A stretch of DNA of 64,000 nt from the IMG/VR virus record IMGVR_UViG_3300042554_002914. One strand, written 5' to 3'. This document shows, piece after piece, positions 1-64,000 of the stretch. This DNA comes from a virus (taxonomy: Duplodnaviria > Heunggongvirae > Uroviricota > Caudoviricetes). The number at the start of each line of letters is the position of its first letter. The first letter of the stretch is position 1. The position numbers were made by a program, and so were the translations under genes. Below the pieces are notes generated by a model, which did no database searches, had not been told where the DNA came from, and worked only from the letters and a program-made list of their open reading frames with translations.

Positions 1-796
1 TTCCATGGGTGACATACAAGTCGATGCGGGATGGGTTGTGTTCCCGAAGGACTTTAGCCAATTCTATGAAGGTGCGACCACCATCGCAAATATCGTCAAC
101 AATAAGAAGGTTCTTTCCTTTGTAATCACCGTCTTGGATCTCCGTTCGCAGGATTTCCCCATTTTCAGGGTTACGGACTTTGGTGGCATACTTGACTTCA
201 GAAGACCCTATAGACCTAGCAGCTATTTCCGCCCGTGGCACTGCGCCTTTATCAGGGGCAATGATTATGGTGGTGGGGTCCCACTCCATGTCTGAAGGTA
301 TCAATTCAAAGATACTCAAAAGGGAATCAACCTGATCGTTAACAAAATTGGTAAATTCCCCAAAGATGCTCTCAGCTACGGGGCTATGAACATCCCATGT
401 TACCAAGCAGTCGCCCTTGCCCAAATACGGCCTGAGGGAATTAGCAAACACCAACAAGGAAAAAGCTTCACCTTCAGCACAAACTCTATCCTGGCGGCTA
501 TAGGGCAAGTAGGGGATAAAAAGTTCCAACCCCCAAGGCTTATTGAGGCCACTTCTTACCCTTTTAATTGCATCCAAAATAAGCAAAAGTTTCGCCCATT
601 CTTCGCCTTTGCCGTCGATGTCAGCAGTGACGAAGATTTCGGAGTATTCAGACAGACTATCAAGGTTAACTCCGTCTAAGATTCTAACTTGATGTTCCCC
701 GGCAGAGAAAGTGAAGGTTGAGTAATTGATTTCTGCAGGGGGCTTCCCTTCAATTAGATCCCTCGTTAGATTGGTTGCAGTTATGTTGATTGTCAT
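1..796 (-). CDS. prs: Ribose-phosphate pyrophosphokinase (PRPS/Adps)-like protein, runs off window start
   Basis: Not in ORF track. Hand translation from ATG at 796: FSAGEH, PYLPYSRQDRVC, TWDVHS, IIAPDKGA, LIVDDICDGGRTF, LYVTHG; open to base 2. Confidence 0.9.
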   Translation of the reverse strand, partial: MTINITATNLTRDLIEGKPPAEINYSTFTFSAGEHQVRILDGVNLDSLSEYSEIFVTADIDGKGEEWAKLLLILDAIKRVRSGLNKPWGLELFIPYLPYSRQDRVCAEGEAFSLLVFANSLRPYLGKGDCLVTWDVHSPVAESIFGEFTNFVNDQVDSLLSIFELIPSDMEWDPTTIIIAPDKGAVPRAEIAARSIGSSEVKYATKVRNPENGEILRTEIQDGDYKGKNLLIVDDICDGGRTFIELAKVLREHNPSRIDLYVTHG

Positions 797-866
797 TTTG
801 TTAGTGGGTTTTGGTTTGTGGATTTGGTTTGTGGGGTTGGTATCTATGGTTAAAGGTCTGAAAGTT

Positions 867-1103
867 TCATACCGGGTCATACCGGTAAAAAGCCTCCCGA
901 TAAGCCTCAAATGCTACCTTCTCCATCCACATGACTACGGGTAATCCGGAGATACATCCCAAATCTTCTTTAATTCCTTCAGCAATAGACCTAAGGGGGC
1001 AATCCCCAATGGAAGCTTCTCTTTCGAATTGCTCATAATTTCTGATTATTTCCCTGATTTCATCTGTGGATAGTGCCTGGATTCTTTCTTGTAGGGTTTT
1101 CAT
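867..1103 (-). CDS. Hypothetical protein
   Basis: 78 aa ORF directly downstream of a sigma70-like promoter. Confidence 0.6.
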   Translation of the reverse strand: MKTLQERIQALSTDEIREIIRNYEQFEREASIGDCPLRSIAEGIKEDLGCISGLPVVMWMEKVAFEAYREAFYRYDPV

Positions 1104-1148
1104 TGGTTTTTAGTTGGTTTTAGTTGTAATGGTGTCTCAACTGAAGTA

Positions 1149-1210
1149 ACTATAGCGTTTTGCCCTGCAGAAACAAGGGTGGAAGCCGAATGCTTCGGTT
1201 CGGTTATCCA
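1149..1210 (-). promoter_or_regulatory. Class A promoter cassette (GGTTCGG motif + TTGTTT..TATAGT)
   Basis: TTGTTT-16-TATAGT with upstream motif shared with 31818, 35552, 35822. Confidence 0.6.
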
Positions 1211-1287
1211 CCCCCCCCTAGACTCTAGTTTCTATGGGTTTAAATGTTATGTAAGAAAGAAAAGGGGGGCATCCCCCCCGGCCGCAA

Positions 1288-2142
1288 TCAGAACTTAAAG
1301 CCCAGGCCGACAGTACCAACTGGGGCGTAAGCAGTCCCAGCAACACCGTTTTCCTGGGTCGGGAATTTCAGATCGGCGAAACCAACTAGGGACGATGTAA
1401 AAGCACGCTCCACACCGGCAACGAATACAAACTGAGAGCCTTGGCCGATGCTCGTCTGGTAGTTGGCTTCCCCATCGTTAGTCAATGCCCATTGGCCACC
1501 GGCACCGAGGTAGAGGTTAGTGCCACTGACGTAAGTACCACCAATGGTACGCCCAGCCAGGGAAACGTCTACGGTCCCCAGAACGCCGATAGCAGAACCA
1601 ATTTGGCTATCAAGGCCCGCAGCGAAGTTTACATAGGGGCGAGCTGAGATGGTAGTACCGTAGACTTCAGCCACTGGGAAACGTCCCTGAAGGGTACCAC
1701 CAGCGATAGTACGATTGTTGCTATAGGTATCGCTGCTAACGCCTTGACGATTCAGGTTGATACCTGAACCAATATAGTTACCGATTCCAATTGCCTCGCG
1801 GGTTGCCGTATCTTCAAGGGCAGAAACACGAGCGTTGGTAACTGCGATAGCCGCACGAGCCTCGTCTGCAATGCGACGGTCGGCTTGGCTCAAGGTGTCA
1901 TAAACCCGGTCAATGCAAGCACTCATGAGAGCTACGCTTTCGTAGCGGGCGGTGGGATTGCTACCACGGAAAGTGCCATCGGGATACCCCACGGCACAAT
2001 CATACTTTTCAGCGAGGTTTTGAAGGGCACCGTAGGCCCAATTTGTAGGAGAAGAGTCCGTAAACCGTGGTGCGGCGAGCGCAGGGGCGGCAAAGGAAGC
2101 GATGGCTACTGAGGCAGCGATAATTCGATTTTTCATTTTCAT
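1288..2142 (-). CDS. SLH-domain outer-membrane beta-barrel protein (cyanobacterial porin-like N-terminus)
   Basis: Signal peptide; FTDSSPTNWAYGALQNLAEKY..GYPDGTFRG..TRYE SLH motif; amphipathic strands ending GLGFKF (terminal Phe). Confidence 0.8.
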   Translation of the reverse strand: MKMKNRIIAASVAIASFAAPALAAPRFTDSSPTNWAYGALQNLAEKYDCAVGYPDGTFRGSNPTARYESVALMSACIDRVYDTLSQADRRIADEARAAIAVTNARVSALEDTATREAIGIGNYIGSGINLNRQGVSSDTYSNNRTIAGGTLQGRFPVAEVYGTTISARPYVNFAAGLDSQIGSAIGVLGTVDVSLAGRTIGGTYVSGTNLYLGAGGQWALTNDGEANYQTSIGQGSQFVFVAGVERAFTSSLVGFADLKFPTQENGVAGTAYAPVGTVGLGFKF

Positions 2143-2396
2143 TTTGTTTGTGTTTTGTCTGTACAGATCCGGGTTACAAATCCCGGAATGTGATTGTAAG
2201 GATGCGATCCTTATGCTGATGGCATTTGCTCTCCCAGAGCAACAATCACCTTGCTATTGGGACGATTATTTTCTAGGCTCATTGCCAATTTGAAAAATTT
2301 CAAGCCATGTCATTGTTGTCAGAAAGATAACAACGCAGTCGGAAATAAATAGCTTTTCCTCAGGAGTGAAGTTCATTCTGGTTAATCTTATCGAAC

Positions 2397-2615
2397 TTAT
2401 TTACCGGAGTCAAAGGTGCAAAGTGCGGTGTAATGCCCTAGTTCATAACCTTCAGTCCAATTTCCCCCGGACCGAACACAGTCACTCATTCTGTACGGAC
2501 TTTTACCAGAGAGCACCCCGGCAGTAATTGAAGCAAGGATCCCAAAAATAACCCCACAAATTAAAAGTTCAATCAGGGTGAAGCCGTTGGGGGTTTGAAA
2601 TTTTAATCGTGCCAT
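2397..2615 (-). CDS. Type IV pilin-like protein
   Basis: Prepilin cleavage/methylation motif GFTLIELL, hydrophobic helix, C-terminal Cys pair. Confidence 0.8.
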   Translation of the reverse strand: MARLKFQTPNGFTLIELLICGVIFGILASITAGVLSGKSPYRMSDCVRSGGNWTEGYELGHYTALCTFDSGK

Positions 2616-2670
2616 TTTTAAGAAGTAAAGGAAAGAAGGGTGAGTACCAGCAAGGCATCACCCATAGCAA

Positions 2671-3141
2671 TCAGAGGCGAGAAATGCAAACGTTGGCTAA
2701 ACCACTGACTCCCAGGCGTTGAGCAGCCCCGTGAGCAAGGTCAATGATACGACCCCCGATGTAGGGTCCCCTGTCTGAAATCCTAACATCAGCAACAAGG
2801 CCATTGTCACGATTTACGACCCTGACCCAGCTTCCAAAGGGGAGTGTAGGATGTGCTGCTGTCATTGTGTTAGGGCGCAATCTTTCACCACTAGCAGTTA
2901 AGTTTCCATATAATCCTGGCCCATACCAACTGGCTTGGCCACACTGCTTGGCTTGAGCTGGTGCCCCAGAAAGAAGTCCGGCAGCGAGAAAGAAAGAGGC
3001 TAATTTGAAACGCATGGAAACATTAGGGTTCGACATTCGTGTTTGTTGCTTTTGGCAACCATGGTCCAGTGCCTGATTACTCGGGCTAGATACCATTGTG
3101 GTTTGTTGCAGTTGGCAAGTAAAGTTCGGGAAACCGCCCAT
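2671..3141 (-). CDS. rlpA: RlpA-family (DPBB) lytic transglycosylase; true start probably ~3036
   Basis: GQASWYG..TASGE..TAAHPTLPFG..V.I.DRGPY..GRIIDL. Confidence 0.9.
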   Translation of the reverse strand: MGGFPNFTCQLQQTTMVSSPSNQALDHGCQKQQTRMSNPNVSMRFKLASFFLAAGLLSGAPAQAKQCGQASWYGPGLYGNLTASGERLRPNTMTAAHPTLPFGSWVRVVNRDNGLVADVRISDRGPYIGGRIIDLAHGAAQRLGVSGLANVCISRL

Positions 3142-3818
3142 CAGCTTGCCTCCCGACGAAGGTTTGCTAGGTTATCTTCGTAAAAGCGCTTCAGGTCGTC
3201 ATACCTTTTGACAGGCTGACCGTAATAACTGTTGCCGCTATAGGTTGGTAACGATGCCCATTCCGGAGCAAGCTTTGCAATTAGCGTAGGAGTAATCTTT
3301 CCGGAATCAGCGAGACGCAAAGCATTACGCCTTTCGACAAGGTACAAGGCTGCTTGGTCTTGGCTTCCAGGGCCAAAGTCCGAAAGGTTAAGTTTCTTGG
3401 AGGCCTCATCCCAGGTTCCTGGCAAGAACTGATAAGCCCCAGCAGCTGCACTCGCGTAGCTCACTGAGTATTGAATTTGGTTTGGATGTTTTTCTAATGA
3501 GGATACCATGCGCCCCCCAAACAGAATCCGGTAGCCATCTCGGCTATTTTCAGTCCAGGTTCCTTCGGCGAAGCGAATGGTATTTAAAAGGGCTCTGCGT
3601 TCTGGCGTAAGCTCATAGGCAGGGGCCGGTAAAAACTTTGTAGGATCGCAGCCTGTGCAAATGGAGTCGAGTCCTAGTGGTAGACCTGGGGAGAGACCCC
3701 TGATTGCGACTTTCTGAGGTACAGGGTATTCCAGTCTGTTAAACTCAGTAAGTCCGTTCAGCGGGGTTGCAACAGTTCCAACTAGGGAAACAGCCACAAG
3801 TGTAGTGAGGTTGAGCAT
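3141..3818 (-). CDS. Lambda-type lysozyme/muramidase (GH104-like) with N-terminal signal region
   Basis: ALLNTIRFAEGT, AAGAYQFLPGTW, QDQAA, EWASLP. Confidence 0.85.
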   Translation of the reverse strand: MLNLTTLVAVSLVGTVATPLNGLTEFNRLEYPVPQKVAIRGLSPGLPLGLDSICTGCDPTKFLPAPAYELTPERRALLNTIRFAEGTWTENSRDGYRILFGGRMVSSLEKHPNQIQYSVSYASAAAGAYQFLPGTWDEASKKLNLSDFGPGSQDQAALYLVERRNALRLADSGKITPTLIAKLAPEWASLPTYSGNSYYGQPVKRYDDLKRFYEDNLANLRREAS

Positions 3819-3994
3819 TTAATTAGTTAGATACAACATCCGATTAGGATAAGGAGAAGTTCCCCGTCTCAGGGGCGAATCCCTCGGCACATTTTGTTTA
3901 AGGACACATTATCATGCCCCGATCCCCACTTTGCGATTTGCAAAGAACCCCCTCATAAAGGGCGACGTTTTAGGTTCCGTCATGGGTCGTTTCT

Positions 3995-4022
3995 ATTATA
4001 GCACCCTAGATCAGAAAGTCAA
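3995..4022 (-). promoter_or_regulatory. sigma70-type promoter
   Basis: TTGACT-16-TATAAT. Confidence 0.6.
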
Positions 4023-4073
4023 TGGGGGGGGGGGGGATGGGTGCGCGGGTAGGTGGACGGGTGATGACGATCC

Positions 4074-4259
4074 TTACAGGAAGTCGGAGCCAGGTGTATT
4101 ACCAAAGTCTAAACAATATTCTCTAAACATCCCCTTAACTAATTGCCAATTTTCCCCGCTGGCATCTAACCCGAGTCTCTCAGTGGCTTGGGGGACGTTC
4201 CATTTTGCCCCATATAATTTTCCCATAGCAATTTCATAGTCCCCCTTTGAAAAAGTCAT
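4074..4259 (-). CDS. Hypothetical protein
   Basis: 61 aa ORF coupled to the upstream gene. Confidence 0.55.
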   Translation of the reverse strand: MTFSKGDYEIAMGKLYGAKWNVPQATERLGLDASGENWQLVKGMFREYCLDFGNTPGSDFL

Positions 4260-4711
4260 TACTTGTTGCCAGGATTTTTATTGTTATTTTTCCGTTTATT
4301 GTTATTTAACAAATTATTTATCATCTTAGTGAGAATCTTATTGACAGGCTCTGGGACCTGGTAAACGGGGATTTTTGGTTTTTTGCCGGGAGCTTTCGCT
4401 GCAGGGGCTTTCGCTGCCGGAGCCTTGACTGCAGGGGCTTTCGTTTCGGGTTTTGTCACCGGGGACTTTGCTGCTGGTGACTTACGTTGGGCCAATATCT
4501 GATTAGCAACTTTGGTGATCGCTGGATTTAAAGCCCAAGGAATATCAACCATGCAAACATGGTAACCCGGGATGCAAGAAGCCCCGCAAGATTTCCCCTT
4601 TTTGCATTTCTTTCTTTTTAGTTTGGGTAAATTGAGACCCCCTAGCCTAGCTATTTGACCACGTTTAGCGGCATTAATTTGGCCCTCAGTTCTTTTCTCA
4701 ATTAAAGGCAT
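4259..4711 (-). CDS. Basic protein with CxxGKSCxAxCI cysteine motif and KAPAA repeats
   Basis: CKKGKSCGASCIPGYHVCMVDIP; same motif in 59385..60752. Confidence 0.65.
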   Translation of the reverse strand: MPLIEKRTEGQINAAKRGQIARLGGLNLPKLKRKKCKKGKSCGASCIPGYHVCMVDIPWALNPAITKVANQILAQRKSPAAKSPVTKPETKAPAVKAPAAKAPAAKAPGKKPKIPVYQVPEPVNKILTKMINNLLNNNKRKNNNKNPGNK

Positions 4712-4781
4712 CTGGGGTGGGTCACTTAGTATTCCTTTCTTATTCTACCCTGATGCCCCCCCCCCCTTTTTTATTGTCCTG

Positions 4782-5156
4782 CTAATTACCCTTAAGTGTC
4801 CTATAAATTCCCTCAAACCACCCTGCCTTACGGGGATCCCCACACTTCCACAACGGTAAATGAGATAGCAAATATCGTTTTTCCTCTTTAACCAAACAAG
4901 CGATTGCGCTAGGGTCATAGCCCTTATAGTCTGGGTCGTGGAACTTAACTACCGGTATAGAGTGGTACTCTAATGATAAGAGTAAATCTATCAGGTGCCA
5001 TCTCCCCTCAACTGTTAGCCAAACGAAAGAGGGATGCTCGCCCTCAGGAACTCCCCGTAAACGGCAATACTCCAGCTGAGCATGAGCTGACTGGATAGCT
5101 TGTTGATGGGTAGGGAGATCACGCCTAGAAATGGCGTAGAAGTGTTTTGGGCTCAT
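4782..5156 (-). CDS. Peptidyl-tRNA hydrolase 2 (Pth2)-like protein
   Basis: YAISRRDL..QQAIQSAHA, F.DPD..SAIA, LSHLPL pattern. Confidence 0.65.
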   Translation of the reverse strand: MSPKHFYAISRRDLPTHQQAIQSAHAQLEYCRLRGVPEGEHPSFVWLTVEGRWHLIDLLLSLEYHSIPVVKFHDPDYKGYDPSAIACLVKEEKRYLLSHLPLWKCGDPRKAGWFEGIYRTLKGN

Positions 5157-5203
5157 ATTTCCTAGGTAGGTATGCTAACGGAATCGTCACCCTGGGTTAA
5201 ACC

Positions 5204-5593
5204 CTAGTCAGATAAACCAAAAAGTTCTTTAAAAAACTCAACTTCACCTGAGAATTCAACTGGTACAGTAGCTAAATTAGAAAAAATTGCTGCTGCTAAG
5301 CGGTGATTCCCGTCAGTGAGTATCCAATCCATAGAGTAACCCATAGAGGGGATTCCTACGTCTAAGGAAATTGGATCCTCAAACCCATTCACAATGAAAT
5401 AGGCTATTCTTGCTGCGTGGTCATTGGCAGTTGGTTTTCTACCGTTGGCTTTAAGACTACTGATGGGAATCTCTAGCAAATTCCCGCAATTGATGGCCTT
5501 TTGTACCTTGGACTTTGGGACCTTAACACCCCAAGGATGGTATAGGTATGGGTCGCAAAGTTCTTTAAGCTTACTCACCGGGACATGGATCAT
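5204..5593 (-). CDS. ParB/Srx N-terminal-like domain protein
   Basis: ILTDGNHRLAAA motif. Confidence 0.6.
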   Translation of the reverse strand: MIHVPVSKLKELCDPYLYHPWGVKVPKSKVQKAINCGNLLEIPISSLKANGRKPTANDHAARIAYFIVNGFEDPISLDVGIPSMGYSMDWILTDGNHRLAAAIFSNLATVPVEFSGEVEFFKELFGLSD

Positions 5594-5616
5594 GTGTTTC
5601 TGAATACAAATGGCAT

Positions 5617-6324
5617 TTACTTAAGGGGCTTCCCACGGAAAGAAATCTTAGCATCAAACCCCCTCTGTGTCAACCGGTCCTTGTCTGAAATGTCTACTGG
5701 TGGCAAACTGTCGGGGTTATCTCTGAGGGATGTCAAAAACATAGCAATCTCCTGGTACATTTGTTCAGCAGTGAACAAGGATGCAAACCCTAGTTCCCCC
5801 AAGTTTGGTACCGTTCGATTTAGTGTCACATGAAATGGTTCCCTAAGGTGCTTGTAGTGGGGGTCTTCTAGAGTGAAAACAGGAATTTGTAACTTTTTGG
5901 ATACTTCAACGCAGGCTGAGTTTGGAACTCCAATTAGGTCTTTGATGTCTGGCTCTTTGAACCATACTCCAGGGGATCTGCTGTAGACTAGGGCCAAGGA
6001 TGGGTGAGCCTCGGTAATTAGTTTATATTTGGGGAGATACACTCCAGGTTCTTCAGTCACCAATAGATACAACTTACCGCATACCGAGCACCATTTGTAT
6101 AACCAGGGAAATGGGTCCGGTTTTCTGCCCCGGTATCCGTCGGCTTTTGGTAACGGTTTAGCTGGTATCCCTCCTTTCACCCCAATGGAAAAATAACCAC
6201 AACTGTATTCGTCCTTACTCTCTAAATCTCTACGAACATAAGTGTTAGCCGGATCCCCACCTTCTTGGCTATACAGGTATTCTACATAGTCGTAGTAATC
6301 TTTGAACTTTGATAGGATTTTCAT
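5617..6324 (-). CDS. Hypothetical phage protein
   Basis: 235 aa ORF in co-oriented run. Confidence 0.65.
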   Translation of the reverse strand: MKILSKFKDYYDYVEYLYSQEGGDPANTYVRRDLESKDEYSCGYFSIGVKGGIPAKPLPKADGYRGRKPDPFPWLYKWCSVCGKLYLLVTEEPGVYLPKYKLITEAHPSLALVYSRSPGVWFKEPDIKDLIGVPNSACVEVSKKLQIPVFTLEDPHYKHLREPFHVTLNRTVPNLGELGFASLFTAEQMYQEIAMFLTSLRDNPDSLPPVDISDKDRLTQRGFDAKISFRGKPLK

Positions 6325-6391
6325 TGTTTTTGGGGTGAAAGGTGAATGAGTTTTACTTATTCCGTAAATCAGAACAATTTTCTATGGAACC

Positions 6392-6646
6392 TTAAGGGTT
6401 TGCAAAATCCTCCGTATGAATGGCCAGTATAGCAAACTTGTCCAAGGTGTCGTAGGTCTGGCTAACCCATTGCATCCCAGATTGTTCAAACCACCAATCG
6501 GAGGGTAATTCACAAAGATCAGCACTAATGCCAAACTCTGTGACCAACCAGCTTTCCCTATCGTAAGCCCATGGAACATTTGAAAGCTCTGCTTTTCTGG
6601 CAATGTAAGTTCGACCGTCAGGCCCCTCAAGAAGTAGGTGCGTCAC
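6392..6646 (-). CDS. Hypothetical protein
   Basis: 84 aa ORF in co-oriented run. Confidence 0.5.
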   Translation of the reverse strand: MTHLLLEGPDGRTYIARKAELSNVPWAYDRESWLVTEFGISADLCELPSDWWFEQSGMQWVSQTYDTLDKFAILAIHTEDFANP

Positions 6647-6652
6647 TTTTAT

Positions 6653-7006
6653 TCAGTCCCAGCCCCCATCCAAACGTCTGCTAACCCCACGCGCAGTTTC
6701 AGCAGCGTCTTCAATTTGGTTTCTTAAACTGATTATAATGTTGGCAATGTTCGTGTAGATTATTCCATCGTTATAACTAAGGTCAAAACCGCAATTGTAT
6801 TCATCATTCTCTTCAACTCCTGAACCGTTAAAAATTTCCCTAAGAACCTTGTGGGTATTCCACTTATCCCGGAACTTGTAGTAATCTTCTCCCTTTTGGA
6901 AATCACTCCAAGCTAGACCACTGTAGTCTGGGGGACCGCACTCTGATAGGATTTTCTTAAGTTTTTTCTTACCGGTAGCAGTCAATAATTTAGGGTCGAT
7001 TTCCAT
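6653..7006 (-). CDS. Hypothetical protein
   Basis: 117 aa ORF. Confidence 0.6.
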   Translation of the reverse strand: MEIDPKLLTATGKKKLKKILSECGPPDYSGLAWSDFQKGEDYYKFRDKWNTHKVLREIFNGSGVEENDEYNCGFDLSYNDGIIYTNIANIIISLRNQIEDAAETARGVSRRLDGGWD

Positions 7007-7029
7007 TTTTCTATTAGTGTTTGGGGCAG

Positions 7030-7278
7030 CAAGGGGACCGAAGCCCCCCGCAATGAGTCAGAATGCTATAGCTCAAACGGCTACGGCAGTCCTCTCGAAT
7101 TTGACGATTTTGTTAGCGTCTATGTTGTGCTTATGCAAGCGGCTTTCGGTAATTGGCTTGCTGTCGGTCGATTCCAGAGCGGACCCTCGAAAGGGAAATG
7201 GATCCGGGGCGATTCGAACGCCCGTGTCGCGCAGTAGTGACAACTACCTACACCCAGTTTTGAGCCGTATGGTAGGGC
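7030..7278 (-). ncRNA. ssrA: Circularly permuted (two-piece) tmRNA; tag (A)ANKIVKFERTAVAV*
   Basis: T arm + 3' acceptor CGGATCC-A (to 7199) precedes a 12-nt spacer and 5' acceptor GGGTCCG (7186); G3:U70; GGAATCGAC; UAGAC before resume codon GCT at 7117; stop 7075-7073; outer ends approximate. Confidence 0.92.
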
Positions 7279-7302
7279 TTTAACAATTATTACCCGTTAC
7301 AG

Positions 7303-7536
7303 TTAAGAGTCTATGGTAATCTTATACTGCCTAACTAAGTTAAACAACTCAGTTTGAAGGTCTTCGAAGCCGCCCACAAGTTGATCCTGAGTGACCGCAT
7401 AGCAAGGGCCCACTTTAGAGCCCGCCCAAGGTATGACTTGTTTGTGCTCTAGAATCTTGTTCCTGTACTTAAGAAGTAGGGAGTTAATCCCGGAGGCGAG
7501 CTGAACTTTATCGGATAGATCTACTTGTTTTAACAT
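7303..7536 (-). CDS. Hypothetical protein
   Basis: 77 aa ORF. Confidence 0.55.
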   Translation of the reverse strand: MLKQVDLSDKVQLASGINSLLLKYRNKILEHKQVIPWAGSKVGPCYAVTQDQLVGGFEDLQTELFNLVRQYKITIDS

Positions 7537-7597
7537 GGTTGGTAACGGTGTTGGTAACGGTGGATTGATAACAAAAGGTGATGTTACCGGATGGGCT

Positions 7598-7661
7598 GGG
7601 TCCGGGCATAGCCTGCGGCGCCCGTCCCTGGTCGGGGGCTAACGCCCCCTCCCGAAATTTT
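7598..7661. repeat. GC-rich hairpin element, inverted copy of 42639..42703
   Basis: 46-nt perfect core, ~64 nt overall, opposite orientation. Confidence 0.9.
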
Positions 7662-7773
7662 CGGGCCATACCCCTATTGTAGCGCGTTTACTAGGGGAGG
7701 CAAGGCGGCTAACCCCCCACAACCCAGCAAGCTGCCTGGAGTCCACCCATTTAACATATATGGCTAGGCAGGT

Positions 7774-9342
7774 TCACCCTTGCGGGACCATCCGCCGCCT
7801 ATTTCGAGTCGATGGAACTTCGATATAAGTCAAATGCTCTTTGGCTCTTGTCACCTGGACATAACATAAGTTGTTTTCTTGAATAATTTCCCAATCTTTT
7901 CTCGCCCACTTACTTGGGCTATAAGCATTCATACCTAGCGCATAAACGTGATCCCATTCTTTACCTTTAGAGCGATGCACTGTGGATAGGGTCAAAATGG
8001 ACTGGCCCTTTGACGAATCACTATCTCCAAACAACCCTTTAATTTTATCGATCAATACACTGATTGGATCATCCAATTTACACTGTTCCATCAAAACCCT
8101 TAAGGTTTCTGCTTGGTCTTCAATATCATCACATTTTGTATAATCTTCGTCATCCCTAGCCTTAGCCATGGCTTTTATGTACCAGTTGGCTACTTTGGAC
8201 TCTAGTTCGGACACCTCTTCACAATCCCAACGGTTTATTAACTTAATTAGACCATCTCCAATAGCCCGACCCTCTACCCTGCATGAAATACCCTTCTTGA
8301 TAAGCTTAAAAGCCAACTCAACCAAGGGCTTCGTTACTCTGCACAAGATGGCATCGCTCGGGTTAAGGTTGGGATTCTTCAGTAGATCTTCCAACTTTAG
8401 GGAATCTACAATGCCGTCGGGCGCACCATCAAATGCTTTAATGTGGGGCACCCACCTTTGGGCCTCCTTGACAATGAGCTTTGGACAACGGAAAGTTGTT
8501 GTCAGCGGGAGATTGATGGTGTTGAATTCTTTAGCAATCAAATCCATTGCATTGTGGTCAGCACCAGTATACGCATTGATCGACTGATGGCTATCCCCAA
8601 CAGCAATTAGACGTCCATTAGGGGCAAGCATCATCTTAATGAGTTTGCGCCTTACAGGGTTAGTATCCTGGGCTTCATCTAGGAGGACCCAGTCATATTG
8701 CTTAGATTTTAACCCCAAAAGAACCGGTCCATATACCATGTCATCGAAGTCAATTATTTTCGGGATAGCCCTATTACTTTCTTTTAGGACAGCACGAGCT
8801 TCTTTGATTCCGTCACTTAGTGATGCAAACTTAGGGAGAGCCAAATCCAGGGAAAAGTGATCAACCATGTGGTTCCAAGCCTGGGTATCATCAATGTTTG
8901 AAAAAATACCTATCCCGATTTGTTTGGCTTTTGATGCAGCATTTATGGCAAACGTGCGTAGATAAGGGTTTTTAACGACAGAGTCTGCAATTTTTTTGAG
9001 TTTTTTGTACCCGTCTAGCTCTACCCTTGGGTAAGCAGAACGTAAAATTTTATACCCGAAACTATGAACGGTGCCAATATTGAGTCGATCCCCGATTTGC
9101 ATTGGGCTAGATCTTACTTCAAGTTCTTTGACAATGGCTTTGTTATAGGCGCAAAAACCTACATCGCCCTTAGTTCGAGGGAGAACCCCAAGTAAAACCT
9201 TAGTTTTTCCTGACCCTGCCACAGCTTCAACAAGTGCAGATCCTTCACCTTTGACGGCCCATTCTGCTACTGCATACTGCTCAGGGGATGGGGTTGGCCC
9301 TTTGGTTGCGGTTGAATCGTCAGTAGGCTGGAGTATTAGCAT
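7774..9342 (-). CDS. UvrD/Rep-like superfamily 1 helicase
   Basis: AVAGSGKT, LLDEAQD, VGDSHQSI, STVHRSKGKEW, YVQVTRAK. Confidence 0.93.
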   Translation of the reverse strand: MLILQPTDDSTATKGPTPSPEQYAVAEWAVKGEGSALVEAVAGSGKTKVLLGVLPRTKGDVGFCAYNKAIVKELEVRSSPMQIGDRLNIGTVHSFGYKILRSAYPRVELDGYKKLKKIADSVVKNPYLRTFAINAASKAKQIGIGIFSNIDDTQAWNHMVDHFSLDLALPKFASLSDGIKEARAVLKESNRAIPKIIDFDDMVYGPVLLGLKSKQYDWVLLDEAQDTNPVRRKLIKMMLAPNGRLIAVGDSHQSINAYTGADHNAMDLIAKEFNTINLPLTTTFRCPKLIVKEAQRWVPHIKAFDGAPDGIVDSLKLEDLLKNPNLNPSDAILCRVTKPLVELAFKLIKKGISCRVEGRAIGDGLIKLINRWDCEEVSELESKVANWYIKAMAKARDDEDYTKCDDIEDQAETLRVLMEQCKLDDPISVLIDKIKGLFGDSDSSKGQSILTLSTVHRSKGKEWDHVYALGMNAYSPSKWARKDWEIIQENNLCYVQVTRAKEHLTYIEVPSTRNRRRMVPQG

Positions 9343-9413
9343 CTTGGTTGCGGTTTGGTTGCGGTTTAGTAGTTGGTTGGTAATTGGTTTATAGCTGGGT
9401 GTGTCAAATTAAC

Positions 9414-9602
9414 TTATGGCAATATGGCAATGTCCCAGTGGGGATCCCCTGAAAGATCCACCCATGCGCAGTATTTGCCGTTAACTGAAACGAAGAATAT
9501 TTTATTGCCTTTCCGCTGTTCGATGTTGATATTGGGGTTTCCACCCATTGAATTTATCAGGCGGTTCCTGGCTTTGTTTGAGATTGGAATTGCTCGGGCC
9601 AT
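9414..9602 (-). CDS. Hypothetical protein
   Basis: 62 aa ORF downstream of TTGACT-16-TATAAT promoter (9632-9659). Confidence 0.55.
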   Translation of the reverse strand: MARAIPISNKARNRLINSMGGNPNINIEQRKGNKIFFVSVNGKYCAWVDLSGDPHWDIAILP

Positions 9603-9684
9603 TTTTTTTTTCGACTTTGGAACTTACTTCTATTATAGTACATGTGGGGGGAAAGTCAACTCCACAGGGCTCTGGGGGGCATGG

Positions 9685-10044
9685 TCAATCGTAAAAGGTT
9701 CTCAAAAGGTCCGCACACTCCTTAATTTTCTTTCTAGAAAAGTTCTTTGGCACCTTAAAGATAGTCTTATTATCAATGAATTGATTGTATTTGGATCCGT
9801 AAATTCCCCATCCAACTTGGTAGCAAACTTCAACAAATGCTGCTTTTCTTTCCCCATCTGGTCCAAAGGGTAATTCTAGAAGATAATGAATTGAATCATG
9901 TTCGGACCAGGCAACCAGGTAATCCTGGTATGAAAACCCTGAACAGGGTACCGAAGTTTTATCGAGTGATACAGAATAATTATAGCTTTTCTCACTTAAA
10001 ACTTTATCCGGGCATAAATCATAAAAACATTGAAGATCCATCAT
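9685..10044 (-). CDS. Hypothetical protein
   Basis: 119 aa ORF. Confidence 0.5.
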   Translation of the reverse strand: MMDLQCFYDLCPDKVLSEKSYNYSVSLDKTSVPCSGFSYQDYLVAWSEHDSIHYLLELPFGPDGERKAAFVEVCYQVGWGIYGSKYNQFIDNKTIFKVPKNFSRKKIKECADLLRTFYD

Positions 10045-10080
10045 TGGATTTCTTTAGTGCGGGTTTTTCATTAACCAATT

Positions 10081-10548
10081 CTAATCGAAGCTCGGCTCTA
10101 GTAGTAGTGCCAGCATTTCCTGAATGGTTTTATAGACGGGATCCCCGGGTGAGAAGGAAAACTTTTGAGTTGCTTTATTGTCGATCCATTCGCGGATGCC
10201 AGTTCCAAACTCAGTTGACCTAGCATACCAATCACATACCATCTCGGCAACGTAAACTTTCGGCATGTCATGGATGCTACCCCAGTATTCAGGGTGATGT
10301 GGATTCACGGACTGATGATGCTTGATGACTTCAGAAAGTAAAGGGTCTGAATGAAAAAGGTGGGCAAACTCAATACCTTTGAATTTGGAGTTATCATGGA
10401 TTTGCCCGTTGGCAATTAGGTTACGACCAAGCTCAATTTCGCCACGCTTCATTAGTTTGAGCCCTAGCTTATAGCAGCCCCTTTGAACATTTTGAATGTG
10501 GTTAAAAACAAGTTCGATTTTATCGATGGATTCGGTTTCGATTGTCAT
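10081..10548 (-). CDS. HD-like metal-binding protein (DUF5662-like)
   Basis: H..V, HDNSKF, HH..NPHHPEYW, EMVCDW. Confidence 0.6.
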   Translation of the reverse strand: MTIETESIDKIELVFNHIQNVQRGCYKLGLKLMKRGEIELGRNLIANGQIHDNSKFKGIEFAHLFHSDPLLSEVIKHHQSVNPHHPEYWGSIHDMPKVYVAEMVCDWYARSTEFGTGIREWIDNKATQKFSFSPGDPVYKTIQEMLALLLEPSFD

Positions 10549-10605
10549 TTGGGGGTACGCGCATTCATCATTGATACCTAAGCTATTACCCTGCTTTACC
10601 GGGCT

Positions 10606-11730
10606 CTAGCAATGATAGTGATAGAATTTTTCTATGGTATCACCACACAAATAATTAATTAATTCATCATCAATTGTGTTCGGTAAAACGCATTCATTTT
10701 TTATTACGTGGTCGGCTTCGTCAAATAGTTGGTTTACAATGGAAATAAGTTCGCTATAGGTGATCCTACCATACTTAATGTCAAGAAGGAACTCTGCGTC
10801 ACCGACCAATTTCCTATCTACGAATAGCTTACCGGTCCGCATCCCTTCAATAGCCATTTTCATAAGCCTCACGCAATGGCTGGCATTCTTACCATCGTAC
10901 CCGCAAGCCCGTTCAATTTCAGATCGTTTGACATTTCTATTCGTCAACCAATCTTGATAGTTGCCCCATCTTTTCAGGTCTGCCCGGTATTGCTGACTGG
11001 AGTGAAGTAAGGCCATGTATTCATCACTTGCCCTTGTGATTTTCTGTGTCTCATCAAAGCATTGCGTTGGTAGGACACTCTGTTTTAGAATACCTTTCCA
11101 ATCAATTTGGCCATTGAGGAGGTCGTAAAGCTCAGTGGAGGCCTGATAATATTCGATTCTATCTTTAATCAACAGATACAAATACTCAATAAACGACTCA
11201 ATCTGCGACGGTGTTAAGCTCGGTGAAGGTACCCCGTAGTCTCCCCACTCTGGTTTCCTTGTTGGTGGATCCCGAAGCCATTTGCGGTGGGTTTCCATCT
11301 TTTTGATTTGAGACTTTGCATACTGGACAAATGTGCCAGAGATTCTTTTGGAGATTAGTTTCTCCCGGTTGTTAATTAGGGACTGTCCAAGATAATCTAG
11401 GTAGATATAGCTATCGGGGGTTTGCCAAAGCATCTCCAGGATGTTGGGGTTTTGCGATCGTAACAGGCTGAGATATCGCCTGATGCCATAAACTACTGAG
11501 TCGGAATTGTCTAATTCAGGAAATCTTGTCCTAAAAGTTGGTTCTCCGGTATGCTCCCACCCTTTATCCTTTTGTTCAAATGTTTCGAGTGTATTGTAAA
11601 ATCTCCGTGGTGCAACACAGATACCTTTAAAGTCAAGGTCTGACATTTCGGTGTTTAAACCATAGGCGTGACTACCTGATTTACAAAACAGGATCATCCC
11701 GTCTTCGATTTCTTTTCGTGTAATTGTCAT
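10606..11730 (-). CDS. Pol-beta-superfamily nucleotidyltransferase (RlaP/Nuc-transf-like)
   Basis: GSHAYGLNTEMSDLDFKGI, NPNILE, YDGKNASHCVRL. Confidence 0.85.
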   Translation of the reverse strand: MTITRKEIEDGMILFCKSGSHAYGLNTEMSDLDFKGICVAPRRFYNTLETFEQKDKGWEHTGEPTFRTRFPELDNSDSVVYGIRRYLSLLRSQNPNILEMLWQTPDSYIYLDYLGQSLINNREKLISKRISGTFVQYAKSQIKKMETHRKWLRDPPTRKPEWGDYGVPSPSLTPSQIESFIEYLYLLIKDRIEYYQASTELYDLLNGQIDWKGILKQSVLPTQCFDETQKITRASDEYMALLHSSQQYRADLKRWGNYQDWLTNRNVKRSEIERACGYDGKNASHCVRLMKMAIEGMRTGKLFVDRKLVGDAEFLLDIKYGRITYSELISIVNQLFDEADHVIKNECVLPNTIDDELINYLCGDTIEKFYHYHC

Positions 11731-11751
11731 TTTTTGGGGGGGGGAGTCTCG

Positions 11752-12063
11752 TTAAGTAGGGTCGTTAGCTTCTAGGAGGTACTCTGATCGGATCAAGTGC
11801 TCGTCTACTTCGTAATAGGATGGGATATCAATTTTGTCGTGGGGTCCATCAATGCGAAACTCTCCTCGCACTGCAGTCATCAAAGCATTTACAAAGGAGT
11901 CTAAACAGTCTAAATTCCCGCAAACCCCCTTATTTGTCCTGAGGCACTGGATTTCGATGGTGGCCCTATAACGTTTGATTCTCGATGCTTCGACTGAAGC
12001 AATGTCGGCTTTTAGTTTCCGAATTTGAAGGTCGGTTAGTTTGGTTAAGTCAATCAGTTCCAT
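11752..12063 (-). CDS. Hypothetical protein
   Basis: 103 aa ORF. Confidence 0.55.
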   Translation of the reverse strand: MELIDLTKLTDLQIRKLKADIASVEASRIKRYRATIEIQCLRTNKGVCGNLDCLDSFVNALMTAVRGEFRIDGPHDKIDIPSYYEVDEHLIRSEYLLEANDPT

Positions 12064-12118
12064 TGGGTTTTCACTTTTTTGTGTAAATCATTGGGTCCAT
12101 TCCCTCAAGTCAACAATT

Positions 12119-12316
12119 TCATACCAAGCGCATTCCAGGACCCCCTTTTTTTTTTTCTCCGCGTTTAACATTATAGTGATCAAATTGGCTGGCACTTGAG
12201 ACCACAAACTCTACTTGCTCTTTAGCTTCTTCGTATGTTGAGAAACAACCAATCCAGTCTCCAGTATCACCTGACGGGTAATAGTCTCCAGCAATTAACA
12301 AGTATGGCTTATTCAT
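12119..12316 (-). CDS. Hypothetical protein
   Basis: 65 aa ORF, 4-nt overlap with upstream gene. Confidence 0.5.
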   Translation of the reverse strand: MNKPYLLIAGDYYPSGDTGDWIGCFSTYEEAKEQVEFVVSSASQFDHYNVKRGEKKKGGPGMRLV

Positions 12317-12528
12317 AGTGACACCAAATCTTCAGGGCTACAAGATTGGGATGTGGTCCCAGCCCAGCCCAGCCTCGATACTGCTTTGTCAAACTTTACA
12401 AATACGTTTTTGCCATTGTTAGATGATACGGTGCCATGTTCAACGTCCGGGTGGTTGATTTCCCCGTGGGCGTGCCCCGGAATATAAGCCACTTTGACTC
12501 CGGGTGTTGCAAGTTTGATGTCAATCAT
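12313..12528 (-). CDS. Hypothetical protein
   Basis: 71 aa ORF. Confidence 0.55.
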   Translation of the reverse strand: MIDIKLATPGVKVAYIPGHAHGEINHPDVEHGTVSSNNGKNVFVKFDKAVSRLGWAGTTSQSCSPEDLVSL

Positions 12529-12793
12529 TGGTTTTGGTGTTATTTAATTTGATTTCTAATGATAGGACTCTTAGGGTAATTTCCTCGGTCTTGAGCGCCA
12601 TTTCCTCGGCTCTGAGAGCCATGCGTTCAGCTTTGTAAGCCATTTCCTCAGCCTTGAGCGCCATCTCTTCAGCCTTGAAAGCCATTTCCTCAGCTTTGAG
12701 CAACACTTCTTCGGCATTAAGAGCCGGGGTACGTTTGTTTATGGGCGGCAATGGTTGCCTCATCCACAATGGCAGATATGCTGGGCTCCACAT
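12521..12793 (-). CDS. Coiled-coil heptad-repeat protein (xKAEEMA repeats)
   Basis: About six 21-nt imperfect tandem repeats. Confidence 0.55.
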   Translation of the reverse strand: MWSPAYLPLWMRQPLPPINKRTPALNAEEVLLKAEEMAFKAEEMALKAEEMAYKAERMALRAEEMALKTEEITLRVLSLEIKLNNTKTND

Positions 12794-12814
12794 GGGTTTA
12801 AAGGTAAATTACAA

Positions 12815-13423
12815 TTAGTTAGAACCCAGAACGAACCGAGCGAATCGCTTCACAACAATGTTTTCGCCCACAGTAGCAGCGAAGTTCTTGGTATAAGTAT
12901 CGATAGTCATCGTGCCATCTTTGATATAAGGTTGGTCCATCAGGGACATTTCCTTAAAGCGTTTGGCTACACGACCTTCAACAATTCTGCTACGCATTGC
13001 TTCTGGCTTTTTAGCAAGGTCTTCTTTGCCCATTTCGATTCGTGTCTCGTCTAGCAGGACTGATTCTGGAATTTCTGAAATGGAGACATAACTTACAGAA
13101 GGGCAAGCTGCGATTTGCATTGCCAAAGTGCGAACGAACTCTTGGAATGGCCCAGATTTTGCCACAAAATCAGTTTCGCAGTTGACTTCGATGAGTACGC
13201 CTATGTTGCCACCCGTATGGATATAGCTAGAGATGGTCCCTTCTTTGGCAGCCCTGCCAATTTTACCATCGGCCAAGGCAATACCTTTTTGGCGCAGCCA
13301 AGTGATTGCTCCTGCTTCATCGCCTTTGGAGTTAATAAGTGCATCCTTACAAAGGATCATTCCTGCTCCGGTCTTTTCTCGTAGAGCTTTAATTTGTGGG
13401 ATTGTGGGTGGGAAGTTGGTCAT
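12815..13423 (-). CDS. tsf: Translation elongation factor Ts (short cyanobacterial type)
   Basis: IKALREKTGAGM..CK, EVNCETDFVA, LAMQIAA, LMDQPYIKD, VKRFARF; ATG at 13423 preferred. Confidence 0.95.
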   Translation of the reverse strand: MTNFPPTIPQIKALREKTGAGMILCKDALINSKGDEAGAITWLRQKGIALADGKIGRAAKEGTISSYIHTGGNIGVLIEVNCETDFVAKSGPFQEFVRTLAMQIAACPSVSYVSISEIPESVLLDETRIEMGKEDLAKKPEAMRSRIVEGRVAKRFKEMSLMDQPYIKDGTMTIDTYTKNFAATVGENIVVKRFARFVLGSN

Positions 13424-13474
13424 TTTTTGTTTTAGGTATTTGGTTGGGGGGGGCAATGACTGAGTAGGCAATGG

Positions 13475-13819
13475 TTAGATGCCGGGGTCATGATAAAAGA
13501 TGGGGATTTTCCGGTCCCGTGCAAAGGAAATTTCATCTTGAACTCCAGGAGATTCCATCCACCCTGGAAGTTGCAAGACAATTAGCTGATCTGACTTCTC
13601 AAGAATTGTCAAGCAGTAGTTTCTCCAAAACCCATAATCGGAAGGCAGTTCAACACCCCGACCAAAGCAAAAGTGCATGAGCAACGGTGAGAAGGCCACC
13701 AGTCCTTTCGAGGCAAGGTCGGCAAGTTCATAGGTGACAGCATCCATGCGGGTTTGTGTGACTGCAGGATTGCTATCACCGTATGGTGCAGCCAGATAGA
13801 TTAAAGGTGAGATTTCCAT
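13475..13819 (-). CDS. DUF1937/nucleoside deoxyribosyltransferase-like protein
   Basis: IYLAAPY, FSP..H, SPGVQDEI.FA. Confidence 0.7.
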   Translation of the reverse strand: MEISPLIYLAAPYGDSNPAVTQTRMDAVTYELADLASKGLVAFSPLLMHFCFGRGVELPSDYGFWRNYCLTILEKSDQLIVLQLPGWMESPGVQDEISFARDRKIPIFYHDPGI

Positions 13820-13898
13820 TGGGCTGGTTAATTGTTTGGCGAGTTCAGGGGGGTCGGTCTTGGCTATGGTGCTAGTTTAGCACGTTGGGGCCGGAAAG

Positions 13899-14252
13899 TC
13901 AACGGGGATCACACCCTGGTGGCACTATGGCAGTGGGACCGTCGTGAGTAGTGATGCTGCCAATGATCTCAGCGCATTTTCCATTCGAAATCTGAATAAG
14001 AGAAGTTCCTTTGGTTGTATTATTCAGGTATACATCCCCCACAATGACCAAATCATCACCAATCAGAACCTTAAGGATTGGCCCACGAATGGTTCGACAA
14101 AAATCACGCCATGCAGCGCGAAAGAGATCGGTTAGTTTATTGCCTTTCCATTTCCATTTTACTAGGGTATAAGGCGTGGTAAACCCTCGCCAGAATTTAT
14201 AGATGGTTTTCATTGCCGGGTTCGTAACAGGGGGGATGGTGTGTAGCATCAT
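13899..14252 (-). CDS. Hypothetical protein
   Basis: 117 aa ORF after class B repeat. Confidence 0.5.
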   Translation of the reverse strand: MMLHTIPPVTNPAMKTIYKFWRGFTTPYTLVKWKWKGNKLTDLFRAAWRDFCRTIRGPILKVLIGDDLVIVGDVYLNNTTKGTSLIQISNGKCAEIIGSITTHDGPTAIVPPGCDPR

Positions 14253-14283
14253 GATTATTATAGGTTGTTTGCCTTTGGGTGTG

Positions 14284-14340
14284 GGTGCGGATTCCCGTAC
14301 AAAAAGGTTCGGTAATTACACCATCGGGAGCCGAAGTCAA
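14284..14340 (-). promoter_or_regulatory. Class B 57-bp intergenic repeat (copy 1)
   Basis: TTGACTTCGGCTCCCGATGGTGTAATTACCGAACC..GTACGGGAATCCGCACC; near-identical at 25568, 26197, 26665. Confidence 0.75.
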
Positions 14341-14727
14341 TCAGAAGCGAAGGGTCTCTTCACCGGGTTGCATCGTTTGCGGTGGTGCTGACCCGGGTGA
14401 GCTTGTCGGCGATGACGCTGACCGACCCCGTAAGTAAATATCTAATTGATACGGAACGGCGGACATTATGTCTCGCAAGTAGTCTTCAACTTCGGTCAAT
14501 ATGGCGGGGGGTACCCAATACGCAAAAGTTGGATTCCACTCCGAGGACCCCCAGCGCCCCCTGTCTTCTAAATGGAACCAACTTCCAGCGCACTCAAACG
14601 TCTTTTTTCGATCGACCCAACGTGTAAAAGTAATTGGCCAGAAATGATAAAGAACTAGACCCGAATTAAAGTAAACACGAAAGCGATCGGTGCCAATCTT
14701 ACCGTTGTAGATGATGTGGGTCGTCAT
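14341..14727 (-). CDS. Hypothetical protein
   Basis: 128 aa ORF. Confidence 0.55.
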   Translation of the reverse strand: MTTHIIYNGKIGTDRFRVYFNSGLVLYHFWPITFTRWVDRKKTFECAGSWFHLEDRGRWGSSEWNPTFAYWVPPAILTEVEDYLRDIMSAVPYQLDIYLRGRSASSPTSSPGSAPPQTMQPGEETLRF

Positions 14728-15083
14728 TGGTTAGGGTCCATCTCGGTAGTAACGATTGAAAGTCGGCCACAATGCTTATTCCATTCGGCCCGCAGATAAT
14801 CTTTGTATACTTGGTAAGGGACACCCCTTTTACAGCACGCTTCCATCACACTCTCTGCTTGTACGCCAGGGTCCCATTTGTGCTGACAGCGGCATTTAGC
14901 AAAGTTACCATTATCAAAAACCCAAGTACGCGGAAACTCTCTGCAATTAGGGCATTGATCCCATCCAGCTGTGGATTTAAGCGGTTCGTACCATTCGCCA
15001 CAGCAGTCTTCCCACCTGTAGGTTTCAGTTATTGCATGAGCAGTAGGGGTTGAATGTAGGTCAGTCATTTGGTTGGTTTTCAT
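14724..15083 (-). CDS. Cys-rich hypothetical protein
   Basis: CPNC and CRC motifs; coupled ORF. Confidence 0.55.
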   Translation of the reverse strand: MKTNQMTDLHSTPTAHAITETYRWEDCCGEWYEPLKSTAGWDQCPNCREFPRTWVFDNGNFAKCRCQHKWDPGVQAESVMEACCKRGVPYQVYKDYLRAEWNKHCGRLSIVTTEMDPNQ

Positions 15084-15285
15084 TGCTTATAGGAACGTTT
15101 ACGATCCATCCGAACTTTATTGAGAAGAAACCAAAGATCAAAAAAATGGCTCGAACATCTTCATCAATCGGACTTTGCAGCTTGCGCAATCTAAACCGTA
15201 CTGGCTTATTGTTATCCATCCAACAGTCTGAAAGGTCAACGCGAAGCAGCGTCCGCTTTGTCTCATGCTCGATAAGATTTATCAC
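15061..15285 (-). CDS. Hypothetical protein
   Basis: 74 aa coupled ORF. Confidence 0.5.
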   Translation of the reverse strand: MINLIEHETKRTLLRVDLSDCWMDNNKPVRFRLRKLQSPIDEDVRAIFLIFGFFSIKFGWIVNVPISNENQPND

Positions 15286-15839
15286 GCCTTCACCTCCCCG
15301 GTTTGGGGAATGGTAACAAGGCCAGTAGGCGCAAGCCCACGAGCTATGATGCCTATGACTCGCAGCACAGAAAGATCCAATTCTTCCTGGGGCCCATTAT
15401 TGTCGAAATAAATATCAGCATCACCTACTACAAGCTCCATTGAATATGCGCTTTCCGGTGGCCTGCGCTTTGAGGCGTCAACCCAGATAACGTGATCAAA
15501 CAACCCAGCCTCGCGGCAGGCGTTAAATTCATCCCGTTTTCGCATCCCATCATACACATCATATCCACAGCTCAACATTGTCTTGGCCGTTCTCGTCTTG
15601 TCGGGAGTATTGTATTCGGAAATTAGGTCAGCCCATGTTTTCCGATGATTTACTCGATCGGCAAACATATCGTTGAAAGTGGTATAGTGCTTCCAACCCC
15701 ATTGCCACCAAACATACTCCCACCCGACAAAAAGTGAAGAAGAGGTAGACGCGAGGTCCATTTTGCTGCAGATTTTTTCGGCGACGGTATCCTTGCCGTG
15801 GCGGGCGTGGCCGATGATTAGGAGTTTGGGTTTAGTCAT
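15282..15839 (-). CDS. P-loop deoxynucleoside monophosphate kinase-like protein
   Basis: KLLIIGHARHGKDTVAE Walker A; start MTKPK at 15839. Confidence 0.7.
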   Translation of the reverse strand: MTKPKLLIIGHARHGKDTVAEKICSKMDLASTSSSLFVGWEYVWWQWGWKHYTTFNDMFADRVNHRKTWADLISEYNTPDKTRTAKTMLSCGYDVYDGMRKRDEFNACREAGLFDHVIWVDASKRRPPESAYSMELVVGDADIYFDNNGPQEELDLSVLRVIGIIARGLAPTGLVTIPQTGEVKA

Positions 15840-15861
15840 TTTGGATAAGTGGTGTGGTCGC

Positions 15862-16344
15862 TCATGGCTGGGACTCCACGGCATGGGGTAAAGGAATGGC
15901 ATTGTGAGGGAGCGTGTGGGTTTCTTGGCCGTTTGACCGGCTATAGCTCCAGTTGCTCCACCTTGAGTCACTCTCCGGGTGAAACCTCCAGCACTGCCCT
16001 TCCGCATCGCAATACCCCTCCTCTAATGGCTGTTCACTCGTTGCCACCGGCACCACTGCTAGGGCAAAGCGTGCAAGGACTGCGCGGCCAAAGCGCAACG
16101 CTTCGTCATACAGAGCAAAATACCCCGCTACCTCGTCCCAAAGGCCCCATAGATCTTGATCCGATGGCCCACCCTTTTCCGGCTTGTCCAGGGCGGCTCG
16201 GGCTCGGGTGATCAGATCGCGGTGTTCGTGACAGGGGTTGGCGCCGTCGTATTCAGCCAACGGTTGCAATAGCTCGGCACACAGTGCGCGAAAGTCAGTC
16301 ATGGTTCCTCCGATTCTAGTTGTTTCAATGCTATTTGGACGCAA
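15862..16344 (-). CDS. Hypothetical protein
   Basis: ORF in GC-rich coupled run. Confidence 0.5.
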   Translation of the reverse strand: MRPNSIETTRIGGTMTDFRALCAELLQPLAEYDGANPCHEHRDLITRARAALDKPEKGGPSDQDLWGLWDEVAGYFALYDEALRFGRAVLARFALAVVPVATSEQPLEEGYCDAEGQCWRFHPESDSRWSNWSYSRSNGQETHTLPHNAIPLPHAVESQP

Positions 16345-16556
16345 TCAGCAGCTTTGGAGGCAATATCGGCCCGAAGGTGTGCTTCTTTCGCCGCTATGCC
16401 CGCATCCCACGAGGCCTCGTGATGCCATACAAGCGCAGCAGACAGAATAAGGTTTTTATCGCCAGTGACGCAGGCTTCCCTGTAGTTTTTGGCAGCCTGG
16501 CGAGCAGATTCCGACGTTCGTTGTCGGTCAGTGTAAATGTCTGGGTTAGTCGTCAT
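16299..16556 (-). CDS. Hypothetical protein
   Basis: 85 aa coupled ORF. Confidence 0.5.
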   Translation of the reverse strand: MTTNPDIYTDRQRTSESARQAAKNYREACVTGDKNLILSAALVWHHEASWDAGIAAKEAHLRADIASKAADCVQIALKQLESEEP

Positions 16557-16975
16557 AGTAAGTTTTTCGGGTTATGGGGGGGTGGAACGGGAAGGTTGCC
16601 CCAACGGGCGAGAACGGAGCGGGCAAAAACACCAGGATTGTTGCAAGCGAGCCACATGTTCCGAATCTCTACTGCAGTCGGCCCCTCCGGCTCGGCCAAA
16701 GCAGCGGGCGGCACTAGCCATTCCAGGTTGCACTGCTCACACCCTGCAATAAATGCCTCCAGCGATTCGGCCCAGACGTGACCAATCCCGCGTGATCCAA
16801 CCTGCACCAGCTCAGGAGACCATTCGGGTGAATGAACGGTTCTGGCTATGTCTCGGCAAGTGTCGGGCTTGCCATGATCCAAGTCAACAATGCAGACGAT
16901 CGCTGCGGTATGGGCCAGTTCCCAAAGCTGGCGATAATCGCGTGAGGTTGGGTAGTTGGCAGTTGGGACGATCAT
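16553..16975 (-). CDS. Hypothetical protein
   Basis: 140 aa; GGAGG RBS; ATGA overlap. Confidence 0.6.
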   Translation of the reverse strand: MIVPTANYPTSRDYRQLWELAHTAAIVCIVDLDHGKPDTCRDIARTVHSPEWSPELVQVGSRGIGHVWAESLEAFIAGCEQCNLEWLVPPAALAEPEGPTAVEIRNMWLACNNPGVFARSVLARWGNLPVPPPHNPKNLL

Positions 16976-17199
16976 GGTGCCTCCGTGGTGGTGGTACTAG
17001 TGTCTTCAATCGTGCCGCCAATAAAAAGTTCATGGCAAGCATGCAAATAAGTGGCGCCTAGATCCAACCATACGCCTCTCTCTATTGGCCTCTGGTAGTA
17101 CCCAAAGAGTTTGTCATAGTGGGTGAGGCGCCGTAAGCCGCCGTCAGTACATCTGACTTTTTGATTTAGCGCTTCGTCCAGGGATTGGATCGTGATCAT
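16972..17199 (-). CDS. Hypothetical protein
   Basis: 75 aa; GGAGG RBS; ends TTTTEAP. Confidence 0.6.
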   Translation of the reverse strand: MITIQSLDEALNQKVRCTDGGLRRLTHYDKLFGYYQRPIERGVWLDLGATYLHACHELFIGGTIEDTSTTTTEAP

Positions 17200-17633
17200 G
17201 GTGCCTCCGTGGTGGTGGTTTGCTGTTGCTCTAATCCTGAGGCAATAAATGCCCCCCTCAACTTATCAACTACATCTGCTTTGAACGTCTCAACCTGCGA
17301 ACGCAACTCTCCCAAAGAGTCGCATTCAAACGGTTTCTCTTGCATTTCTTCGCCCAGGATCAATACAGTCACGGTGCCATCCCATTTTGGTCCGTAGTGG
17401 GTCTTTGGGGGATAGAAGCGACTGCTAAAGCTAACTACTGGGCCATCGTAGTCCAATTTGAAGCCACAATCCCACTTCCAGGTCGGCTCATGTCGCTTGT
17501 AGCTATCGGTGTTGGCCTGTGATTCCCATTGGTAGGCCTGGTCCCAACTGGTTGGGCAATCTCCCAAAGGCTCACCGCCATCGAAAATAATTTGGTTGTT
17601 TGTGGTGGGCATGTCAATGTGATCGGTGTTCAT
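17196..17633 (-). CDS. Hypothetical protein
   Basis: 145 aa; GGAGG RBS; ends TTTTEAP. Confidence 0.6.
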   Translation of the reverse strand: MNTDHIDMPTTNNQIIFDGGEPLGDCPTSWDQAYQWESQANTDSYKRHEPTWKWDCGFKLDYDGPVVSFSSRFYPPKTHYGPKWDGTVTVLILGEEMQEKPFECDSLGELRSQVETFKADVVDKLRGAFIASGLEQQQTTTTEAP

Positions 17634-17923
17634 GTTGCCTCCTTAATTGGAATGCACAGCCAGTAACGATGCTGTTCATTGATGCGTTGATACTCTGGGC
17701 CGATTTCCCAGGTAGTACGAGCCTCCATCAATGGAAAGTCAGCGCCGGGAAAGCCATAGCTAGAAAACATATCGCCTTCAAATGATGCTGTACCAAACGG
17801 CACAAGTTCAGGGTGCCGAGCGCGAATCACGGCCCAGACTTCTGCGCTTGTTTCGACTTTTCTGTAGCCTTCATCGGTCAACCTCCCGGCGAAGCTCATC
17901 GGCGCTGCCTTTGTTCCCGACAC
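17630..17923 (-). CDS. Hypothetical protein
   Basis: 97 aa coupled ORF. Confidence 0.5.
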   Translation of the reverse strand: MSGTKAAPMSFAGRLTDEGYRKVETSAEVWAVIRARHPELVPFGTASFEGDMFSSYGFPGADFPLMEARTTWEIGPEYQRINEQHRYWLCIPIKEAT

Positions 17924-19115
17924 GATCGAGCCACGCCGCTACCTCGCGGATTAGGGCGCGGGTTGCCTCTTCATCGCTGGTCGCCATGCCTTTCCAGAAA
18001 GAGTGTAAGGCACTCTTCACCAATCCCCCGACAGGCAAAACCGGTGAAGCAGGCTGGGTGGCTGAGGGCTCCTGCTCCCACCGTTTGATTTCGGACCACT
18101 CCGAGTCAGTGTATTCGCTCTCGTTATTCACATGGGGCGCGGCAGGTTGGGTAACCGGTGGGATTTGCTCCGATTCGGACTGGGCCAGGGCACCCCGCTC
18201 TTCCCTCGGATATGGATCGCAAACCTCCAACCGTGCGCATGTCATTGCGGTCTGATTCAGAACATCGCACCAGGGAATACCGGCGTTTTCCGTAATCGAC
18301 ATTAATACCAGCAAAACATCAGCAGCTTCACTGAGCGGATCGCCATGCTTGCCCCGGATGGCTTCGATCAACTCGGAAGCTTCCAGGAGAAGGTACACGC
18401 CTCGGCTAGACCAACTAAGGTCCCACCCGCGCTTTTTGCACATAGTTAACACACGGGCTGGCAGTGCGTTTGGGGGTTGAGCGGTAGTGGTGGCGCCATC
18501 AGCCTCTTCATTCAGCCACTTAATGATGCGCTTTAATCGCTGAAGTAAATTGTAGTGAGTATAACTATTAGCCCTATAGTCAGAGTTCCCAGTGCAGAAA
18601 TTAAGTGCTCCGGTAAGCAGCTGAACCTCGGCTAATGACAATTGGTAGGGGTGAGAGGTAAACCGAAAAGCCCGCACTCCTCTAATGCCCCGCAAAAGCG
18701 TTTCGTGATCCACATCCGGGTGCCGGCCGCAAGCTCTGTAGAAGACATCAAGCAGCTGTCCGTCAGCATTTTTCCCTTCAGGGTCGATGTAGGCGGCTGG
18801 CAATGCGTGCCCCTTTGGGGGAATCCCTGAGTCGGCCCGAGCGGCGGCGTCAGCTTCTCCGAGCAAATAACCTTCCGCCAATCCATCTTCGCGGCCACGC
18901 CTATAATCAGAAGTTTCATTGTTTAAGACCCATGCCTCCGACTGGGTGGCGGCCTCTGGTGAGGCCAGAGCGTCTACAATCTCAGACAAAGTCTTCTGTA
19001 CGTCAAGCAACTGAGCGTCCTTGGATTCTGCTGAGACGCAGCAAAGGCCCTCAGACACCTCATTCAATGCCTCTTTAACCTTCTCGGAGCATAGTGCCAT
19101 AAGATTGCTATTCAT
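17871..19115 (-). CDS. Mosaic protein with MazG-like NTP pyrophosphohydrolase domain
   Basis: LLLEASELIEAI..GDPLSEAADVLLVL. Confidence 0.6.
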   Translation of the reverse strand: MNSNLMALCSEKVKEALNEVSEGLCCVSAESKDAQLLDVQKTLSEIVDALASPEAATQSEAWVLNNETSDYRRGREDGLAEGYLLGEADAAARADSGIPPKGHALPAAYIDPEGKNADGQLLDVFYRACGRHPDVDHETLLRGIRGVRAFRFTSHPYQLSLAEVQLLTGALNFCTGNSDYRANSYTHYNLLQRLKRIIKWLNEEADGATTTAQPPNALPARVLTMCKKRGWDLSWSSRGVYLLLEASELIEAIRGKHGDPLSEAADVLLVLMSITENAGIPWCDVLNQTAMTCARLEVCDPYPREERGALAQSESEQIPPVTQPAAPHVNNESEYTDSEWSEIKRWEQEPSATQPASPVLPVGGLVKSALHSFWKGMATSDEEATRALIREVAAWLDRVGNKGSADELRREVDR

Positions 19116-19792
19116 GGTTTTTCTGATTGGTAATTGGTGGTTGATTGTTGATGGTTTAATAAAGCTTTCAACTCAGCTATTTCAGCGGCTTGCCGTTGTT
19201 CAAGAGTGGGGGGCTTGGGTATCGCACGGTACGCGGCTAGGGCGTCTTCTTTCGTGGGCCAACTGAATTTCTCTATGAACTTCGGGTATGGATCGGTGCT
19301 TAATTCCCATTTACTTTCTTTATTTAAGAAATATTTCCGGTCTCTTACTACCCACTTTGTGTTCTCACGGTCGCAGGCTTCAATACAAATTACGCTGTGA
19401 TGGTGTGTATAATGGAACCTAAAAGGTACTGGTTCCGGTATGGGCCCTAAAAAAGAAGGCTCTTTGATCCAGCGGACTAGGCCCAAAAGGGTATCCGTAG
19501 CATCCATTGATTCCCAGTGAACCCAGCGTAGTGTACCGTCCACATTTTGTTCTAAATCACCATCAATAAACCCCTGACCATCCAAAAAGCGTAGAATCTC
19601 GTCGTCAGTCCTAGTATGTTTGGTACCACCAGCAAGCTCCCTTAGCAAAGCAGTTCGATACTGCCCCATTGATTGAAAACTCATAGCGAAATCATCGTCA
19701 GCGATTAGGCTTCGAATGTCGTTTGTCATGTTTGATTTAGGGGTTACAAGGTTCGTCAGAAAAGGTTTAATGCCATCGCCTGGGCCCAACAC
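19112..19792 (-). CDS. Hypothetical protein
   Basis: 226 aa ORF. Confidence 0.55.
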   Translation of the reverse strand: MLGPGDGIKPFLTNLVTPKSNMTNDIRSLIADDDFAMSFQSMGQYRTALLRELAGGTKHTRTDDEILRFLDGQGFIDGDLEQNVDGTLRWVHWESMDATDTLLGLVRWIKEPSFLGPIPEPVPFRFHYTHHHSVICIEACDRENTKWVVRDRKYFLNKESKWELSTDPYPKFIEKFSWPTKEDALAAYRAIPKPPTLEQRQAAEIAELKALLNHQQSTTNYQSEKP

Positions 19793-19876
19793 AGGATCAG
19801 GGTTTGGAGGGCAATTATGACGTTGAGTTTATTACCAGTGGGGACCTGAAAGTAAATTTTAAAGTCCGGGGAGTGT

Positions 19877-20089
19877 TTAGTTGCCATTTCCCCAAAGCTC
19901 TTCATAAGTTTGCTTGACGGTGTCTTTCTTATTAAGTGGGTGGTCGTCGTTCCATTCGCCAATTTCTTTTGATTGAATAGACATTACCGTGGGGTAGAGG
20001 TGCTTTATGTTCTCAATGAAATACACAATATCATCTTCAGACATGTCCTCAAAGTTCAGCACTAGAACTTCAACTTTGTATGCTTTCAT
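19877..20089 (-). CDS. Hypothetical protein
   Basis: 70 aa ORF. Confidence 0.55.
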   Translation of the reverse strand: MKAYKVEVLVLNFEDMSEDDIVYFIENIKHLYPTVMSIQSKEIGEWNDDHPLNKKDTVKQTYEELWGNGN

Positions 20090-20673
20090 TGCCCCCTAGT
20101 TTCTGGGTTATAATCAGGAAGTGGCATCCAGTGAGTTGGGGGGAAAGGATGTGGCCACCTTACGAATTTACCATCTTCGGGCCAAACACAGTACGGGTCT
20201 GTTGTATAGCGAGTCCCATTGCCAACTCTAACATCCACGGCAATCACAACAAACATTCGGTAAGGCTCCCGAACTTTGGGGGCGGTACTAATTGGGAGCC
20301 ATTCCCCAGCTTCGGCCCCCCTACCATAACTCAACGTTCCCTCAGCAATCATTAATTCGATATTAGTCCATACGGACTCTTGAAAGGGACACTCAACTAC
20401 CCAATTACCAAGAGAACTGAGAAGTCCAAAAGGGGCATCTAGCGTTCGCTCAATGAGTCGCAGCCTGGAACCAACTTGATAGACATAACCAGCCAGAGTC
20501 CTGAAAGGCTTTTCAACTACAAGGACATCGCCAGCTTGAGGTAGACATTCGGGGCGAGGGAACTCGGATGAGCCTCTGCAATAATAATTGGCGTTGTTCA
20601 CCACCGAAATGGTGTAGGTTGGTTTGGGCATTGGTTTTGGCATTGGGTTGAACGTTGGGTTGATGTGTTCCAT
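20086..20673 (-). CDS. Protein with C-terminal DUF551-like domain
   Basis: WLPISTAPK..PTHWMPLP. Confidence 0.6.
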   Translation of the reverse strand: MEHINPTFNPMPKPMPKPTYTISVVNNANYYCRGSSEFPRPECLPQAGDVLVVEKPFRTLAGYVYQVGSRLRLIERTLDAPFGLLSSLGNWVVECPFQESVWTNIELMIAEGTLSYGRGAEAGEWLPISTAPKVREPYRMFVVIAVDVRVGNGTRYTTDPYCVWPEDGKFVRWPHPFPPTHWMPLPDYNPETRGQ

Positions 20674-20679
20674 GGGGCT

Positions 20680-20721
20680 ATCATACCTTGAGCGAGGGGT
20701 CAGGTAAAGATCGGTTAACCG
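20680..20721 (-). promoter_or_regulatory. Class C promoter (CGGTTAACCG + TTTACC-17-TATGAT)
   Basis: Same architecture at 39849, 41710, 42582. Confidence 0.65.
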
Positions 20722-20723
20722 CC

Positions 20724-20975
20724 CTACCCGTCAAACTCTGAAAGTTCTTTCTTAGCGGCTTCCTTCCCAAGCAACCTTTTCTCTTTGCTATGCAAGACCT
20801 TTCCATGGGAACAAAGTTTGCATCGCGGGTTTCCGCAATCGATTGGGTCAGAATTGTAGGTGCGCCCAAAGGTTATACCATTAGGGTTGATGCCGTTATT
20901 CAAACTACCTAGCAATCTTAACCATTTATTCCTCAAACGTTCCGCATGGTGGCGTCTTCGGGCTGACTTTGCCAT
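20724..20975 (-). CDS. Hypothetical protein
   Basis: 83 aa with CGNPRCKLC. Confidence 0.55.
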   Translation of the reverse strand: MAKSARRRHHAERLRNKWLRLLGSLNNGINPNGITFGRTYNSDPIDCGNPRCKLCSHGKVLHSKEKRLLGKEAAKKELSEFDG

Positions 20976-20990
20976 TTTGGTCCCGGGGTT

Positions 20991-21173
20991 TTACAGTTCT
21001 AGATAGCTAACGACGAAGTAAAGCCAACCGATACCACAAACAATTATACCAAGGGGTTGATTCAGAATTGCTAAGCCAATGACGGTTAAAATGGTTCCGA
21101 CAGCGATCAGAATGTAAGGTTTGGGCATTGGGTTTTGTTGAGATGGGTGTGATCCGATGCCATTATAGGACAA
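20991..21173 (-). CDS. Small membrane protein
   Basis: Two hydrophobic segments. Confidence 0.5.
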   Translation of the reverse strand: MSYNGIGSHPSQQNPMPKPYILIAVGTILTVIGLAILNQPLGIIVCGIGWLYFVVSYLEL

Positions 21174-21232
21174 GTTTTCCCTGGGGACACGGTCGGTTTT
21201 CCGAACCCATAATTAAAACTTCGAAGCCAAAA

Positions 21233-21314
21233 TACCGAATGTCGGACTCGAACCGACACGCCTTGCGGCAATCGCTTTTGAGGCGACCGTGACTACCAAT
21301 TCCACCAATTCGGC
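21233..21314 (-). tRNA. tRNA-Leu(CAA)
   Basis: Cloverleaf with long variable arm; loop CT CAA AA. Confidence 0.9.
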
Positions 21315-21436
21315 TTGTTGCTCCGAGGGGCAAATAGGAGCAGGGGAAGTCGAAGTGCCATTAATGTGCCATCAGCATAGCACCCCCCCTGAGTAGAAGT
21401 CAGGGCCTGTAGTTAACCCAGGGCCAAATCCAAAGA

Positions 21437-21706
21437 TCAACCAATACTCAAGTAAGCCCTAGCCTCTACAATTTCCAAGCCATCCCCACCGAAAGTAAAC
21501 GCAGTCTGGATGCCCCTATGATTTGAAAACGGGCTAGAGATTGTCACCGTTAGAGAGTCAGGGTTATCTAACTCCCCATAGGAAACTCTGCCCAGGGTCA
21601 ACCAGTTAGATTGGAATCTATTGATGATAGACTCTTTTGAAAGTCGTGGGTATTGGGATTGCATTTGTTTGCTAAGGCTGCCCCCTAAATCAGGCAGTGA
21701 GTACAC
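21437..21706 (-). CDS. Hypothetical protein
   Basis: 89 aa ORF. Confidence 0.5.
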   Translation of the reverse strand: MYSLPDLGGSLSKQMQSQYPRLSKESIINRFQSNWLTLGRVSYGELDNPDSLTVTISSPFSNHRGIQTAFTFGGDGLEIVEARAYLSIG

Positions 21707-22133
21707 ATGGGGTAGATTTACCCAACTTGCTGAAATTGGCTGTTGTCACTAGTTTTACTGATTGACTGCCGGACATCTTGGCCTCCGATTGGGCACCAGC
21801 CAGCAATTTCATTTGCTTTAGGGTAGCCAGCATTTCGGTAGCTTCCTTGGCGCCATCACGGTTGGCGATAGCAAGTTTGGAATGGTTTTTGCGGGCAGAG
21901 CCATAATCACTCCCATATTGCGCCCACCAAGCATCTTGCTGCTCGATGTCCCAATCATAGGAAAACACAGGCACATCAGAGACGGCGTGTTGGTTGGTGC
22001 GGATTTGATTTTTGCGGTTGCGTTGGCCCTGGCTGAGTTGGCTGTAGGCTTGCTGCCAGTCGGCAATGGCTTGAAGGTAGGTTTCCTTAGTAGTGAAAGC
22101 GGTGAAGGTGGTGAATGCGGCTAGTGTTGTCAT
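21690..22133 (-). CDS. Hypothetical protein
   Basis: 147 aa ORF. Confidence 0.55.
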   Translation of the reverse strand: MTTLAAFTTFTAFTTKETYLQAIADWQQAYSQLSQGQRNRKNQIRTNQHAVSDVPVFSYDWDIEQQDAWWAQYGSDYGSARKNHSKLAIANRDGAKEATEMLATLKQMKLLAGAQSEAKMSGSQSVKLVTTANFSKLGKSTPCVLTA

Positions 22134-22169
22134 TGTTTTTGTTGTGTGTGTTTTGGTGTGGGCTATCGA

Positions 22170-22481
22170 CTAGGCTAGTGTCAATTTGGGTTGAGATGCG
22201 GGCACGGGGACACCATGCTTATTGATGTACTCAAGGACGGCTTCGGAAAATTTCTTACTGGAATAAGTGATGAAAGGATTGAAATCATCATCATCATCTT
22301 CCCATACCCAGACCCCATTTTCATAGTAAATATCCATCACCTGGTGGGTGTCTTCCTGGCCATTGAACCTTGTTTCACTCACGGTGGCACAGTCGGTCCC
22401 GATATTGTAAATTTTTACGGTTTCCCCTAATACCTCAAAGAGATATGAGATGTGGGGAGTGTAGGGCTGAGGTAGGGTCAT
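22170..22481 (-). CDS. Hypothetical acidic protein
   Basis: 103 aa ORF. Confidence 0.55.
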   Translation of the reverse strand: MTLPQPYTPHISYLFEVLGETVKIYNIGTDCATVSETRFNGQEDTHQVMDIYYENGVWVWEDDDDDFNPFITYSSKKFSEAVLEYINKHGVPVPASQPKLTLA

Positions 22482-22581
22482 TGTTTGTGGTTGCTGTTGA
22501 AGCGATTAAAGCTGTGATTGTTGCGTTTCCATTGTAGCTTAAAGGGGGAGCTGAGTCAAGGGGTTGACCGATCCCCGACCA

Positions 22582-23814
22582 TCACTCAATCCAATGGGGG
22601 ACCACTCGGCTTGTGTCAAGGACAATCGGCCGGTCATGGTCCCTAATGATGATGCCTGCGGGTTCATTACCAACAACCCAAGACCCGATGACTGCCCGAT
22701 TGTCACCGTCCTGGAAAAGATCGGCTTTTTTCTGGTAGATGCGGGGCCCATCATACTTGCCAGTAGTTCTAGAGGTTACCATGCCGGACTCAACAATGTC
22801 AATGTTGGCCCCTTCCCGGCTCAGCATAGGCTTTACCACGTAGGATGTGGGATTTAGTTTTCCGGATGAAAACGCCTCTAATTGTTCTGGTGTCCCATGC
22901 TCCCGGAGATTCAGCCAATCCCAATCATCCACCGGGATGCCACCCTCAGTGAAACTGGCTGGAAGGATGTTAGGGTGGTCTGGAAACATCTCATGGAGAA
23001 TAGGCAAGATGCCCTTATTGCTCAGGATTGATTTCCAGATTGGCTCTACAATTCCAGAGGAACCTTTAATAGTGTGTAATCCAAACTCATCCCCCATCAT
23101 CCATTCCCATGGGTATAGCTTGAACCAATACTTAATCGGATTCTCTTGGATGTCAGTGAAGTTTTCTCCATTCCAGCCAATGTCCCCCAAATCAATAAAA
23201 TCTGTAGTTAACCCAGCCTGAGTAGCTAAATCTTGGAAGTAAACCAGGGTCTGATACTCCTCTAGGCTTTCAGAATAACCTGCAAATACAAACTTGTGGC
23301 CGAACGGTACCCTTTGCCTGATTTCCCTGAATTGGTCAATAAGTTTTTCATGCAAAGAGTTGAATTGGTCTTTTCCGGGCTTAACATCCTGCAACCAGAA
23401 CCATTGCATTAGCGCCGATTCAATAACCATTGTAGGAGTGTCTGCATTGTATTCCAACATCTTAGGTTGGCTGTCCCCCGTATATGCAAAGTCAAACCTG
23501 CCATATAGAGATGGGTCGCATTGCTTCCAGGATTTGGAAATCGCGGAGTGATATGCTGAGGGAATTCCGATTTTTGCCATTAACTCTGAATCACCCACAA
23601 CCTTGTCCACAGCATCGAGGCACCGGAGTTGGCATTCCCGTGTGGCATCTTCAAGTTCGTCAATTTCAGCCATAGAAAACTCATAGGCCACAGATTCATC
23701 CCAATAAGTTCCCTCCCCATCTTTTGATGAGGTACCCGATGTGTGGTAGGTGAACCCAATCTCTTCAGCTTTTTCTTGCCAATTAACGCGAGGTTGTAGG
23801 GTGTGACGTTTCAT
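22582..23814 (-). CDS. Glutathionylspermidine-synthase-family ATP-grasp ligase (YgiC-like)
   Basis: YWDES..Y, LYGRFDF, MLEYNADTPT, FKLYPWE, SNKGILP, KP.LSREGANI, IGSW. Confidence 0.93.
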   Translation of the reverse strand: MKRHTLQPRVNWQEKAEEIGFTYHTSGTSSKDGEGTYWDESVAYEFSMAEIDELEDATRECQLRCLDAVDKVVGDSELMAKIGIPSAYHSAISKSWKQCDPSLYGRFDFAYTGDSQPKMLEYNADTPTMVIESALMQWFWLQDVKPGKDQFNSLHEKLIDQFREIRQRVPFGHKFVFAGYSESLEEYQTLVYFQDLATQAGLTTDFIDLGDIGWNGENFTDIQENPIKYWFKLYPWEWMMGDEFGLHTIKGSSGIVEPIWKSILSNKGILPILHEMFPDHPNILPASFTEGGIPVDDWDWLNLREHGTPEQLEAFSSGKLNPTSYVVKPMLSREGANIDIVESGMVTSRTTGKYDGPRIYQKKADLFQDGDNRAVIGSWVVGNEPAGIIIRDHDRPIVLDTSRVVPHWIE

Positions 23815-23898
23815 TTTTCTGTTTGGGTTGGCGGGTTGGTGCCCGGTATGAAAATTTGGGAGTCTACCCAGCCACTATAGCACAGCTTAACCCTGCAA

Positions 23899-24675
23899 TC
23901 AACTCCCACTGCCAAACCCTCGACCGCCCCCTCCGAATCCGCTCCGTGCCGATGACCCAACGGATGCTGGCCGAGACGACGTAAACGATGAGCGGCCATA
24001 GCCACCTACAGAGCCCCTAATCGATGCACTACGGGCAGATGGCACATAGTTGCTGCTTAATGCCAAAGTGCGCCCGCTAGATGGGTTGGCGCGAATGTAG
24101 GAGGTTCGCATTCCTTCCGTCAGGGAATTGGATCGAATTCCGGAGAACCCATACGAGTAATAATAAGGAGTCGGATACCAACCGCCAAGAACAACAACTG
24201 AGGTTCGATCATAATCGTCGTCCTGATTATCAAAGACCGATGGCCCCGCAACTACGGCTCGCTCCTTAAGCTCATCAGCAGTAAGGGGCCGCTCGTTGAT
24301 ATAGCCTTCTTCATCCTCGTATTCTGCTGTTTTTTGATCGTAGCCTTGGAGATATACAGGGCGACTATTCGCCATGAACCCCACCATTTTAGGCAACCAA
24401 ACTGTGGCACCGTCTAAAGTTACTTCGGAACATTCCTGATGACCTGCCGTCTTGCAATTAGCAGTGCTGGGGTAGCGAGGTGCCTTGAGCAGGTGGCTAA
24501 ATGCTGCCCGATCATAATGCTGCTTGCAATCTTTGGTTCCAGACTTTTCACATTCTTCTACAGTTGGAAAAATCTTCTGACCTTCCAAGCTGGGTTGGGG
24601 TTTGGAGCAAGCTGTCAATGTGATGGCCGTCATGGATGCAATGAGGACCAAAGAGATGGATTGTGTGTGTTTCAT
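23899..24675 (-). CDS. DUF1190 (YgiB-like) lipoprotein with Gly/Arg/Ser-rich tail
   Basis: Lipobox LTAC; F.TVEEC..C..APRY..C; tail SGFGGGGRGFGSGS; directly upstream of the GspS-like gene. Confidence 0.8.
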   Translation of the reverse strand: MKHTQSISLVLIASMTAITLTACSKPQPSLEGQKIFPTVEECEKSGTKDCKQHYDRAAFSHLLKAPRYPSTANCKTAGHQECSEVTLDGATVWLPKMVGFMANSRPVYLQGYDQKTAEYEDEEGYINERPLTADELKERAVVAGPSVFDNQDDDYDRTSVVVLGGWYPTPYYYSYGFSGIRSNSLTEGMRTSYIRANPSSGRTLALSSNYVPSARSASIRGSVGGYGRSSFTSSRPASVGSSARSGFGGGGRGFGSGS

Positions 24676-25104
24676 TGTTGGTGGTTGGACTTTATATGTA
24701 TGGTAAGGCCTATAGTAGGGGGTTTAGAAACCCATTGAAGTTAGGCGCTAAAACCAGCATGAGCCCCCCTGGCGAAACTCAGCTTGAATCTGCTTGTAGG
24801 TGCAGCGTTTATTGTCCGCAGGACTAACCCATAGCAACCCTTCAGGAAGCTCCGTACACTCGGAGAGAAGTTTGACTTCAATGTCTTTGATCTTAATGTC
24901 AGGAATCATCTTGGTTTTAATGTCAGGAATTGCTTTTTGGACAAGCTTTTTTTAAAGCCATGATGGCGGAAAGGGTGTTTCGAACTTCAGTCGGGGTTCT
25001 GCACCACCCTAAAGCATTGGAAACTTGTTTGCGGCGGGAGCATATCTCCTCGGCCCAAAATCTAAACAGTTCGGCATCTTTGTCATCGTTGGGGGCATCC
25101 ATAT

Positions 25105-25452
25105 TTAGTCTTTGTGTCCTGAATCTGCATTCCGCTCAAAACCCGAAGCAATAGATCTGATATAACTTTGAGTCTCCTCAGTCACACCGAGTTGGTTATC
25201 GGGGGATATTCTCGCAAGGATTGCCTTACCGATTTGTTGCCAAATAGTTAAGGGTTTCGGTGGCAAGGGTACCCATTGGCTGTGTCTAAAGCAAGCCCAA
25301 TGCGAGCCCGATAGTGCTGGGTTATTGACCAAAGAACAAGAATCACTGCAAAGATTGCAAAAGCGGTATCGATCTTTGTTCTCTTGCGAGACGAAGTCAC
25401 CAGGGGTGCTGTGGCCGCATGTAGAGCAGTTTTTGATTGGGAGTTCGCTCAT
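25105..25452 (-). CDS. Cys-rich hypothetical protein
   Basis: CSTCGH, CNLCSDSC. Confidence 0.55.
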   Translation of the reverse strand: MSELPIKNCSTCGHSTPGDFVSQENKDRYRFCNLCSDSCSLVNNPALSGSHWACFRHSQWVPLPPKPLTIWQQIGKAILARISPDNQLGVTEETQSYIRSIASGFERNADSGHKD

Positions 25453-25567
25453 TGTTCTTAGTGTGGGGAATCGAATGCGGGACTTTGATTGGCCCTGATG
25501 GTCTGTGGCGGGGTAAATTCTTAGCGCCTTAACTTAGCTACTATAGATTGTTTTCTCTGGGATTGCC

Positions 25568-25616
25568 GATGCGGTTATCTCTACTAAAAGGTTCGGTAAT
25601 TACACCATCGGAAGGA
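25568..25616 (-). promoter_or_regulatory. Class B repeat (copy 2, lacks TTGACT)
   Basis: GGTTCGGTAATTACACCATCGG core identical to other copies. Confidence 0.65.
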
Positions 25617-25667
25617 AGGAGCACCTTACCGCATGGGTGACGAACCTTGTGCATCATCACCGATAAG

Positions 25668-26129
25668 TCAATAAAGGCCCAGAAGTTTACGATCTTCGAG
25701 GTCGAGTTTTGCAAGGGCAGCTTGCCGTTTACGGTGTTTTTCTTCTTCTTCAAGACGAGAGCGTCTAATGGACTCAATCACTGAGAAGGCATTATCGATA
25801 TCGTATTCCAGATTAACGTAGTCAGAGTAAGAGTAGTCATCTTGAGATACCGTAAAATTAAGGCTATTATCTGAGAGGCCGAAGTTTGAATTATGGATGG
25901 TAAGTTCGAATTTATTGGATTCCGGTTGTTTTAAGGTATAGTCAATAACCTCTTTATCAAGTTCTGAAAGCAAATTAAGGATAAGACGAGGTAAACCCTG
26001 GAAGTAGGCATCCATTTCCTTAACCATAACAGCTTCTGCAAGAGCTTTTTCTTCGGCTTCTTTTTCCAGACGTTGCTGCTTGCGGAGAGCTTTTTCTTCG
26101 TCGGATAGTGGTTGTTTGGGGCTTGGCAT
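25668..26129 (-). CDS. Hypothetical protein, family ending L..E.R..LG
   Basis: 153 aa; tail shared with 26718 and 27150. Confidence 0.6.
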   Translation of the reverse strand: MPSPKQPLSDEEKALRKQQRLEKEAEEKALAEAVMVKEMDAYFQGLPRLILNLLSELDKEVIDYTLKQPESNKFELTIHNSNFGLSDNSLNFTVSQDDYSYSDYVNLEYDIDNAFSVIESIRRSRLEEEEKHRKRQAALAKLDLEDRKLLGLY

Positions 26130-26196
26130 GGTTTGCTTAGGGTTTGGGGGGCTGGAGGGTGTTGGTGCTATTATAGTTTGTTTGCTTTCGGGTATG

Positions 26197-26253
26197 GGTG
26201 CGGATTCCCGTACTTTTAGGTTCGGTAATTACACCATCGGAAGCCGAAGTCAA
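26197..26253 (-). promoter_or_regulatory. Class B repeat (copy 3)
   Basis: Near-identical to 14284..14340. Confidence 0.75.
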
Positions 26254-26603
26254 AACCCTGGTAGGCCACAATCCTTAAGCCAACCCTCATACCAAACCCT
26301 GGCAGAACCTGTGATAACTTCCCGCACCATGTCAGTCAGGATCCACCCCTGGCTTGAATGAAATGCCGTGTCCTTTAGTTGCACATACCGGTGACCTGCC
26401 CAGTAGTCTAGAAACGTCCGGTCTTCGTTAGGGAAGAGATCAAAAAGTAGCTGACTCATGAGCGGGCGCTTCTCAATGCCTCGACTTATTTTGTCAAGCG
26501 TAACTTTGATGGCCCCTAGTTGGTCTTGAGTAAGGGTGTTTTTCGGGATTGCATCAAGGTTGACTTTTCCAGTGGAGGTCGTTGCTAGTGGATGATAAGG
26601 CAT
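26250..26603 (-). CDS. Hypothetical protein
   Basis: 117 aa ORF. Confidence 0.55.
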   Translation of the reverse strand: MPYHPLATTSTGKVNLDAIPKNTLTQDQLGAIKVTLDKISRGIEKRPLMSQLLFDLFPNEDRTFLDYWAGHRYVQLKDTAFHSSQGWILTDMVREVITGSARVWYEGWLKDCGLPGF

Positions 26604-26664
26604 TGGCTCGGGGGGGCATGGTCGAGGTGTTAGGGCTATTGTATGGTGTTTACTAATCGGGTGT

Positions 26665-26721
26665 GGTGCGGATTACCGTACAAAAAGGTTCGGCTATTAC
26701 GCCATCGGAAGTCGAAGTCAA
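26665..26721 (-). promoter_or_regulatory. Class B repeat (copy 4)
   Basis: Near-identical to 14284..14340. Confidence 0.75.
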
Positions 26722-27098
26722 CGAATCCCAAGTGCGTCCCTTTGCTCAGGGGTCAACGCTTCCCTTGCTACCTCCATTGCAGCCCTTCTAGCTTCCGTCT
26801 TAACTTTTTCCGCTTCCTTTTGTTTTCGGTGGTTTTCACACCGCTTCTCATATTCCTCGTCGGTCTCCTCTCTTATTTTGTAGTACTTAGTCTCACACTT
26901 TGCGTACCCATGGCCGTAATCGTGATCAACCCATCTTTCGCTACTTAGGTGGGTGTAACCCTCATCTAAAATACCCTGGAGATACGCAATCGCTCCTGAA
27001 ATCCCCCCATCGAAAATATCAGTGGGGTCGTCAGTGTATTGCTCTTTTTTAGACTGCATTTTGTAGTCAGTTACAGTTAGCCTTTTGAGTTTTGCCAT
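26718..27098 (-). CDS. Hypothetical protein (paralog of 27150)
   Basis: REETDEEY..R, LTPEQRDALG. Confidence 0.65.
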   Translation of the reverse strand: MAKLKRLTVTDYKMQSKKEQYTDDPTDIFDGGISGAIAYLQGILDEGYTHLSSERWVDHDYGHGYAKCETKYYKIREETDEEYEKRCENHRKQKEAEKVKTEARRAAMEVAREALTPEQRDALGIR

Positions 27099-27149
27099 TT
27101 TGCCTTTGTTTTTGTTTTCAAAAGAATTCTAAAGGGATGCCCTAACAGA

Positions 27150-27509
27150 TTATTGACTAATACCCAAAGCATCTCTTTGCTCCTGGGATAGTCCCGCAAT
27201 AGTCACCCTCCGTCTCTCCGCTTTTTCTTCCCTTTCTAATTCAACTTTCAGTCGTGCCTGAAATTCTGCGTCAGTTTCCTCTCTTTCTTTGAAATAGGAA
27301 AGATAAGCTGTACCGGGCCCCTCCCATCCAGAGATGTCTACGTCTAAGGTTGTAAAACCTTCGTCTATGCGAGACTCGATATAGTCCGCAAGTTCCCTTA
27401 GGTTTCTAGGGAGGTACTCCAGGTCATCTTCAAGTTTTTCTTGTCTGTGGATGTTGTGGGCGAACGGCCCTAACTTGTATTCTTTAACTAGTTTCTTTGT
27501 TTTTTCCAT
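27150..27509 (-). CDS. Hypothetical protein (paralog of 26718)
   Basis: REETDAEF..R, LSQEQRDALG. Confidence 0.65.
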   Translation of the reverse strand: MEKTKKLVKEYKLGPFAHNIHRQEKLEDDLEYLPRNLRELADYIESRIDEGFTTLDVDISGWEGPGTAYLSYFKEREETDAEFQARLKVELEREEKAERRRVTIAGLSQEQRDALGISQ

Positions 27510-27573
27510 TTTGATTCAGTGATTTGTTGTGTGGGGGGGGTCCTAATCCCTTAGTATTCCAGCCAATGTAAAG

Positions 27574-27647
27574 CACCCTGTACAGGACTCGAACCTGTGA
27601 CCCTCTTTTTAGGAAAAAGATATTCTATCCATCTGAACTAACAGGGC
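27574..27647 (-). tRNA. tRNA-Arg(CCT)
   Basis: Cloverleaf; loop TT CCT AA. Confidence 0.88.
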
Positions 27648-27715
27648 TTGATGGTGAGGACCTAGTGGGGGGTGTAAGATAACCCCAACCAGTATAACAT
27701 ACCCGACCAGCAAAG

Positions 27716-27898
27716 TCAATGAGGCAATGACGCAACTTTAAGCAACCAAATGGAATGGACGATGCCAAACACAAATGCCACGCCAATTAGTCCGCTAACC
27801 CAACCAACTCTCAACTCTTGCTGCCGTATTTTAGTGTCCACAATCTCGTTGGCGATACGGGTGATTGCTTCTATGGTATCGGATTCTAGGTTTGTCAT
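27716..27898 (-). CDS. Small membrane protein
   Basis: C-terminal hydrophobic helix. Confidence 0.5.
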   Translation of the reverse strand: MTNLESDTIEAITRIANEIVDTKIRQQELRVGWVSGLIGVAFVFGIVHSIWLLKVASLPH

Positions 27899-27909
27899 TG
27901 GTTGCGGGT

Positions 27910-28185
27910 TTAGCGGTTGGGGTTGGCAATTAGCATTTCATGATGGGACCATTTTGTGGGGGGCCTTTGAGCAGGGTTTGTTGGCGGGACGGGCACTGAA
28001 GACCCTGAGTGAATCATGTTTAAGGCATCCTGAACTTCGGGACCCCCAAAGCTCGGGTCAATCTCATGGTAGAAAACCATGTTGAGGTGATTGCGGATGA
28101 CTTGGATTTGGCCCGGAGTGAGGGACTCAGGGTTCCCAAGTTCAAAGAGCCCTTGTAGCCAATAGCAAAAGTCGCGTGATGTCAT
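27910..28185 (-). CDS. Hypothetical protein, F.xWLQG family
   Basis: FCYWLQGLFE..L.P.Q. Confidence 0.65.
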   Translation of the reverse strand: MTSRDFCYWLQGLFELGNPESLTPGQIQVIRNHLNMVFYHEIDPSFGGPEVQDALNMIHSGSSVPVPPTNPAQRPPTKWSHHEMLIANPNR

Positions 28186-28221
28186 TTTGGTTTCGGTGGT
28201 TGATGGTTGGGGATGTAGCAG

Positions 28222-28629
28222 TTAATTGGTAGCGATTATCGGGGAGTAACCACTGTTGTGAATAGTGCCGATGGATCCAATTTGCCCTGACATACCTGTG
28301 GGCCCCAGTGAGCTGCCTACTCTAACGATCCGCCATGTGGTTGTACCATCGGGTTGTCGCTGCTCGATCTGAATGGCTTGATCTGGGTCAAACCCGTGCT
28401 TGGCTATGAATGCCTGAAGAACCTCTTCGCGTTGAGATAGGATCGGGTTTACTATGTTTTGTAAACAGTTATGAAACACTTGTAGTTCCTTATTGTCTGG
28501 GCTCTGCCCCGGTACCTCATATGACCCGGCCACGGCGGCGATGACTTCAGCTTGGTCCGAATTGAGTTCGGTTCCAGTAACGCCCAGGATGTAGCCTTGC
28601 AGCCATGTTACGAAGTCAGTTTTGTTCAT
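28222..28629 (-). CDS. Hypothetical protein, F.xWLQG family
   Basis: FVTWLQGYIL..L...Q. Confidence 0.65.
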   Translation of the reverse strand: MNKTDFVTWLQGYILGVTGTELNSDQAEVIAAVAGSYEVPGQSPDNKELQVFHNCLQNIVNPILSQREEVLQAFIAKHGFDPDQAIQIEQRQPDGTTTWRIVRVGSSLGPTGMSGQIGSIGTIHNSGYSPIIATN

Positions 28630-28693
28630 TTTGGTTGTATTCCGGTTGTATTCCGGTTTCAGTTGAAGAGAATAGAGGGTGACCTCATGGCAG

Positions 28694-29071
28694 TTAGCAA
28701 TTTATTGCCGGGGTCGGCCACCACCTACCGGGTCCCTCTGGAGGGTAGTAAGGGTCGGGCCAAGTGAGGGGCCAGGTTTGAGGGGTGGGCGGCCCATCGT
28801 AGACCCATTTATCGGCTTTTCGTTTTTCATACTCCTCTAGCATTTTGAAATACTTGTCAAGAAGGGGGTCTGGGTCCCCGGTAGCCGTATCAGCCTCAGA
28901 TTCCTCCGTCAGGATAGCATGGCCGGAGTCGGAGTCAGGCTCAGGGTGGGTGAAAACCGTATCGAGCTTTGCTTTTAGGGTAGTTAGTTGCCCCGGATTT
29001 AGGCTGGTACCGCAACCTTCGAGGAAGCCTTGTAGCCAAATGCAGAATGTTGCTGGTGTTTGTGTGGTCAT
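28694..29071 (-). CDS. Hypothetical protein, F.xWLQG family
   Basis: FCIWLQGFLE..L.P.Q. Confidence 0.65.
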   Translation of the reverse strand: MTTQTPATFCIWLQGFLEGCGTSLNPGQLTTLKAKLDTVFTHPEPDSDSGHAILTEESEADTATGDPDPLLDKYFKMLEEYEKRKADKWVYDGPPTPQTWPLTWPDPYYPPEGPGRWWPTPAINC

Positions 29072-29721
29072 TGTGTTGTGATGTCCGGGAATTTAAAGAC
29101 GTTTTTAGAATCCATACGGATGGATTTCAGAAATTTACAATGCTTTACATATTCAATATCGAAGCCAGTTGCGTAAGCATCAATATCATTTTGATCGGCC
29201 ACAAGGAGCCAACCTTCCGGGTTTATAATCCCCTTTCGTAGAGCAGCTAACCTCCACCATAGGGATGGGTGTTTTGCCATGAAAATTGCCCAATGGTATT
29301 TAATGAAGTATTTACCTTCTTCGAGACTAATTTTTTCAACTCTGCCAAAACCGCCAACTGTTTTGCTACGGTCACCGACCGTAATAGAAAATGTATTTTG
29401 TGGTTCTCCGTGGGGAATGTTGTTAGGGGTCAAAAAGCCAACTCCGAAGCAAGGGTTTTTAAAGTCCATAGGGCAACCTTCTGTAGTTGAAGCTAAAACA
29501 TAGTCATCAATTTCTGGTATGGTTGTGCCTACGGGGTGTTCGTGATTCCAACTTACAGTTATCTTTTTGGCTTGATCCAGAGTTAATTTACCCTTTTCGA
29601 CCATGCCCACTAGCTCTTTTGGGAGTGAGTCAACCGAAGATTGGGCAATGTTGGTTATTAGTGTGGCCATTGGTCGGGATTTAGATCTAGGTCCGCAATT
29701 ACTTTGCAGTTTTTGAAGCAA
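29068..29721 (-). CDS. Hypothetical protein
   Basis: 217 aa ORF. Confidence 0.55.
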   Translation of the reverse strand: MLQKLQSNCGPRSKSRPMATLITNIAQSSVDSLPKELVGMVEKGKLTLDQAKKITVSWNHEHPVGTTIPEIDDYVLASTTEGCPMDFKNPCFGVGFLTPNNIPHGEPQNTFSITVGDRSKTVGGFGRVEKISLEEGKYFIKYHWAIFMAKHPSLWWRLAALRKGIINPEGWLLVADQNDIDAYATGFDIEYVKHCKFLKSIRMDSKNVFKFPDITTQ

Positions 29722-29855
29722 TCTGGGTAGTTGGCCTGCAGGAACTCATACATTTTAGGACCGATGAGTAATGGTCTTCGTTCCCTGGGCATTAATGCGT
29801 GTCTTAGGGTGTCCTCTTTAAGTTTCTCAAGGTCTTTGATAGTTCTTACTCATTG

Positions 29856-30305
29856 TCAATCATTGTCAGACCCACTGTCATCCCTGTCGCCATGGTCACA
29901 GGGGTCATATGGATCGGCCACGCCTCTAATACAATCAAGGTGCCACCAGAGGGATCTCCCTGGTTTATCACCAATTTCAGGAATTAGCGCCACTAAGGCT
30001 TTACCTTCTTTAGCCGTAATGGCTCCAACCCTCCTAAAACCGTTTCCCCTAACTAGGTTATCATTTTCATCAACTATGAGATGTCGTAGCCCTCCATTGT
30101 AGGATTCTTTATAAAAACCCACATAAAAGTGATCACGAGGGTCACCATCGCTCCATTTAGTGGCTAGGACGTAATCCCCCTTTTGCAAAGGCGGCTGCTC
30201 TGCGACTAAAACCCGGATGGGATATCTCGGCAATTGCTGCCTTACGGCATTCTTACCATCGAGGATTTCCTGGATTGTGGCGTCTTTTGGATGATCTTGA
30301 TCCAT
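29856..30305 (-). CDS. Hypothetical protein
   Basis: 149 aa ORF. Confidence 0.55.
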   Translation of the reverse strand: MDQDHPKDATIQEILDGKNAVRQQLPRYPIRVLVAEQPPLQKGDYVLATKWSDGDPRDHFYVGFYKESYNGGLRHLIVDENDNLVRGNGFRRVGAITAKEGKALVALIPEIGDKPGRSLWWHLDCIRGVADPYDPCDHGDRDDSGSDND

Positions 30306-30310
30306 TGTAA

Positions 30311-30790
30311 CTACCGCCCCATTCTTTCAGGATTTTCTGACCACGAGATGAGGTTTTCTAATTTTTCCACCTTTTCTTTAGCAGCCTTTAGTTTCTTTTC
30401 CGCATGTTTTAACTTTGTGGAAGAGTCTACAAGGTCTGAATACTCCTTAAACGTTATTGTCTTAAACCTTGGGTCACCCGGTTCAGTGGCAACTTTGATC
30501 GTAGGGTGACCATGCTCACCTTGGTAGTTCTCCCTAGTTCCCTCAAGGATGTAACGAGCTTCCTCAAGGTAGACATCCCAGGGGGCTTCCCCTTCAAGCG
30601 TATCAGGCGGGCCGTTAATGCGGTCAACGAGCATATTCTGATACGCCGCGATTGGGATCGCTTGCTCAAGGGGCAGGAAGAGTTCGGGTGTATACTCAGG
30701 TGGTTTCATAGTGTTTGAGGGGTACTTAAAGGATCGCTTGCTTAAGGGGCTGGATGACTTCGGGTATAAATTACCGGTGAGCAACAACAA
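30311..30790 (-). CDS. Hypothetical protein (start probably internal)
   Basis: ORF with C-terminal coiled coil. Confidence 0.5.
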   Translation of the reverse strand: MLLLTGNLYPKSSSPLSKRSFKYPSNTMKPPEYTPELFLPLEQAIPIAAYQNMLVDRINGPPDTLEGEAPWDVYLEEARYILEGTRENYQGEHGHPTIKVATEPGDPRFKTITFKEYSDLVDSSTKLKHAEKKLKAAKEKVEKLENLISWSENPERMGR

Positions 30791-31022
30791 CGTAGTCTTT
30801 CATATGCGATTGAGGGATCTCTTTTGTAGCGCCGTTGGCGTAAAACATGCGCTCTGCAACGAACCAACTACCAGTGTACATTCGCGGACTTGAACGGTAA
30901 ATGTGGTACAAGTTCCCGTCTCGCAGATTGCGAAAGATTGTCTCGGTACGATCACCAGACTTTCGATCTAATTCGAAACCGAATCCTTGTTCAACCAATT
31001 GCTTGAGGGTGACTTTTGACAT
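30771..31022 (-). CDS. Hypothetical protein
   Basis: 83 aa ORF. Confidence 0.5.
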   Translation of the reverse strand: MSKVTLKQLVEQGFGFELDRKSGDRTETIFRNLRDGNLYHIYRSSPRMYTGSWFVAERMFYANGATKEIPQSHMKDYVVVAHR

Positions 31023-31048
31023 TTTTTTTTCATTGGGGGTTGGAAAGG

Positions 31049-31846
31049 TTACAATGATCCTGTCACGACTGCTAGAATGTCTTCTTCACAGTCAAATGGG
31101 CACTTGCCGTCAGCATAAACGGAAATACGATTGTAACCGTAACCTTTGTAATCATTTCTATAAGAAATTTGCCATAAGCCATCACCCCAGCTTATCTCGT
31201 GAACGGTAATAATCCTGTTGTCTCGAAGAATTAGGCGGTCCCCTGGCTTGACGATGTGGCCGTCAATGGTTACGGGGGTGTCTGAGGTAGTCTTTTTATG
31301 CGTGTTTGCCGATGTCTTTGTCGGGATTTCGGTTTGAATCAATGCTACAACACGACGAAGCAAAGCAACTTGCTCAGAGCTGAGGCCTGTATCCCCGTCA
31401 CCTAAGGCGGTTGGCAGGATTTGGTTAAGTAATGCCGCTCCTTCTCGTTTCAAGGCCAGCTGAGGATTGAGAACCCAGCCCGGTGTATGCAACCAGGCAT
31501 TGCCGCTCCCAGCGACGAGTTCCCAACCCTGCAAATACCACCATACTGAGCCGTCGCTTCTTGAGTGCAAACTCTGAACGTAACCACCTTTGTCTGCGTC
31601 TTCTGCGGTCGGCGGCCTATGACTGATGCCATTGGTCGGCATTTGGTGCCGCATCGCCTCGAAGGCTTGGGTAGCGCCCCATCGGGCAAAGAATTTGTAG
31701 TTGGTTTCGTTAGAATGCCACAATCCGCGCTCTTCTATCAAATCTTTCGGCGGTACGATGCTGTTGAGATCAAATGCCATGGTTGTTTTTATATGGGCGA
31801 GGAATGGTAACAAGGTAACTATACTGCTTTTGCTCCGCAGAAACAA
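31049..31846 (-). CDS. Hypothetical protein (likely start MAFDLN ~31781)
   Basis: Long ORF downstream of class A promoter. Confidence 0.55.
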   Translation of the reverse strand: MFLRSKSSIVTLLPFLAHIKTTMAFDLNSIVPPKDLIEERGLWHSNETNYKFFARWGATQAFEAMRHQMPTNGISHRPPTAEDADKGGYVQSLHSRSDGSVWWYLQGWELVAGSGNAWLHTPGWVLNPQLALKREGAALLNQILPTALGDGDTGLSSEQVALLRRVVALIQTEIPTKTSANTHKKTTSDTPVTIDGHIVKPGDRLILRDNRIITVHEISWGDGLWQISYRNDYKGYGYNRISVYADGKCPFDCEEDILAVVTGSL

Positions 31847-32066
31847 GTCGGGGAACCGAACCGGGTGCGACGGTTAACCGTCTCCCTATATCTGAAAACT
31901 TTTTCTTCACTTTGGTCTCACCCTTTGAGAAGTGCTTTAACCATAAACCCAATGTAGGTTCCCCTAGGTGGAAGTTCCAAGCTGGAGTTTCATCGTTACA
32001 GGCTTTGGACTTGGTAAACTTCCAGTCGTGGGCTTTCCCCTCAACGACGGTAAAAAACTTTCCCAT
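31770..32066 (-). CDS. Hypothetical protein
   Basis: 98 aa ORF overlapping promoter cassette. Confidence 0.4.
   Translation of the reverse strand: MGKFFTVVEGKAHDWKFTKSKACNDETPAWNFHLGEPTLGLWLKHFSKGETKVKKKFSDIGRRLTVAPGSVPRLVSAEQKQYSYLVTIPRPYKNNHGI
31818..31880 (-). promoter_or_regulatory. Class A promoter cassette
   Basis: CGGTTAACCG-N7-CCGGTTCGGTTC..TTGTTT-17-TATAGT. Confidence 0.7.
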
Positions 32067-32126
32067 TTTCAGATTGAGTGTGATCAGTTGTTTGTTACGG
32101 TTAGTGTAGCACGATTTTAGTCAAAA

Positions 32127-32199
32127 TGGGCTCAAAGGGGGTCGAACCCTCAACATGCAGAGTAAGACCCGGTTACTCTTCCAATTGAGTTATGAGCCC
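32127..32199 (-). pseudogene. tRNA-like gene with degenerate anticodon arm (possibly Lys CTT)
   Basis: Good acceptor, D and T arms; anticodon stem has multiple mismatches. Confidence 0.6.
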
Positions 32200-32207
32200 A
32201 TGTAAAT

Positions 32208-32732
32208 TTACATTTTTCTGCCCTTTCTATACCCTTCAGGTATTTCTCCGTCTTTTGGGATTTTAAGATTGTTATATCCATTAGTAACCCACATAGTGCC
32301 GTGCTGGGAGTTTTTCTCTCCTACTCCGTGTTTGTTCTTTTTAAACGTTTCAATACGTTTATGCCTTGAAGCTTCGCTCAGGGCTGCGACCACAGCTTTT
32401 GGTTGAGAAGTCATAGTTTGGGTCTTGCGTAACGAAGGGTTATCTGAATGCGTATCATAACTATTTTCAGATAAAGTGCCCAAGTACAAGTGTTCGGGAT
32501 TTACGCAGAACCTCTCTGTTTTCCCCCTACAGTTCGTACACCTGTGGCATACGCAGGCTCCAAACTTTTGGATGTTGGGCTCGTACGGTATACCGAGTTT
32601 AAGAAAAAGATTCTTTCTCATTAAGTTTTTTCTCCAGCCTCCCCCTCCACCAGAAAAGTCACAGGGACTAGACAGGTTAATGTGGGATTGTCTTTCACCT
32701 TGTGGTAGCTTCAGGTAATTAGGGATTTCCAT
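32208..32732 (-). CDS. HNH (His-Cys-like) homing endonuclease
   Basis: CHRC.NC..CVNPEHLYLGT..EN..D; C-terminal TMWVTNG..IPEGY.KGR; ATG at 32732. Confidence 0.85.
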   Translation of the reverse strand: MEIPNYLKLPQGERQSHINLSSPCDFSGGGGGWRKNLMRKNLFLKLGIPYEPNIQKFGACVCHRCTNCRGKTERFCVNPEHLYLGTLSENSYDTHSDNPSLRKTQTMTSQPKAVVAALSEASRHKRIETFKKNKHGVGEKNSQHGTMWVTNGYNNLKIPKDGEIPEGYRKGRKM

Positions 32733-32768
32733 AAATAACTTAATGTTAGTTTCTAGAGCCAGGGCTAA

Positions 32769-32842
32769 ATCCCGATGTCGGATTCGAACCGACGACATGC
32801 TGCTTACAAGGCAGCTGCTCTGGCCAGCTGAGCTAATCGGGC
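32769..32842 (-). tRNA. tRNA-Thr(TGT)
   Basis: Cloverleaf; loop CT TGT AA; 1:72 mismatch. Confidence 0.85.
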
Positions 32843-32870
32843 ATTTTGTTTGTTTTCCCGTAAGGAAAAA

Positions 32871-32941
32871 AGTTCCAGGCCGGAATCGAACTGTCGTCTC
32901 TCGCTTACAAGGCGAGTGCATCACCACAATGCTTTAGGGGC
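32871..32941 (-). pseudogene. Chimeric tRNA: Thr(TGT) 5' part fused to tRNA-Cys 3' end
   Basis: Acceptor and T stems unpaired; 3' ~22 nt match tRNA-Cys at 34282. Confidence 0.75.
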
Positions 32942-33069
32942 AAGCGTTTCCATTATAGAATGGCTTGGCAAAAAGTCAATGCCCCCAAAGTCAGGGTGCC
33001 GGTTTTGACACCCCCTGCCTCTAGATTACAGACTGTAAGGGCCAATAAACGGGATGCCCCCCCTCTCTC

Positions 33070-33501
33070 CTACAACACAACCAAGTTATCACGAACCCGA
33101 TCAGATGAGTAAGAATACACTTCATCATCAATACCAATGGCAACATAGTCAGGGTGTGAGACCGTGGTATCACCTTCCCTCGTTTTAAGGGTTACGGTAT
33201 ATCCAGCAGGGACAGGGACAAATTTGCAAAGGGCACTGCGACGATACATGCCAGAATTAGGCTCAGTTTCTTCCCAGGAGCCAGGAAAAATATCAACCTT
33301 ACACGGGTACGGCTGTGACCCATCGACCGGCATCAGTACATGGTCAATGCCTTCGACGGCAGTTAGATCGCCCCTTTCTCGGGGGAAGACTTCGGTACCA
33401 ACCGTTGGGCGAATGCGGACCAGAGTTTTTCGCTTTGCAGTCAAAGGTTGCCCGAAAGCTGCGATGACTTCGGTTCCGGTTGTGAATGTGAGGGTTGTCA
33501 T
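33070..33501 (-). CDS. Hypothetical protein
   Basis: 143 aa ORF after TTGACT..TAAACT promoter. Confidence 0.6.
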   Translation of the reverse strand: MTTLTFTTGTEVIAAFGQPLTAKRKTLVRIRPTVGTEVFPRERGDLTAVEGIDHVLMPVDGSQPYPCKVDIFPGSWEETEPNSGMYRRSALCKFVPVPAGYTVTLKTREGDTTVSHPDYVAIGIDDEVYSYSSDRVRDNLVVL

Positions 33502-33570
33502 TTTTGATGTTGGTTTGATTGCTGGGTGGCTCTTGGACCCCCATCAGTTTAGCAGACCACTAAGGCAAAG

Positions 33571-33765
33571 TCAAGGGTGGTGGTCCCGAGTCCTTGTATA
33601 TAGGGGGGTATCCCTGATGGAAATATCAGCCCCATCGGCATCCAGGAATGGTATGCCAGTTGTGCGGCGTTCCCTGGCAATGAGGGCAACCCGCATCAAC
33701 GCATGGCCGATTGTTTCGCCGGGTTGCAAGTAGATGTTGATAGGGGGGTTTAATGGTTGAGCCAT
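33571..33765 (-). CDS. Hypothetical protein
   Basis: 64 aa ORF. Confidence 0.45.
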   Translation of the reverse strand: MAQPLNPPINIYLQPGETIGHALMRVALIARERRTTGIPFLDADGADISIRDTPLYTRTRDHHP

Positions 33766-33799
33766 ATGCTTGTAGTTAGGCGAATTAAACGGGGTGCAA

Positions 33800-34216
33800 T
33801 CAACCCTTATTAGTCGGAGCAGTCAGGATAGGCAACCCGCCTTGGTTAGGGGCTACGAAATAGGTTTTGTTTCCCTTTTCTGCCCCTTCCTCAATGTGTT
33901 GAATCTGCAGGAACGTCAAATACTCGGGGTTATCCTTAAGGCTGGCACCAATGATTTTATTGGATTCTGCGATACCTTCAGCTTCTTTGATGCGAACTTC
34001 CTTAAGTTTTTCGGCACTATCGAGTTTAGCTTGAGCCTCCAGAACTGCGACTTGGCGCGTATATTCGGCCTTTTGCAACTCGGCCTTCCCTTCTAGGGAC
34101 TGCTGCCAGACTCCGTATTGTGGTAGTACAAACATTGCGGTCGCAATGATGGCCGCCAAAAGGAATGCCAGGATGCCAAAAATGACGCCGCCTGAGTAAC
34201 TGTCTGAGTGCTTCAT
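33800..34216 (-). CDS. Membrane-anchored coiled-coil protein (SPFH/band-7 C-terminal-like)
   Basis: N-terminal TM; GKAEL..AE..RQVAV.EA.A; EAEGIAESN. Confidence 0.6.
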   Translation of the reverse strand: MKHSDSYSGGVIFGILAFLLAAIIATAMFVLPQYGVWQQSLEGKAELQKAEYTRQVAVLEAQAKLDSAEKLKEVRIKEAEGIAESNKIIGASLKDNPEYLTFLQIQHIEEGAEKGNKTYFVAPNQGGLPILTAPTNKG

Positions 34217-34281
34217 GGTGCGATTGGTTGTTGGTTGTTTGAGGTAGTGATTTGGCCTAATTGGGGGAACCCGATAGGCAA

Positions 34282-34357
34282 AGTTCCAGGCCGGATTCGA
34301 ACCGGCGAAAATGCGAGTTTTGCAGACTCGTGCCTTAGACCACTTGGCGACTGGAAC
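34282..34357 (-). tRNA. tRNA-Cys(GCA)
   Basis: Cloverleaf; loop CT GCA AA; U73. Confidence 0.9.
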
Positions 34358-34546
34358 GGGTGGGCCTGGGGTTGCCAGGGGGTAATTACATAGTGGTCAA
34401 AGCCCGATGATTCCCCTTTTGTTTCTAAGTCTCAATGCCCTTCTAGCAAACTTTTTCCATAAACTCTTGGCAACTTTAGTGGGGAAGTCTCTTACTTCTC
34501 TAAGGTATCTGCTTTGGTTTCTATTCACTGGTTTTGCCATATTTAT

Positions 34547-34864
34547 TCAAGAACCGTAAAAAATATAGTCAGTCTCAATTAGACTAGTGCCGTACTCAAG
34601 AATGGAACAGCCCCTACTGAGATCCCCGGCGTAAGCCCAGGCTTCACTTTCGGAGAGGAAAATTGGAGAGTCACCCCAAACTTCTTTCAGATAAGCGCCA
34701 ATATTATAAGGCTGCTCACGTTCGTAAAAGTCAAAGTTGTCTATAGCCTGAGCTTCAGCTACCCTGTAGACGGGGCAAGGATCAGTGTGTCGAGACCTAC
34801 CTCCTTTGTCTCCAAGGGTTGTGCTCAAGGTCTTTAGAATGTAGATGCCGTTGTCAGCAGACAT
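34547..34864 (-). CDS. Hypothetical phage protein
   Basis: MSADNGIYIL start; 105 aa. Confidence 0.6.
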   Translation of the reverse strand: MSADNGIYILKTLSTTLGDKGGRSRHTDPCPVYRVAEAQAIDNFDFYEREQPYNIGAYLKEVWGDSPIFLSESEAWAYAGDLSRGCSILEYGTSLIETDYIFYGS

Positions 34865-35099
34865 TTGAGTTTTTCGTGCGTTGGGAATTTGAAGCTGTGG
34901 ATACTATAGCACCTTTCACAGAGTAAGGCAAGCCCCTCACTCGTTTGTAAACCTCCCCCCTCACTACTACTTGTTCCTCTTCACTGAGGGCAAACCAAAT
35001 CTTGTCTAGTTCTTCCAGGATTTGATCTTCGACATCTTCATTCCCTTCGGCAAGGGCTTTCAAAGATTCTTCTAGCTTTGATAGGTAAATCTCTACCAT
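34854..35099 (-). CDS. Hypothetical protein
   Basis: 81 aa acidic ORF. Confidence 0.5.
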   Translation of the reverse strand: MVEIYLSKLEESLKALAEGNEDVEDQILEELDKIWFALSEEEQVVVRGEVYKRVRGLPYSVKGAIVSTASNSQRTKNSNVC

Positions 35100-35191
35100 G
35101 GCATTAAAATTGAGAGAAAAAAATCAGCGTTTTGATAATCCATGGGAACTTGTAAGGCAAGTTTACAACTTGGGTGCGTATCTTAGTGTGA

Positions 35192-35263
35192 TGGGGGATA
35201 TCGGGCTTGAACCAATGACGGCCTGTTTGTAGGACAGGTGCTCTACCACTGAGCTAATCCCCC
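35192..35263 (-). tRNA. tRNA-Val(TAC), atypical C33
   Basis: Cloverleaf; loop CC TAC AA. Confidence 0.85.
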
Positions 35264-35293
35264 AATAAAGACCAACGGTAATTGCCCCACATC

Positions 35294-35545
35294 TCAATCC
35301 AAGACAATAAAAACGGAATTTTGTATCACATTGGGGCCAAAATATAAAGAACCTTCCTCAGTTACACAAGAGTAGTACTTAAGATCCTCCAAGTTAGTAG
35401 TCAGCATTTCTTCGAGCGCCTTTCTTTCGGACTCCGTTAAGGGTTGCTCCACAGAGACAAAAGTTCCAAGAGGGGTGATTGTCTTGATTTTCATGGTTGA
35501 GGGGATAGGATTCAGGGTGCGAGTTGAAAGGGTTTCAACTTTCAT
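35294..35545 (-). CDS. Hypothetical protein
   Basis: ORF after class A promoter. Confidence 0.55.
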   Translation of the reverse strand: MKVETLSTRTLNPIPSTMKIKTITPLGTFVSVEQPLTESERKALEEMLTTNLEDLKYYSCVTEEGSLYFGPNVIQNSVFIVLD

Positions 35546-35551
35546 GAGATA

Positions 35552-35614
35552 ATCATAGCGTGTCTGCGACGCAGAAGCAAGGCAGAGAACCGAACCGGGC
35601 GGTATGGTTTACCG
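35552..35614 (-). promoter_or_regulatory. Class A promoter cassette
   Basis: CGGTAAACC..CCGGTTCGGTTC..TTGCTT-17-TATGAT. Confidence 0.7.
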
Positions 35615-35875
35615 TACCTTGGCAGACGGCCTTGGGTCAATGCGTTCAGATAGCGAAAGAAGGGCAACAACCTTGAGAAAGTCAGGATGCCCTAGCAAGG
35701 CCTCAGCTAAGGCTGCAGCACCGAGACTATACTTGCCGTCTACCTTACGAATAAGGGCAGCTAGTGTCAAAACAGCATCAACATCAACATCGTTTTCCAT
35801 GGGTTTGTCTTTCATGGGCCAATCATAGCGTTTCTGCATTGCGGGAACAAGGGAGAGAACCAAACCGGATAGCAC
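35609..35875 (-). CDS. Hypothetical protein (start probably internal)
   Basis: ORF between two class A promoters. Confidence 0.45.
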   Translation of the reverse strand: MLSGLVLSLVPAMQKRYDWPMKDKPMENDVDVDAVLTLAALIRKVDGKYSLGAAALAEALLGHPDFLKVVALLSLSERIDPRPSAKVR

Positions 35876-35883
35876 GGTAAACC
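35822..35883 (-). promoter_or_regulatory. Class A promoter cassette
   Basis: CGGTTTACCG..CCGGTTTGGTTC..TTGTTC-17-TATGAT. Confidence 0.7.
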
Positions 35884-35908
35884 GACCCCCTCTAGAGCAG
35901 TGATCGCC

Positions 35909-36508
35909 TTAGGTAGCAGCCGGTGTAAATACCCCATAGTATGCCCTGCCATGACAACCGGATTCAGCCAACGTAGTAACACGACCTGTCTGCCCTATCC
36001 ACCCATTAAGAGCATCTTCAGTAAGTTCATGGGGGTGGCCATCATGAGCAGGAATGTCGATCCATTCAAAGATTCGAAAAACTGGTGCGGCTCTCAGGGC
36101 ATTCTTGACGATTTTGGCAGGGTCTACCGTATGTTGTAAACAGTTATACATCCAAACTTCGTCCCACCCTGTGTCTTCAATATCTTCACCCATTGAAACT
36201 GAAACTGAGACGTTATTACTCGCGTATCGATCAACGGTCCATTGAGGGTAGGATACCGGGTCTACGATTTTGCCTTCGGTTAAGTTGATGGTTTTAAGCA
36301 AAAGGCTGCTGGGACCGCCACCGATATCAAGGATTCTTTTGCCTGATACATCAAAACTATAATGGGTCCGATGCAACCCCATCAATTTTCCGTAGACGAA
36401 TTGCTTCTGTTCCTCGTCAAAGGTATTGCAGCAGTTACCCCAGTATGACTTTTCAAACTCGTGATCATTGCTGCGATCGTTATGGTTGTCGTGGTCGTTA
36501 TGGCTCAT
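35909..36508 (-). CDS. Class I SAM-dependent methyltransferase
   Basis: ILDIGGGP, MYNCLQHTVDP. Confidence 0.85.
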   Translation of the reverse strand: MSHNDHDNHNDRSNDHEFEKSYWGNCCNTFDEEQKQFVYGKLMGLHRTHYSFDVSGKRILDIGGGPSSLLLKTINLTEGKIVDPVSYPQWTVDRYASNNVSVSVSMGEDIEDTGWDEVWMYNCLQHTVDPAKIVKNALRAAPVFRIFEWIDIPAHDGHPHELTEDALNGWIGQTGRVTTLAESGCHGRAYYGVFTPAAT

Positions 36509-36548
36509 TTCAGTGGGTTAAATATGTGATATTTGCGCTAGCAAAACA

Positions 36549-36780
36549 TGGCGGACCGGAGAATTGAACTCCTATTCCGATAGAATTTTGCTAACCTAAG
36601 TTAACAATGCACAGGTATTAATACCTGAGGGGCTATCTCCCAAAGTCTCAAGAATTCTTGAGACGCTTTTTACCCAGATATTCCGGGCACCATGTTGGCA
36701 GTAGATGCTAAGCTACTGGCCTTAGTATTAAAACTGAGGACTTAGACCTGTGCGTCTTACATGGATTTCTCCAACCCGCA
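36549..36780 (-). pseudogene. Disrupted initiator-like tRNA (acceptor halves flank an insertion)
   Basis: 5' TGCGGGT (36780) pairs with 3' GTCCGCC-A (36549); T arm present; anticodon arm absent. Confidence 0.55.
36577..36693 (-). mobile_element. TnpB (IS200/605/607-type) 3' end / right-end remnant, copy 1
   Basis: 116/117 identical to 42404..42520; encodes GARNIWVK. Confidence 0.7.
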
Positions 36781-36856
36781 GTGAGGTAATGAACTGAAGA
36801 AGCAACCTTCAGACTTAAGGGGACCTTAAGATTTGAGTTATGGCCAAAAGGTCATA

Positions 36857-36930
36857 CAAGATGGTTGTTTTTCTACCAAAAAGAAAGTTTTTAGATTGCT
36901 GAACCATCTTAGTTTTGTGCTAGCAAAACA
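36857..36930 (-). repeat. Structured intergenic repeat S1
   Basis: Hairpin GTTTTG..CAAAAC plus AAGATGGTT..AACCATCTT; copies at 38437 and 41093. Confidence 0.85.
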
Positions 36931-37002
36931 TGGCGGAAGCTGGATTTGCACCAGCGATCTTCAGGGTATGAGCCTGACGAGATTCTACTTCTCTACTCCG
37001 CG
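36931..37002 (-). tRNA. tRNA-Met(CAT), initiator-like
   Basis: TCAGG CT CAT AC CCTGA; 1:72 mismatch. Confidence 0.85.
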
Positions 37003-37030
37003 TTATTGTACCGTGTGTTAATTACGGTAA

Positions 37031-37104
37031 TCGGGATGACAGGATTCGGACCTGCGACCTCTCGCTCCCAAAGCGAAGGCTCTACCAAACTGAGCTACAT
37101 CCCG
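37031..37104 (-). tRNA. tRNA-Pro(TGG)
   Basis: Loop TT TGG GA; T loop TCCGAAT. Confidence 0.85.
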
Positions 37105-37168
37105 TTTGGAGCCGTTTTGTCTTGTATAGACCCGGACGGACAGACCCGGTTTGGGGTGCGACCCCGAG

Positions 37169-37241
37169 TGGACAAGATCGGTCTCGAACCGACAACCCCC
37201 TGCTTGCAAAACAGGTGCTCTACCAATTGAGCTACGAGCCC
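37169..37241 (-). tRNA. tRNA-Ala(TGC)
   Basis: Loop TT TGC AA; G3:U70; weak acceptor stem. Confidence 0.8.
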
Positions 37242-37264
37242 TTGATTCCTAACAGTTTAACGAC

Positions 37265-38014
37265 TTATCGAGTCTTGGTCGGTGACGCCCGCTTGTAAAC
37301 TTCTCCATCATAGTATTTATCAACAAAAGCACGAGTTGATGTTCCGGATAAGCCAAGCAGTTTAGATGCCTCCTTGACCCATCTATAAGAGGTTAGGTCT
37401 ACTTGTGTTAACAAAGAAAGACGGTTCTGAATTAGGTCTCTTTTACTTTTCTTTCGAGAAACTTTTTCTTCTTCCTTGAGGATCAAATGAGGGAGTTTCT
37501 CCTCAGTTCTTCCGGGACTAAATCCTTCTGGAATTTCAGAACCCTTGGGAATTTTTTTGTTCCCACTTAACGTTCCATTTGTAATCCACATCGTTCCAAA
37601 CATGCTGTTCTTCTCTCCTTTTTGGTACCCCTTTTCGGAAAAAGTTTTCTTTCTCTTTTCTCTTGCCTCTAGCGAGTTAGCTAAATGCTGTCCGATAGCC
37701 AAGTTATTTTTGTTTGCTTGGTATTGCTTTAAGGTTATACCGTGGAGAGCTATGTTTCTGGCTTTAACAGTTTTAGCTTTTTCCAGACCCAACCTTCTCA
37801 GGTCAGCTATGATGGCTTCTTTTCCGATTTCACCAGTTAGACCTTTCCAGGCCAACCAGTCTCGTTTGTCCCCCCATAATTGCCAGTTACAGAAATGAAA
37901 CATGGCATGTTGAGTGACTGAGACTTCAATAAGATTAGAGGAATGATCGGTGCCCCCTTTATATTTAGGAAGAAGGTGGTGTTTGTGGTTCACTGCCAGT
38001 CGTTTAACTAACAA
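37265..38014 (-). CDS. HNH homing endonuclease with NUMOD-like C-terminus
   Basis: HKHHLLPKYKGG.D..NL....QHAMFH; N.MFGTMWITNG. Confidence 0.85.
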   Translation of the reverse strand: MLVKRLAVNHKHHLLPKYKGGTDHSSNLIEVSVTQHAMFHFCNWQLWGDKRDWLAWKGLTGEIGKEAIIADLRRLGLEKAKTVKARNIALHGITLKQYQANKNNLAIGQHLANSLEAREKRKKTFSEKGYQKGEKNSMFGTMWITNGTLSGNKKIPKGSEIPEGFSPGRTEEKLPHLILKEEEKVSRKKSKRDLIQNRLSLLTQVDLTSYRWVKEASKLLGLSGTSTRAFVDKYYDGEVYKRASPTKTR

Positions 38015-38158
38015 GTTTTACCCTATAAAGAGCTATGGCCCCGTGTCTACCTAATGTTTTCTAACATGTAGGTTTTACCCTTGAGTGTGACAGTGAGCGA
38101 AGGATTAGCTATGGCAGCAGCCAGTTGCTTCCTTGCTTCAGGGTCGTTTAGAATTTCT

Positions 38159-38512
38159 TTAATTAGTTCCGTTGGCCTTACTTTCATCCCAAGACCTCAT
38201 AAGAGCCTGATACTTAACTTCATCTTCTTGAGCTTGCTTTTGAATTATATCGTAAGCTTGCTCCGCTCCCGCCACTAAAGACTTGTATATGTATTCATTC
38301 TCAGGTTTATCCTGGATGAAGGTCTCTGGGCACTTCCCCAGGGAAATTAAAAGATTGTACATACTCTTATGCACGTACTCTTCTTTAGTTTGTTCGATCT
38401 TTTGCATGGGTTTACCTAAAAAAAAATTCACTAGGGCAAGATGGTTGTGTTTTCTACCAAAAAGAAAGTTTTTAGATTGCTGAACCATCTTAGTTTTGCT
38501 ATCGCAAAACAT
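38159..38512 (-). CDS. Hypothetical protein (likely start MQKIEQ ~38407)
   Basis: ORF 5' extension overlaps repeat S2. Confidence 0.5.
   Translation of the reverse strand: MFCDSKTKMVQQSKNFLFGRKHNHLALVNFFLGKPMQKIEQTKEEYVHKSMYNLLISLGKCPETFIQDKPENEYIYKSLVAGAEQAYDIIQKQAQEDEVKYQALMRSWDESKANGTN
38437..38511 (-). repeat. Structured intergenic repeat S2
   Basis: Near-identical to S1. Confidence 0.85.
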
Positions 38513-38578
38513 CCCCGTTTTTTGCCGGGGTTTGATCTCCCGGTAGTTATCACCCCTAGACTTTCACCTGAGGGTAAA

Positions 38579-38651
38579 TTGAACGCACGGGACTCGAACC
38601 CGCATCCTCCACCAGGAACGGTGGCGCTCTACCACTTGGAGCTAACGTCCA
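38579..38651 (-). tRNA. Atypical tRNA, 6-nt anticodon loop (GTTCCT), G3:U70
   Basis: Intact acceptor, D and T arms; CCACC/GGTGG stem closes only 6 nt. Confidence 0.6.
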
Positions 38652-38829
38652 AATCTCTTTTAAGAAACCTGCAAGTAACTTTGAAGAGATCGGGTTTTGT
38701 AATTGCAGTTACTTACCCTGGGGACTCACACCCTTTATACAACTATGGTGCCCACTGTTGTTAATGGGTTATGCTACACGGGTTCACTGCTGGTATGGAA
38801 ACTGCACTGTAAACTCACCATGAGCAAAA

Positions 38830-39524
38830 GACTCAGATGGGATTCGAACCCACAGACCGCTATAAGGACAGTTCTTAAGACACTTTGGAAGAACGGGTGT
38901 AAGGGGCGGGACCCTTCCAATACTTGTTTAAAAACCTTCTTGCTTGGGGGTGGGAGATACCCCAAAGTTGGGATACTTGTTTAACCCACCCTAACTTTTG
39001 AAGGTTTATGCCTGAGTTTTCCAATTGCTCTATCCTTAGGGATACTTCCGTTTGAGTCAGGTTGTTGTATGAGCTTGATCTCTTAGTCTTTTCTCCCAGT
39101 CTTTTGTAGAAGTCTTCCCCATACCTTTCCTTTATGGTCTCGGCTATTTTCTTAGCTAAGAGCGGCCTATTCCTATGGTTGTCTAAGGAGTTTTCCTTGG
39201 CAGTACCCCAATAAAGGTGTTTAACGTTGGAGCAAAAACCATTATGGCAAGCATGGCACAAGTAACCCGTCTTTAACCCGAGAGAGTGGCACGTAGTGTT
39301 AAGGTGCATAGCAAGTAATGCTCTGTTCTCTTTGGAACGTGCTCCTATTTCGAGGCAAGGTTCGGCAAGATCCAGATGACACTGTCTTTGCTCTAGAGAC
39401 AAGCTCATATAGTCTAGAAGGTGTTTTCTTTCCATTGATATGTGGCCAGTGTCTCTGGAGGAACTTTTTGCAAAAGTAAAGTTGGTACGCAAAGCAGCGC
39501 TTTAGGCCGCTAAGCTACGAAGTC
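38830..39524 (-). pseudogene. tRNA-Leu(TAA) split by an HNH gene
   Basis: 5' half GACTTCG..D arm (39524-~39493); 3' half CT TAA GA..T arm..CTGAGTC (38882-38830); acceptor halves pair 6/7. Confidence 0.75.
38875..39435 (-). CDS. HNH (His-Cys-like) homing endonuclease inside the split tRNA
   Basis: LCHACHNGFCSNVKHLYWGTAKEN..D; ATG at 39435; stop codon is the TAA anticodon. Confidence 0.85.
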   Translation of the reverse strand: MERKHLLDYMSLSLEQRQCHLDLAEPCLEIGARSKENRALLAMHLNTTCHSLGLKTGYLCHACHNGFCSNVKHLYWGTAKENSLDNHRNRPLLAKKIAETIKERYGEDFYKRLGEKTKRSSSYNNLTQTEVSLRIEQLENSGINLQKLGWVKQVSQLWGISHPQARRFLNKYWKGPAPYTRSSKVS

Positions 39525-39591
39525 ATTTGCCCCCGCCTTGGCTCACTTGCTTGTCCCTAAGAACTGCACTAGCAAACCTGCTTGGAGCAAG

Positions 39592-39664
39592 CGCCCAATG
39601 AGGGAGTCGAACCCCCGTATTCTAGTCCGTAGCCAGACGCTCTAATCCACTGAGCTAATTGGGC
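39592..39664 (-). tRNA. tRNA-Arg(ACG)
   Basis: Loop CT ACG GA. Confidence 0.9.
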
Positions 39665-39706
39665 AGTTTTCTGACGAAGTTTTCGTAAGTTTTTCGTAAG
39701 AAAAAG

Positions 39707-39787
39707 TGGCCCCCAAGGGACTTGAACCCTTACAGCTTTCGCCGGGAGTTTTTAAGACTCCTGTGTCTACCCTTCCACCAGAAGGCC
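39707..39787 (-). tRNA. tRNA-Leu(TAA)
   Basis: Loop CT TAA AA; long variable arm. Confidence 0.9.
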
Positions 39788-39848
39788 ATTTGGTACCAAA
39801 TTGTCAAGTTGCTGTTGGGTTGAAGGGCTTTGTGTCCCTTACCTTTGT

Positions 39849-39890
39849 ATTATAGGTTGGTGGCCCTGGCAAGTAAAGGGCGGTTAACCG
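39849..39890 (-). promoter_or_regulatory. Class C promoter of tRNA operon
   Basis: CGGTTAACCG + TTTACT-17-TATAAT. Confidence 0.75.
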
Positions 39891-39910
39891 AACGTTTGCT
39901 GAGCAAACGA

Positions 39911-39981
39911 CACCGGAGAGAGGAATCGAACCCCCATCTACTGGTTTGGAAGCAGTGGTCTTACCATTAGACGACTCCGGC
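39911..39981 (-). tRNA. tRNA-Trp(CCA)-like with a Gly-type body
   Basis: Register 27-43 gives TT CCA AA with C31xC39; G73. Confidence 0.55.
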
Positions 39982-40012
39982 ATTTTATCTTAAATTTTCT
40001 CGTGAGAGAAAA

Positions 40013-40084
40013 AGCGGGTAGGGGTAGTCGAAACCCCGTCTACTGTTTGGAAGACAGTCATATTGGCCGTTATACGATACCCGC
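40013..40084 (-). tRNA. tRNA-Gly(TCC)
   Basis: Loop CT TCC AA; U73. Confidence 0.88.
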
Positions 40085-40648
40085 ATGAATAACTTTAAGA
40101 CCTTTGAATTCGGGGATGATTCCAGAGAACATCTTCCTAATTGTAGTCATACCAATGTGGTAGTGTTTTCTGGCTTCTTTTAGACTTGGGAATTTTTTAA
40201 TTTCGCCAGAAAAAGTTTCTAAAATCTGGATGGGTGTCCCCTTAGATAGCTGTATTTTCTTAGCTATTTCCTTTCTTCTGGACTCTGGTGTACCTTGCCA
40301 TCGGATTTTATTCCGATCTCTTAACTTTTGTTTAGTTGACTCTTTGACTGGAAGTTGATTTCGAGTTCTTGCACCCCTGCGAAGGGACTCTAAGGAGAAT
40401 TTACCCCCTACACACTCATTTAAACAATTGGAATCATTGATAAAATGTGATATGATCCGTGTCTCTACTGAATTAGCTTCTCCCCTCGTTTCAAACCACT
40501 CTAGAATTGTAACCTTATGGCCATAGAAGTTCCATAACCATTTGTGAGTTTTTGGAGAGCCAAAATAAGGCTTACCGTTGTCGGTATGAACTCCAAAATA
40601 GTACCATGGCATACCTGGGAAAGTCACTTTGTATGTATAATGTTTCAG
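40070..40648 (-). CDS. GIY-YIG (Seg-like) homing endonuclease; 3' end overlaps tRNA-Gly
   Basis: HYTYKVT..YYFGVH when extended to CTG at 40648; E..A..VE; C-terminal FPSLKEARKHY NUMOD1-like. Confidence 0.7.
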   Translation of the reverse strand: MKHYTYKVTFPGMPWYYFGVHTDNGKPYFGSPKTHKWLWNFYGHKVTILEWFETRGEANSVETRIISHFINDSNCLNECVGGKFSLESLRRGARTRNQLPVKESTKQKLRDRNKIRWQGTPESRRKEIAKKIQLSKGTPIQILETFSGEIKKFPSLKEARKHYHIGMTTIRKMFSGIIPEFKGLKVIHAGIV

Positions 40649-40717
40649 AGAGTAGGGTAAAGGAACCTGTCCTTAAATTATACCCTGTTCTTCATTAATT
40701 TTTCGCGTTTAGCGAAA

Positions 40718-40790
40718 TGGGGTAGAAGGGACTCTAACCCTCTAATCACTGGCTCACAACCAGATGCCTTACCACTTGGCTACCACCACC
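40718..40790 (-). tRNA. tRNA-His(GTG), atypical (A73, T loop TTAGAGT)
   Basis: Loop TT GTG AG; genomic G at -1. Confidence 0.75.
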
Positions 40791-40901
40791 ATGGTGCCCT
40801 AGGTTTGTGCCCTAGGTTTGTGCCCCAGGGTAATGAAACTTTAAGGTTATGGTCCCCCATTTCCACCCTAAGTCATATAACCCAGACTCAACCGTAAGCA
40901 A

Positions 40902-41056
40902 TGCCCCAACCAGGGGTTCGAACCTGGAGACAAAAGAATCTATTTTTAACGTGAAAGATACCCGGCAAGGATCACCTTATCAACGTAGGTTCAATACGTC
41001 TATCAGCATTTACTCGTAGATTTGAACCCTAATGCCTGTTCCGATTACTTTGGGAC
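40902..41056 (-). ncRNA. 155-nt tRNA-scaffolded RNA 1
   Basis: Acceptor GTCCCAA/TTGGGGC-A and T arm enclose ~120 nt of nested helices with GTAAATGCTGATAG. Confidence 0.6.
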
Positions 41057-41092
41057 TTTTTTCGTGTTTTGAACATTCCTAACAAAGTTAGG

Positions 41093-41166
41093 CTAGATGA
41101 TTGTTTTTCCAGGTTAAAAGAAATTTTCAGATCGTTGAATCATCTGAGTTTTGCAACTGCAAAACA
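41093..41166 (-). repeat. Structured intergenic repeat S3 (diverged, compensatory changes)
   Basis: AGATGATT/AATCATCT versus AGATGGTT/AACCATCT in S1 and S2. Confidence 0.8.
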
Positions 41167-41174
41167 ATGGCAAA

Positions 41175-41255
41175 TGCCCACCGGGGGACTCGAACCCCCA
41201 CGCCTTTCGGCACATGGGCCTAAACCATGCGTGACTTCCATTCCACCAGGCAGGC
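41175..41255 (-). tRNA. tRNA-Leu(TAG)
   Basis: Loop TT TAG GC; long variable arm. Confidence 0.88.
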
Positions 41256-41286
41256 ATTTTTTCTACGAGTTTTTCGAAGAAAAACA

Positions 41287-41444
41287 TTGAAGTGGAGAGA
41301 CTTGAACTCTCAATGTTAAGATTGCGTCTGGCTGCTACTTAACAGGTGGTTTCAACCATGAGCCAGGAAGTTGCTATTAGCATTTACAACCACATCCGTA
41401 TCGGCTGATTCCACACCCCCGTATACCAGTTCCGGCACACTTCA
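41287..41444 (-). ncRNA. 158-nt tRNA-scaffolded RNA 2 (class II tRNA body with expanded anticodon arm)
   Basis: Perfect acceptor TGAAGTG/CACTTCA-A; D arm CCG-GAACTGGTATA-CGG; perfect T arm; insert contains GTAAATGCTAATAG. Confidence 0.7.
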
Positions 41445-41562
41445 CACCGGTTATTACTGACCCTTAGCTGCAAACCGGAAACCTGTGCTAAGCGCTCCCA
41501 AGTTTAGAAAGGACTGTGCCAGGTACTTGGGGAAACCTTTTCCTTTCCCGGCCGGGAAAGAA

Positions 41563-41634
41563 TGGGAACGGTCGGCATCGAACCAACGACTCATCGCTTA
41601 TCAAGCGATTGCTCTTCCACTGAGCTACGCTCCC
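41563..41634 (-). tRNA. tRNA-Ile(GAT)
   Basis: Loop TT GAT AA. Confidence 0.9.
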
Positions 41635-41709
41635 TTGGTGTTAAATTGTCTAGTTTCTGTCAATGGCGTAACCAGAGGCGTAACCAGAGGCGTTACCAGC
41701 GACACCCTC

Positions 41710-41751
41710 ATTATAGGGTCTTGCTTCGGGAAAGTAAAGGACGGTTTGCCG
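41710..41751 (-). promoter_or_regulatory. Class C promoter
   Basis: CGGCAAACCG + TTTACT-17-TATAAT. Confidence 0.7.
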
Positions 41752-41795
41752 CCCCCACCTTACGGACTTTTTCGCGTTTTTCGCGTTAGCGAAAA

Positions 41796-41881
41796 TGGGT
41801 ATAGACAGGATTCGAACCTGCGATGCCAGAGGCGACCGCTGTACACACGGCCCACCATGCCAGTTTCAGTGAGATATACCC
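41796..41881 (-). tRNA. tRNA-Tyr(GTA), divergent
   Basis: Perfect acceptor and T arm; loop GT GTA CA (C37). Confidence 0.7.
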
Positions 41882-41904
41882 GTGAAGTTTCCGATGGGAA
41901 ACAA

Positions 41905-41987
41905 TGGGAGCGGTAGGATTCGAACCTACGAAGCGTGAAGCAACCGGGTTACAGCCGGTCTCCTTTGACCACTCGGAGAACACTCCC
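41905..41987 (-). tRNA. tRNA-Tyr(GTA)
   Basis: Canonical; loop CT GTA AC. Confidence 0.92.
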
Positions 41988-42089
41988 ATTTGCCCTACAG
42001 GTTACTGCTTTGGGTTAGGCCACCCCCTACTTTTTAACTCTAAAGTAGTAAATGAGGTTCTTATTTAGAAGCGGTTGCTTGAACCGCCA

Positions 42090-42178
42090 TGGGTGAGGAG
42101 GGAATTGAACCCCCGAGGTTAAAAAACCACTTCAGCTTTACAGGCTGACACTACGTTGCCAACAGTAGACACTCACCC
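42090..42178 (-). tRNA. tRNA-Tyr(GTA), divergent D arm
   Basis: Loop CT GTA AA; long variable arm. Confidence 0.82.
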
Positions 42179-42299
42179 TTGGTATCACGTCTCAGATTAC
42201 GGTTCTGAGTTTTCCCGGTACATGTTCCCGGTCGAGTTAATAACCCTTGCGAGGTTCTCTTGATACTCCAATCGTGATTATTTTTCTGCAGAGCAGAAA

Positions 42300-42365
42300 T
42301 GGGTCACCGGGGACTCGAACCGTCTCCTTAAAAGGGAGCTACGCTACCAATTGCGTTAGTGACCC
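42300..42365 (-). pseudogene. tRNA-Lys(TTT) with deletion of variable loop and part of T stem
   Basis: 66 nt; loop CT TTT AA; T stem only partly paired. Confidence 0.65.
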
Positions 42366-42403
42366 AAATTGCAAATTGTCAAGTTGCGTTGCTCGGGGTT
42401 GTG

Positions 42404-42570
42404 CCGATAGAATTTTGCTAACCTAAGTTAACAATGCACAGGTATTAATAGCTGAGGGGCTATCTCCCAAAGTCTCAAGAATTCTTGAGACGCTTTTTAC
42501 CCAGATATTCCGGGCACCATTTATGTCTCTATTGACACAATGGCTATCATCTTGTATAATTTTAGAACCC
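42404..42570 (-). mobile_element. TnpB C-terminal/right-end remnant, copy 2
   Basis: Encodes HCVNRDINGARNI (TnpB C-terminal motif); sits between a class C promoter and its leader; left edge approximate. Confidence 0.75.
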
Positions 42571-42581
42571 CTTACCTTTGT

Positions 42582-42623
42582 AGTATAGGTTGCTGGCCCT
42601 GGCAAGTAAAGGGCGGTTAACCG
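42582..42623 (-). promoter_or_regulatory. Class C promoter at head of tRNA array
   Basis: TTTACT-17-TATACT; near-duplicate of 39849..39890. Confidence 0.75.
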
Positions 42624-42638
42624 AACCTTGCGCCTGGA

Positions 42639-42703
42639 AAAATTTCGGGAGGGGGCGTTAGCCCCCGACCAGGGACGGGCGCCGTAGGCGATTGCCCGGA
42701 CCC
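42639..42703. repeat. GC-rich hairpin element, inverted copy of 7598..7661
   Basis: 46-nt perfect core. Confidence 0.9.
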
Positions 42704-42804
42704 AACACCACCCGGCACCATGGCACCAAGGGGAATATCCACTGATGACACAACCTTCCAGGTATTATACCCCCATCCTACCCCCCATAACCAGTATTAA
42801 ACCC

Positions 42805-43578
42805 CTAAGCAACAAAATCCCCTAGCTGAATCCTGCCCTCCGGCACCCATTCTTTGACAATGGCCCTAATTATGGGCTTAGTTGGCCTATACTGGGGGGG
42901 AATATCCGACATGTCCAAACTCTCGGGTCCAACCAAAACCCGTTGGCGTTTAATGTAGGTCCCATGGGTGAATGCCCTAGGGAGTTCTTCCCAAGGTTTC
43001 CCTATTTGTTTCAGCAAGGTTTTCATTTCCTCGCAAGTTACCCCTTGAAGATCCTTATGTGAAAATAAACTCTGAGCATACATTGACACTGAGTTTTTTG
43101 TAGCATCGTTAAGTCTCCACAGGAAATTCTTATAGACGTATTCCAAATTAGGAACGTTCCATACCCTGCAGTCAAATACTGGGTACTGGCCGGACTTCTC
43201 AGGAAGGCAATCAGGTAAGTTCCCTGTGAAAAATGCCCCCGCCATAGATGCCAGAATTGAGGTCAGTTTCTGATATTTGCCCCTAAATAGGAAGTCTCGA
43301 TTGGAGTAATTTCGCTTGTCAAGGTGCCAATATAAGGTGATTTCATCAGATTGGCAATACCCGAGCAAAGCTTCACTTTCGGTAACAAGGTGCCTGGTGG
43401 TAGCAACCATTAGGTTAACGAATCGCTCATCAAACGGCTTTTGGAGGCCATGGGTAAACGAGCTAAAGGCCCTTCCATCGATGCGGCACATTAAAGGGCG
43501 GAAAGGATTTGCGGTCCTGCCTGCCTCTTTTTGCTCTTGTTCTTTTAGGATGTCGCCTAGGGTGTCAGTGTGTGGCAT
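42805..43578 (-). CDS. tRNA(His) guanylyltransferase Thg1-like protein
   Basis: RIDGRAFSSFT..KPFD, YCQSDEITL, K..SILAS, FDCR, WR..DA.KNS. Confidence 0.93.
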   Translation of the reverse strand: MPHTDTLGDILKEQEQKEAGRTANPFRPLMCRIDGRAFSSFTHGLQKPFDERFVNLMVATTRHLVTESEALLGYCQSDEITLYWHLDKRNYSNRDFLFRGKYQKLTSILASMAGAFFTGNLPDCLPEKSGQYPVFDCRVWNVPNLEYVYKNFLWRLNDATKNSVSMYAQSLFSHKDLQGVTCEEMKTLLKQIGKPWEELPRAFTHGTYIKRQRVLVGPESLDMSDIPPQYRPTKPIIRAIVKEWVPEGRIQLGDFVA

Positions 43579-43685
43579 TTTGTTTTGCTGTGAGTTTTTA
43601 TAAGGTTGGCTGGTATTAGTAACTTGTATCTTAGGTTATTTTCAACGTTAAAGGCTATGTACATTGTGCAGTTTAAGGTGGGTTG

Positions 43686-44057
43686 CTAGAGAGGCTCGAA
43701 GTCGAAAAAAATAACGTTGTCTTGAGAAGGTTTGAGTTTCATGTATACCCTAGTGAGAAACTCCTGGGGTTCAGTGGGGTTGTTCCAGTATATGGGTTTG
43801 TACTCGTTATAGCTCAAGTCGCCCCGTGAGGTGAACATAAAGTATCTCTCAAGGCGCTCAAGACGATACTTACTGGACAGGATTTCCTCCCCATCTTGTT
43901 CTCTGACTTTCAGTTTGCGGTCTCTTCGAATGTAGTATACCAAATAATCACTCTTTCGGGTGAAAAGCCTGCGAAGAAACCCGGAATCGCGAAACTCAAA
44001 AGCGACCTCGTAGTCATAGCGGCCAAAGTCAAAATTGCTGAGGCTTACGTTTATCAT
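43686..44057 (-). CDS. Hypothetical protein
   Basis: 123 aa ORF. Confidence 0.5.
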   Translation of the reverse strand: MINVSLSNFDFGRYDYEVAFEFRDSGFLRRLFTRKSDYLVYYIRRDRKLKVREQDGEEILSSKYRLERLERYFMFTSRGDLSYNEYKPIYWNNPTEPQEFLTRVYMKLKPSQDNVIFFDFEPL

Positions 44058-44292
44058 TTGTCACCTACGAATAATGCCTTGGATCCCCCTTAAGCATAGC
44101 ATGGAGCTTATTCACGGCTTTCTCTAGGTTGACGCAACCACGTCTGTAGCAAGGTTTCATTTCTTCTTGAATAACGTATTTTAGAAATAAATCTGAAGCA
44201 TTGGCAAAGGTTTCAGGGTCCATGTTGCCATTATAGCGTTCTTACTAGGGGGAGCCAGTGGCAAAAACCGAACATACCCGGGCTATTAACCG

Positions 44293-44583
44293 TCATCGGC
44301 CCATGGCTTCTAGCCTAGTACGATTCCTGCCAACATGGTAGCCATCGCAGAATGCACATTTGTACGCACTGTATGTTCCTCCATATTTCCTGCCCATCGA
44401 AACAGCCGCTTTTATGGCCTTTTCCTTAGTTCTATACGGGATCTTTGGTTCCCCTGAGCTTAGGATAATGTGAGAGTTCTTGGAAAATAACCCCCAAGCC
44501 AACCCTGTAATTACAAAGTTATGGAAGGCTCGACCGAGGGGCAGCTGGTCCCGGATGGCAAGGATGAGATTTCGAATAGCCAT
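44293..44583 (-). CDS. Hypothetical protein with C-terminal CxxC..H motif
   Basis: YKCAFCDGYHVG. Confidence 0.6.
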   Translation of the reverse strand: MAIRNLILAIRDQLPLGRAFHNFVITGLAWGLFSKNSHIILSSGEPKIPYRTKEKAIKAAVSMGRKYGGTYSAYKCAFCDGYHVGRNRTRLEAMGR

Positions 44584-44707
44584 GGTGCTAATGGGTGGAT
44601 TTTGTATGGTGTTGGAGACGCCGCAGGATGTTTCAACGATTTACAATTTTCACGGGACGTGCTTTTTGATTTCTCTTGAAAGAAGATCTGGACCTATGGA
44701 CCCCAAT

Positions 44708-45901
44708 CTAAAACCCCTCTTTCTCAGTCTCCCTGAGGGCCACTCCGACCGGGAAAATCGGGACACCACTTGCACTCAGTTCTTGGTATCTGACTGTAAG
44801 GTACTTTGTTGTTGACAATATGTCCTCACGATTTTCGTAAAGAGACCTGCGGTATTCCATATCGCCTTCTGGCACGACAGTAAAGGTTTCAGTCTCAGTG
44901 GCTTTACATACAAAGATTGAAACACCTTTGAACCGGCCACCCCCTTCGATAATGTCAAGGACTTCAAACTCACCGTCCACGAAATCCTTCACCTTTTGCA
45001 ACTGGTTGTTCCGGTGTCCGATATCATACCCGCCAAGGTCGAACCTGACCATCGAACCCTCGTACCCGGATTCAACGAATTGACTGTGGTGAAAAATAAC
45101 GTCAGATGGGGACTCCACCTCGGCAGTAGGGGTTAGTATAACGTGAGATTCCCCTAAGGGAACCAGACTCTTCAAAATTTCAAACCGTTTGGAGAAAGGT
45201 CTCGAAGGATCAACAATGTCGTAGACCCAGTATACAAGCGTGGGGGACAACTCGGGACGAAACTTCTTGATCGCAGTCATTGTCTTTTGTAGCAGAGGGT
45301 TCCCCGGCAGAATGAGTTCTCCGTCCAGGATCACCCCCGGTGGCAATTTTCCGATTTCCTCTTTAATGTGTGCAATACACTCCGGAATAATCAACTTGCC
45401 ACCGCGAGACCACCCCCCACTATTGTCGAGTAGCATCCGTTGTCCATTCAGTTTAGGTTGCACGAATGCGGGCCAGGTTACCTTGTGGCCACGGTCCGAA
45501 AACTTATGGGCTAGCATTGGTAAGGGCAAAATCTCGGGCTCCTGCCCGATTTCAGCATATCCCTTATCAATTTGCTTTTTAAAGTCGCGCTCAATTTCTA
45601 GGTGGGCTTGTTGCTCCGCTGTGGTTGCGTTGGCCCGTCCGACATTTTTGGGATACACACAGTAAGGATCACTAAATTGCAAGGCTGAGCTTGAACCGTC
45701 ATTATTTATTTGCCAGTACGACGACTGTGTGAACCACTGCCCTCGGTCATCACAAAGAACGTGACCTTGCCAAAATTTGACCTTGCCGATGCGAGTTGTT
45801 GACTGAAGGACTGGTGTGCTGTGTGCGATTTTCATTTCTTTTGGGGGGGGGTTTAACTCGCGTTGTGGATCAGTTCCGGGTAAATCATTCGCTGTCATCA
45901 A
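44708..45901 (-). CDS. lig: ATP-dependent DNA ligase with N-terminal WGR-like domain
   Basis: PMLAH, QPKLNGQR, LDGEL, VYDI, YEGSMVR, KVKDF.D.EF, TVRYQ..FPV. Confidence 0.92.
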   Translation of the reverse strand: MMTANDLPGTDPQRELNPPPKEMKIAHSTPVLQSTTRIGKVKFWQGHVLCDDRGQWFTQSSYWQINNDGSSSALQFSDPYCVYPKNVGRANATTAEQQAHLEIERDFKKQIDKGYAEIGQEPEILPLPMLAHKFSDRGHKVTWPAFVQPKLNGQRMLLDNSGGWSRGGKLIIPECIAHIKEEIGKLPPGVILDGELILPGNPLLQKTMTAIKKFRPELSPTLVYWVYDIVDPSRPFSKRFEILKSLVPLGESHVILTPTAEVESPSDVIFHHSQFVESGYEGSMVRFDLGGYDIGHRNNQLQKVKDFVDGEFEVLDIIEGGGRFKGVSIFVCKATETETFTVVPEGDMEYRRSLYENREDILSTTKYLTVRYQELSASGVPIFPVGVALRETEKEGF

Positions 45902-45960
45902 CCTCGAAGTAGTCGTTAAGTTTCATGGACAGTTCATGGGGAATTTTCACTTCTCGCCCA

Positions 45961-46332
45961 TCAGCCAGACCCAAATTCCGTAAATCCTTTTTTCTTTTGC
46001 TTTTTAACGTCCCGCTCAATTTCCAAATATGCTTGTTGTTCAGCAGAGATTTCAGTGGATTTACCTACGTTTTTGGCCACTACGGGGAAAGCTTCGCTCC
46101 ATTGTGTGATCGACATAGTGCCGTCAACTTTCTGCCTCCAGAAAGACACTTGGGTAAACCATGCTCCGGCGCCATTGGAAACGACGTGACCTTGCCAAAA
46201 CTTGGGATCACCTGAACGGGCGATTATTGCTTGGAGGACTGGTGTGCTGTGTACGATTTTCATGGTTGGGGTGGTAATGGGGATAATGGGAAGGATAAGG
46301 GGAGATAACGGGAAGGACAGGATGCAGTGCAA
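45961..46332 (-). CDS. Stand-alone paralog of the ligase N-terminal (WGR-like) domain
   Basis: MKIVHSTPVLQ..KFWQGHV..KNVG..AEQQA.LEIERD.KKQ..KG matches the ligase N-terminus; likely start MKIVH. Confidence 0.75.
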   Translation of the reverse strand: MHCILSFPLSPLILPIIPITTPTMKIVHSTPVLQAIIARSGDPKFWQGHVVSNGAGAWFTQVSFWRQKVDGTMSITQWSEAFPVVAKNVGKSTEISAEQQAYLEIERDVKKQKKKGFTEFGSG

Positions 46333-46388
46333 GGACTAGATGGCACAATACCATCTCCATACCCAGTGTAGCACACTTTGCGGCCCTA

Positions 46389-47306
46389 TCAAGACAAGGC
46401 AAGCATCTTCTCAAGGGGCTTCAAGGCCCCCAATCTTAACTCCTCTTCAAGTTTAATCTCGGGTGTCAAATCCCGCAGACAATTGCGAACTTTTTCCAGA
46501 GTGGACAATTTCATCCAGGGGCAGTCATTACAACTACAACCATCTCGGCCAGGGACATCTAGGAATACCTTGTCGGGTGCAACCTGACTCATCTTATGGA
46601 TAATTCCTGGTTCTGTCAGGACGATGAATGTTTCTGCCGGGCTATCTTTCACCCTTTGCAGTAAAGCACTGGTAGAGCCCACAAAATCAGCAAGGCGCAA
46701 TAACGCTTCTTCGCATTCCGGGTGGGCAATAATTTCGCAGCCAGGGTTAGCTGTCCAGAGATCCATCAACGCTTCTTCGCTGAAAGCTTCGTGTACCTGG
46801 CAGCTGCCATCCCATAAAGTCAAATTTCGACCTGTTTGCTCAGCTACCCATCTGCCTAGGTTTCTATCGGGTGCGAACAAAATGGGCCTGTCTTTCGGGA
46901 TTTGGCTAACTAGGCGCACCGCATTACTGCTAGTGCAGATAAGATCGCTCTGGGCCTTAATTGCTGCTGAGCAATTTATATAACTGACTACATAGTGGTC
47001 GGGGTGCTCTGCACGAAACTTGGAAAAGTCACCCGGTAAACAAGCATCAGCCAAGCTACAACCTGCATTGATATCAGGAAGTAAGACGGTCTTCGATGGG
47101 TTAACAATCTTGGCAGTTTCAGCCATGAAGTGAACACCGCAAAACACAATCGTGTGTGCATTTGTCCCAGCAGCCTGGCGGGCAAGCTCAAGGGAATCGC
47201 CTACAAAATCCGCAATTTCCTGAATGGCTGGTTCCTGGTAGTAGTGGGCCAGGATTATGGCATTGCGTTTTTGCTTCAGTTCCAGGATTTCTTCGACTAT
47301 GTCCAT
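46389..47306 (-). CDS. nadA: Quinolinate synthase A
   Basis: [61 protein letters not shown]. Confidence 0.96.
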
Positions 47307-47400
47307 TGTTTTCTGTGGTTGTGTGCTGGATTGTCAAACTGAACGGAGACTAAACGGGCTAGAACTTGACAACACGTTCCGCTCCGTCATACGCACTAAA

Positions 47401-47613
47401 TCAATCCGTACATTCCTCCATGGTAATCTCAAATCCGGAAAATTCCCGCTGCGAAGGGAAGCGATCCTCGTAGTATCCGATTGGGCTCTCATACAGAGCT
47501 TGAACACTAGTAACCCTGTGGTCCGGGTATTGTGTTTCCAGAGAAGAAACCATGGCATCTTTCACGGCTTCGAGATCAAGTTTGACTTTGGCGAAGTGCC
47601 TGAGTTTAGTCAT
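47401..47613 (-). CDS. Hypothetical protein
   Basis: 70 aa; resembles the neighbouring ORF. Confidence 0.55.
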   Translation of the reverse strand: MTKLRHFAKVKLDLEAVKDAMVSSLETQYPDHRVTSVQALYESPIGYYEDRFPSQREFSGFEITMEECTD

Positions 47614-47846
47614 CGGTCCCAGTAAGAAGAATTACGAGTTTCTGAAGGTTTCAGAACGATCTCAACCCCTTCGAAAGTAGTGCCGCTAACTTCGTGCCTC
47701 ATGTCAGTTTGTGTGGAAACGTTGAATGAGATTTGATCCGCAACAAAGTTAGGGAAAGATTTCCCAACTTCTTGCCTAATTAGGGCTTCAATTTGAGTTT
47801 TTGTAAGCGATACCCGTACTGGGGTGTTATTAAAAAGGTTGCTCAT
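47610..47846 (-). CDS. Hypothetical protein
   Basis: 78 aa coupled ORF. Confidence 0.55.
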   Translation of the reverse strand: MSNLFNNTPVRVSLTKTQIEALIRQEVGKSFPNFVADQISFNVSTQTDMRHEVSGTTFEGVEIVLKPSETRNSSYWDR

Positions 47847-48081
47847 TGATGTGTGTGTTCAGGGGGGGGGGATTAAGTGCAGGGTCGATCGTAACGTACA
47901 AGCTGCTCATCGTTGGTAACGTAACTCTCACCGTACTCTCACCGTGGTTCATAAATGAAATGTCGGTGATCAAACTAAGCCTAACGTCTTTACAGGGGGA
48001 AGGCAAGCCGGAGAACTGGGCCAAAAGATTCGGGTAACCGCCCTACTTGTCAGGGCAATCACTCAGTCTCCCCATAGCCAA

Positions 48082-48282
48082 TCAGCGGCGGTAAGGGGAA
48101 GTCCAATAAGCTCGCCAAACGCTGATGCAAATAGCAAGCGTCGAAATAATGCCAATAAGACCTAGGAAGGTGGTAGCATTGCCGGTAAAATCTAGAGAGT
48201 CGGGGGCCATGGTTGATTGGTTGGTTGGTTGATTGTCAACTAAAGCAGGGTCAAAATTACATTCGACCCAGGACAAACTCAA
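48082..48282 (-). CDS. Small single-pass membrane protein (likely start MAPDS)
   Basis: FLGLIGIISTLAICISVW helix. Confidence 0.5.
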   Translation of the reverse strand: MSLSWVECNFDPALVDNQPTNQSTMAPDSLDFTGNATTFLGLIGIISTLAICISVWRAYWTSPYRR

Positions 48283-48502
48283 CTTCTTCTAAAGTCGCTT
48301 TTTCAGGGTCTACGAATTCCGCATAGATGTAATCTACAGGGAGACCATAAAAATCAGCCATTTTCTCACAAAGTACATACTTTAGGAGTTCTGGTTCATT
48401 AGAAGAGTCAATTAGCATTGTTTTTAGGGTGACTTTGGGTGTGAGACTGATGGCAGGAACGGCGAAGAACCCGGTACCAACCCCGTGAACCCATAGTACC
48501 AT
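48257..48502 (-). CDS. Hypothetical protein
   Basis: ORF after a sigma70-like promoter. Confidence 0.45.
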   Translation of the reverse strand: MVLWVHGVGTGFFAVPAISLTPKVTLKTMLIDSSNEPELLKYVLCEKMADFYGLPVDYIYAEFVDPEKATLEEVEFVLGRM

Positions 48503-48560
48503 ACAGAAAAGGGGAGTGTCAATCCCCGTGAACTATGGGTTCCTGCGACCCGCGCTCAAA

Positions 48561-48803
48561 TCAGTTATCATCACAACGGTTTCTCGAAGCTTCCCTGAGG
48601 TTGATTTCTGTCTCTAGGTTAATTAATTGCTTTAGGTATAATCCGTACTCCGACGAAATGAGATCCGCCAGGCAAGAATCATCCAATTTTTCTAAATATG
48701 ATCCTCCCAGCAAAGAGTTCGATTCCAAGTGTATCTCCTTCTTTCCAATTAACTGCCTGTAAAAGCTCATCAGGGAAGTCAAGAATGAGGTTGCCATTTT
48801 CAT
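48561..48803 (-). CDS. Hypothetical protein
   Basis: 80 aa ORF. Confidence 0.45.
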   Translation of the reverse strand: MKMATSFLTSLMSFYRQLIGKKEIHLESNSLLGGSYLEKLDDSCLADLISSEYGLYLKQLINLETEINLREASRNRCDDN

Positions 48804-48924
48804 CGGATGATAGTTTAGTAGTTAGCTGAGTGTTTTCGGTGGTTTCTGGGTTCAGGTTCATTTTGCTGAGGGGTTTGCTATTTAGTGTTAAAATAACGAG
48901 GTCAATCTCATGACAAGCACCCAT
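48679..48924 (-). CDS. AbrB/MazE-like swapped-hairpin protein
   Basis: GNLILDFPDELLQAVNWKEGDTL.IE. Confidence 0.65.
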   Translation of the reverse strand: MGACHEIDLVILTLNSKPLSKMNLNPETTENTQLTTKLSSDENGNLILDFPDELLQAVNWKEGDTLGIELFAGRIIFRKIG

Positions 48925-49345
48925 TTTCTATAATTTGTAGGTTTAACTTAGGGTCAGCCATTAGGAGATCATTCCTCATGTTTTGGATTCGTAACCTGTT
49001 TTTAGAAGTTGCCTGAAGTTTGGCGTGGCTTTGAACGACTGTTTTACCATCCATCTCCACTAATTCCAATGTACTTTCTGGGAAATTTCTGGGTGGGATC
49101 ATTGGGTTCTTGTAATCTTTTCGGTTGGTACTATAGTGACGCCGCTATCGTCTTCACCTTCTTCATGAAGGGATCTTGTAGCAGAGGCCACGGAAAGGAA
49201 TTCTCTCGCCATGCTGCTCCAACTTAAACCATCCCAATAGCAACCATCGGCTCTAACAACTAGAAACATCGGGTGACCTCCACTCTGCCACTAGCATAGC
49301 AGGATCGCCAGAAAAGTCAATGGGTTAGCCGAATGCTGTCAGCAA

Positions 49346-49780
49346 TCAGTGACCTAGGGCCTGCTGAAGCAAGCTTTGGTTGTGCAAAATTTCGCTAGAC
49401 ATTGATTGCAAGTAGTCTGCTAAGCCTACCATTCTCGGGTCCCCTTTGAAAGAACTTGTATATTCAAAGAATAATGAGACCATACCATTGACTGCCATTG
49501 TGTAGTCTAAAGTTAGGGCCAGCAACGACAAGCAGTCATAGGTTTGCATGGAAATAGCGGGACCAGAAAATTCGGGGAAATCTGGATTGTAACCACAACC
49601 ACGCAACCTTTCGATGAGGCCGTCCATTAGGCCGTTAAGAGAATCATATACCTGGTCAAACAGCAAATGGCATTCATAGAAATTACTACCACGTACATTC
49701 CAATGAGCCATGTGCAACACGATGGTTGCATCATTCAGGAGTTTAACAGTTTTTTTAGCATAGACAGTGAGTTCTTCCAT
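49346..49780 (-). CDS. dps: Dps/ferritin-like protein
   Basis: HMAHWNVRG.NF..CH.LFD..Y..D.LIERLR. Confidence 0.8.
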   Translation of the reverse strand: MEELTVYAKKTVKLLNDATIVLHMAHWNVRGSNFYECHLLFDQVYDSLNGLMDGLIERLRGCGYNPDFPEFSGPAISMQTYDCLSLLALTLDYTMAVNGMVSLFFEYTSSFKGDPRMVGLADYLQSMSSEILHNQSLLQQALGH

Positions 49781-49807
49781 TGGGTGCTTCAGGGTGCTTC
49801 AGGGTGC

Positions 49808-50101
49808 TTAGGGTGCTTTTAGATACATTTCAATAGCAACTTGATCATCTGATGATTCACATAATGCCAGGAATTCTTTGTCTGGATTATAATTAGCTAG
49901 ACTTGTAATCAAGCTGTTTTCAAACTCAAAATAATCCCCCCCTTTATCGAAATTTTTTAAAAATTGTAGCACATCAGCCCAGGACAAAAATTTACAGTCG
50001 GACGACGTATAAAAGTGAGCGCCCCTTTGGCCCAAGTGTGCCTCAAAACTCTCCATTAGGTAGGGATTATCCATAGCAACCATCAGTAACGAATCTGCCA
50101 T
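49808..50101 (-). CDS. Hypothetical protein
   Basis: 97 aa ORF. Confidence 0.55.
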   Translation of the reverse strand: MADSLLMVAMDNPYLMESFEAHLGQRGAHFYTSSDCKFLSWADVLQFLKNFDKGGDYFEFENSLITSLANYNPDKEFLALCESSDDQVAIEMYLKAP

Positions 50102-50703
50102 TTACCGTCAGACTTTTCGCTGATTTTGAATGGGAATTTTTTAGAAGTTGCATCCGGGGGTGAATCATAGAAGATCCCAGCAAAAGACTTCCCATCTTCG
50201 GCCATCAGATAATTATTGGCTGCATTAGGGGGATTGCCGTTACGGTCGGTAACATTAGTTACCCCATCAAGATAGACAGAGGAAATTACTTTCTTAAAGA
50301 ACAGTTCCATCTTGCCAGATTGACCTTCGTCACCCTCGGCAAAGTCAAATTCACCCTCGGCAAAGTCGGCGTCTGGCTCTATTTGATGCAGGAGTTTAGA
50401 GGATTGAATTTCTTCGGTGAACTCTGGATTTGGCCACTCATCTGGGCTAGTCTTAATCAGGGATTCAACTACTTTGATATAGTCTTCATAGGTAGTTCCC
50501 TCGGCAAAGTCAACTTTGCTAAGTTGGGACAAAAGGGACACAGTACCGTCTGAATATGAGTGGTCTAGGGATGACAAATAGGATTCTGGAACCGTGGAAA
50601 AATCTCCACCGGTCGCTTCCCATAACACATCGACTGCCTTTTTAGCTGCAGCAGTGAATGTATCGTCCTTGTCAAAATAAGGATTTTTATCTATATGTAG
50701 CAT
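50083..50703 (-). CDS. Hypothetical acidic protein (DFAEG repeats)
   Basis: 206 aa ORF. Confidence 0.6.
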   Translation of the reverse strand: MLHIDKNPYFDKDDTFTAAAKKAVDVLWEATGGDFSTVPESYLSSLDHSYSDGTVSLLSQLSKVDFAEGTTYEDYIKVVESLIKTSPDEWPNPEFTEEIQSSKLLHQIEPDADFAEGEFDFAEGDEGQSGKMELFFKKVISSVYLDGVTNVTDRNGNPPNAANNYLMAEDGKSFAGIFYDSPPDATSKKFPFKISEKSDGKWQIRY

Positions 50704-50760
50704 GATAGTTAGATGACCGGTTGATTTTACCCGAAGGTTATCCTAGTTTTACCTTATCGA

Positions 50761-51834
50761 TCACTTCAGCGTGTACCACCCTTCCCCCCAGAGATTATCC
50801 AAATCTGTGAATACCTTGTCGTACCTCCTGCCGCAAGCTTCAAGGCTGTAGCGACCCCGGGCAATTTTTGCTATCTTATGGCGATCCAGGTCTCCAGCAT
50901 TGTGGCAAGCATCGACCCAATCTTGTAACGTATGGCAACGGAACCCGGTAGTCCCCTCAATGACGGTTTCTGTAAAGGCCCCGTAATCTACTCCGATAAG
51001 GGGGGTCCCACACAACATACCCTCAACACCGGACCCACCAAAAGGCTCAGTAAATGTCGTGGGCATAAGGCAAGCACGGGCATTTCGTAGGAAGTCATTT
51101 CGTTCTTTACCTTTTAGGGGACCAACATAGCGAATGTTAGGGTGTTGCCACGGGGTAGGGTCCCCCTGACCAGCCAGGAAAATAGGGTATGGCACATGGT
51201 CTGCAAGTGCTTTGATTGTGTCTAAGCCCTTGAGGGGAGTTATCCTGCCGAGGAACGCCAAGTATTCTCCGGTCTCTAATGATGGTTGCCAATCATCAAG
51301 GTCGAAATAATTAGGGATGACCCACTCATAGTTATGGCCATTCCGATTCTCTTTCCCTTGGTGATAGTGCATCCATGCATAGGATTCGTAAATCTTTTTA
51401 GTGCCAACCATGGTGGTCGGATACCCGATTCCAGTCTCAACATGTGTGTTTTTAGGAAATTCACCCAACAGCATAGAATGGGCATGGCCGAATGGGTGGC
51501 AAATTATGTCACGGGTTTGAACACGTTTATGTAATGCCGGGATCAGTCGAGATTCAAAAAGCTGGTGCCCCTCGGTGCCAACTGTAGCGTCGTCCCCATG
51601 GAAACTGGTACCGGGACGGTTGCCGTATAACCGGCCAAATTCTGGTTCCGTAAGCATAGTAACATGTTCAGATGCGTTGGCTTCGGAACCTTCATTTGCG
51701 TATTCGATTACGGTGTAACCCTGCGCCATCATCATCTTTGCAAAGCGTAATGCCTTGCCAGTGAATGCACAATGGCTATATTGTTGGGTAGGTTGAGTGT
51801 GGAAAATTCCGATGAGGTGTAGGGTTGGTTTCAT
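50761..51834 (-). CDS. GT-B (family 4-like) glycosyltransferase
   Basis: AFLGRI..LKG, L..ARACLMPT.F.EPFG..VEGMLCGTP.I..D.GAF.E. Confidence 0.9.
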   Translation of the reverse strand: MKPTLHLIGIFHTQPTQQYSHCAFTGKALRFAKMMMAQGYTVIEYANEGSEANASEHVTMLTEPEFGRLYGNRPGTSFHGDDATVGTEGHQLFESRLIPALHKRVQTRDIICHPFGHAHSMLLGEFPKNTHVETGIGYPTTMVGTKKIYESYAWMHYHQGKENRNGHNYEWVIPNYFDLDDWQPSLETGEYLAFLGRITPLKGLDTIKALADHVPYPIFLAGQGDPTPWQHPNIRYVGPLKGKERNDFLRNARACLMPTTFTEPFGGSGVEGMLCGTPLIGVDYGAFTETVIEGTTGFRCHTLQDWVDACHNAGDLDRHKIAKIARGRYSLEACGRRYDKVFTDLDNLWGEGWYTLK

Positions 51835-51942
51835 TTTGTGGTTATTGGAAATTTTATAGTAAGGTACTTAAAGTTAATTGGTGCCACGGGCCAGATAGAA
51901 TATCGAAGTGTGGCATGGCGGAGGCAGAAGGGACCCAGGGTG

Positions 51943-52809
51943 CTACACCGTTGGAGCGTTAACCTTGTACGGGTGGTCTGCGGCTAGGATGCTCTGTAAA
52001 TTCCACCCAGCCACGGGACCGGCCAAATAACCCTCCACTAGCTGAACGGTGGCAAGGTTAGTGCCAGGGGGAAGAATAACAATCTCATATATCTCCCCAG
52101 TAAGTGGAAGCGTGTTGTTGCCAAGCGCCCCAAGTTGCATCTGGAATGAAGCATTCCCAGTAGCAGCAGTAAATGTATCTATGTTATTCTGGATTGAGAC
52201 GCCATTGATTCTGATTATTGACCGGTTTGCAGCTATTGCGCTGCCGGGGTTACCGATATGCGAAATTATGACAGGCGTACCGCTTGGGTGTGCGTTGTCT
52301 GCTGTCAGATTTACTGCCGTGACCTGACCCGAGGTTCCTCTTGATATTAGGACAAGCGCTCTGTCGTTTCGGGGAGGACTAACTCTGTCATCGTAGAGTA
52401 AGTAGAAACCCGTGTTGGCGGAGAAGGCACCATTTGTTCCCAGCAAGCCGTAAACCGCATTAGGGTTACTGCTGTTTCCGGCTTTCCATACGGCTACGAT
52501 AGTTGCGCCTGCGCCAGCTGCAGTATGCAGGAAATTCCACGTTGCTGCCGAACTGGTAGAGGTAAGCCACTGTGAGCCGTTAAAGGTCAGACCGGCTTTA
52601 CCGTTCAACGCATTTGGCGTAATGGTAGGCTGAGTTCCGCTAGTCGCTTGGTTGAAATTGCGCCCATTCCCTTTTCTGTCCCGCAGCTGAGAAACCCCTG
52701 TTGCGATCGTAGTCGTAGCCGTATCGTACGGCGCCCCCCACCACTCGGTGGCAGTTTGGGTTGGGGTCCATAGAGTTGTCCCCCCCCTCCGCCTAGGAAC
52801 AATAATCAC
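51943..52809 (-). CDS. Putative virion/tail protein with LamG/ConA-like beta-sandwich
   Basis: GTG start at 52809 with GAGGT RBS; Thr/Gly-rich; GEIYEIVI..VEGYLA. Confidence 0.7.
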   Translation of the reverse strand: MIIVPRRRGGTTLWTPTQTATEWWGAPYDTATTTIATGVSQLRDRKGNGRNFNQATSGTQPTITPNALNGKAGLTFNGSQWLTSTSSAATWNFLHTAAGAGATIVAVWKAGNSSNPNAVYGLLGTNGAFSANTGFYLLYDDRVSPPRNDRALVLISRGTSGQVTAVNLTADNAHPSGTPVIISHIGNPGSAIAANRSIIRINGVSIQNNIDTFTAATGNASFQMQLGALGNNTLPLTGEIYEIVILPPGTNLATVQLVEGYLAGPVAGWNLQSILAADHPYKVNAPTV

Positions 52810-52876
52810 TGGTTGTACCTCACGATTCGGTAGCCCAGCGGCAGGGGTGATCCATGGTGGGGGGAAACGCAATCCA

Positions 52877-53539
52877 TCATTCCTCGATTCCATTAACCCA
52901 ACCCGCGAGTTGCTGCCCGTTGGCATCAATTGTAGCCATTTTGCTAAACGGCCAATCATCGATGTTGCCAGATTCTCCGGCTTCTTCAATTTTTGCGTAA
53001 AGCTGGGCCAACCTGGCGTCATTATGAAATGATGCCTGTAGCAGCGCTTCATGTCGCGCAATCAATGCAGTGTATTCTGGTAGCCTATTGTTAGCCGCTA
53101 CTTGTTTTTCTGCATAGGCTAACTTTTCAGTGTAACCATTCTCTTGTGGCCATAGTTGATTATTATTTTGTTCAGCGTATCCCTTAGCCAGCGTTTTCAA
53201 TTCGGCCTTGCTGCGGCGCTTGGTAGTTTGAGTCTCTTCGTAGGTTCCCTGAGGGTGGCCGACTGGGGGCTTTGGGGTTGTGGGCTTTAAGACTCGGCCG
53301 CTGTTCGCTTCGTCAATTACACGCAGTTCGGGGTCAAATGGGACCGGGGTGAATGGTACCAATTCAAAATATTCGGCGGCCTGGTCATGCTCTCCGCCAA
53401 ACAGGAATGGCCATCGGACCCCATTGGGGTTAAGAATCTGACCATCGACGACGGGCACATAGAGCGACACGCTTTGGCCTTCTAGGGGGCCTTCGGTGAA
53501 AAACTCGACGCCGGTTGTGGGGTTGGTGGTGGTAGTCAT
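52877..53539 (-). CDS. Putative tail-associated protein
   Basis: 220 aa ORF inside structural cluster. Confidence 0.6.
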   Translation of the reverse strand: MTTTTNPTTGVEFFTEGPLEGQSVSLYVPVVDGQILNPNGVRWPFLFGGEHDQAAEYFELVPFTPVPFDPELRVIDEANSGRVLKPTTPKPPVGHPQGTYEETQTTKRRSKAELKTLAKGYAEQNNNQLWPQENGYTEKLAYAEKQVAANNRLPEYTALIARHEALLQASFHNDARLAQLYAKIEEAGESGNIDDWPFSKMATIDANGQQLAGWVNGIEE

Positions 53540-53544
53540 TGGGA

Positions 53545-56076
53545 TTAAGAGTATCGAACGATGATGGTGAAAATGTGACCGCTGGAGCCGGTGCCGATCG
53601 CCGCTAGATCCACCCCCAACGTGTCCCCGACCGCAAGGGTCAGGGTGCCGGTAAGCAGGCTTGTGGCATCAGTTAGTATGGAGCTGGCCGCCAAGTTGGC
53701 ATTAGCGCTCAGCAGGCTGGTCTTGGTGCCACTACGGCGAGCGTAGAGCATCGCCTGGCTACTACTGCTGCCAGTAGCCGTGGGGGCCAATTCCCAGAAT
53801 GCAGCAGTCACAGTGCAGGCACGCTGCATGGTTGTCTCAACGTAATTGGCGGCGGGAGTGGCGGTTTCGCCCTTGTTGCTTATCACTAGTTTGATCACGT
53901 CGGAAAACAACAACGAACCAGAGTTGAGGGACAAGCCACCACCCAGAGCGGCACCAGCGGGGCTGCCTGCGTTGTTGTAAATCACTTGGCCGGATAACCC
54001 GGCGACTGGACCAGTGGCCCCAGTAGCACCGATTGGGCCTGACACCCCAGTTATACCCTGGGGCCCAGTTGCTCCCGTAGATCCAACAACACCAGTACCA
54101 CCGATAACACCAGTTGCCCCTGTCACCCCGATAGGGCCAGTTGCTCCCGTAGATCCCTGGGCACCGTTCACTAGTGCAAGGAATAATGAATGGTTATTGC
54201 TGAAATTGGTTGTCCCTGACCCGGAAGAATTCAGCAGGGATACAGGATATTGCCAGTAACTATTTGGGGTGCTAGGGTTTATGTTGGATGGTGTGCCGTT
54301 AATCAACCAAGTTTGGTAATTTGAACTATCGTTTCTATCTTGTATAGTAATTTTTTCAGTCTGAGTTAAATTCGATAAGAAAATATCGATGTCTGTGTTG
54401 TCGTCCGTTAAATGACTAATGTTTAATGCGGTTGAGTTGATTTGTGTGGCATTGTTCCAGATTAAGTTGCCCTGGCCGGGATCTCCCGTAGTGGCCGTAG
54501 TTTTGGCGCTGTATAGGAATAAACTAGAAGAATACCCTTGGGGACCAGTGGCCCCTGTGCTACCTGATAAACCAGTTGCCCCCGTGGTTCCAGCTCCGGT
54601 AGCTCCAGTCGCCCCGGACACCCCAATGACACCAGAGGCACCGGTTATACCGATGGGCCCTGTTGCCCCCGTGGTTCCAGCTCCGGTAGCCCCAGTCGCC
54701 CCAGTAATCCCTATCGGTCCCTGTATCCCTGTGGCACCAATCGGACCGGTTCCACCTGAAGCACCAGTCGCCCCAGTAATGCCAACCCCTGTAGCCCCTG
54801 ATACTCCGGTGACGCCAGTCGCCCCTGCTACACCTGTAGCTCCGGTTGCTCCTGAAACCCCGATGACGCCAGTCGCCCCCGTTGCACCTGTTGCCCCGGA
54901 AACTCCAACTCCTGCAGGTCCAGTCGCTCCCGTTGTGCCAACAACGCCAGTTGCTCCTGACGCCCCGGTTGCTCCAAAACCCGACGCTCCAGTTGCCCCT
55001 ATCGCCCCAGTTGCTCCATCTGCACCGGTCGCCCCGGTAGCCCCTGACACCCCGAAACCTGACACCCCAGTTGCCCCTATCGCTCCGGTAGCCCCTATCG
55101 CCCCAGTTGCCCCGGAAACTCCAATTCCGATAGGTCCAGTTGCCCCCGTTGTGCCAACAACTCCGGTTGCCCCGGTTGCTCCTGACGCTCCGAATCCTGA
55201 CGCTCCGGTTGCACCTATAGCACCAGTTGCCCCAGACGCCCCAGTAGCTCCAGAAGTTCCAACTCCAGTGGGTCCAGTTGCCCCCGTTGTTCCAATGACG
55301 CCGGTAGCACCTATCACCCCGGTAGCGCCCGTTGCTCCTGACGCCCCGAAACCTGATGCTCCGGTAGCTCCCATTACTCCAGAAGCCCCAGTCGCTCCAG
55401 TTGCACCAGTTGCTCCAAAACCAGTCGCACCATCCGCCCCGGTAGCTCCGGTAGCTCCTGATGCTCCAAAACCAGTCGCACCGGTTATACCGATCGGCCC
55501 AGTTGCCCCGGTTGCTCCAGTTGCCCCCGACGCTCCGAAACCGGAAGCTCCAGTCGCCCCGGTCTCCCCAGCAGCCCCGGCTAGTCCAGTTGCCCCGGTC
55601 TCCCCAATTGGGCCCGAAGCTCCAGTCGGACCGGCTACTCCAGTAGGCCCAGTGTCCCCACGGAAGCTAGACACCCATTGGCCACCTGACAGACCAACAT
55701 ACCAAACTGAAAGATACGACGACAAGGTATCAAACCATAGGGCGCCGTTTACAGGATTCGGTGGGGCGGATGCCGATACCGAAGCACACGGGGTGCATCC
55801 CCCAGGTGAAGAAGTGACTTCTTTCCACTGCCCGGGGATTCCAGGTTCTAGGACCCAAATATATAAAATTTCGCTTACAGTATTAAACCAGAAAGACCCT
55901 TGAAGAATTGGGGGAGATGGTTGAGAAGCAGAGACGTAGATCGGGACTGTAGTCGGTTCAGGCTCAGATAAGTTAATCCACTGCCTTCCGTTCCAACGGT
56001 AGTCAGACCCCTGCCATGTGAAAGTTTCACCTGGTGTGGGATTTGGTGGAAAATTTGTTGGAAAATTATTAGTCAT
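53545..56076 (-). CDS. Collagen-like (G-A-T)n tail fibre protein
   Basis: ~350-residue Gly-X-Y tract plus a shorter second tract; P.NP..G.LWF modules. Confidence 0.9.
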
Positions 56077-56077
56077 T

Positions 56078-56362
56078 TTAGACTTCAGAAGGTAGTAATC
56101 GCGGGTTCAAGGTACCGCCACTCGGTTGTATTTTCTGGATTAAAACACCAAGGTCATGGTATTCGTCGAAGATATCAACCATTTTGTAAGCTCGGACAAC
56201 ATCAACAATGCCATCTTTTCTAATAACTGTATGACAATCTGAAGTTAATTGTCCAGGGATAATATCATAGAGCTTAACATCTTCAGCAACGACTTTCACC
56301 TTTGACATTTGATTCGGGGTTAAATCTTTGGTTAGTTTTACCCTACCCTTGCCACAACTCAC
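56078..56362 (-). CDS. Hypothetical cyanophage-type protein
   Basis: 94 aa ORF. Confidence 0.6.
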
Positions 56363-56511
56363 AAAAGAAGCAGCGTCAGTAGTGGAACAACCATTGTCAA
56401 AAACGCAATTAAAAAGCCCCCCACATCATTAGCAAGGGGCCACAGACTGTCAGGTTTCATGTTTGATTGCTCGTTTATCTTTTTGCCTTGGTTTCATAAT
56501 TTCTTGAAAAT

Positions 56512-57234
56512 TTAATTTTTTGTACCTAGCATCCAAACTTTCAAACCGGTTCCAGCATTTGTACTTCCGATCTGATTTATAAATATAGTGATTTCAGCGT
56601 CTACTGAGAGGCTAGTGGTGGACAATACTGCACTGTTTCCGCCTACTTCACTACCGGCCGCAATTACCGGAAGAACTGAGAAAATCGACACTCCTTGGGA
56701 TTGAATGTCTACAATTAAGCTTGATCCAGTCGGTGCTGTATTGGTGCTTATTTTAACCCCGCTAAGGGTCATCGAGTAAGGGATACGAAAGGTGAATCTT
56801 AAGCCTGTTGTTAAGTTAGATGTTTCGTCTGAGCAACAAAAGCCAATGTCCGCACCAGTATTTCCAGCAGGACCGATAACGCCAGTGGGTCCCGTCGTAC
56901 CCGCCGTCCCTGTCGCACCAGTTAGTCCTATGGGGCCTGTTGCCCCGGAAATCCCAACTCCCGTCGCACCGGTATCACCCCCAGGGCCCGTTGGACCTGT
57001 TGGACCCGAAACAGTACCTGCAGACTTTTCAACGAAGTCAGTGTTTAAAATTCCGCCTTGAAACCAGTATTCTGTGAGTGAACCCCCAACAAAGACCCCA
57101 ACGGTTAGACCCCGATAGCGTACAATAGGTTCAATAGTTGCTAGCGCTTCAGCCTCGCTATTATACGGACCGTAACGTTCGTCAGTTGCCTTAGGAGCTT
57201 GAACAATTAGGTTATCATTTAGATTGATTGCCAT
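56512..57234 (-). CDS. Short collagen-repeat structural protein
   Basis: Gly-X-Y tract; C-terminal domain resembles that of 53545. Confidence 0.8.
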
Positions 57235-57428
57235 TCTGGTATCTAATCAAGGGTTCTAGTTACTTAATCGAGTCAAGCTTTTGCTTTTACGCAACTTGGC
57301 GAGATTTCCACCGAATATTGAAAATACATTACAATAAATTCTACCCGCTTTGCCGGTTTGAGTTAGGTAAGGACCCGTTGGCCCAGGGCGAAGGCAAGGG
57401 ATCTGGCGCATGGGAACAAAACGTACTA

Positions 57429-58067
57429 TCATATTCTCTGTAACTCCATATTTACAGTGTAAAAACCTTTTTCTAGCAAAAATGAGCTTTCTTCTGGCGC
57501 GTAGTATGGCTCGCTACTAAGGTCAATGAGCATACTAGGCACCGCACCTTGCTGAGTGGCGGCTGTTGTATTTAACTTAAAGCCCCCGGCAATAACGGAT
57601 ACGTTTGCAGTTGGAACTATTACTGGGGAAAGTTCATCCCAGGTAGCCGCCACAACATAGTCAACATTCGCATCAAGCTCTGGGCCATTGGTAATGTCAA
57701 ACCAGCAGTAATACGGCGCTACGGTTGGGGCGGCATCTGCAATGCAAGTAGCTGAGGCTAGGAAATCCTGCTGCCAAATGAGAACAGGAAGCCCGGGACC
57801 AGTAAAGTCCCATATTCCCACTGAATGATCTAAGGTAGACGGTTGGTTGATTCGGGGCATTGCGGTAGGGTCAGCCTGCGTCGGCTTGTATATCCCAATA
57901 CGAGTAAGTTGTCGGTTAAAGTCCGTAGTGAAATGATACCCTAGAATATAAGGGCCATCAGCCAATTCAAATTCGCTTACGTTTACGACAGGGGCCGTAG
58001 TGAACCCGAATGCCACCTCTATAGTGGGTGATGGGCTTGTCCAATATGGATTTAGTATGAAGGGCAT
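57429..58067 (-). CDS. DUF4082-like beta-sandwich structural protein
   Basis: LGYHFTT..LTRIGIY..HSVGIW..L.A..DYVVA; start MPFILNPY at 58067. Confidence 0.65.
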   Translation of the reverse strand: MPFILNPYWTSPSPTIEVAFGFTTAPVVNVSEFELADGPYILGYHFTTDFNRQLTRIGIYKPTQADPTAMPRINQPSTLDHSVGIWDFTGPGLPVLIWQQDFLASATCIADAAPTVAPYYCWFDITNGPELDANVDYVVAATWDELSPVIVPTANVSVIAGGFKLNTTAATQQGAVPSMLIDLSSEPYYAPEESSFLLEKGFYTVNMELQRI

Positions 58068-58068
58068 A

Positions 58069-59196
58069 TTAAGAATTGAGTAGTTGTATAGTGCCGCTCG
58101 TATTCGTGGCGTAGTCGCTGATGTAAATTTTATAGTTGATGCCGGACCAATACCCATTCGGGGAATTAACAGCTTGGGTGTTCGGGGGCAGGATGAAATT
58201 TCCGGCACCAATCGACCCTTGGTTTAAGGGGGTATTAAACCACTTTGTCTTTGTGGTATCTGCCGCAGGATGAGCGAACCAAATATATTCTGCTGAAGCG
58301 TCAAATGTAGCACTAATCGCCCCGCTTGCCGAAGCAAGAACTTTCGTAGTCGTACCAGCTGCGATTAACGCTGCGATTGACTCTGCGGATGGTGCTGCCG
58401 AGGATTTACCCCAGAAGTAAGGGTAGATGCCGTTAATAGATGCCGAACTCGAAGTTAGAGCACCAGGGGATTGGGGGGCATTGGCGGATAGTAATGCTGG
58501 GGGGCGAGCATCGGTAGACCCTTTATTAGTTTTCTTTGCTAGGCCCGATGCGAAACCGCCAGTACCATCCCATGTTGTTGTGCCTGCCGTCACGGTTAGG
58601 TTATCGGTGTAATTGTGGGGGTACGAAAAGTTTGGGTTGTTCGGGTTGGTGTAGCCGAATTGGTCCGGTACATTCGCGTGGGGGGAACCCGATGGACTAG
58701 ATACGTTGCTTATCGTAGAGCCATCTTTCCTAAGGGTTAAAGTTCCGAAGGCTCCTGCATCGTTTTTGATTCCAGTGACTGTTAGTACCTGAGAAAGTGC
58801 AGACCCGATCTCTTTAATGCCGGATTGAGAGAAAGAAAGGGAAATTGTGGGGATTGTGTATGTTGGTTGCAAAATAGGGAACAAAATCGCATCTAAAACC
58901 TGGACAAGATTTCTCGTCTTCCACACAGATGCGGGCTGAGCGATTGCACCCCCGACAGGGACGCTTTGTTCCGCATCGGTTACTAAGGTATTATATTGCG
59001 TTGACAGGTTTTGACCAGTTAAGGTAAGACCAACATTGGGGTCGATGGTCACCAGAGTTTCATCACCGCCGCCTTGGGGAACAATTTCCCATGTCAAAGC
59101 TGCAGCGTTCCACTTGTATTGATTAACGCCGGGGACGGGGATTTCCGGGAATAATTGCCCATTGGTGGGGCTATCTGGGAAGACGATCACCGTCAT
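58069..59196 (-). CDS. Putative virion structural protein
   Basis: FP.SPTNGQ..YKWN N-terminal module; Ser/Thr/Gly-rich. Confidence 0.7.
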   Translation of the reverse strand: MTVIVFPDSPTNGQLFPEIPVPGVNQYKWNAAALTWEIVPQGGGDETLVTIDPNVGLTLTGQNLSTQYNTLVTDAEQSVPVGGAIAQPASVWKTRNLVQVLDAILFPILQPTYTIPTISLSFSQSGIKEIGSALSQVLTVTGIKNDAGAFGTLTLRKDGSTISNVSSPSGSPHANVPDQFGYTNPNNPNFSYPHNYTDNLTVTAGTTTWDGTGGFASGLAKKTNKGSTDARPPALLSANAPQSPGALTSSSASINGIYPYFWGKSSAAPSAESIAALIAAGTTTKVLASASGAISATFDASAEYIWFAHPAADTTKTKWFNTPLNQGSIGAGNFILPPNTQAVNSPNGYWSGINYKIYISDYATNTSGTIQLLNS

Positions 59197-59384
59197 TGCG
59201 AACTAGATGGGGGGGCACTGTCTAGTTTTACCCGCGTTCCGGTAAGTTGGGTTAAAACTTGGGGGATAGATGCCGGGTGTAAAAGTTCAGTTGTTGTTGG
59301 GCTGCTATGGCGAAATCCTTGGGACTTAGCCCATTTGAGCAGGGGGGTGCCCCTGTCATTGACCCTTGAAACGCCATACCCCTA

Positions 59385-60752
59385 TTAGACTCCTTCATAA
59401 TACATATTGATATACTTACGTGCGTTCTGATTGCTGACTTTTTCCCATACCCCCCTTCTAAATGATTCTGCAGAATGTTGAATGCCGAATGTTGCTATAT
59501 CTTTAGCCTCACTCTTCGTCAATCCGTCCTTTTCCATTTCTGTCATCACTTTACTGAAATTCCTTTCCAACACATCAGCTTGTTTGCCTGTCGGGTAATT
59601 TGTCATCGCGAAGTTAGTCCCTGTCCATCCACCTAAAGCTTCAGATAAGGCTGCTTTCCAGTTTTTCTGAGATAGCCCCAGATCAACAAACCTAGCCACC
59701 CCCTTATCATCAATAATCAAATTGTCTCCCTTAGCATCATTGTGGGCATACCCTAGTTTATGCAATTTTCCCATAGTAATGTTGTAAGCGTCATCTTTGT
59801 CAATGCCATTGATCTTTTGAGGGGCCTTGTAAAGGGGGACCCCTGGAACAACTTCCATAGCAATCATGCCTTTGTGGATGGTACCGTTATCCATGTTGCT
59901 GTGGGCATTCTTTACGAATCTGGAGGCTATTAATTTGGGGCCCAAACCGACTTCCCCCAGTTTTTTGATTAAGGTAGCCTCAGTTCTACTAATATCCCCT
60001 ACCTTAACGCCTATTTCATTAGGCATTCCATCCGAGTATCCAAGTAATTTCTTCGTAGGTACCTTCAGGAATGCCCCAAAGCCCCCTGCACCCAATACCC
60101 GGGAGCCTGATCCTTCGACTGCGCTCCACTTTACTTTATCTGCTTTCTCTGAGCCATCGATACTTATAGTGCCTTCGGGGCCTAGCCTTTTCATTTTGTC
60201 TAATAACTTACTGGCGACCTCTCTGACTTTTCTTACCTTATCTGCAGGGATATCACCATGCTTATGGGCAGTCATTGGGGCTGAGGGCCGGGTCCGTGCC
60301 ACAGTTTCTTTGGGGGTCTTAGGAACTGGTTGCTTCTTTAGTTTCTTGGCAGCATTTATTCTGCCTATAAGGGTGCGAAACCTTTGAATAGCTTGACCAA
60401 AAAATAGTCCTAAGTTGTGTTCTTTGTCTTGAGTTTGCTTATTTACTGGTGATGAATTCTTTTCTGTAGGGGGGTTCTTAATTGGGGGATTTTGGACAGG
60501 GGTAGAGGCAACTGGTTTGGTAACACCAAAAATCCTGTCCCTTACTTTTATCAGAGAACCCACAACAACATCAGGCAACTCGACAAGACAAGTCTTCACC
60601 CCTTCGATACAAGTTGCTGAGCAGCTTTTACCGATAGAGCACCTTTTACGACCACCCCCGACAGCATTTGATTTGGACTTCAGAATCTCAGAACTTGATG
60701 GCGCATTGCCTGAAGGTGCAACAAAGTCGAATTGTCCTTCAGCATTTGCCAC
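59385..60752 (-). CDS. Ser/Thr protein-kinase-like protein with N-terminal Cys motif
   Basis: LGAGGFG, IGVK, HNDAKGDN, DLG; N-terminal CSIGKSCSATCI. Confidence 0.85.
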   Translation of the reverse strand: MANAEGQFDFVAPSGNAPSSSEILKSKSNAVGGGRKRCSIGKSCSATCIEGVKTCLVELPDVVVGSLIKVRDRIFGVTKPVASTPVQNPPIKNPPTEKNSSPVNKQTQDKEHNLGLFFGQAIQRFRTLIGRINAAKKLKKQPVPKTPKETVARTRPSAPMTAHKHGDIPADKVRKVREVASKLLDKMKRLGPEGTISIDGSEKADKVKWSAVEGSGSRVLGAGGFGAFLKVPTKKLLGYSDGMPNEIGVKVGDISRTEATLIKKLGEVGLGPKLIASRFVKNAHSNMDNGTIHKGMIAMEVVPGVPLYKAPQKINGIDKDDAYNITMGKLHKLGYAHNDAKGDNLIIDDKGVARFVDLGLSQKNWKAALSEALGGWTGTNFAMTNYPTGKQADVLERNFSKVMTEMEKDGLTKSEAKDIATFGIQHSAESFRRGVWEKVSNQNARKYINMYYEGV

Positions 60753-60761
60753 ACGGTGCCT

Positions 60762-60941
60762 TTAACCTAGATACTGCCAAGCAGTGACTACATCCTCAGA
60801 TACCAACCCATCAATATCCATTTTTTGCGCAGCGTCTAGGGCCCTAAGGGATTCAACCCGCTTGGCCGGGTCTCTGCGTAACTTTTTGTAACGCTCCATG
60901 AGCTTTTGGTATTTGTCGTCGTTGCTTAGTTGAGATGCCAT
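60762..60941 (-). CDS. Small hypothetical protein (59 aa, below track cutoff)
   Basis: Hand-translated ORF filling the gap. Confidence 0.45.
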   Translation of the reverse strand: MASQLSNDDKYQKLMERYKKLRRDPAKRVESLRALDAAQKMDIDGLVSEDVVTAWQYLG

Positions 60942-60991
60942 TTGTTATGGGGGAGTTTTGAGTTATCGGGCTGTTAAGCCGCATACACCTA

Positions 60992-61219
60992 TTATACCCT
61001 GTGATCGCTGCCTTTGTCAACTACCTCTCGGTCTTCTTCGGATTTGATGAAATCCTTAAGGTCTTTGACATATACGCGAAGATCTTGGGCCTTTTGAAGA
61101 TGCCAATGTTGTTTAGTTTTCAAGTAAAGCATCATGTGGTTATCGATGGCTTTAAGCAAGCTATGAATTACTGGGTTCCACGGTCCCCTTATTGGGTTAT
61201 CCCATTCTCTTTTAGACAT
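60992..61219 (-). CDS. Hypothetical cyanophage-type protein
   Basis: REWDNP.R.PWN..IH..LKAID.H. Confidence 0.65.
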   Translation of the reverse strand: MSKREWDNPIRGPWNPVIHSLLKAIDNHMMLYLKTKQHWHLQKAQDLRVYVKDLKDFIKSEEDREVVDKGSDHRV

Positions 61220-61249
61220 TTGACCTACCTACCTACTATTCTATGGGCA

Positions 61250-61981
61250 TCACTTAATAACATTGAGACTTCTATTGAAGTACATCCTGCGGTCTTCCAA
61301 CCCATTATAACCACCATTTACTCTGCGGGTAACTTGCTCTACGGTGGGATTCTTATCACATAAGGCATTCATACCATTATTAAACCACCAAAAACCTGCC
61401 GAGGAAAATGGGTACTTATCCGCCACGTAATTAACCCCTTGCATAACTTGTGGATCTTTGATAAAATTGGCAAAGTCCTGATAGTTTGCCCTACCGGTGA
61501 GTTGAATGTAACCGGCACCTTTGAAGCGGGGGCCATCCCCCGGTTGGGTATTTCCCAGATCTTTCCTACCTTCGTAATCCCAACCCGAAGCCAACTCTTT
61601 CTTCCAGCGACCACCACCAGATTCATGCGCAGTTTGACTAAGGAAGTGGCGAATTCTTTGCGGAGTTGTGATTGCAAATTCTTCTAGACATCTATTAAGT
61701 TCGGCAACTTCAGAATCTAAAATCAAGCTTGGGGCACATTGCCAAATATATGCCAGAGACTCTTTGGAAACATACTGCTTTGGGGTTGGTGGCCTAGTGG
61801 GAGTTGGTGGTTTGTAGGGTGTACGATATTTCTTAACCCAACTAGCTTCATCTGTAAATAGTTCGGGTTGTTTAGCAAAAACCGCCTTGGCAAAATCCAA
61901 AAAGGCACTTTCTTGAAGGGGGTTGTCTGTTCTACGGTTATTGACAAAATCTAAGAATTTCTCTGCAGTGAATTGGGGCAT
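61250..61981 (-). CDS. GH19 chitinase-like endolysin
   Basis: [45 protein letters not shown]. Confidence 0.93.
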
Positions 61982-62034
61982 CTTGTTTCGGGTATCTATT
62001 ACTATTTTACCCGCTTCATCACATCCAGACCTAA

Positions 62035-62727
62035 CTACGTCAACCCCGGTCCTGCCCCTTGCTCCCTAGATGGGGTACATTTATTTCGATTATTTTGGGC
62101 CATCTGCGTCTCAGACTGCTCAGGTTTAGGGTTCTTTGGCATTTCTTCTTGGGAGTCTACCTTTGGTTGTGCTGTGGGCACTTTAGAGTCTTCCCTTGGC
62201 TTCCTTGGTGGACATACCTTGCCAGTAGTCAACCCCTGTGGTGGTTCCTCAAATGAACGCAAACCCTTTAATTGCAGAGATCTAGGGTCAGGTTGTGGAT
62301 TTTCGCTAGGGGTAGCTAAAGGCGGCAATTTACCGGACTCATTATCTTTTAGTTTGCCTTGACTACCTTTTTGTTTCCCCGGCTTATTGTCAATATCTAT
62401 GGTTGATAAACCTTGGGCTCTGGTAGTTTTGTTTTCTTTGGGGGTTTTCCCACCAGTATTGCCCTTATCGAATTGCCTATCCCATGCACCGGACTCCAAC
62501 ATCTTAGAAACCCTATTTGCAGATTCCTGGGAGAATCCAATTGATTGTAAGGCCTCAGCATAGTCGCCCCTTTTGCAAGCAGATAATGAAATCGCAATTG
62601 CTTGCTTAGGATTTTCAACTACTGGGCCAGCCTTGCCAGCCTTGCCAGAACCAGAATGAAGTTTGCCAGCTTTGAACCGGCGCATTTCATCCCTGACGCA
62701 ATTTTTATCGTCCGGATTGACTGGCAT
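62035..62727 (-). CDS. Hypothetical protein with DUF6496-like N-terminus
   Basis: [22 protein letters not shown]. Confidence 0.65.
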
Positions 62728-62733
62728 TTTTAA

Positions 62734-62943
62734 CTACCGAATTTCCAAAATTTTACCCTCTAGTTCCTCTATGTAGTCCAATAGGGCCGTGGTCTGAGCC
62801 GATAGCTTTATTAGTAGACAAGAACTTTCAACAAGGTATTCTTCCAGCTCTTGTCTGGATAGAAGATTAATTTTTTCCCTAATTTTGAAAGGAATTAGTT
62901 CCTTTTCTAGGGGTAATTCAATTTGTGGCCTTTGGAAGTCCAT
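62734..62943 (-). CDS. nblA: NblA-like phycobilisome degradation adaptor
   Basis: IELPLEKEL..KI..LSRQEL.EYL spacing matches NblA ELSLEQQF..V..MS.DQ..FL. Confidence 0.6.
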   Translation of the reverse strand: MDFQRPQIELPLEKELIPFKIREKINLLSRQELEEYLVESSCLLIKLSAQTTALLDYIEELEGKILEIR

Positions 62944-63598
62944 GGGCTATTTGTTTAAGGGATTGGAATTTCTCTGATGCCCAGTGGTGTTGGTCTTCCC
63001 TCATGACTGCATCACTGATGTAATCAACCATGAGGTCCATTTCTTCGTCTGACAATACACTGAAAGCTTCAGCTAGATCATCTGATAAGAGCAGCGTCCG
63101 AGCCTCATCTGGGCTATAAACAAAATCAGTATCTACCCAGTCTTCAGGTTGGGAGTCATATGAGATGTGGTAATTGTTTTCTGATAGTTGGCATTCCAGG
63201 ACTCTAGCCTCGTCAATGTTTAGCTTTTTTGCTATATCAGTGTAGCTCATGTTTTCCTGTAAAAGCCCTAGGACTTCATTGCGATACTTGGCGATCCATC
63301 GGGGGGTTTTCACAAGCCTGGAATAATCCCGAAGGGCATGTTGGATGTAGCCTCGGGCATTTTTCCAGGCGTAGGTGCTGAATTTAACGTGTTTGTCGGG
63401 GTCAAACCTGGTAGCAGCTACGCAAAGAGCAAAGTTTGCTATGGACTCTAGATCCTCCCTAGTGAGAGAACCTGTATTACCACCTGTTAAACACTTGGCT
63501 CCAAAAGCTAATCGACCAGCAATCCAGCTATGCTCTTCGACTAGTTTCTTTTGATCCCTGGATAGTTCAGGGTACGATTTGTACCTCTTTTTTGTCAT
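62918..63598 (-). CDS. Phage sigma70-family (SigF/FliA-like) sigma factor
   Basis: DL..IA..AL..AA.RFDP..KFSTYA..RG.I.HALRD.SRL.K.PRW; HTH IAKKLNI. Confidence 0.9.
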   Translation of the reverse strand: MTKKRYKSYPELSRDQKKLVEEHSWIAGRLAFGAKCLTGGNTGSLTREDLESIANFALCVAATRFDPDKHVKFSTYAWKNARGYIQHALRDYSRLVKTPRWIAKYRNEVLGLLQENMSYTDIAKKLNIDEARVLECQLSENNYHISYDSQPEDWVDTDFVYSPDEARTLLLSDDLAEAFSVLSDEEMDLMVDYISDAVMREDQHHWASEKFQSLKQIAHGLPKATN

Positions 63599-63601
63599 GG
63601 G

Positions 63602-64000
63602 TCAAGCCTCGCAAGCTGTGCAGTCTGTGTATTCGGGGGTGGTTTCTGTGGGTAGGTTAAACTTTAAGACACTGCTTTCTTCTTTGTACTGTATGTACTC
63701 GGTATAACCCCCGATGTGCTTCTTATAGAGCCACAGTTGGGGTACAGTCTTCCATTCGGGGTCCCAGAAACCTTTTTCTTCGGCTTCTGCCTTTGTGATT
63801 TCTTCGTAACGTACCCCTTCGGCAGATAATTCTTCTTTTAGTTTTACACACCATGGGCAACCTTCGCGAGTAACAATCAAAGCGGGTACAACCTCTTTAT
63901 TTGTCAATAAGCTGCTCCCCTTAAGATAATAAAGGGACTTTAACTTCATTTTCCAGGCAGCAAGATGTAGGCGAGTAATGTAAGCAGCATCTGATTCGGG
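63602..64000 (-). CDS. nrdA: C-terminus of ribonucleotide reductase alpha subunit with inserted glutaredoxin domain (partial)
   Basis: Frame open to window end: PESDAAYITRLHLAAWKMKLKSLYYL; then CPWC..TVPQ..IGG; ends CTACEA. Confidence 0.8.
   Translation of the reverse strand, partial: PESDAAYITRLHLAAWKMKLKSLYYLKGSSLLTNKEVVPALIVTREGCPWCVKLKEELSAEGVRYEEITKAEAEEKGFWDPEWKTVPQLWLYKKHIGGYTEYIQYKEESSVLKFNLPTETTPEYTDCTACEA

Follow-up and report, generated by a model that had tools for sequence, protein, structure and literature searches.

The closest described counterparts of the locus analyzed here are the two-piece tmRNAs of the picocyanobacteria Prochlorococcus, Synechococcus and Cyanobium, which are represented by the Rfam family cyano_tmRNA (RF01851). 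In the genes for these RNAs the order of the parts is permuted, no CCA is encoded, a pyrimidine-rich spacer is present, and both G3:U70 and a discriminator A are found; the RNAs also have P2 helices, a small hairpin ahead of the tag, a stop-codon hairpin and a terminal hairpin, and the tag itself begins AN(N/K)IV.F.R. All of these features recur in the phage gene described below.

Phage tmRNAs have been on record since the Bxz1 group of mycobacteriophages (PMC4131195), huge phages have been reported to carry tmRNAs together with SmpB (Al-Shayeb et al. 2020, PMC7162821), and 79 sequences from bacteriophages are listed in the tmRNA database of 2025 (PMC11915505). The Bxz1 group, Bacillus phage G and the huge phages resemble the present case in that rescue RNAs are borne by large phages with many tRNAs and translation factors; their tmRNA, however, is unpermuted, and the SmpB of the huge phages has no counterpart that we could find in the lineage studied here. 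In a survey of 18,146 phage genomes, 402 were found to have tmRNA genes (Buchholz et al. 2022, PMC9004378). The unique forms that ARAGORN classed as two-piece numbered 53, all but three of which (50/53) came from marine or aquatic phages, and Table S1 of that work lists permuted tmRNAs in the cyanophages S-CBWM1, S-CAM3, S-SSM6a and AG-345-P14. An earlier note on this DNA had held that permuted tmRNA is not well described in phages, a view that this catalog, with its several cyanophage entries, contradicts.

Two of the cataloged systems are particularly close. The tmRNA of S-CBWM1 (MG450654, ~23899-24177), designated "Permuted" in the same Table S1, is a phage-encoded RNA of the cyanobacterial type which shares with ours a GAAAGCYGCUUGCAUAAGCAC block and an ANKIV tag start; it differs in scoring 123 bits, in keeping the 3'-domain hairpin, in its tag (ANKIVAFHRQAVSCA), in a mRNA-like half that is only 51% identical, and in being carried by a 139 kb myovirus rather than a jumbo phage. 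In the Methylophilales phage Melnitz and related pelagimyophages (PMC9004378), which are lytic and aquatic, the permuted tmRNA is likewise complete and shows no sign of a role in integration, but it is alphaproteobacterial and coupled to a glutamine riboswitch, whereas no riboswitch was found in our Rfam scan of the analyzed DNA. In the GenBank records of several cultured Synechococcus phages the permuted tmRNAs, which usually lie in or beside a tRNA array, are unannotated or are covered by a "hypothetical protein" CDS. Such loci occur in S-CRM01 (L229:544-853), S-CAM1 (L235:285-599), S-CAM3 (L236:285-599), Sf-FS3 (L237:243-570) and S-CBWM1 (L002:2852-3169, unannotated in its record).

Phage tmRNAs have thus been cataloged, but their function has barely been studied. 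Here, we describe a clade of permuted cyanophage tmRNAs that constitutes a clean natural experiment: a selected tag that differs from the VAA-ended tags of the hosts, a tRNA-like half that is freely swapped, and phage AlaRS-like, CCA-adding and EF-Ts genes without SmpB.

Materials and Methods

The window is a stretch of 64,000 nucleotides of viral DNA (IMG/VR record IMGVR_UViG_3300042554_002914), analyzed over its whole length. Relatives of its tmRNA gene were sought by pattern scans of IMG/VR and of a metagenome collection, with checks by BLAST, Rfam and ARAGORN; on IMG/VR a 16-mer pattern gave mostly chance matches, and a longer pattern returned a clean clade. The host sample comprised 151 Cyanobiaceae genomes, in 129 of which a cyano_tmRNA scored above the cut-off, the main copies at 274-326 bits. 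A consensus fold was computed with RNAalifold from eight diverged phage copies; in this alignment the two P2 helices occupy columns 45-51/229-235 and 59-65/213-219.

Results

Identity and Anatomy of the Gene

The cyano_tmRNA model is covered in full by a match of 76.4 bits on the minus strand of the window, at 7295-7033 (cut-off 70; E=1.3e-18 for 64 kb), and the newer, general model tmRNA_permuted (RF04321) matches the same gene with 56.5 bits (cut-off 47). This resemblance to the permuted tmRNA of the cyanobacterial type is far beyond chance, and the locus is a genuine gene of a known kind; the RF01851 score is nonetheless only narrowly above the gathering threshold, far from the scores of the cellular copies. 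The two computational checks that the earlier note had proposed gave different answers: the Rfam model was positive, and ARAGORN called 19 tRNAs in the window and no tmRNA. In six relatives of the window copy, however, ARAGORN does call a permuted tmRNA, with an unchanged tag frame, and since these and two Rfam models agree, we do not count the miss against the gene.

When the coordinates were re-checked on the minus strand, the arrangement proposed in the earlier note was recovered: the T arm and the acceptor 3' strand come first and are followed, after 12 nt, by the acceptor 5' strand (table 1). The acceptor 5' strand GGGUCCG with its G3:U70 and discriminator A, the motif GGAAUCGAC and the tag ANKIVKFERTAVAV are likewise where they had been placed. 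The G3:U70 pair is formed by G7184 and U7202; G3:U is invariant in all eight phage copies, and acceptor positions 4-7 covary. CCA is not encoded in the gene. The 3' domain is reduced, 35 positions of the model being represented by 5 nt in the Rfam alignment, and the ~30-nt hairpin of the host model is absent.

Both of the flanking ORFs are on the minus strand, like the gene itself. The promoter-like site is a weak match to the consensus, and its TAATAAT box is kept in four relatives (L038, L225, L231 and L234). No terminator-like site was found by the scan 3' of the gene, where no U-tract follows the terminal hairpin. An 88-aa ORF with a GTG start (7017-7283, plus strand), the whole of which runs antisense to this gene, is almost certainly spurious.

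Table 1. Positions in the window of the parts of the tmRNA gene and of further genes for translation or RNA repair
Feature	Position	Strand	Basis and remarks
Promoter-like site TAGACT-16 nt-AATAAT	7286..7313	-	Consensus scan, 9/12 matches; putative function; predicted transcript start near 7279
Whole permuted tmRNA gene	7033..7295	-	RF01851 and RF04321 matches; occupies the gap between ORFs 7303-7536 and 6653-7006
Acceptor-piece 5' hairpin AGCC-CUACCAUAC-GGCU	7263..7279	-	Covaries across relatives
P2 5' strands, acceptor piece: GGUAGUUG (7248-7241), inner CUACUGCG (7237-7230)	7226..7248	-	RNAalifold compensatory changes; Rfam alignment concordant
T arm GGGCG-UUCGAAU-CGCCC	7207..7223	-	5/5 pairs covary in 8 phage copies; T loop canonical
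Acceptor 3' strand CGGAUCC (from 7206) and discriminator A7199	7199..7206	-	Predicted mature 3' end of acceptor piece
Intervening spacer UUUCCCUUUCGA, 12 nt, pyrimidine-rich	7187..7198	-	Predicted to be excised
Acceptor 5' strand GGGUCCG	7180..7186	-	Predicted RNase P-generated 5' end of coding piece
D-loop analogue GGAAUCGAC	7167..7175	-	Aligns to GGUUUCGAC of Rfam consensus
P2 3' strands, coding piece: CGACAGCAAG (7166-7157), CAAUUACC (7155-7148)	7148..7166	-	Covariation
Small hairpin GCUU-GCAU-AAGC at PK1 position, upstream of tag	7129..7140	-	Rfam alignment
Tag frame: resume GCU 7117-7115, 14 codons, last GUU ends 7076, UGA 7075-7073	7073..7117	-	Translation ANKIVKFERTAVAV
Stop-codon hairpin GUAGC-CGUUUGA-GCUAU	7068..7084	-	Last tag codon and stop in loop; covariation
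3'-terminal hairpin with cUUCGg tetraloop	7033..7048	-	Last cyano_tmRNA element; Rfam alignment; compensatory changes in L021
EF-Ts	12815..13471	-	PF00889, 100 bits
Thg1-like tRNA-His guanylyltransferase	42805..43578	-	phrog_4717
RlaP-type nucleotidyltransferase	10606..11730	-	PF10127

Covariation of the Helices

The consensus fold of the eight copies contains 57 pairs, of which 21 show compensatory double changes, and both P2 helices covary. In a recount on the same alignment 95.6% of the cells were paired and compensatory changes occurred in 22 pairs, values that none of 500 shuffles reached for either measure and that compare with a pairing of 37-47% when the partners were slid, with the caveat that the structure put to these controls had been derived from the very alignment they used. 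The 5' hairpin of the acceptor piece illustrates the pattern: its stem is AGCC/GGCU in the window, AGUC/GACU in L027 and L021, and CGUC/GACG in S-CBWM1. In the stop-codon hairpin, columns 301:313 read AU, CG, UA and GC, so that the third base of Val12 (A/C/U/G) changes in concert with the base that follows the stop (U/G/A/C). The four pairs of the small hairpin at the PK1 position are invariant in all eight copies and hence uninformative on pairing.

Two pairings put forward in the earlier note gave way under this comparison. The proposed P2, GACAGC/GTTGTC, competes with the covarying GGUAGUUG/CAAUUACC helix and is rejected in its favor; in L057 the latter is replaced by GGUGAUUG/CAAUCACU, a change that preserves this helix and weakens the one proposed. 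The pairing of GCTCAAA with TTTGAGC between the two pieces is rejected as well, being broken without compensation in G001/L001, L057 and L027, and its strands belong to two covarying local hairpins, the 5' hairpin of the acceptor piece and the stop-codon hairpin.

The Tag and Its Ending

Eight distinct coding sequences for the tag are found in the clade. Their variable sites are distributed 1/2/7 over codon positions 1, 2 and 3 (7/10 are third positions), the other two frames over the tag contain stops, and the ending V-A-V-stop is invariant as protein in spite of four different codons for Val12 and two for Ala13. Because of this third-position bias, the stops in the alternative frames and the synonymous coding of the ending, the pattern of substitution indicates that the tag is translated and under purifying selection. 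The context of the resume codon is conserved in all members of the clade.

All 35 host tags that were read are 16 residues long, end in VAA and fit AN(N/K)IV(R/S)FSR(Q/R)xA(P/L)VAA. The window tag, as the earlier note had recognized, is a variant with a host-like N-terminal half, the start AN(N/K)IV.F.R being common to the two; it is 14 residues long and ends V-A-V, without the canonical Ala-Ala of the hosts, which is a feature of the tag and not of the fold of the RNA. Other cyanophage tags end in SCA (S-CBWM1), TLV (the L034 type), VAAL (S-CRM01), LATA (AG-345-P14 and Sf-FS3) or TVAA (S-CAM1 and S-CAM3). The last two refute the suggestion that AA never ends a cyanophage tmRNA tag and, in retaining VAA, also make it plain that a phage tmRNA does not need a different ending; the tag ends of cyanophages are diversified rather than uniformly non-AA.

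Relation to Host tmRNAs

Compared with the host RNAs, the window copy has a different acceptor strand (GGGUCCG versus GGGGCUG) in addition to its lower score, its shorter tag and its missing 3'-domain hairpin, and it resides in a phage without a recognized SmpB gene. Among 35 sampled Cyanobiaceae tmRNAs the nearest is only ~62% identical to it, over 120 nt. Given this low identity and the lack of the ~30-nt hairpin, the gene was not acquired recently from a host. The earlier note had called the RNA host-derived; this stands in a deep sense, the architecture and the best model being cyanobacterial, but not as a claim of close origin, given the divergence, the difference in score and a tRNA-like domain that was found only on phage or metagenome contigs.

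Second, low-scoring tmRNA copies in some Cyanobiaceae genomes were considered as possible representatives of the phage type and rejected, since they look like degraded duplicates of the host type. These copies, L220 (G020:C8:15487-15781), L218 (G013:C11:308429-308665) and L219 (G043:C1:926930-927148), score 168, 94 and 66 bits; one of them is only 3 kb away from its main copy, and the pattern is that expected at the borders of ssrA-integrated islands.

Exchange of the tRNA-Like Domain

The same RNA was found on ~18 contigs, from 1.3 kb to 279 kb in length, in the IMG/VR and metagenome scans. Within this clade at least five types of tRNA-like domain are joined to one conserved mRNA-like half. 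In L038 and L225, for example, the 45-nt 5' leader is 100% identical to that of the window and the mRNA-like half 86-88% identical, whereas the ~100-nt tRNA-like core has an identity of only 43%. Since so divergent a core sits between flanks of 86-100% identity, the exchange of the tRNA-like domain between phages as a cassette explains the alignment far better than point mutation. The domain type of the window, with its GGGUCCG acceptor, was found solely on contigs from phages and metagenomes, every one of them with a VAV tag, and is the one type in the clade that ARAGORN does not recognize.

In the type represented by L038, L049 and L225 the T loop is non-canonical (GGCAGUA versus UUCGAAU) and the D-loop analogue lacks GG (CUAGUUUCGAC), so that both partners of the T-loop/D-loop contact are altered together; these copies score 70-73 bits with tmRNA_permuted, above the window copy.

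The Carrier Phage and Its Translation Genes

The carrier is a jumbo cyanophage of ~280 kb that infects picocyanobacteria. The nearest relative found (G001), whose tmRNA copy is 98% identical to that of the window, is a viral genome of 279,339 bp with direct terminal repeats that is rated 100% complete. Phage genes in the window include those for a tail fibre, a virion structural protein, an endolysin, a DNA ligase and a UvrD-type helicase, the last being closest, among named phages, to its counterparts in the 244 kb Synechococcus phages B3 and B23 (48% amino-acid identity). No permuted tmRNA was found in B23, and such a gene is therefore not a hallmark of the jumbo Synechococcus phages. A megablast search with 3 kb around the gene gave no match among named phages.

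There are ~20 tRNA genes in the window, along with those for EF-Ts, a Thg1-like enzyme and an RlaP-type nucleotidyltransferase (table 1). A candidate Pth2-like hydrolase at 4782-5156 was set aside, having no Pfam support at E<=0.01. The phage tRNA-Ala(UGC), at 37168-37241 on the minus strand, has the acceptor GGGCUCG/CUUGUCC, in which G3:U70 is kept and positions 5:68 (U-U) and 6:67 (C-U) are mismatched; such mismatches are unusual in a sequence that the Rfam tRNA model scores at 56.9 bits.

The complete relative G001 has matches to the AlaRS catalytic core and to a CCA-adding-type nucleotidyltransferase. The AlaRS match was found neither in G160 (98% complete) nor in S-CBWM1, both of which have other types of tRNA-like domain. 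A search for SmpB (PF01668) was negative for G001, G160, S-CBWM1 and three partial contigs, and the phage RNA must therefore use the SmpB of the host.

Discussion

With its anatomy, its covariation, the selection on its tag and its phage context now described, and with no SmpB gene found alongside it, the locus is very probably a working phage gene for a circularly permuted, two-piece tmRNA of the picocyanobacterial type. Four features distinguish it as a variant: the selected 14-residue VAV tag, a reduced 3' domain, a tRNA-like domain that is exchangeable and goes unseen by ARAGORN, and the dependence on host SmpB beside phage AlaRS-like, CCA-adding and EF-Ts genes.

From the sequence, the transcription, processing, charging and tagging by such an RNA can be envisaged as follows. 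The putative sigma-70-like promoter near 7313-7286 would direct the synthesis of a precursor of ~245 nt, from ~7279 to 7033, in which the minihelix of acceptor stem and T arm would be recognized by tRNA-processing enzymes. RNase P would cleave 5' of G7186, the 12-nt spacer would be trimmed to the discriminator A7199, and CCA would be added by the host enzyme or by a CCA-adding enzyme of the phage. The resulting acceptor piece (~81 nt) and coding piece (~154 nt) would be held together by the 7-bp acceptor stem and P2. Once charged by AlaRS via G3:U70 and A73, the RNA would enter stalled ribosomes with host SmpB and EF-Tu; translation would then resume on the GCU at 7117, append the tag and stop at the UGA in the hairpin loop. 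The likely benefit to the phage is an extra capacity for ribosome rescue at a time when host mRNAs are destroyed or host nucleases stall translation, which fits the presence of the ~20 phage tRNAs, EF-Ts and the Thg1-like gene. Upkeep of hijacked translation and protein tagging, the roles that had been proposed for the ssrA of the Melnitz type (PMC9004378), are the same as those proposed here.

What happens to the tagged proteins may depend on the ending of the tag. According to PMC10832536, which cites Andersen 1998, tags ending in AAV and ASV destabilize GFP in E. coli less than do LAA and LVA, with half-lives of 60 and 110 min versus 40 min, and in Synechocystis the AAV and ASV tags also destabilize reporters less than the LAA and LVA tags (PMC2860132). 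By extrapolation from these E. coli-type tags, which are other tags studied in other hosts, VAV would most plausibly be a weaker degron for ClpXP, so that tagged products would be cleared more slowly; in view of the published data this is the most economical reading of the ending. The earlier note had suggested that a terminal AV might redirect proteolysis, and the AAV and ASV data would favor a weakened rather than a redirected degron. If VAV-tagged proteins are indeed degraded more slowly, then phages would use trans-translation mainly for the recycling of ribosomes and not for the destruction of proteins.

A more ambitious interpretation would make the VAV clade a modular subfamily, in which a conserved mRNA-like half accepts swappable tRNA-like domains, the altered end of the tag changes the fate of the rescued proteins by slowing their degradation by ClpXP or letting them escape it, and the domain is perhaps matched to the phage's own AlaRS and CCA enzyme. 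We advance this tentatively and judge it rather unlikely in its entirety; were it true, the phage would have a partly autonomous pathway of ribosome rescue, with only SmpB borrowed from the host.

The RNA could also act against the host's own trans-translation, by soaking up SmpB or outcompeting the host tmRNA and thereby suppressing VAA tagging, its own tagging being secondary or unproductive. A decoy of this sort would be in keeping with the absence of a phage SmpB, which means that the host pool is drawn on, with the exchangeability of the tRNA-like domain and with the non-canonical T loop in L038 and L049. There is also a parallel in mycobacteriophage DS6A, whose tmRNA consists of a tRNA-like domain only and is reported to be similar to a strong tmRNA inhibitor, perhaps titrating SmpB (PMC4131195; PMC11915505). 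A pure decoy, however, would need neither a tag frame under purifying selection at the amino-acid level nor a stop-codon hairpin that covaries, and the context of the resume codon is conserved across the clade as well. We therefore regard this explanation as improbable.

It is very doubtful that the unusual tRNA-like domain, with its GGGUCCG acceptor, has become adapted to a miniature AlaRS of the phage and receives its alanine without the host enzyme. The distribution of the AlaRS core match would suit such phage-autonomous charging, since the match occurs in G001, which has the same domain as the window, and is missing from G160 and S-CBWM1, which do not. This correlation, however, sets one genome against two and is anecdotal, the other contigs with the domain type being fragments, and the shared identity set (G1-C, G2-C, G3:U and A73) is universal and makes a special enzyme unnecessary.

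It is scarcely credible that the gene is a decaying or neutral relic of host ssrA, acquired when excision was imprecise or retained to serve for attachment. In favor of this reading, integration into tmRNA genes is common and pieces of such genes may be present in phages (PMC9004378), degraded second copies exist in some Cyanobiaceae genomes, and the Rfam score of the window copy is low. The gene, however, is whole and not just a 3' fragment, is diverged from the sampled host copies, is conserved with compensatory and synonymous changes on contigs with different flanks, and belongs to a large phage, with direct terminal repeats present in the relative G001.

Because the domain type of the window escapes ARAGORN, phage surveys based on that program (Al-Shayeb et al. 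2020; Buchholz et al. 2022) undercount tmRNAs.

The spacer between the acceptor strands is a further site of variation in the clade. In L057 and in L226-L228 its position is taken by an element of ~83-87 nt, compared with 12 nt in the window (for the long spacers see L057:7325-7415, minus strand, and L226:2270-2365). In L057 this element folds as a D-armless tRNA-like structure, with a short acceptor-like stem, a long arm and a T-arm-like hairpin (GUGGG-UUAGAAU-CCCAC) followed by CACCA, and the long arm covaries between the two versions of the element. This long tRNA-like spacer, which has been lost from the window, may provide processing sites for RNase P or RNase Z.

What the first reader, a model, noticed from the sequence alone, without database searches (positions are those of the whole stretch)
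40902..41444. Two tRNA-scaffolded ~155-nt RNAs displaying the same GUAAAUGCURAUAG loop: candidate new ncRNA class
Seen: both RNAs (40902..41056 and 41287..41444) have tRNA acceptor and T arms, and the second also a class II D arm and a TGTTAAG/CTTAACA variable-arm stem. In both, the anticodon arm is replaced by a long nested hairpin. The bodies are otherwise unrelated, yet both apical regions carry a 13/14-identical motif that I did not notice elsewhere in the window. The inserts are too short for group I introns and lack canonical BHB polarity. Inference: natural tRNA scaffolds, matured by RNase P and CCA-adding enzymes, presenting a protein-binding loop such as a decoy for an anticodon nuclease or other defence protein. 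Alternatively a new tiny tRNA intron.
Basis: partly seen in the sequence, partly recalled or inferred. Interest (0 to 1): 0.8.

Follow-up and report, generated by a model that had tools for sequence, protein, structure and literature searches.

The report
Two tRNA-shaped phage RNAs, shared loop
Two oversized genes inside a cyanophage's tRNA cluster encode tRNA-shaped RNAs that almost certainly cannot read codons; one belongs to an uncatalogued, pseudoknot-braced RNA family conserved from cyanophages to a Pseudomonas phage, and its job is unknown.

Summary
Both elements (minus strand, 41056-40902 and 41444-41287) have a 7-bp acceptor stem and a T arm. A long hairpin sits where the anticodon arm should be, and its tip carries a 13/14-identical word. 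That word occurs only twice in the window and only twice in a 279-kb relative.

Candidate 2 is one of 15 copies of a structured RNA family absent from Rfam. The copies come from freshwater cyanophages (including S-CRM01), a 29-kb viral contig and Pseudomonas podovirus GP100. On these, 96.5% of cells pair and 27 of 49 pairs show compensatory changes. The changes include three in a pseudoknot between the variable-arm loop and the extended arm. The scaffold is class II (Leu/Ser-like) tRNA. The junction AUACGGAU is invariant, and the loop core AAUGCUAAUA survives in three of five lineages.

Candidate 1 has an unrelated body, occurs only in close relatives and has no covariation support.

Neither RNA hides a spliceable tRNA, and neither matches YrlA, tmRNA or the CAGCAAY/Ro60-like class. 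No phage protein co-travels with the family, so a host target is likeliest; a decoy role is untested.

The closest published analogue is T4 rnaC. Earlier agents of this scan noted other pseudoknotted tRNA-Leu-shaped phage RNAs on other DNA.

The parts
41287..41444 (-). Candidate 2: 158-nt class II tRNA-shaped RNA, member of a conserved phage RNA family
   Evidence: The model scores W at 185 bits. One copy per genome in 7 genomes or contigs, 15 copies in all.
41438..41444 (-). Candidate 2 acceptor 5' strand (RNA 1-7); pairs with 41288-41294; discriminator at 41287
   Evidence: helix 1: 6 of 7 pairs have compensatory changes and 92% of cells pair. Pair 1:72 is mismatched in 6 of 15 copies.
41419..41435 (-). 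Candidate 2 D arm (3-bp stem, 11-nt loop with GG); U8, A14, G18G19 and A21 kept
   Evidence: helix 2: 100% paired, with G:C to C:G at 12:24. Levitt pair 15:48 is A:U in most copies and G:C in L118 (alignment A4).
41344..41418 (-). Candidate 2 extended arm in the anticodon position: basal stem (RNA 27-33/96-101), P2 (38-43/87-92), invariant junction AUACGGAU (44-51), P3 (52-59/71-78)
   Evidence: helices 3-5: 93-100% paired, each with compensatory changes. The junction is 8/8 identical in all 15 copies.
41374..41387 (-). Candidate 2 motif GUAAAUGCUAAUAG (apical loop RNA 60-70 plus closing bases)
   Evidence: 13/13 identical with L118, 10/13 with GP100, 9/13 with S-CRM01, 8/13 with type B.
41361..41366 (-). 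Pseudoknot strand 1 (RNA 79-84, CUGGCU) in the 3' internal loop of the arm
   Evidence: helix 6: 97.8% paired. Compensatory changes at 80:116, 81:115 and 82:114. This helix was not part of the model's structure.
41315..41343 (-). Candidate 2 variable arm (stem RNA 102-107/125-130, inner pairs 110-111/120-121); its loop bases 112-117 (41328-41333, AGCCAG) form pseudoknot strand 2
   Evidence: helices 6-8: all 6 pairs of the variable-arm stem have compensatory changes.
41295..41311 (-). Candidate 2 T arm GAGAG-UUCAAGU-CUCUC
   Evidence: helix 9: 4 of 5 pairs compensatory, 98.7% paired.
40902..41056 (-). Candidate 1: 155-nt tRNA-like RNA, found only in close relatives (G003, G005, G006; partial in L086)
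   Evidence: 92% mean column identity and no doubly compensated pair.
40988..41028 (-). Candidate 1 arm in the anticodon position: GGUUCAA/UUGAACC stem, inner helix UCUA/UAGR and apical loop
   Evidence: UCUA/UAGR holds in all copies; the alternative UACG/CGUA is broken in G005 and G006.
41000..41013 (-). Candidate 1 motif GUAAAUGCUGAUAG
   Evidence: identical in all candidate-1 copies.
40949..40986 (-). Candidate 1 hairpin at the variable-arm position: conserved base, a different apex in each genome
   Evidence: There are four different apices. In W three adjacent changes re-pair the base in a shifted register.
40910..40927 (-). Candidate 1 T arm with an 8-nt loop (CCAGG-UUCGAACC-CCUGG)
41710..41738 (-). 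Sigma-70-like promoter (TTTACT-17-TATAAT) upstream of tRNA-Ile, candidate 2, tRNA-Leu(UAG) and candidate 1
   Evidence: a consensus match only. No minus-strand terminator-like site lies between it and candidate 1.

Best explanation
Both genes encode stable, non-decoding tRNA mimics made from the phage's tRNA operon.

Candidate 2 is a class II (Leu/Ser-like) tRNA body. It keeps the acceptor stem, D arm, T arm and elbow contacts. Its anticodon arm is lengthened by two extra helices (P2, P3), about 14 bp. The arm is braced by a 5-6-bp pseudoknot between the variable-arm loop and the arm's internal loop. At the tip of this rigid arm sits an 11-13-nt loop with the conserved core AAUGCUAAUA, which contains a Ser(GCU)-type anticodon-loop heptad.

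Candidate 1 is an unrelated, less canonical tRNA-like scaffold that carries nearly the same loop in the same genomes.

Inferred mechanism: the tRNA-like half gives processing and stability through the host's tRNA enzymes. The arm presents the loop, together with the invariant junction AUACGGAU, to a trans-acting factor. Because no phage protein co-occurs with the family, that factor is most likely a conserved host component that handles tRNA anticodon loops. The RNA would then act as a decoy or sponge for it.

Shown here: the fold, its conservation, its phage distribution and its non-canonical geometry. Inferred only: processing, stability, the binding partner and the decoy role.
For: Fold and selection: on 15 copies, 96.5% of cells pair and 27 of 49 pairs have compensatory changes, with 0 of 500 shuffles as high. 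Slid registers fall to 33-48% paired.

Pseudoknot 79-84:112-117: three pairs are compensated (U:A to G:C, G:C to C:G or A:U, G:C to A:U), although this helix was not in the model used for the alignment.

tRNA core: U8, A14, G18G19, the T loop and a covarying Levitt pair are present. The model's next-best hits are class II tRNAs, with Leu at 35-49 bits and Ser at 25-28 bits.

Conservation sits in the added parts, not the scaffold. Comparing W with GP100 and with L118: junction 8/8 and 8/8; apical loop 10/13 and 13/13; variable-arm stem 4/12 and 2/12; acceptor plus T stems 14/24 and 6/24.

Not a decoding tRNA: ARAGORN and Rfam do not call either gene, and no single deletion gives a consistent tRNA.

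Shared head on unrelated bodies: the word is 13/14 identical (7 of 2000 shuffles), occurs only twice in 279 kb, and candidate 1 is not hit by model R1.

Operon context: promoter-like site at 41738-41710.

No co-travelling phage protein: GP100 shares only PhoH, an HNH endonuclease and a lysozyme with the cyanophages. The Thg1-like and DUF2828 proteins are absent from S-CRM01, GP100 and G007.

The family was not found in 151 cyanobacterial and 151 Pseudomonadales genomes sampled.

Loop core AUGCUAA against the phages' own tRNA-Ser(GCU) anticodon loops UUGCUAA.
Against: The loop is not universally kept: S-CRM01 has four changes and the type-B clade a 2-nt deletion. The head is therefore either dispensable or retargetable.

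The type-B genome G004 has no second RNA carrying its own loop variant.

Two observations weaken the claim of tRNA-type processing. In GP100 the terminal helix continues for 17 perfect base pairs into the flanks. In S-CRM01 the top three acceptor pairs are unpaired.

Candidate 1 rests on four near-identical copies whose flanks are equally conserved, so selection on it is not demonstrated beyond the re-paired hairpin base.

The anticodon-loop resemblance is 6 of 7 nt and could be chance.

The absence of a shared phage protein was judged by blastp on only four genomes, one of them 25% complete.
Confidence: 0.55

Rival explanations
1. They are real tRNAs interrupted by a small, non-canonical intron. 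After excision and ligation (the phage encodes a ligase and a Thg1-like enzyme nearby) a decoding tRNA results.
For: The tRNA-like ends are intact. A Thg1-family protein (42805-43578, E 1e-26) and an ATP-dependent ligase (44708-45901) lie within 4 kb. Candidate 2 contains GUUGAAA next to CCACC, which could be read as a Ser(UGA) loop.
Against: Exhaustive single-segment deletion followed by ARAGORN gives no consistent product. W candidate 2 comes out mostly as 'Asn', G004 as 'Val' or 'Ala', and candidate 1 as 5 'Leu' plus 1 'Glu'. The putative UGA becomes CGA in S-CRM01, UGC in type B and is lost in GP100. The insert is more conserved than the exons and pairs with the variable-arm loop in a covarying pseudoknot. 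There is no group I or other ribozyme hit in Rfam. S-CRM01 and GP100 lack the Thg1-like gene.
Confidence: 0.06
2. They are partner RNAs (Y-RNA analogues) of the phage's Ro60-like DUF2828/vWA protein, like the CAGCAAY-module tRNA-shaped RNAs encoded elsewhere in this genome.
For: The relative G003 encodes a DUF2828/DUF7788 protein followed by tRNA-shaped RNAs and hairpins carrying CAGCAA(C/U). One such hairpin (UCUA-G-UUAUGCUU-UAGG) resembles candidate 1's UCUA-...AUGCUGA-UAGR. Candidate 2's P3 strand AGCAACCUCCU (type B) matches the CAGCAACCUCCU string of the 117-nt RNA in G005.
Against: Neither candidate has CAGCAAY. In candidate 2 the similar string is a covarying helix strand, not the unpaired box that follows a stem as in the CAGCAAY modules. 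The candidates lie about 65 kb from the protein gene. The candidate-2 family occurs in S-CRM01 and GP100, which have no DUF2828 homolog by blastp. Rfam YrlA gives no hit.
Confidence: 0.08
3. They are dead tRNA genes: pseudogenes disrupted by junk or mobile-element remnants that happen to share a short word.
For: Candidate 1 is clade-restricted, has a weak D stem, A8 and an 8-nt T loop, and its flanks are as conserved as the gene itself.
Against: For candidate 2 this is excluded. Flanks are unalignable between lineages while the RNA keeps 63-80% identity, 27 pairs are compensated and the junction is invariant. For candidate 1, three adjacent substitutions in W restore pairing of the hairpin base, and the motif is identical in all copies. 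The motif matched no other tRNA-like context among 76 further sites in IMG/VR and GTDB genomes apart from family members, so it is not a repeat-element end.
Confidence: 0.05
4. The conserved junction, pseudoknot and loop form a ligand-binding or catalytic pocket. The RNA would be a riboswitch-like sensor or ribozyme on a tRNA chassis rather than a decoy.
For: An invariant 8-nt junction (AUACGGAU), a near-invariant variable-arm loop and a pseudoknot enclosing them are typical of RNAs with a tertiary pocket.
Against: There is no downstream gene in a consistent position to regulate: neighbours differ in W, G004, S-CRM01 and GP100. No known ribozyme or riboswitch family matches. No candidate cleavage site or ligand emerges from the sequence.
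Confidence: 0.1
5. They are miniature tmRNA-like molecules. GUAAAU|GCU would be a resume-codon context followed by a short tag ORF.
For: From GCU, W candidate 2 reads ANSNFLAHG* and candidate 1 reads ADRRIEPTLIR* (read directly from the sequence). The genome invests in translation rescue, with a tmRNA at 7033-7295.
Against: The stop codon is not conserved (UGA becomes UGC, CGA, or no stop in GP100). Type B lacks the GCU. The 'ORF' runs through the covarying P3 and P2 strands. G3:U70 is present in only 2 of 15 copies. No tmRNA model hits.
Confidence: 0.02

Closest known systems
Phage T4 rnaC (species 1 RNA, 139 nt) and rnaD, stable RNAs of the T4 tRNA cluster
   Same: They are encoded inside a T4-like phage's tRNA cluster. 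In the predicted (MFE) fold, rnaC has an acceptor-like terminal stem and a canonical T arm (CCGGG-UUCGAAU-CCCGG). It also has a long hairpin where the anticodon arm would be and a second hairpin at the variable-arm position. Their function is still unknown (PMC9697503).
   Different: There is no sequence or model similarity: R1 does not hit rnaC. rnaC has no clear D arm, none of the conserved motifs (AUACGGAU, AAUGCUAAUA) and no evident variable-loop pseudoknot. The similarity is analogy of design, not shown homology.
YrlA-type bacterial and phage Y RNAs with Ro60/Rsr (Chen et al. 2014, PMC4201824; Rfam RF02553)
   Same: Non-decoding RNAs with a tRNA-like module (D and T arms, tRNA modifications, substrates of tRNA enzymes), also found in phages.
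   Different: In YrlA the RNA termini form the Ro-binding stem and the tRNA-like domain is distal. YrlA carries GNCGAA(N0-1)G and lies next to rsr. Here the termini form the acceptor stem, that motif is absent, no rsr-like gene is adjacent, and RF02553 gives no hit.
Bacterial and phage class II tRNA-Leu and tRNA-Ser
   Same: Candidate 2 shares the 7-bp acceptor, a 3-bp D stem with a Leu-like loop (GAAYUGGUAUA), a long variable arm, the T arm and the Levitt pair. Class II tRNAs are the model's next-best hits. The apex contains AUGCUAA, against UUGCUAA in the phages' tRNA-Ser(GCU).
   Different: The anticodon arm is about 14 bp longer, its loop is 11-13 nt rather than 7, and the variable-arm loop is locked to the arm by a pseudoknot. 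This geometry is incompatible with ribosomal decoding, an inference from standard tRNA dimensions.
tmRNA
   Same: A tRNA-like domain joined to pseudoknotted extra structure, processed like tRNA.
   Different: There is no conserved tag ORF or stop, no general G3:U70, a full D arm is present, the size is 155 nt against more than 250, and no tmRNA model hits.
Unpublished notes of this scan: 'phage tRNA-Leu-shaped RNAs carrying a pseudoknot domain' (e1-3509179, e1-5357628, e1-5360867) and the CAGCAAY/Ro60-like class (e1-1844065)
   Same: The same theme: class II tRNA tops with a covarying pseudoknotted domain in place of a decoding arm, found in phages and absent from the literature searched.
   Different: The CAGCAAY module is absent here.

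Membership tests
Canonical decoding tRNA (Rfam RF00005 / ARAGORN) | Detected by tRNA models; 5-bp anticodon stem with a 7-nt loop at the standard distance from the elbow | tested here: not met
   No ARAGORN call with or without -i. No RF00005 hit even at E<=10. The arm is about 14 bp longer, with an 11-13-nt (candidate 2) or 14-nt (candidate 1) loop.
Canonical decoding tRNA (Rfam RF00005 / ARAGORN) | 7-bp acceptor stem, T arm with UUCRANY loop, D-loop GG, U8/A14, Levitt pair | tested here: met
   Met for candidate 2 with covariation. Only partly met for candidate 1, which has A8, C14, an 8-nt T loop and a weak D stem.
Intron-containing tRNA (group I or protein-spliced) | Removing one contiguous segment yields a canonical tRNA with the same anticodon in homologs | tested here: not met
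   All deletions leaving 70-95 nt were tested with ARAGORN. There were few calls and they disagree between homologs.
Intron-containing tRNA (group I or protein-spliced) | Insert has a group I core or another self-splicing or self-cleaving fold | tested here: not met
   No intron or ribozyme family appears in Rfam searches. The insert is about 64 nt.
YrlA / Y RNA (RF02553) | GNCGAA(N0-1)G Rsr-binding motif near the 5' end; termini form the Ro-binding stem; gene adjacent to Ro60/rsr (PMC4201824) | tested here: not met
   No RF02553 hit. The motif is absent or not conserved (alignments A4 and A5). The termini form the acceptor stem. The neighbours are tRNAs.
CAGCAAY-module tRNA-shaped RNAs beside the DUF2828 protein (this scan's earlier notes) | Stem or hairpin followed by unpaired CAGCAA(C/U) | tested here: not met
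   The module is seen in G003 and G005, but neither candidate has it. Candidate 2's UAGCAAC is a paired P3 strand.
CAGCAAY-module tRNA-shaped RNAs beside the DUF2828 protein (this scan's earlier notes) | Co-occurrence with a DUF2828/Ro60-like gene | tested here: not met
   DUF2828 is present in G003 but has no blastp homolog in S-CRM01, GP100 or G007, all of which carry the candidate-2 family. G007 is only 25% complete.
tmRNA | Alanine identity pair G3:U70, a resume codon with a conserved tag ORF and stop, a hit to tmRNA models | tested here: not met
   G3:U70 is present in 2 of 15 copies. ORF and stop are not conserved. No tmRNA hit falls at these coordinates.
T4 rnaC (species 1 RNA) | Sequence or structure homology to T4 rnaC | tested here: not met
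   R1 gives no hit on rnaC in L078. Only the arrangement of helices is alike.
Candidate-2 family as defined here (model R1) | Class II tRNA scaffold, basal stem-P2-P3 arm, invariant AUACGGAU junction, pseudoknot between variable loop and arm | tested here: met
   Window copy scores 185 bits. Other copies score 114.6-187.6 bits against 49 bits or less for ordinary tRNAs. Candidate 1 does not belong.
tRNA-type maturation (RNase P, CCA addition) and aminoacylation | 5' end at +1, 3' CCA added, charged by LeuRS or SerRS | not testable with these tools
   CCA is not encoded in any copy.

The most novel reading that the evidence does not exclude
The candidate-2 family is a new class of phage tRNA mimic. 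It holds an enlarged Ser(GCU)-type anticodon loop at the end of a pseudoknot-braced arm, out of reach of the ribosome. There it captures or neutralises a conserved bacterial factor that acts on tRNA anticodon loops, such as an anticodon nuclease of a defence system or a modification enzyme. In one cyanophage clade the same 'head' has been installed on a second, unrelated tRNA-like chassis (candidate 1). That would show that the head is a portable functional module.
Probability: 0.2. Interest if true: 0.85.

Novelty: new variant of a known kind. Interest (0 to 1): 0.62.

Why it matters
Phage tRNA clusters are usually read as codon-usage or anti-defence spare parts, and genes that tRNA finders skip are ignored. 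Here one skipped gene belongs to a well-folded RNA family with riboswitch-grade covariation. It is shared by phages as different as a 178-280-kb cyanomyovirus group and a 50-kb Pseudomonas podovirus, and it is unannotated in both cultured genomes (S-CRM01, GP100).

It joins T4 rnaC, whose role is unknown after fifty years, and YrlA as evidence that phages repeatedly turn the tRNA chassis into something other than an adaptor. Because S-CRM01 and GP100 are cultured, the family offers a tractable way to ask what such RNAs do.

A model for it would also improve the annotation of viral metagenomes.

Tried and rejected
- **Intron reading.** ARAGORN -i and an exhaustive deletion scan gave no consistent tRNA.
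- **Rfam.** Searches at gathering and permissive thresholds returned only noise at these coordinates.
- **tmRNA-like ORF reading.** Rejected on non-conservation.
- **Alternative pairing AGCC(39-42):GGCU(81-84).** Gives a C.A mismatch in 8 of 15 copies, whereas the pseudoknot partner compensates.
- **Candidate 1 inner helix UACG/CGUA.** Broken in two copies; UCUA/UAGR is kept.
- **Antisense target of the loop.** None in the window or in 279-kb G003 at 2 mismatches or fewer.
- **A second RNA with the type-B loop in G004.** None found.
- **Mobile-element origin.** The 117-bp repeats do not overlap the candidates, and 74 of the 76 further motif sites lack any tRNA context. The other two are candidate-2 copies: G006 and the newly found L118.
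- **IMG/VR pattern scans.** Several returned only chance hits.
- **BLAST against GenBank phages.** Candidate 1 gave no match.
- **Shared phage partner protein.** None beyond PhoH, an HNH endonuclease and a lysozyme. The Thg1-like and DUF2828 proteins do not co-occur with the family.
- **Host copies.** None in 302 sampled genomes.
- **16S rRNA 690-loop resemblance.** Recalled from memory only; my own estimate is that chance alone would give one or two such matches in rRNA-length sequence, so I dropped it.
- **Not available.** The S-CRM01 genome paper is not held. The supplements of the IMG/VR structured-RNA catalogue are not held.
Full report
**What is there.** The window carries a dense minus-strand tRNA array: 19 ARAGORN genes and a cyanobacterial-type tmRNA. 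The two elements are real.

- Candidate 1 (41056..40902): a 7-bp acceptor stem (GUCCCAA/UUGGGGC), discriminator A, and a T arm whose loop has 8 rather than 7 bases.
- Candidate 2 (41444..41287): a 7-bp acceptor stem, U8, a 3-bp D stem with an 11-nt GG-containing loop, a 6-bp variable-arm stem and a textbook T arm.
- Neither is called by ARAGORN, with or without its intron option, or by the Rfam tRNA model even at E<=10.
- The word GTAAATGCTRATAG matches exactly only at 41000-41013 and 41374-41387. In a complete 279-kb relative it also occurs exactly twice, and never in antisense.
- A 13/14 word shared by two such RNAs arises in 7 of 2000 dinucleotide-preserving shuffles.
- Single-sequence folding energies are unremarkable (z = -1.4 and -1.1), so everything below rests on comparison.

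**Candidate 2 belongs to a conserved family.** BLAST and pattern scans recovered copies from several sources:

- Synechococcus phage S-CRM01, in an unannotated gap between tRNA-Ala and tRNA-Val.
- Four large IMG/VR contigs, G003 to G006.
- Eight lake-metagenome contigs.
- A 29-kb viral contig, L118.
- Pseudomonas phage GP100, a 50.5-kb member of the Zobellviridae, again unannotated.

A covariance model built from the first twelve copies scores every member at 114.6-187.6 bits. It finds exactly one copy per genome. Its next-best hits are ordinary class II tRNAs: tRNA-Leu at 35-49 bits and tRNA-Ser at 25-28 bits. The scaffold is therefore class II tRNA-derived. Candidate 1 is not hit at all, which confirms that the two bodies are unrelated.

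**The fold.** On the 15-copy alignment, 96.5% of cells form standard pairs. 27 of 49 pairs carry compensatory double changes, and 0 of 500 shuffles reach either value. Sliding the 3' partners by one to three columns drops pairing to 33-48%. The model comprises:

- acceptor stem (1-7:151-157) and D stem (10-12:24-26);
- a basal stem at the anticodon position (27-33:96-101), then P2 (38-43:87-92);
- an internal loop whose 5' strand AUACGGAU (44-51) is invariant in all 15 copies;
- P3 (52-59:71-78) closed by an 11-13-nt apical loop;
- a variable arm (102-107:125-130 plus 110-111:120-121) and the T arm (134-138:146-150).

A sixth long-range helix pairs the 3' strand of the internal loop (79-84) with the variable-arm loop (112-117). 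In GP100 three of its pairs are fully compensated relative to the window: U:A to G:C, G:C to C:G and G:C to A:U. The G:C/A:U split at 81:115 also separates the cyanophage clades. This pseudoknot was not part of the model used to build the alignment.

The Levitt pair covaries as well, A15:U48 in most copies and G15:C48 in L118. This argues for a true L-shaped tRNA core.

Conservation is concentrated in the added parts. Comparing W with GP100 and with L118 gives: junction 8/8 and 8/8; apical loop 10/13 and 13/13; variable-arm stem 4/12 and 2/12; acceptor plus T stems 14/24 and 6/24.

**The motif.** The loop core AAUGCUAAUA is identical in the window's clade, in L118 and in GP100. These are the three lineages whose scaffolds differ most. 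It is changed at four positions in S-CRM01 and shortened by two bases in the type-B clade. Part of it is paired: the flanking G and G in candidate 2, and UAG in candidate 1's UCUA/UAGR helix. The core contains AUGCUAA. The phages' own tRNA-Ser(GCU) anticodon loops read UUGCUAA. That is compatible with an enlarged anticodon loop pushed outward by the inserted helices, but a 7-nt likeness is weak evidence.

**Candidate 1.** It occurs only in the window's close relatives: G003, G005 and G006, plus a truncated copy in L086. At 92% column identity, and with equally conserved flanks, it offers no doubly compensated pair. Three observations are worth recording:

- The inner helix that survives all copies is UCUA/UAGR, not UACG/CGUA.
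- The hairpin at the variable-arm position has a different apex in each genome.
- In W, three adjacent substitutions re-pair that hairpin's base in a shifted register, which suggests the stem is maintained.

Its D stem is weak, and it has A8 and an 8-nt T loop. Every genome that has candidate 1 also has the type-A candidate 2, and the two loops differ only at the R position. The type-B genome has no second RNA carrying its own loop variant.

**What it is not.**

- *A spliced tRNA.* No single deletion yields a consistent tRNA. The apparent UGA is not conserved. The insert is the best-conserved part and is knotted to the variable arm.
- *YrlA.* RF02553 gives no hit, the GNCGAA motif is absent and the topology differs (PMC4201824).
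- *The CAGCAAY class.* I confirmed that G003 encodes a DUF2828/DUF7788-vWA protein followed by tRNA-shaped RNAs and hairpins with an unpaired CAGCAA(C/U) box, as earlier notes of this scan said. Candidates 1 and 2 lack the box. In addition, S-CRM01 and GP100 carry the candidate-2 family without any DUF2828 homolog.
- *tmRNA-like.* The short ORFs that start at the motif's GCU are not conserved, and they run through covarying helices.
- *A decayed element.* For candidate 2 the flanks are unalignable between lineages while the RNA is kept. The motif was found in no other tRNA-like context among 76 further sites in IMG/VR and GTDB genomes.

**How it probably works.** A sigma-70-like promoter at 41738-41710 precedes tRNA-Ile, candidate 2, tRNA-Leu(UAG) and candidate 1, with no minus-strand terminator between. 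The RNAs are therefore probably cut out of a tRNA precursor. Their intact acceptor, T-arm and elbow module is what RNase P, 3' processing and the CCA-adding enzyme recognise (established tRNA biology; inference here). The lengthened, braced arm puts the loop far beyond the reach of a ribosomal A site, so decoding is implausible.

GP100 and the cyanophages share no detectable protein beyond PhoH, an HNH endonuclease and a lysozyme. The Thg1-like and DUF2828 genes do not co-occur with the family. The family was not found in 302 sampled host-lineage genomes. The simplest reading is a phage RNA that engages a conserved host factor through its junction and loop. A decoy for an enzyme that handles tRNA anticodon loops is my preferred guess, at about 20-25%.

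Two cautions apply to the claim of tRNA-type processing. In GP100 the terminal helix continues for 17 perfect pairs into the flanks and follows a terminator-like hairpin. In S-CRM01 the top three acceptor pairs are open.

**Known relatives and novelty.** The closest published analogue is T4 rnaC. It lies in the T4 tRNA cluster. In its predicted fold it has an acceptor-like stem, a long hairpin at the anticodon position, a second hairpin at the variable-arm position and a canonical T arm. It is still of unknown function (PMC9697503). No homology is detectable between it and these RNAs.

The family is absent from Rfam 15, and I found no description in the papers searched. The S-CRM01 paper and the IMG/VR catalogue's supplements could not be read. 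Earlier agents of this scan reported other pseudoknotted tRNA-Leu-shaped phage RNAs on other DNA. I could not test whether those are related.

I class the finding as a new variant of a known kind. The fold and conservation of candidate 2 are solid. Candidate 1 is plausible but thinly supported. The function of both is open.

Noticed in passing
L187:2460-2650 (Pseudomonas phage GP100, LT986460.2 about 4060-4250): GP100's copy of the family is not in a tRNA array. Its acceptor helix extends to 17 perfect base pairs with leader and trailer (CUUUAGUGUGUGUACUG / CAGUACACACACUAAAG), and it follows a terminator-like hairpin. This hints at a different maturation route, for example a double-strand-specific RNase.
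   Followed up: partly
L001:2988-3144 (S-CRM01, NC_015569 135447-135603): In S-CRM01 the first three acceptor pairs (1:72, 2:71, 3:70) are all mismatched, while the lower four are compensated. This is the pattern of substrates for 5'-end editing by Thg1-like polymerases, yet S-CRM01 has no Thg1-like homolog by blastp. Pair 1:72 is also mismatched in 6 of 15 family members.
   Followed up: partly
window 42805-43578 (-) and 44708-45901 (-): A Thg1-family protein (PF04446, E 1e-26) and an ATP-dependent ligase sit just upstream of the tRNA array. Both are conserved in G003 (95-96% identity).
   Followed up: partly
L080:13413-13571 (-), G004: A 159-nt gene that looks like a complete tRNA (CAU anticodon position, A33) with about 86 nt of structured sequence in the variable region. 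Many different deletions restore an ARAGORN tRNA-Met call.
   Followed up: partly
L080:12883-13001 (-) and L082:17342-17458 (-): A homologous 119/117-nt pair of tRNA-shaped RNAs with canonical acceptor, D and T arms. A hairpin-containing insert follows (C/G)(A/G)GCAAC and ends in the conserved CGGUAAAGGACCGUAACGCUGGAGGG. They probably belong to the CAGCAAY class. A further 123-nt tRNA-like element lies at L080:15254-15376 (-).
   Followed up: no
L100:9850-10440 (-), G003 about 193.8-194.4 kb: Downstream of the 511-aa DUF2828/DUF7788-vWA protein (L100:10443-11978) lie at least five elements carrying CAGCAA(C/U), two of them tRNA-shaped. This confirms the earlier scan notes at the level of sequence.
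   Followed up: partly
L118:3983-4126 (-) and about 3380-3490 (-): The 29-kb contig with the divergent family member also has two further class-II-like tRNA-shaped RNAs (about 144 and 107 nt) with other inserts. One contains GGUCGCAACC, like the P2 region of type-B candidate 2.
   Followed up: no
window 41797-41881 (-): An 85-nt tRNA-like gene missed by ARAGORN. Its only Rfam hit is a weak tRNA-Sec match (20.7 bits, E 0.46). The anticodon loop looks aberrant.
   Followed up: no
window 38829-39018 (-): A T arm (GUGGG-UUCGAAU-CCCAU) with a matching 7-bp acceptor partner 190 nt upstream, overlapping an ORF. It looks like a tRNA gene split by an inserted gene, as another first-stage note says.
   Followed up: no
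window 36577-36693 and 42404-42520: Two 117-nt direct repeats at 99% identity flank the array region (family D1). Three copies of a 63-nt repeat lie in tRNA trailers, one of them (41105-41167) between tRNA-Leu and candidate 1.
   Followed up: no
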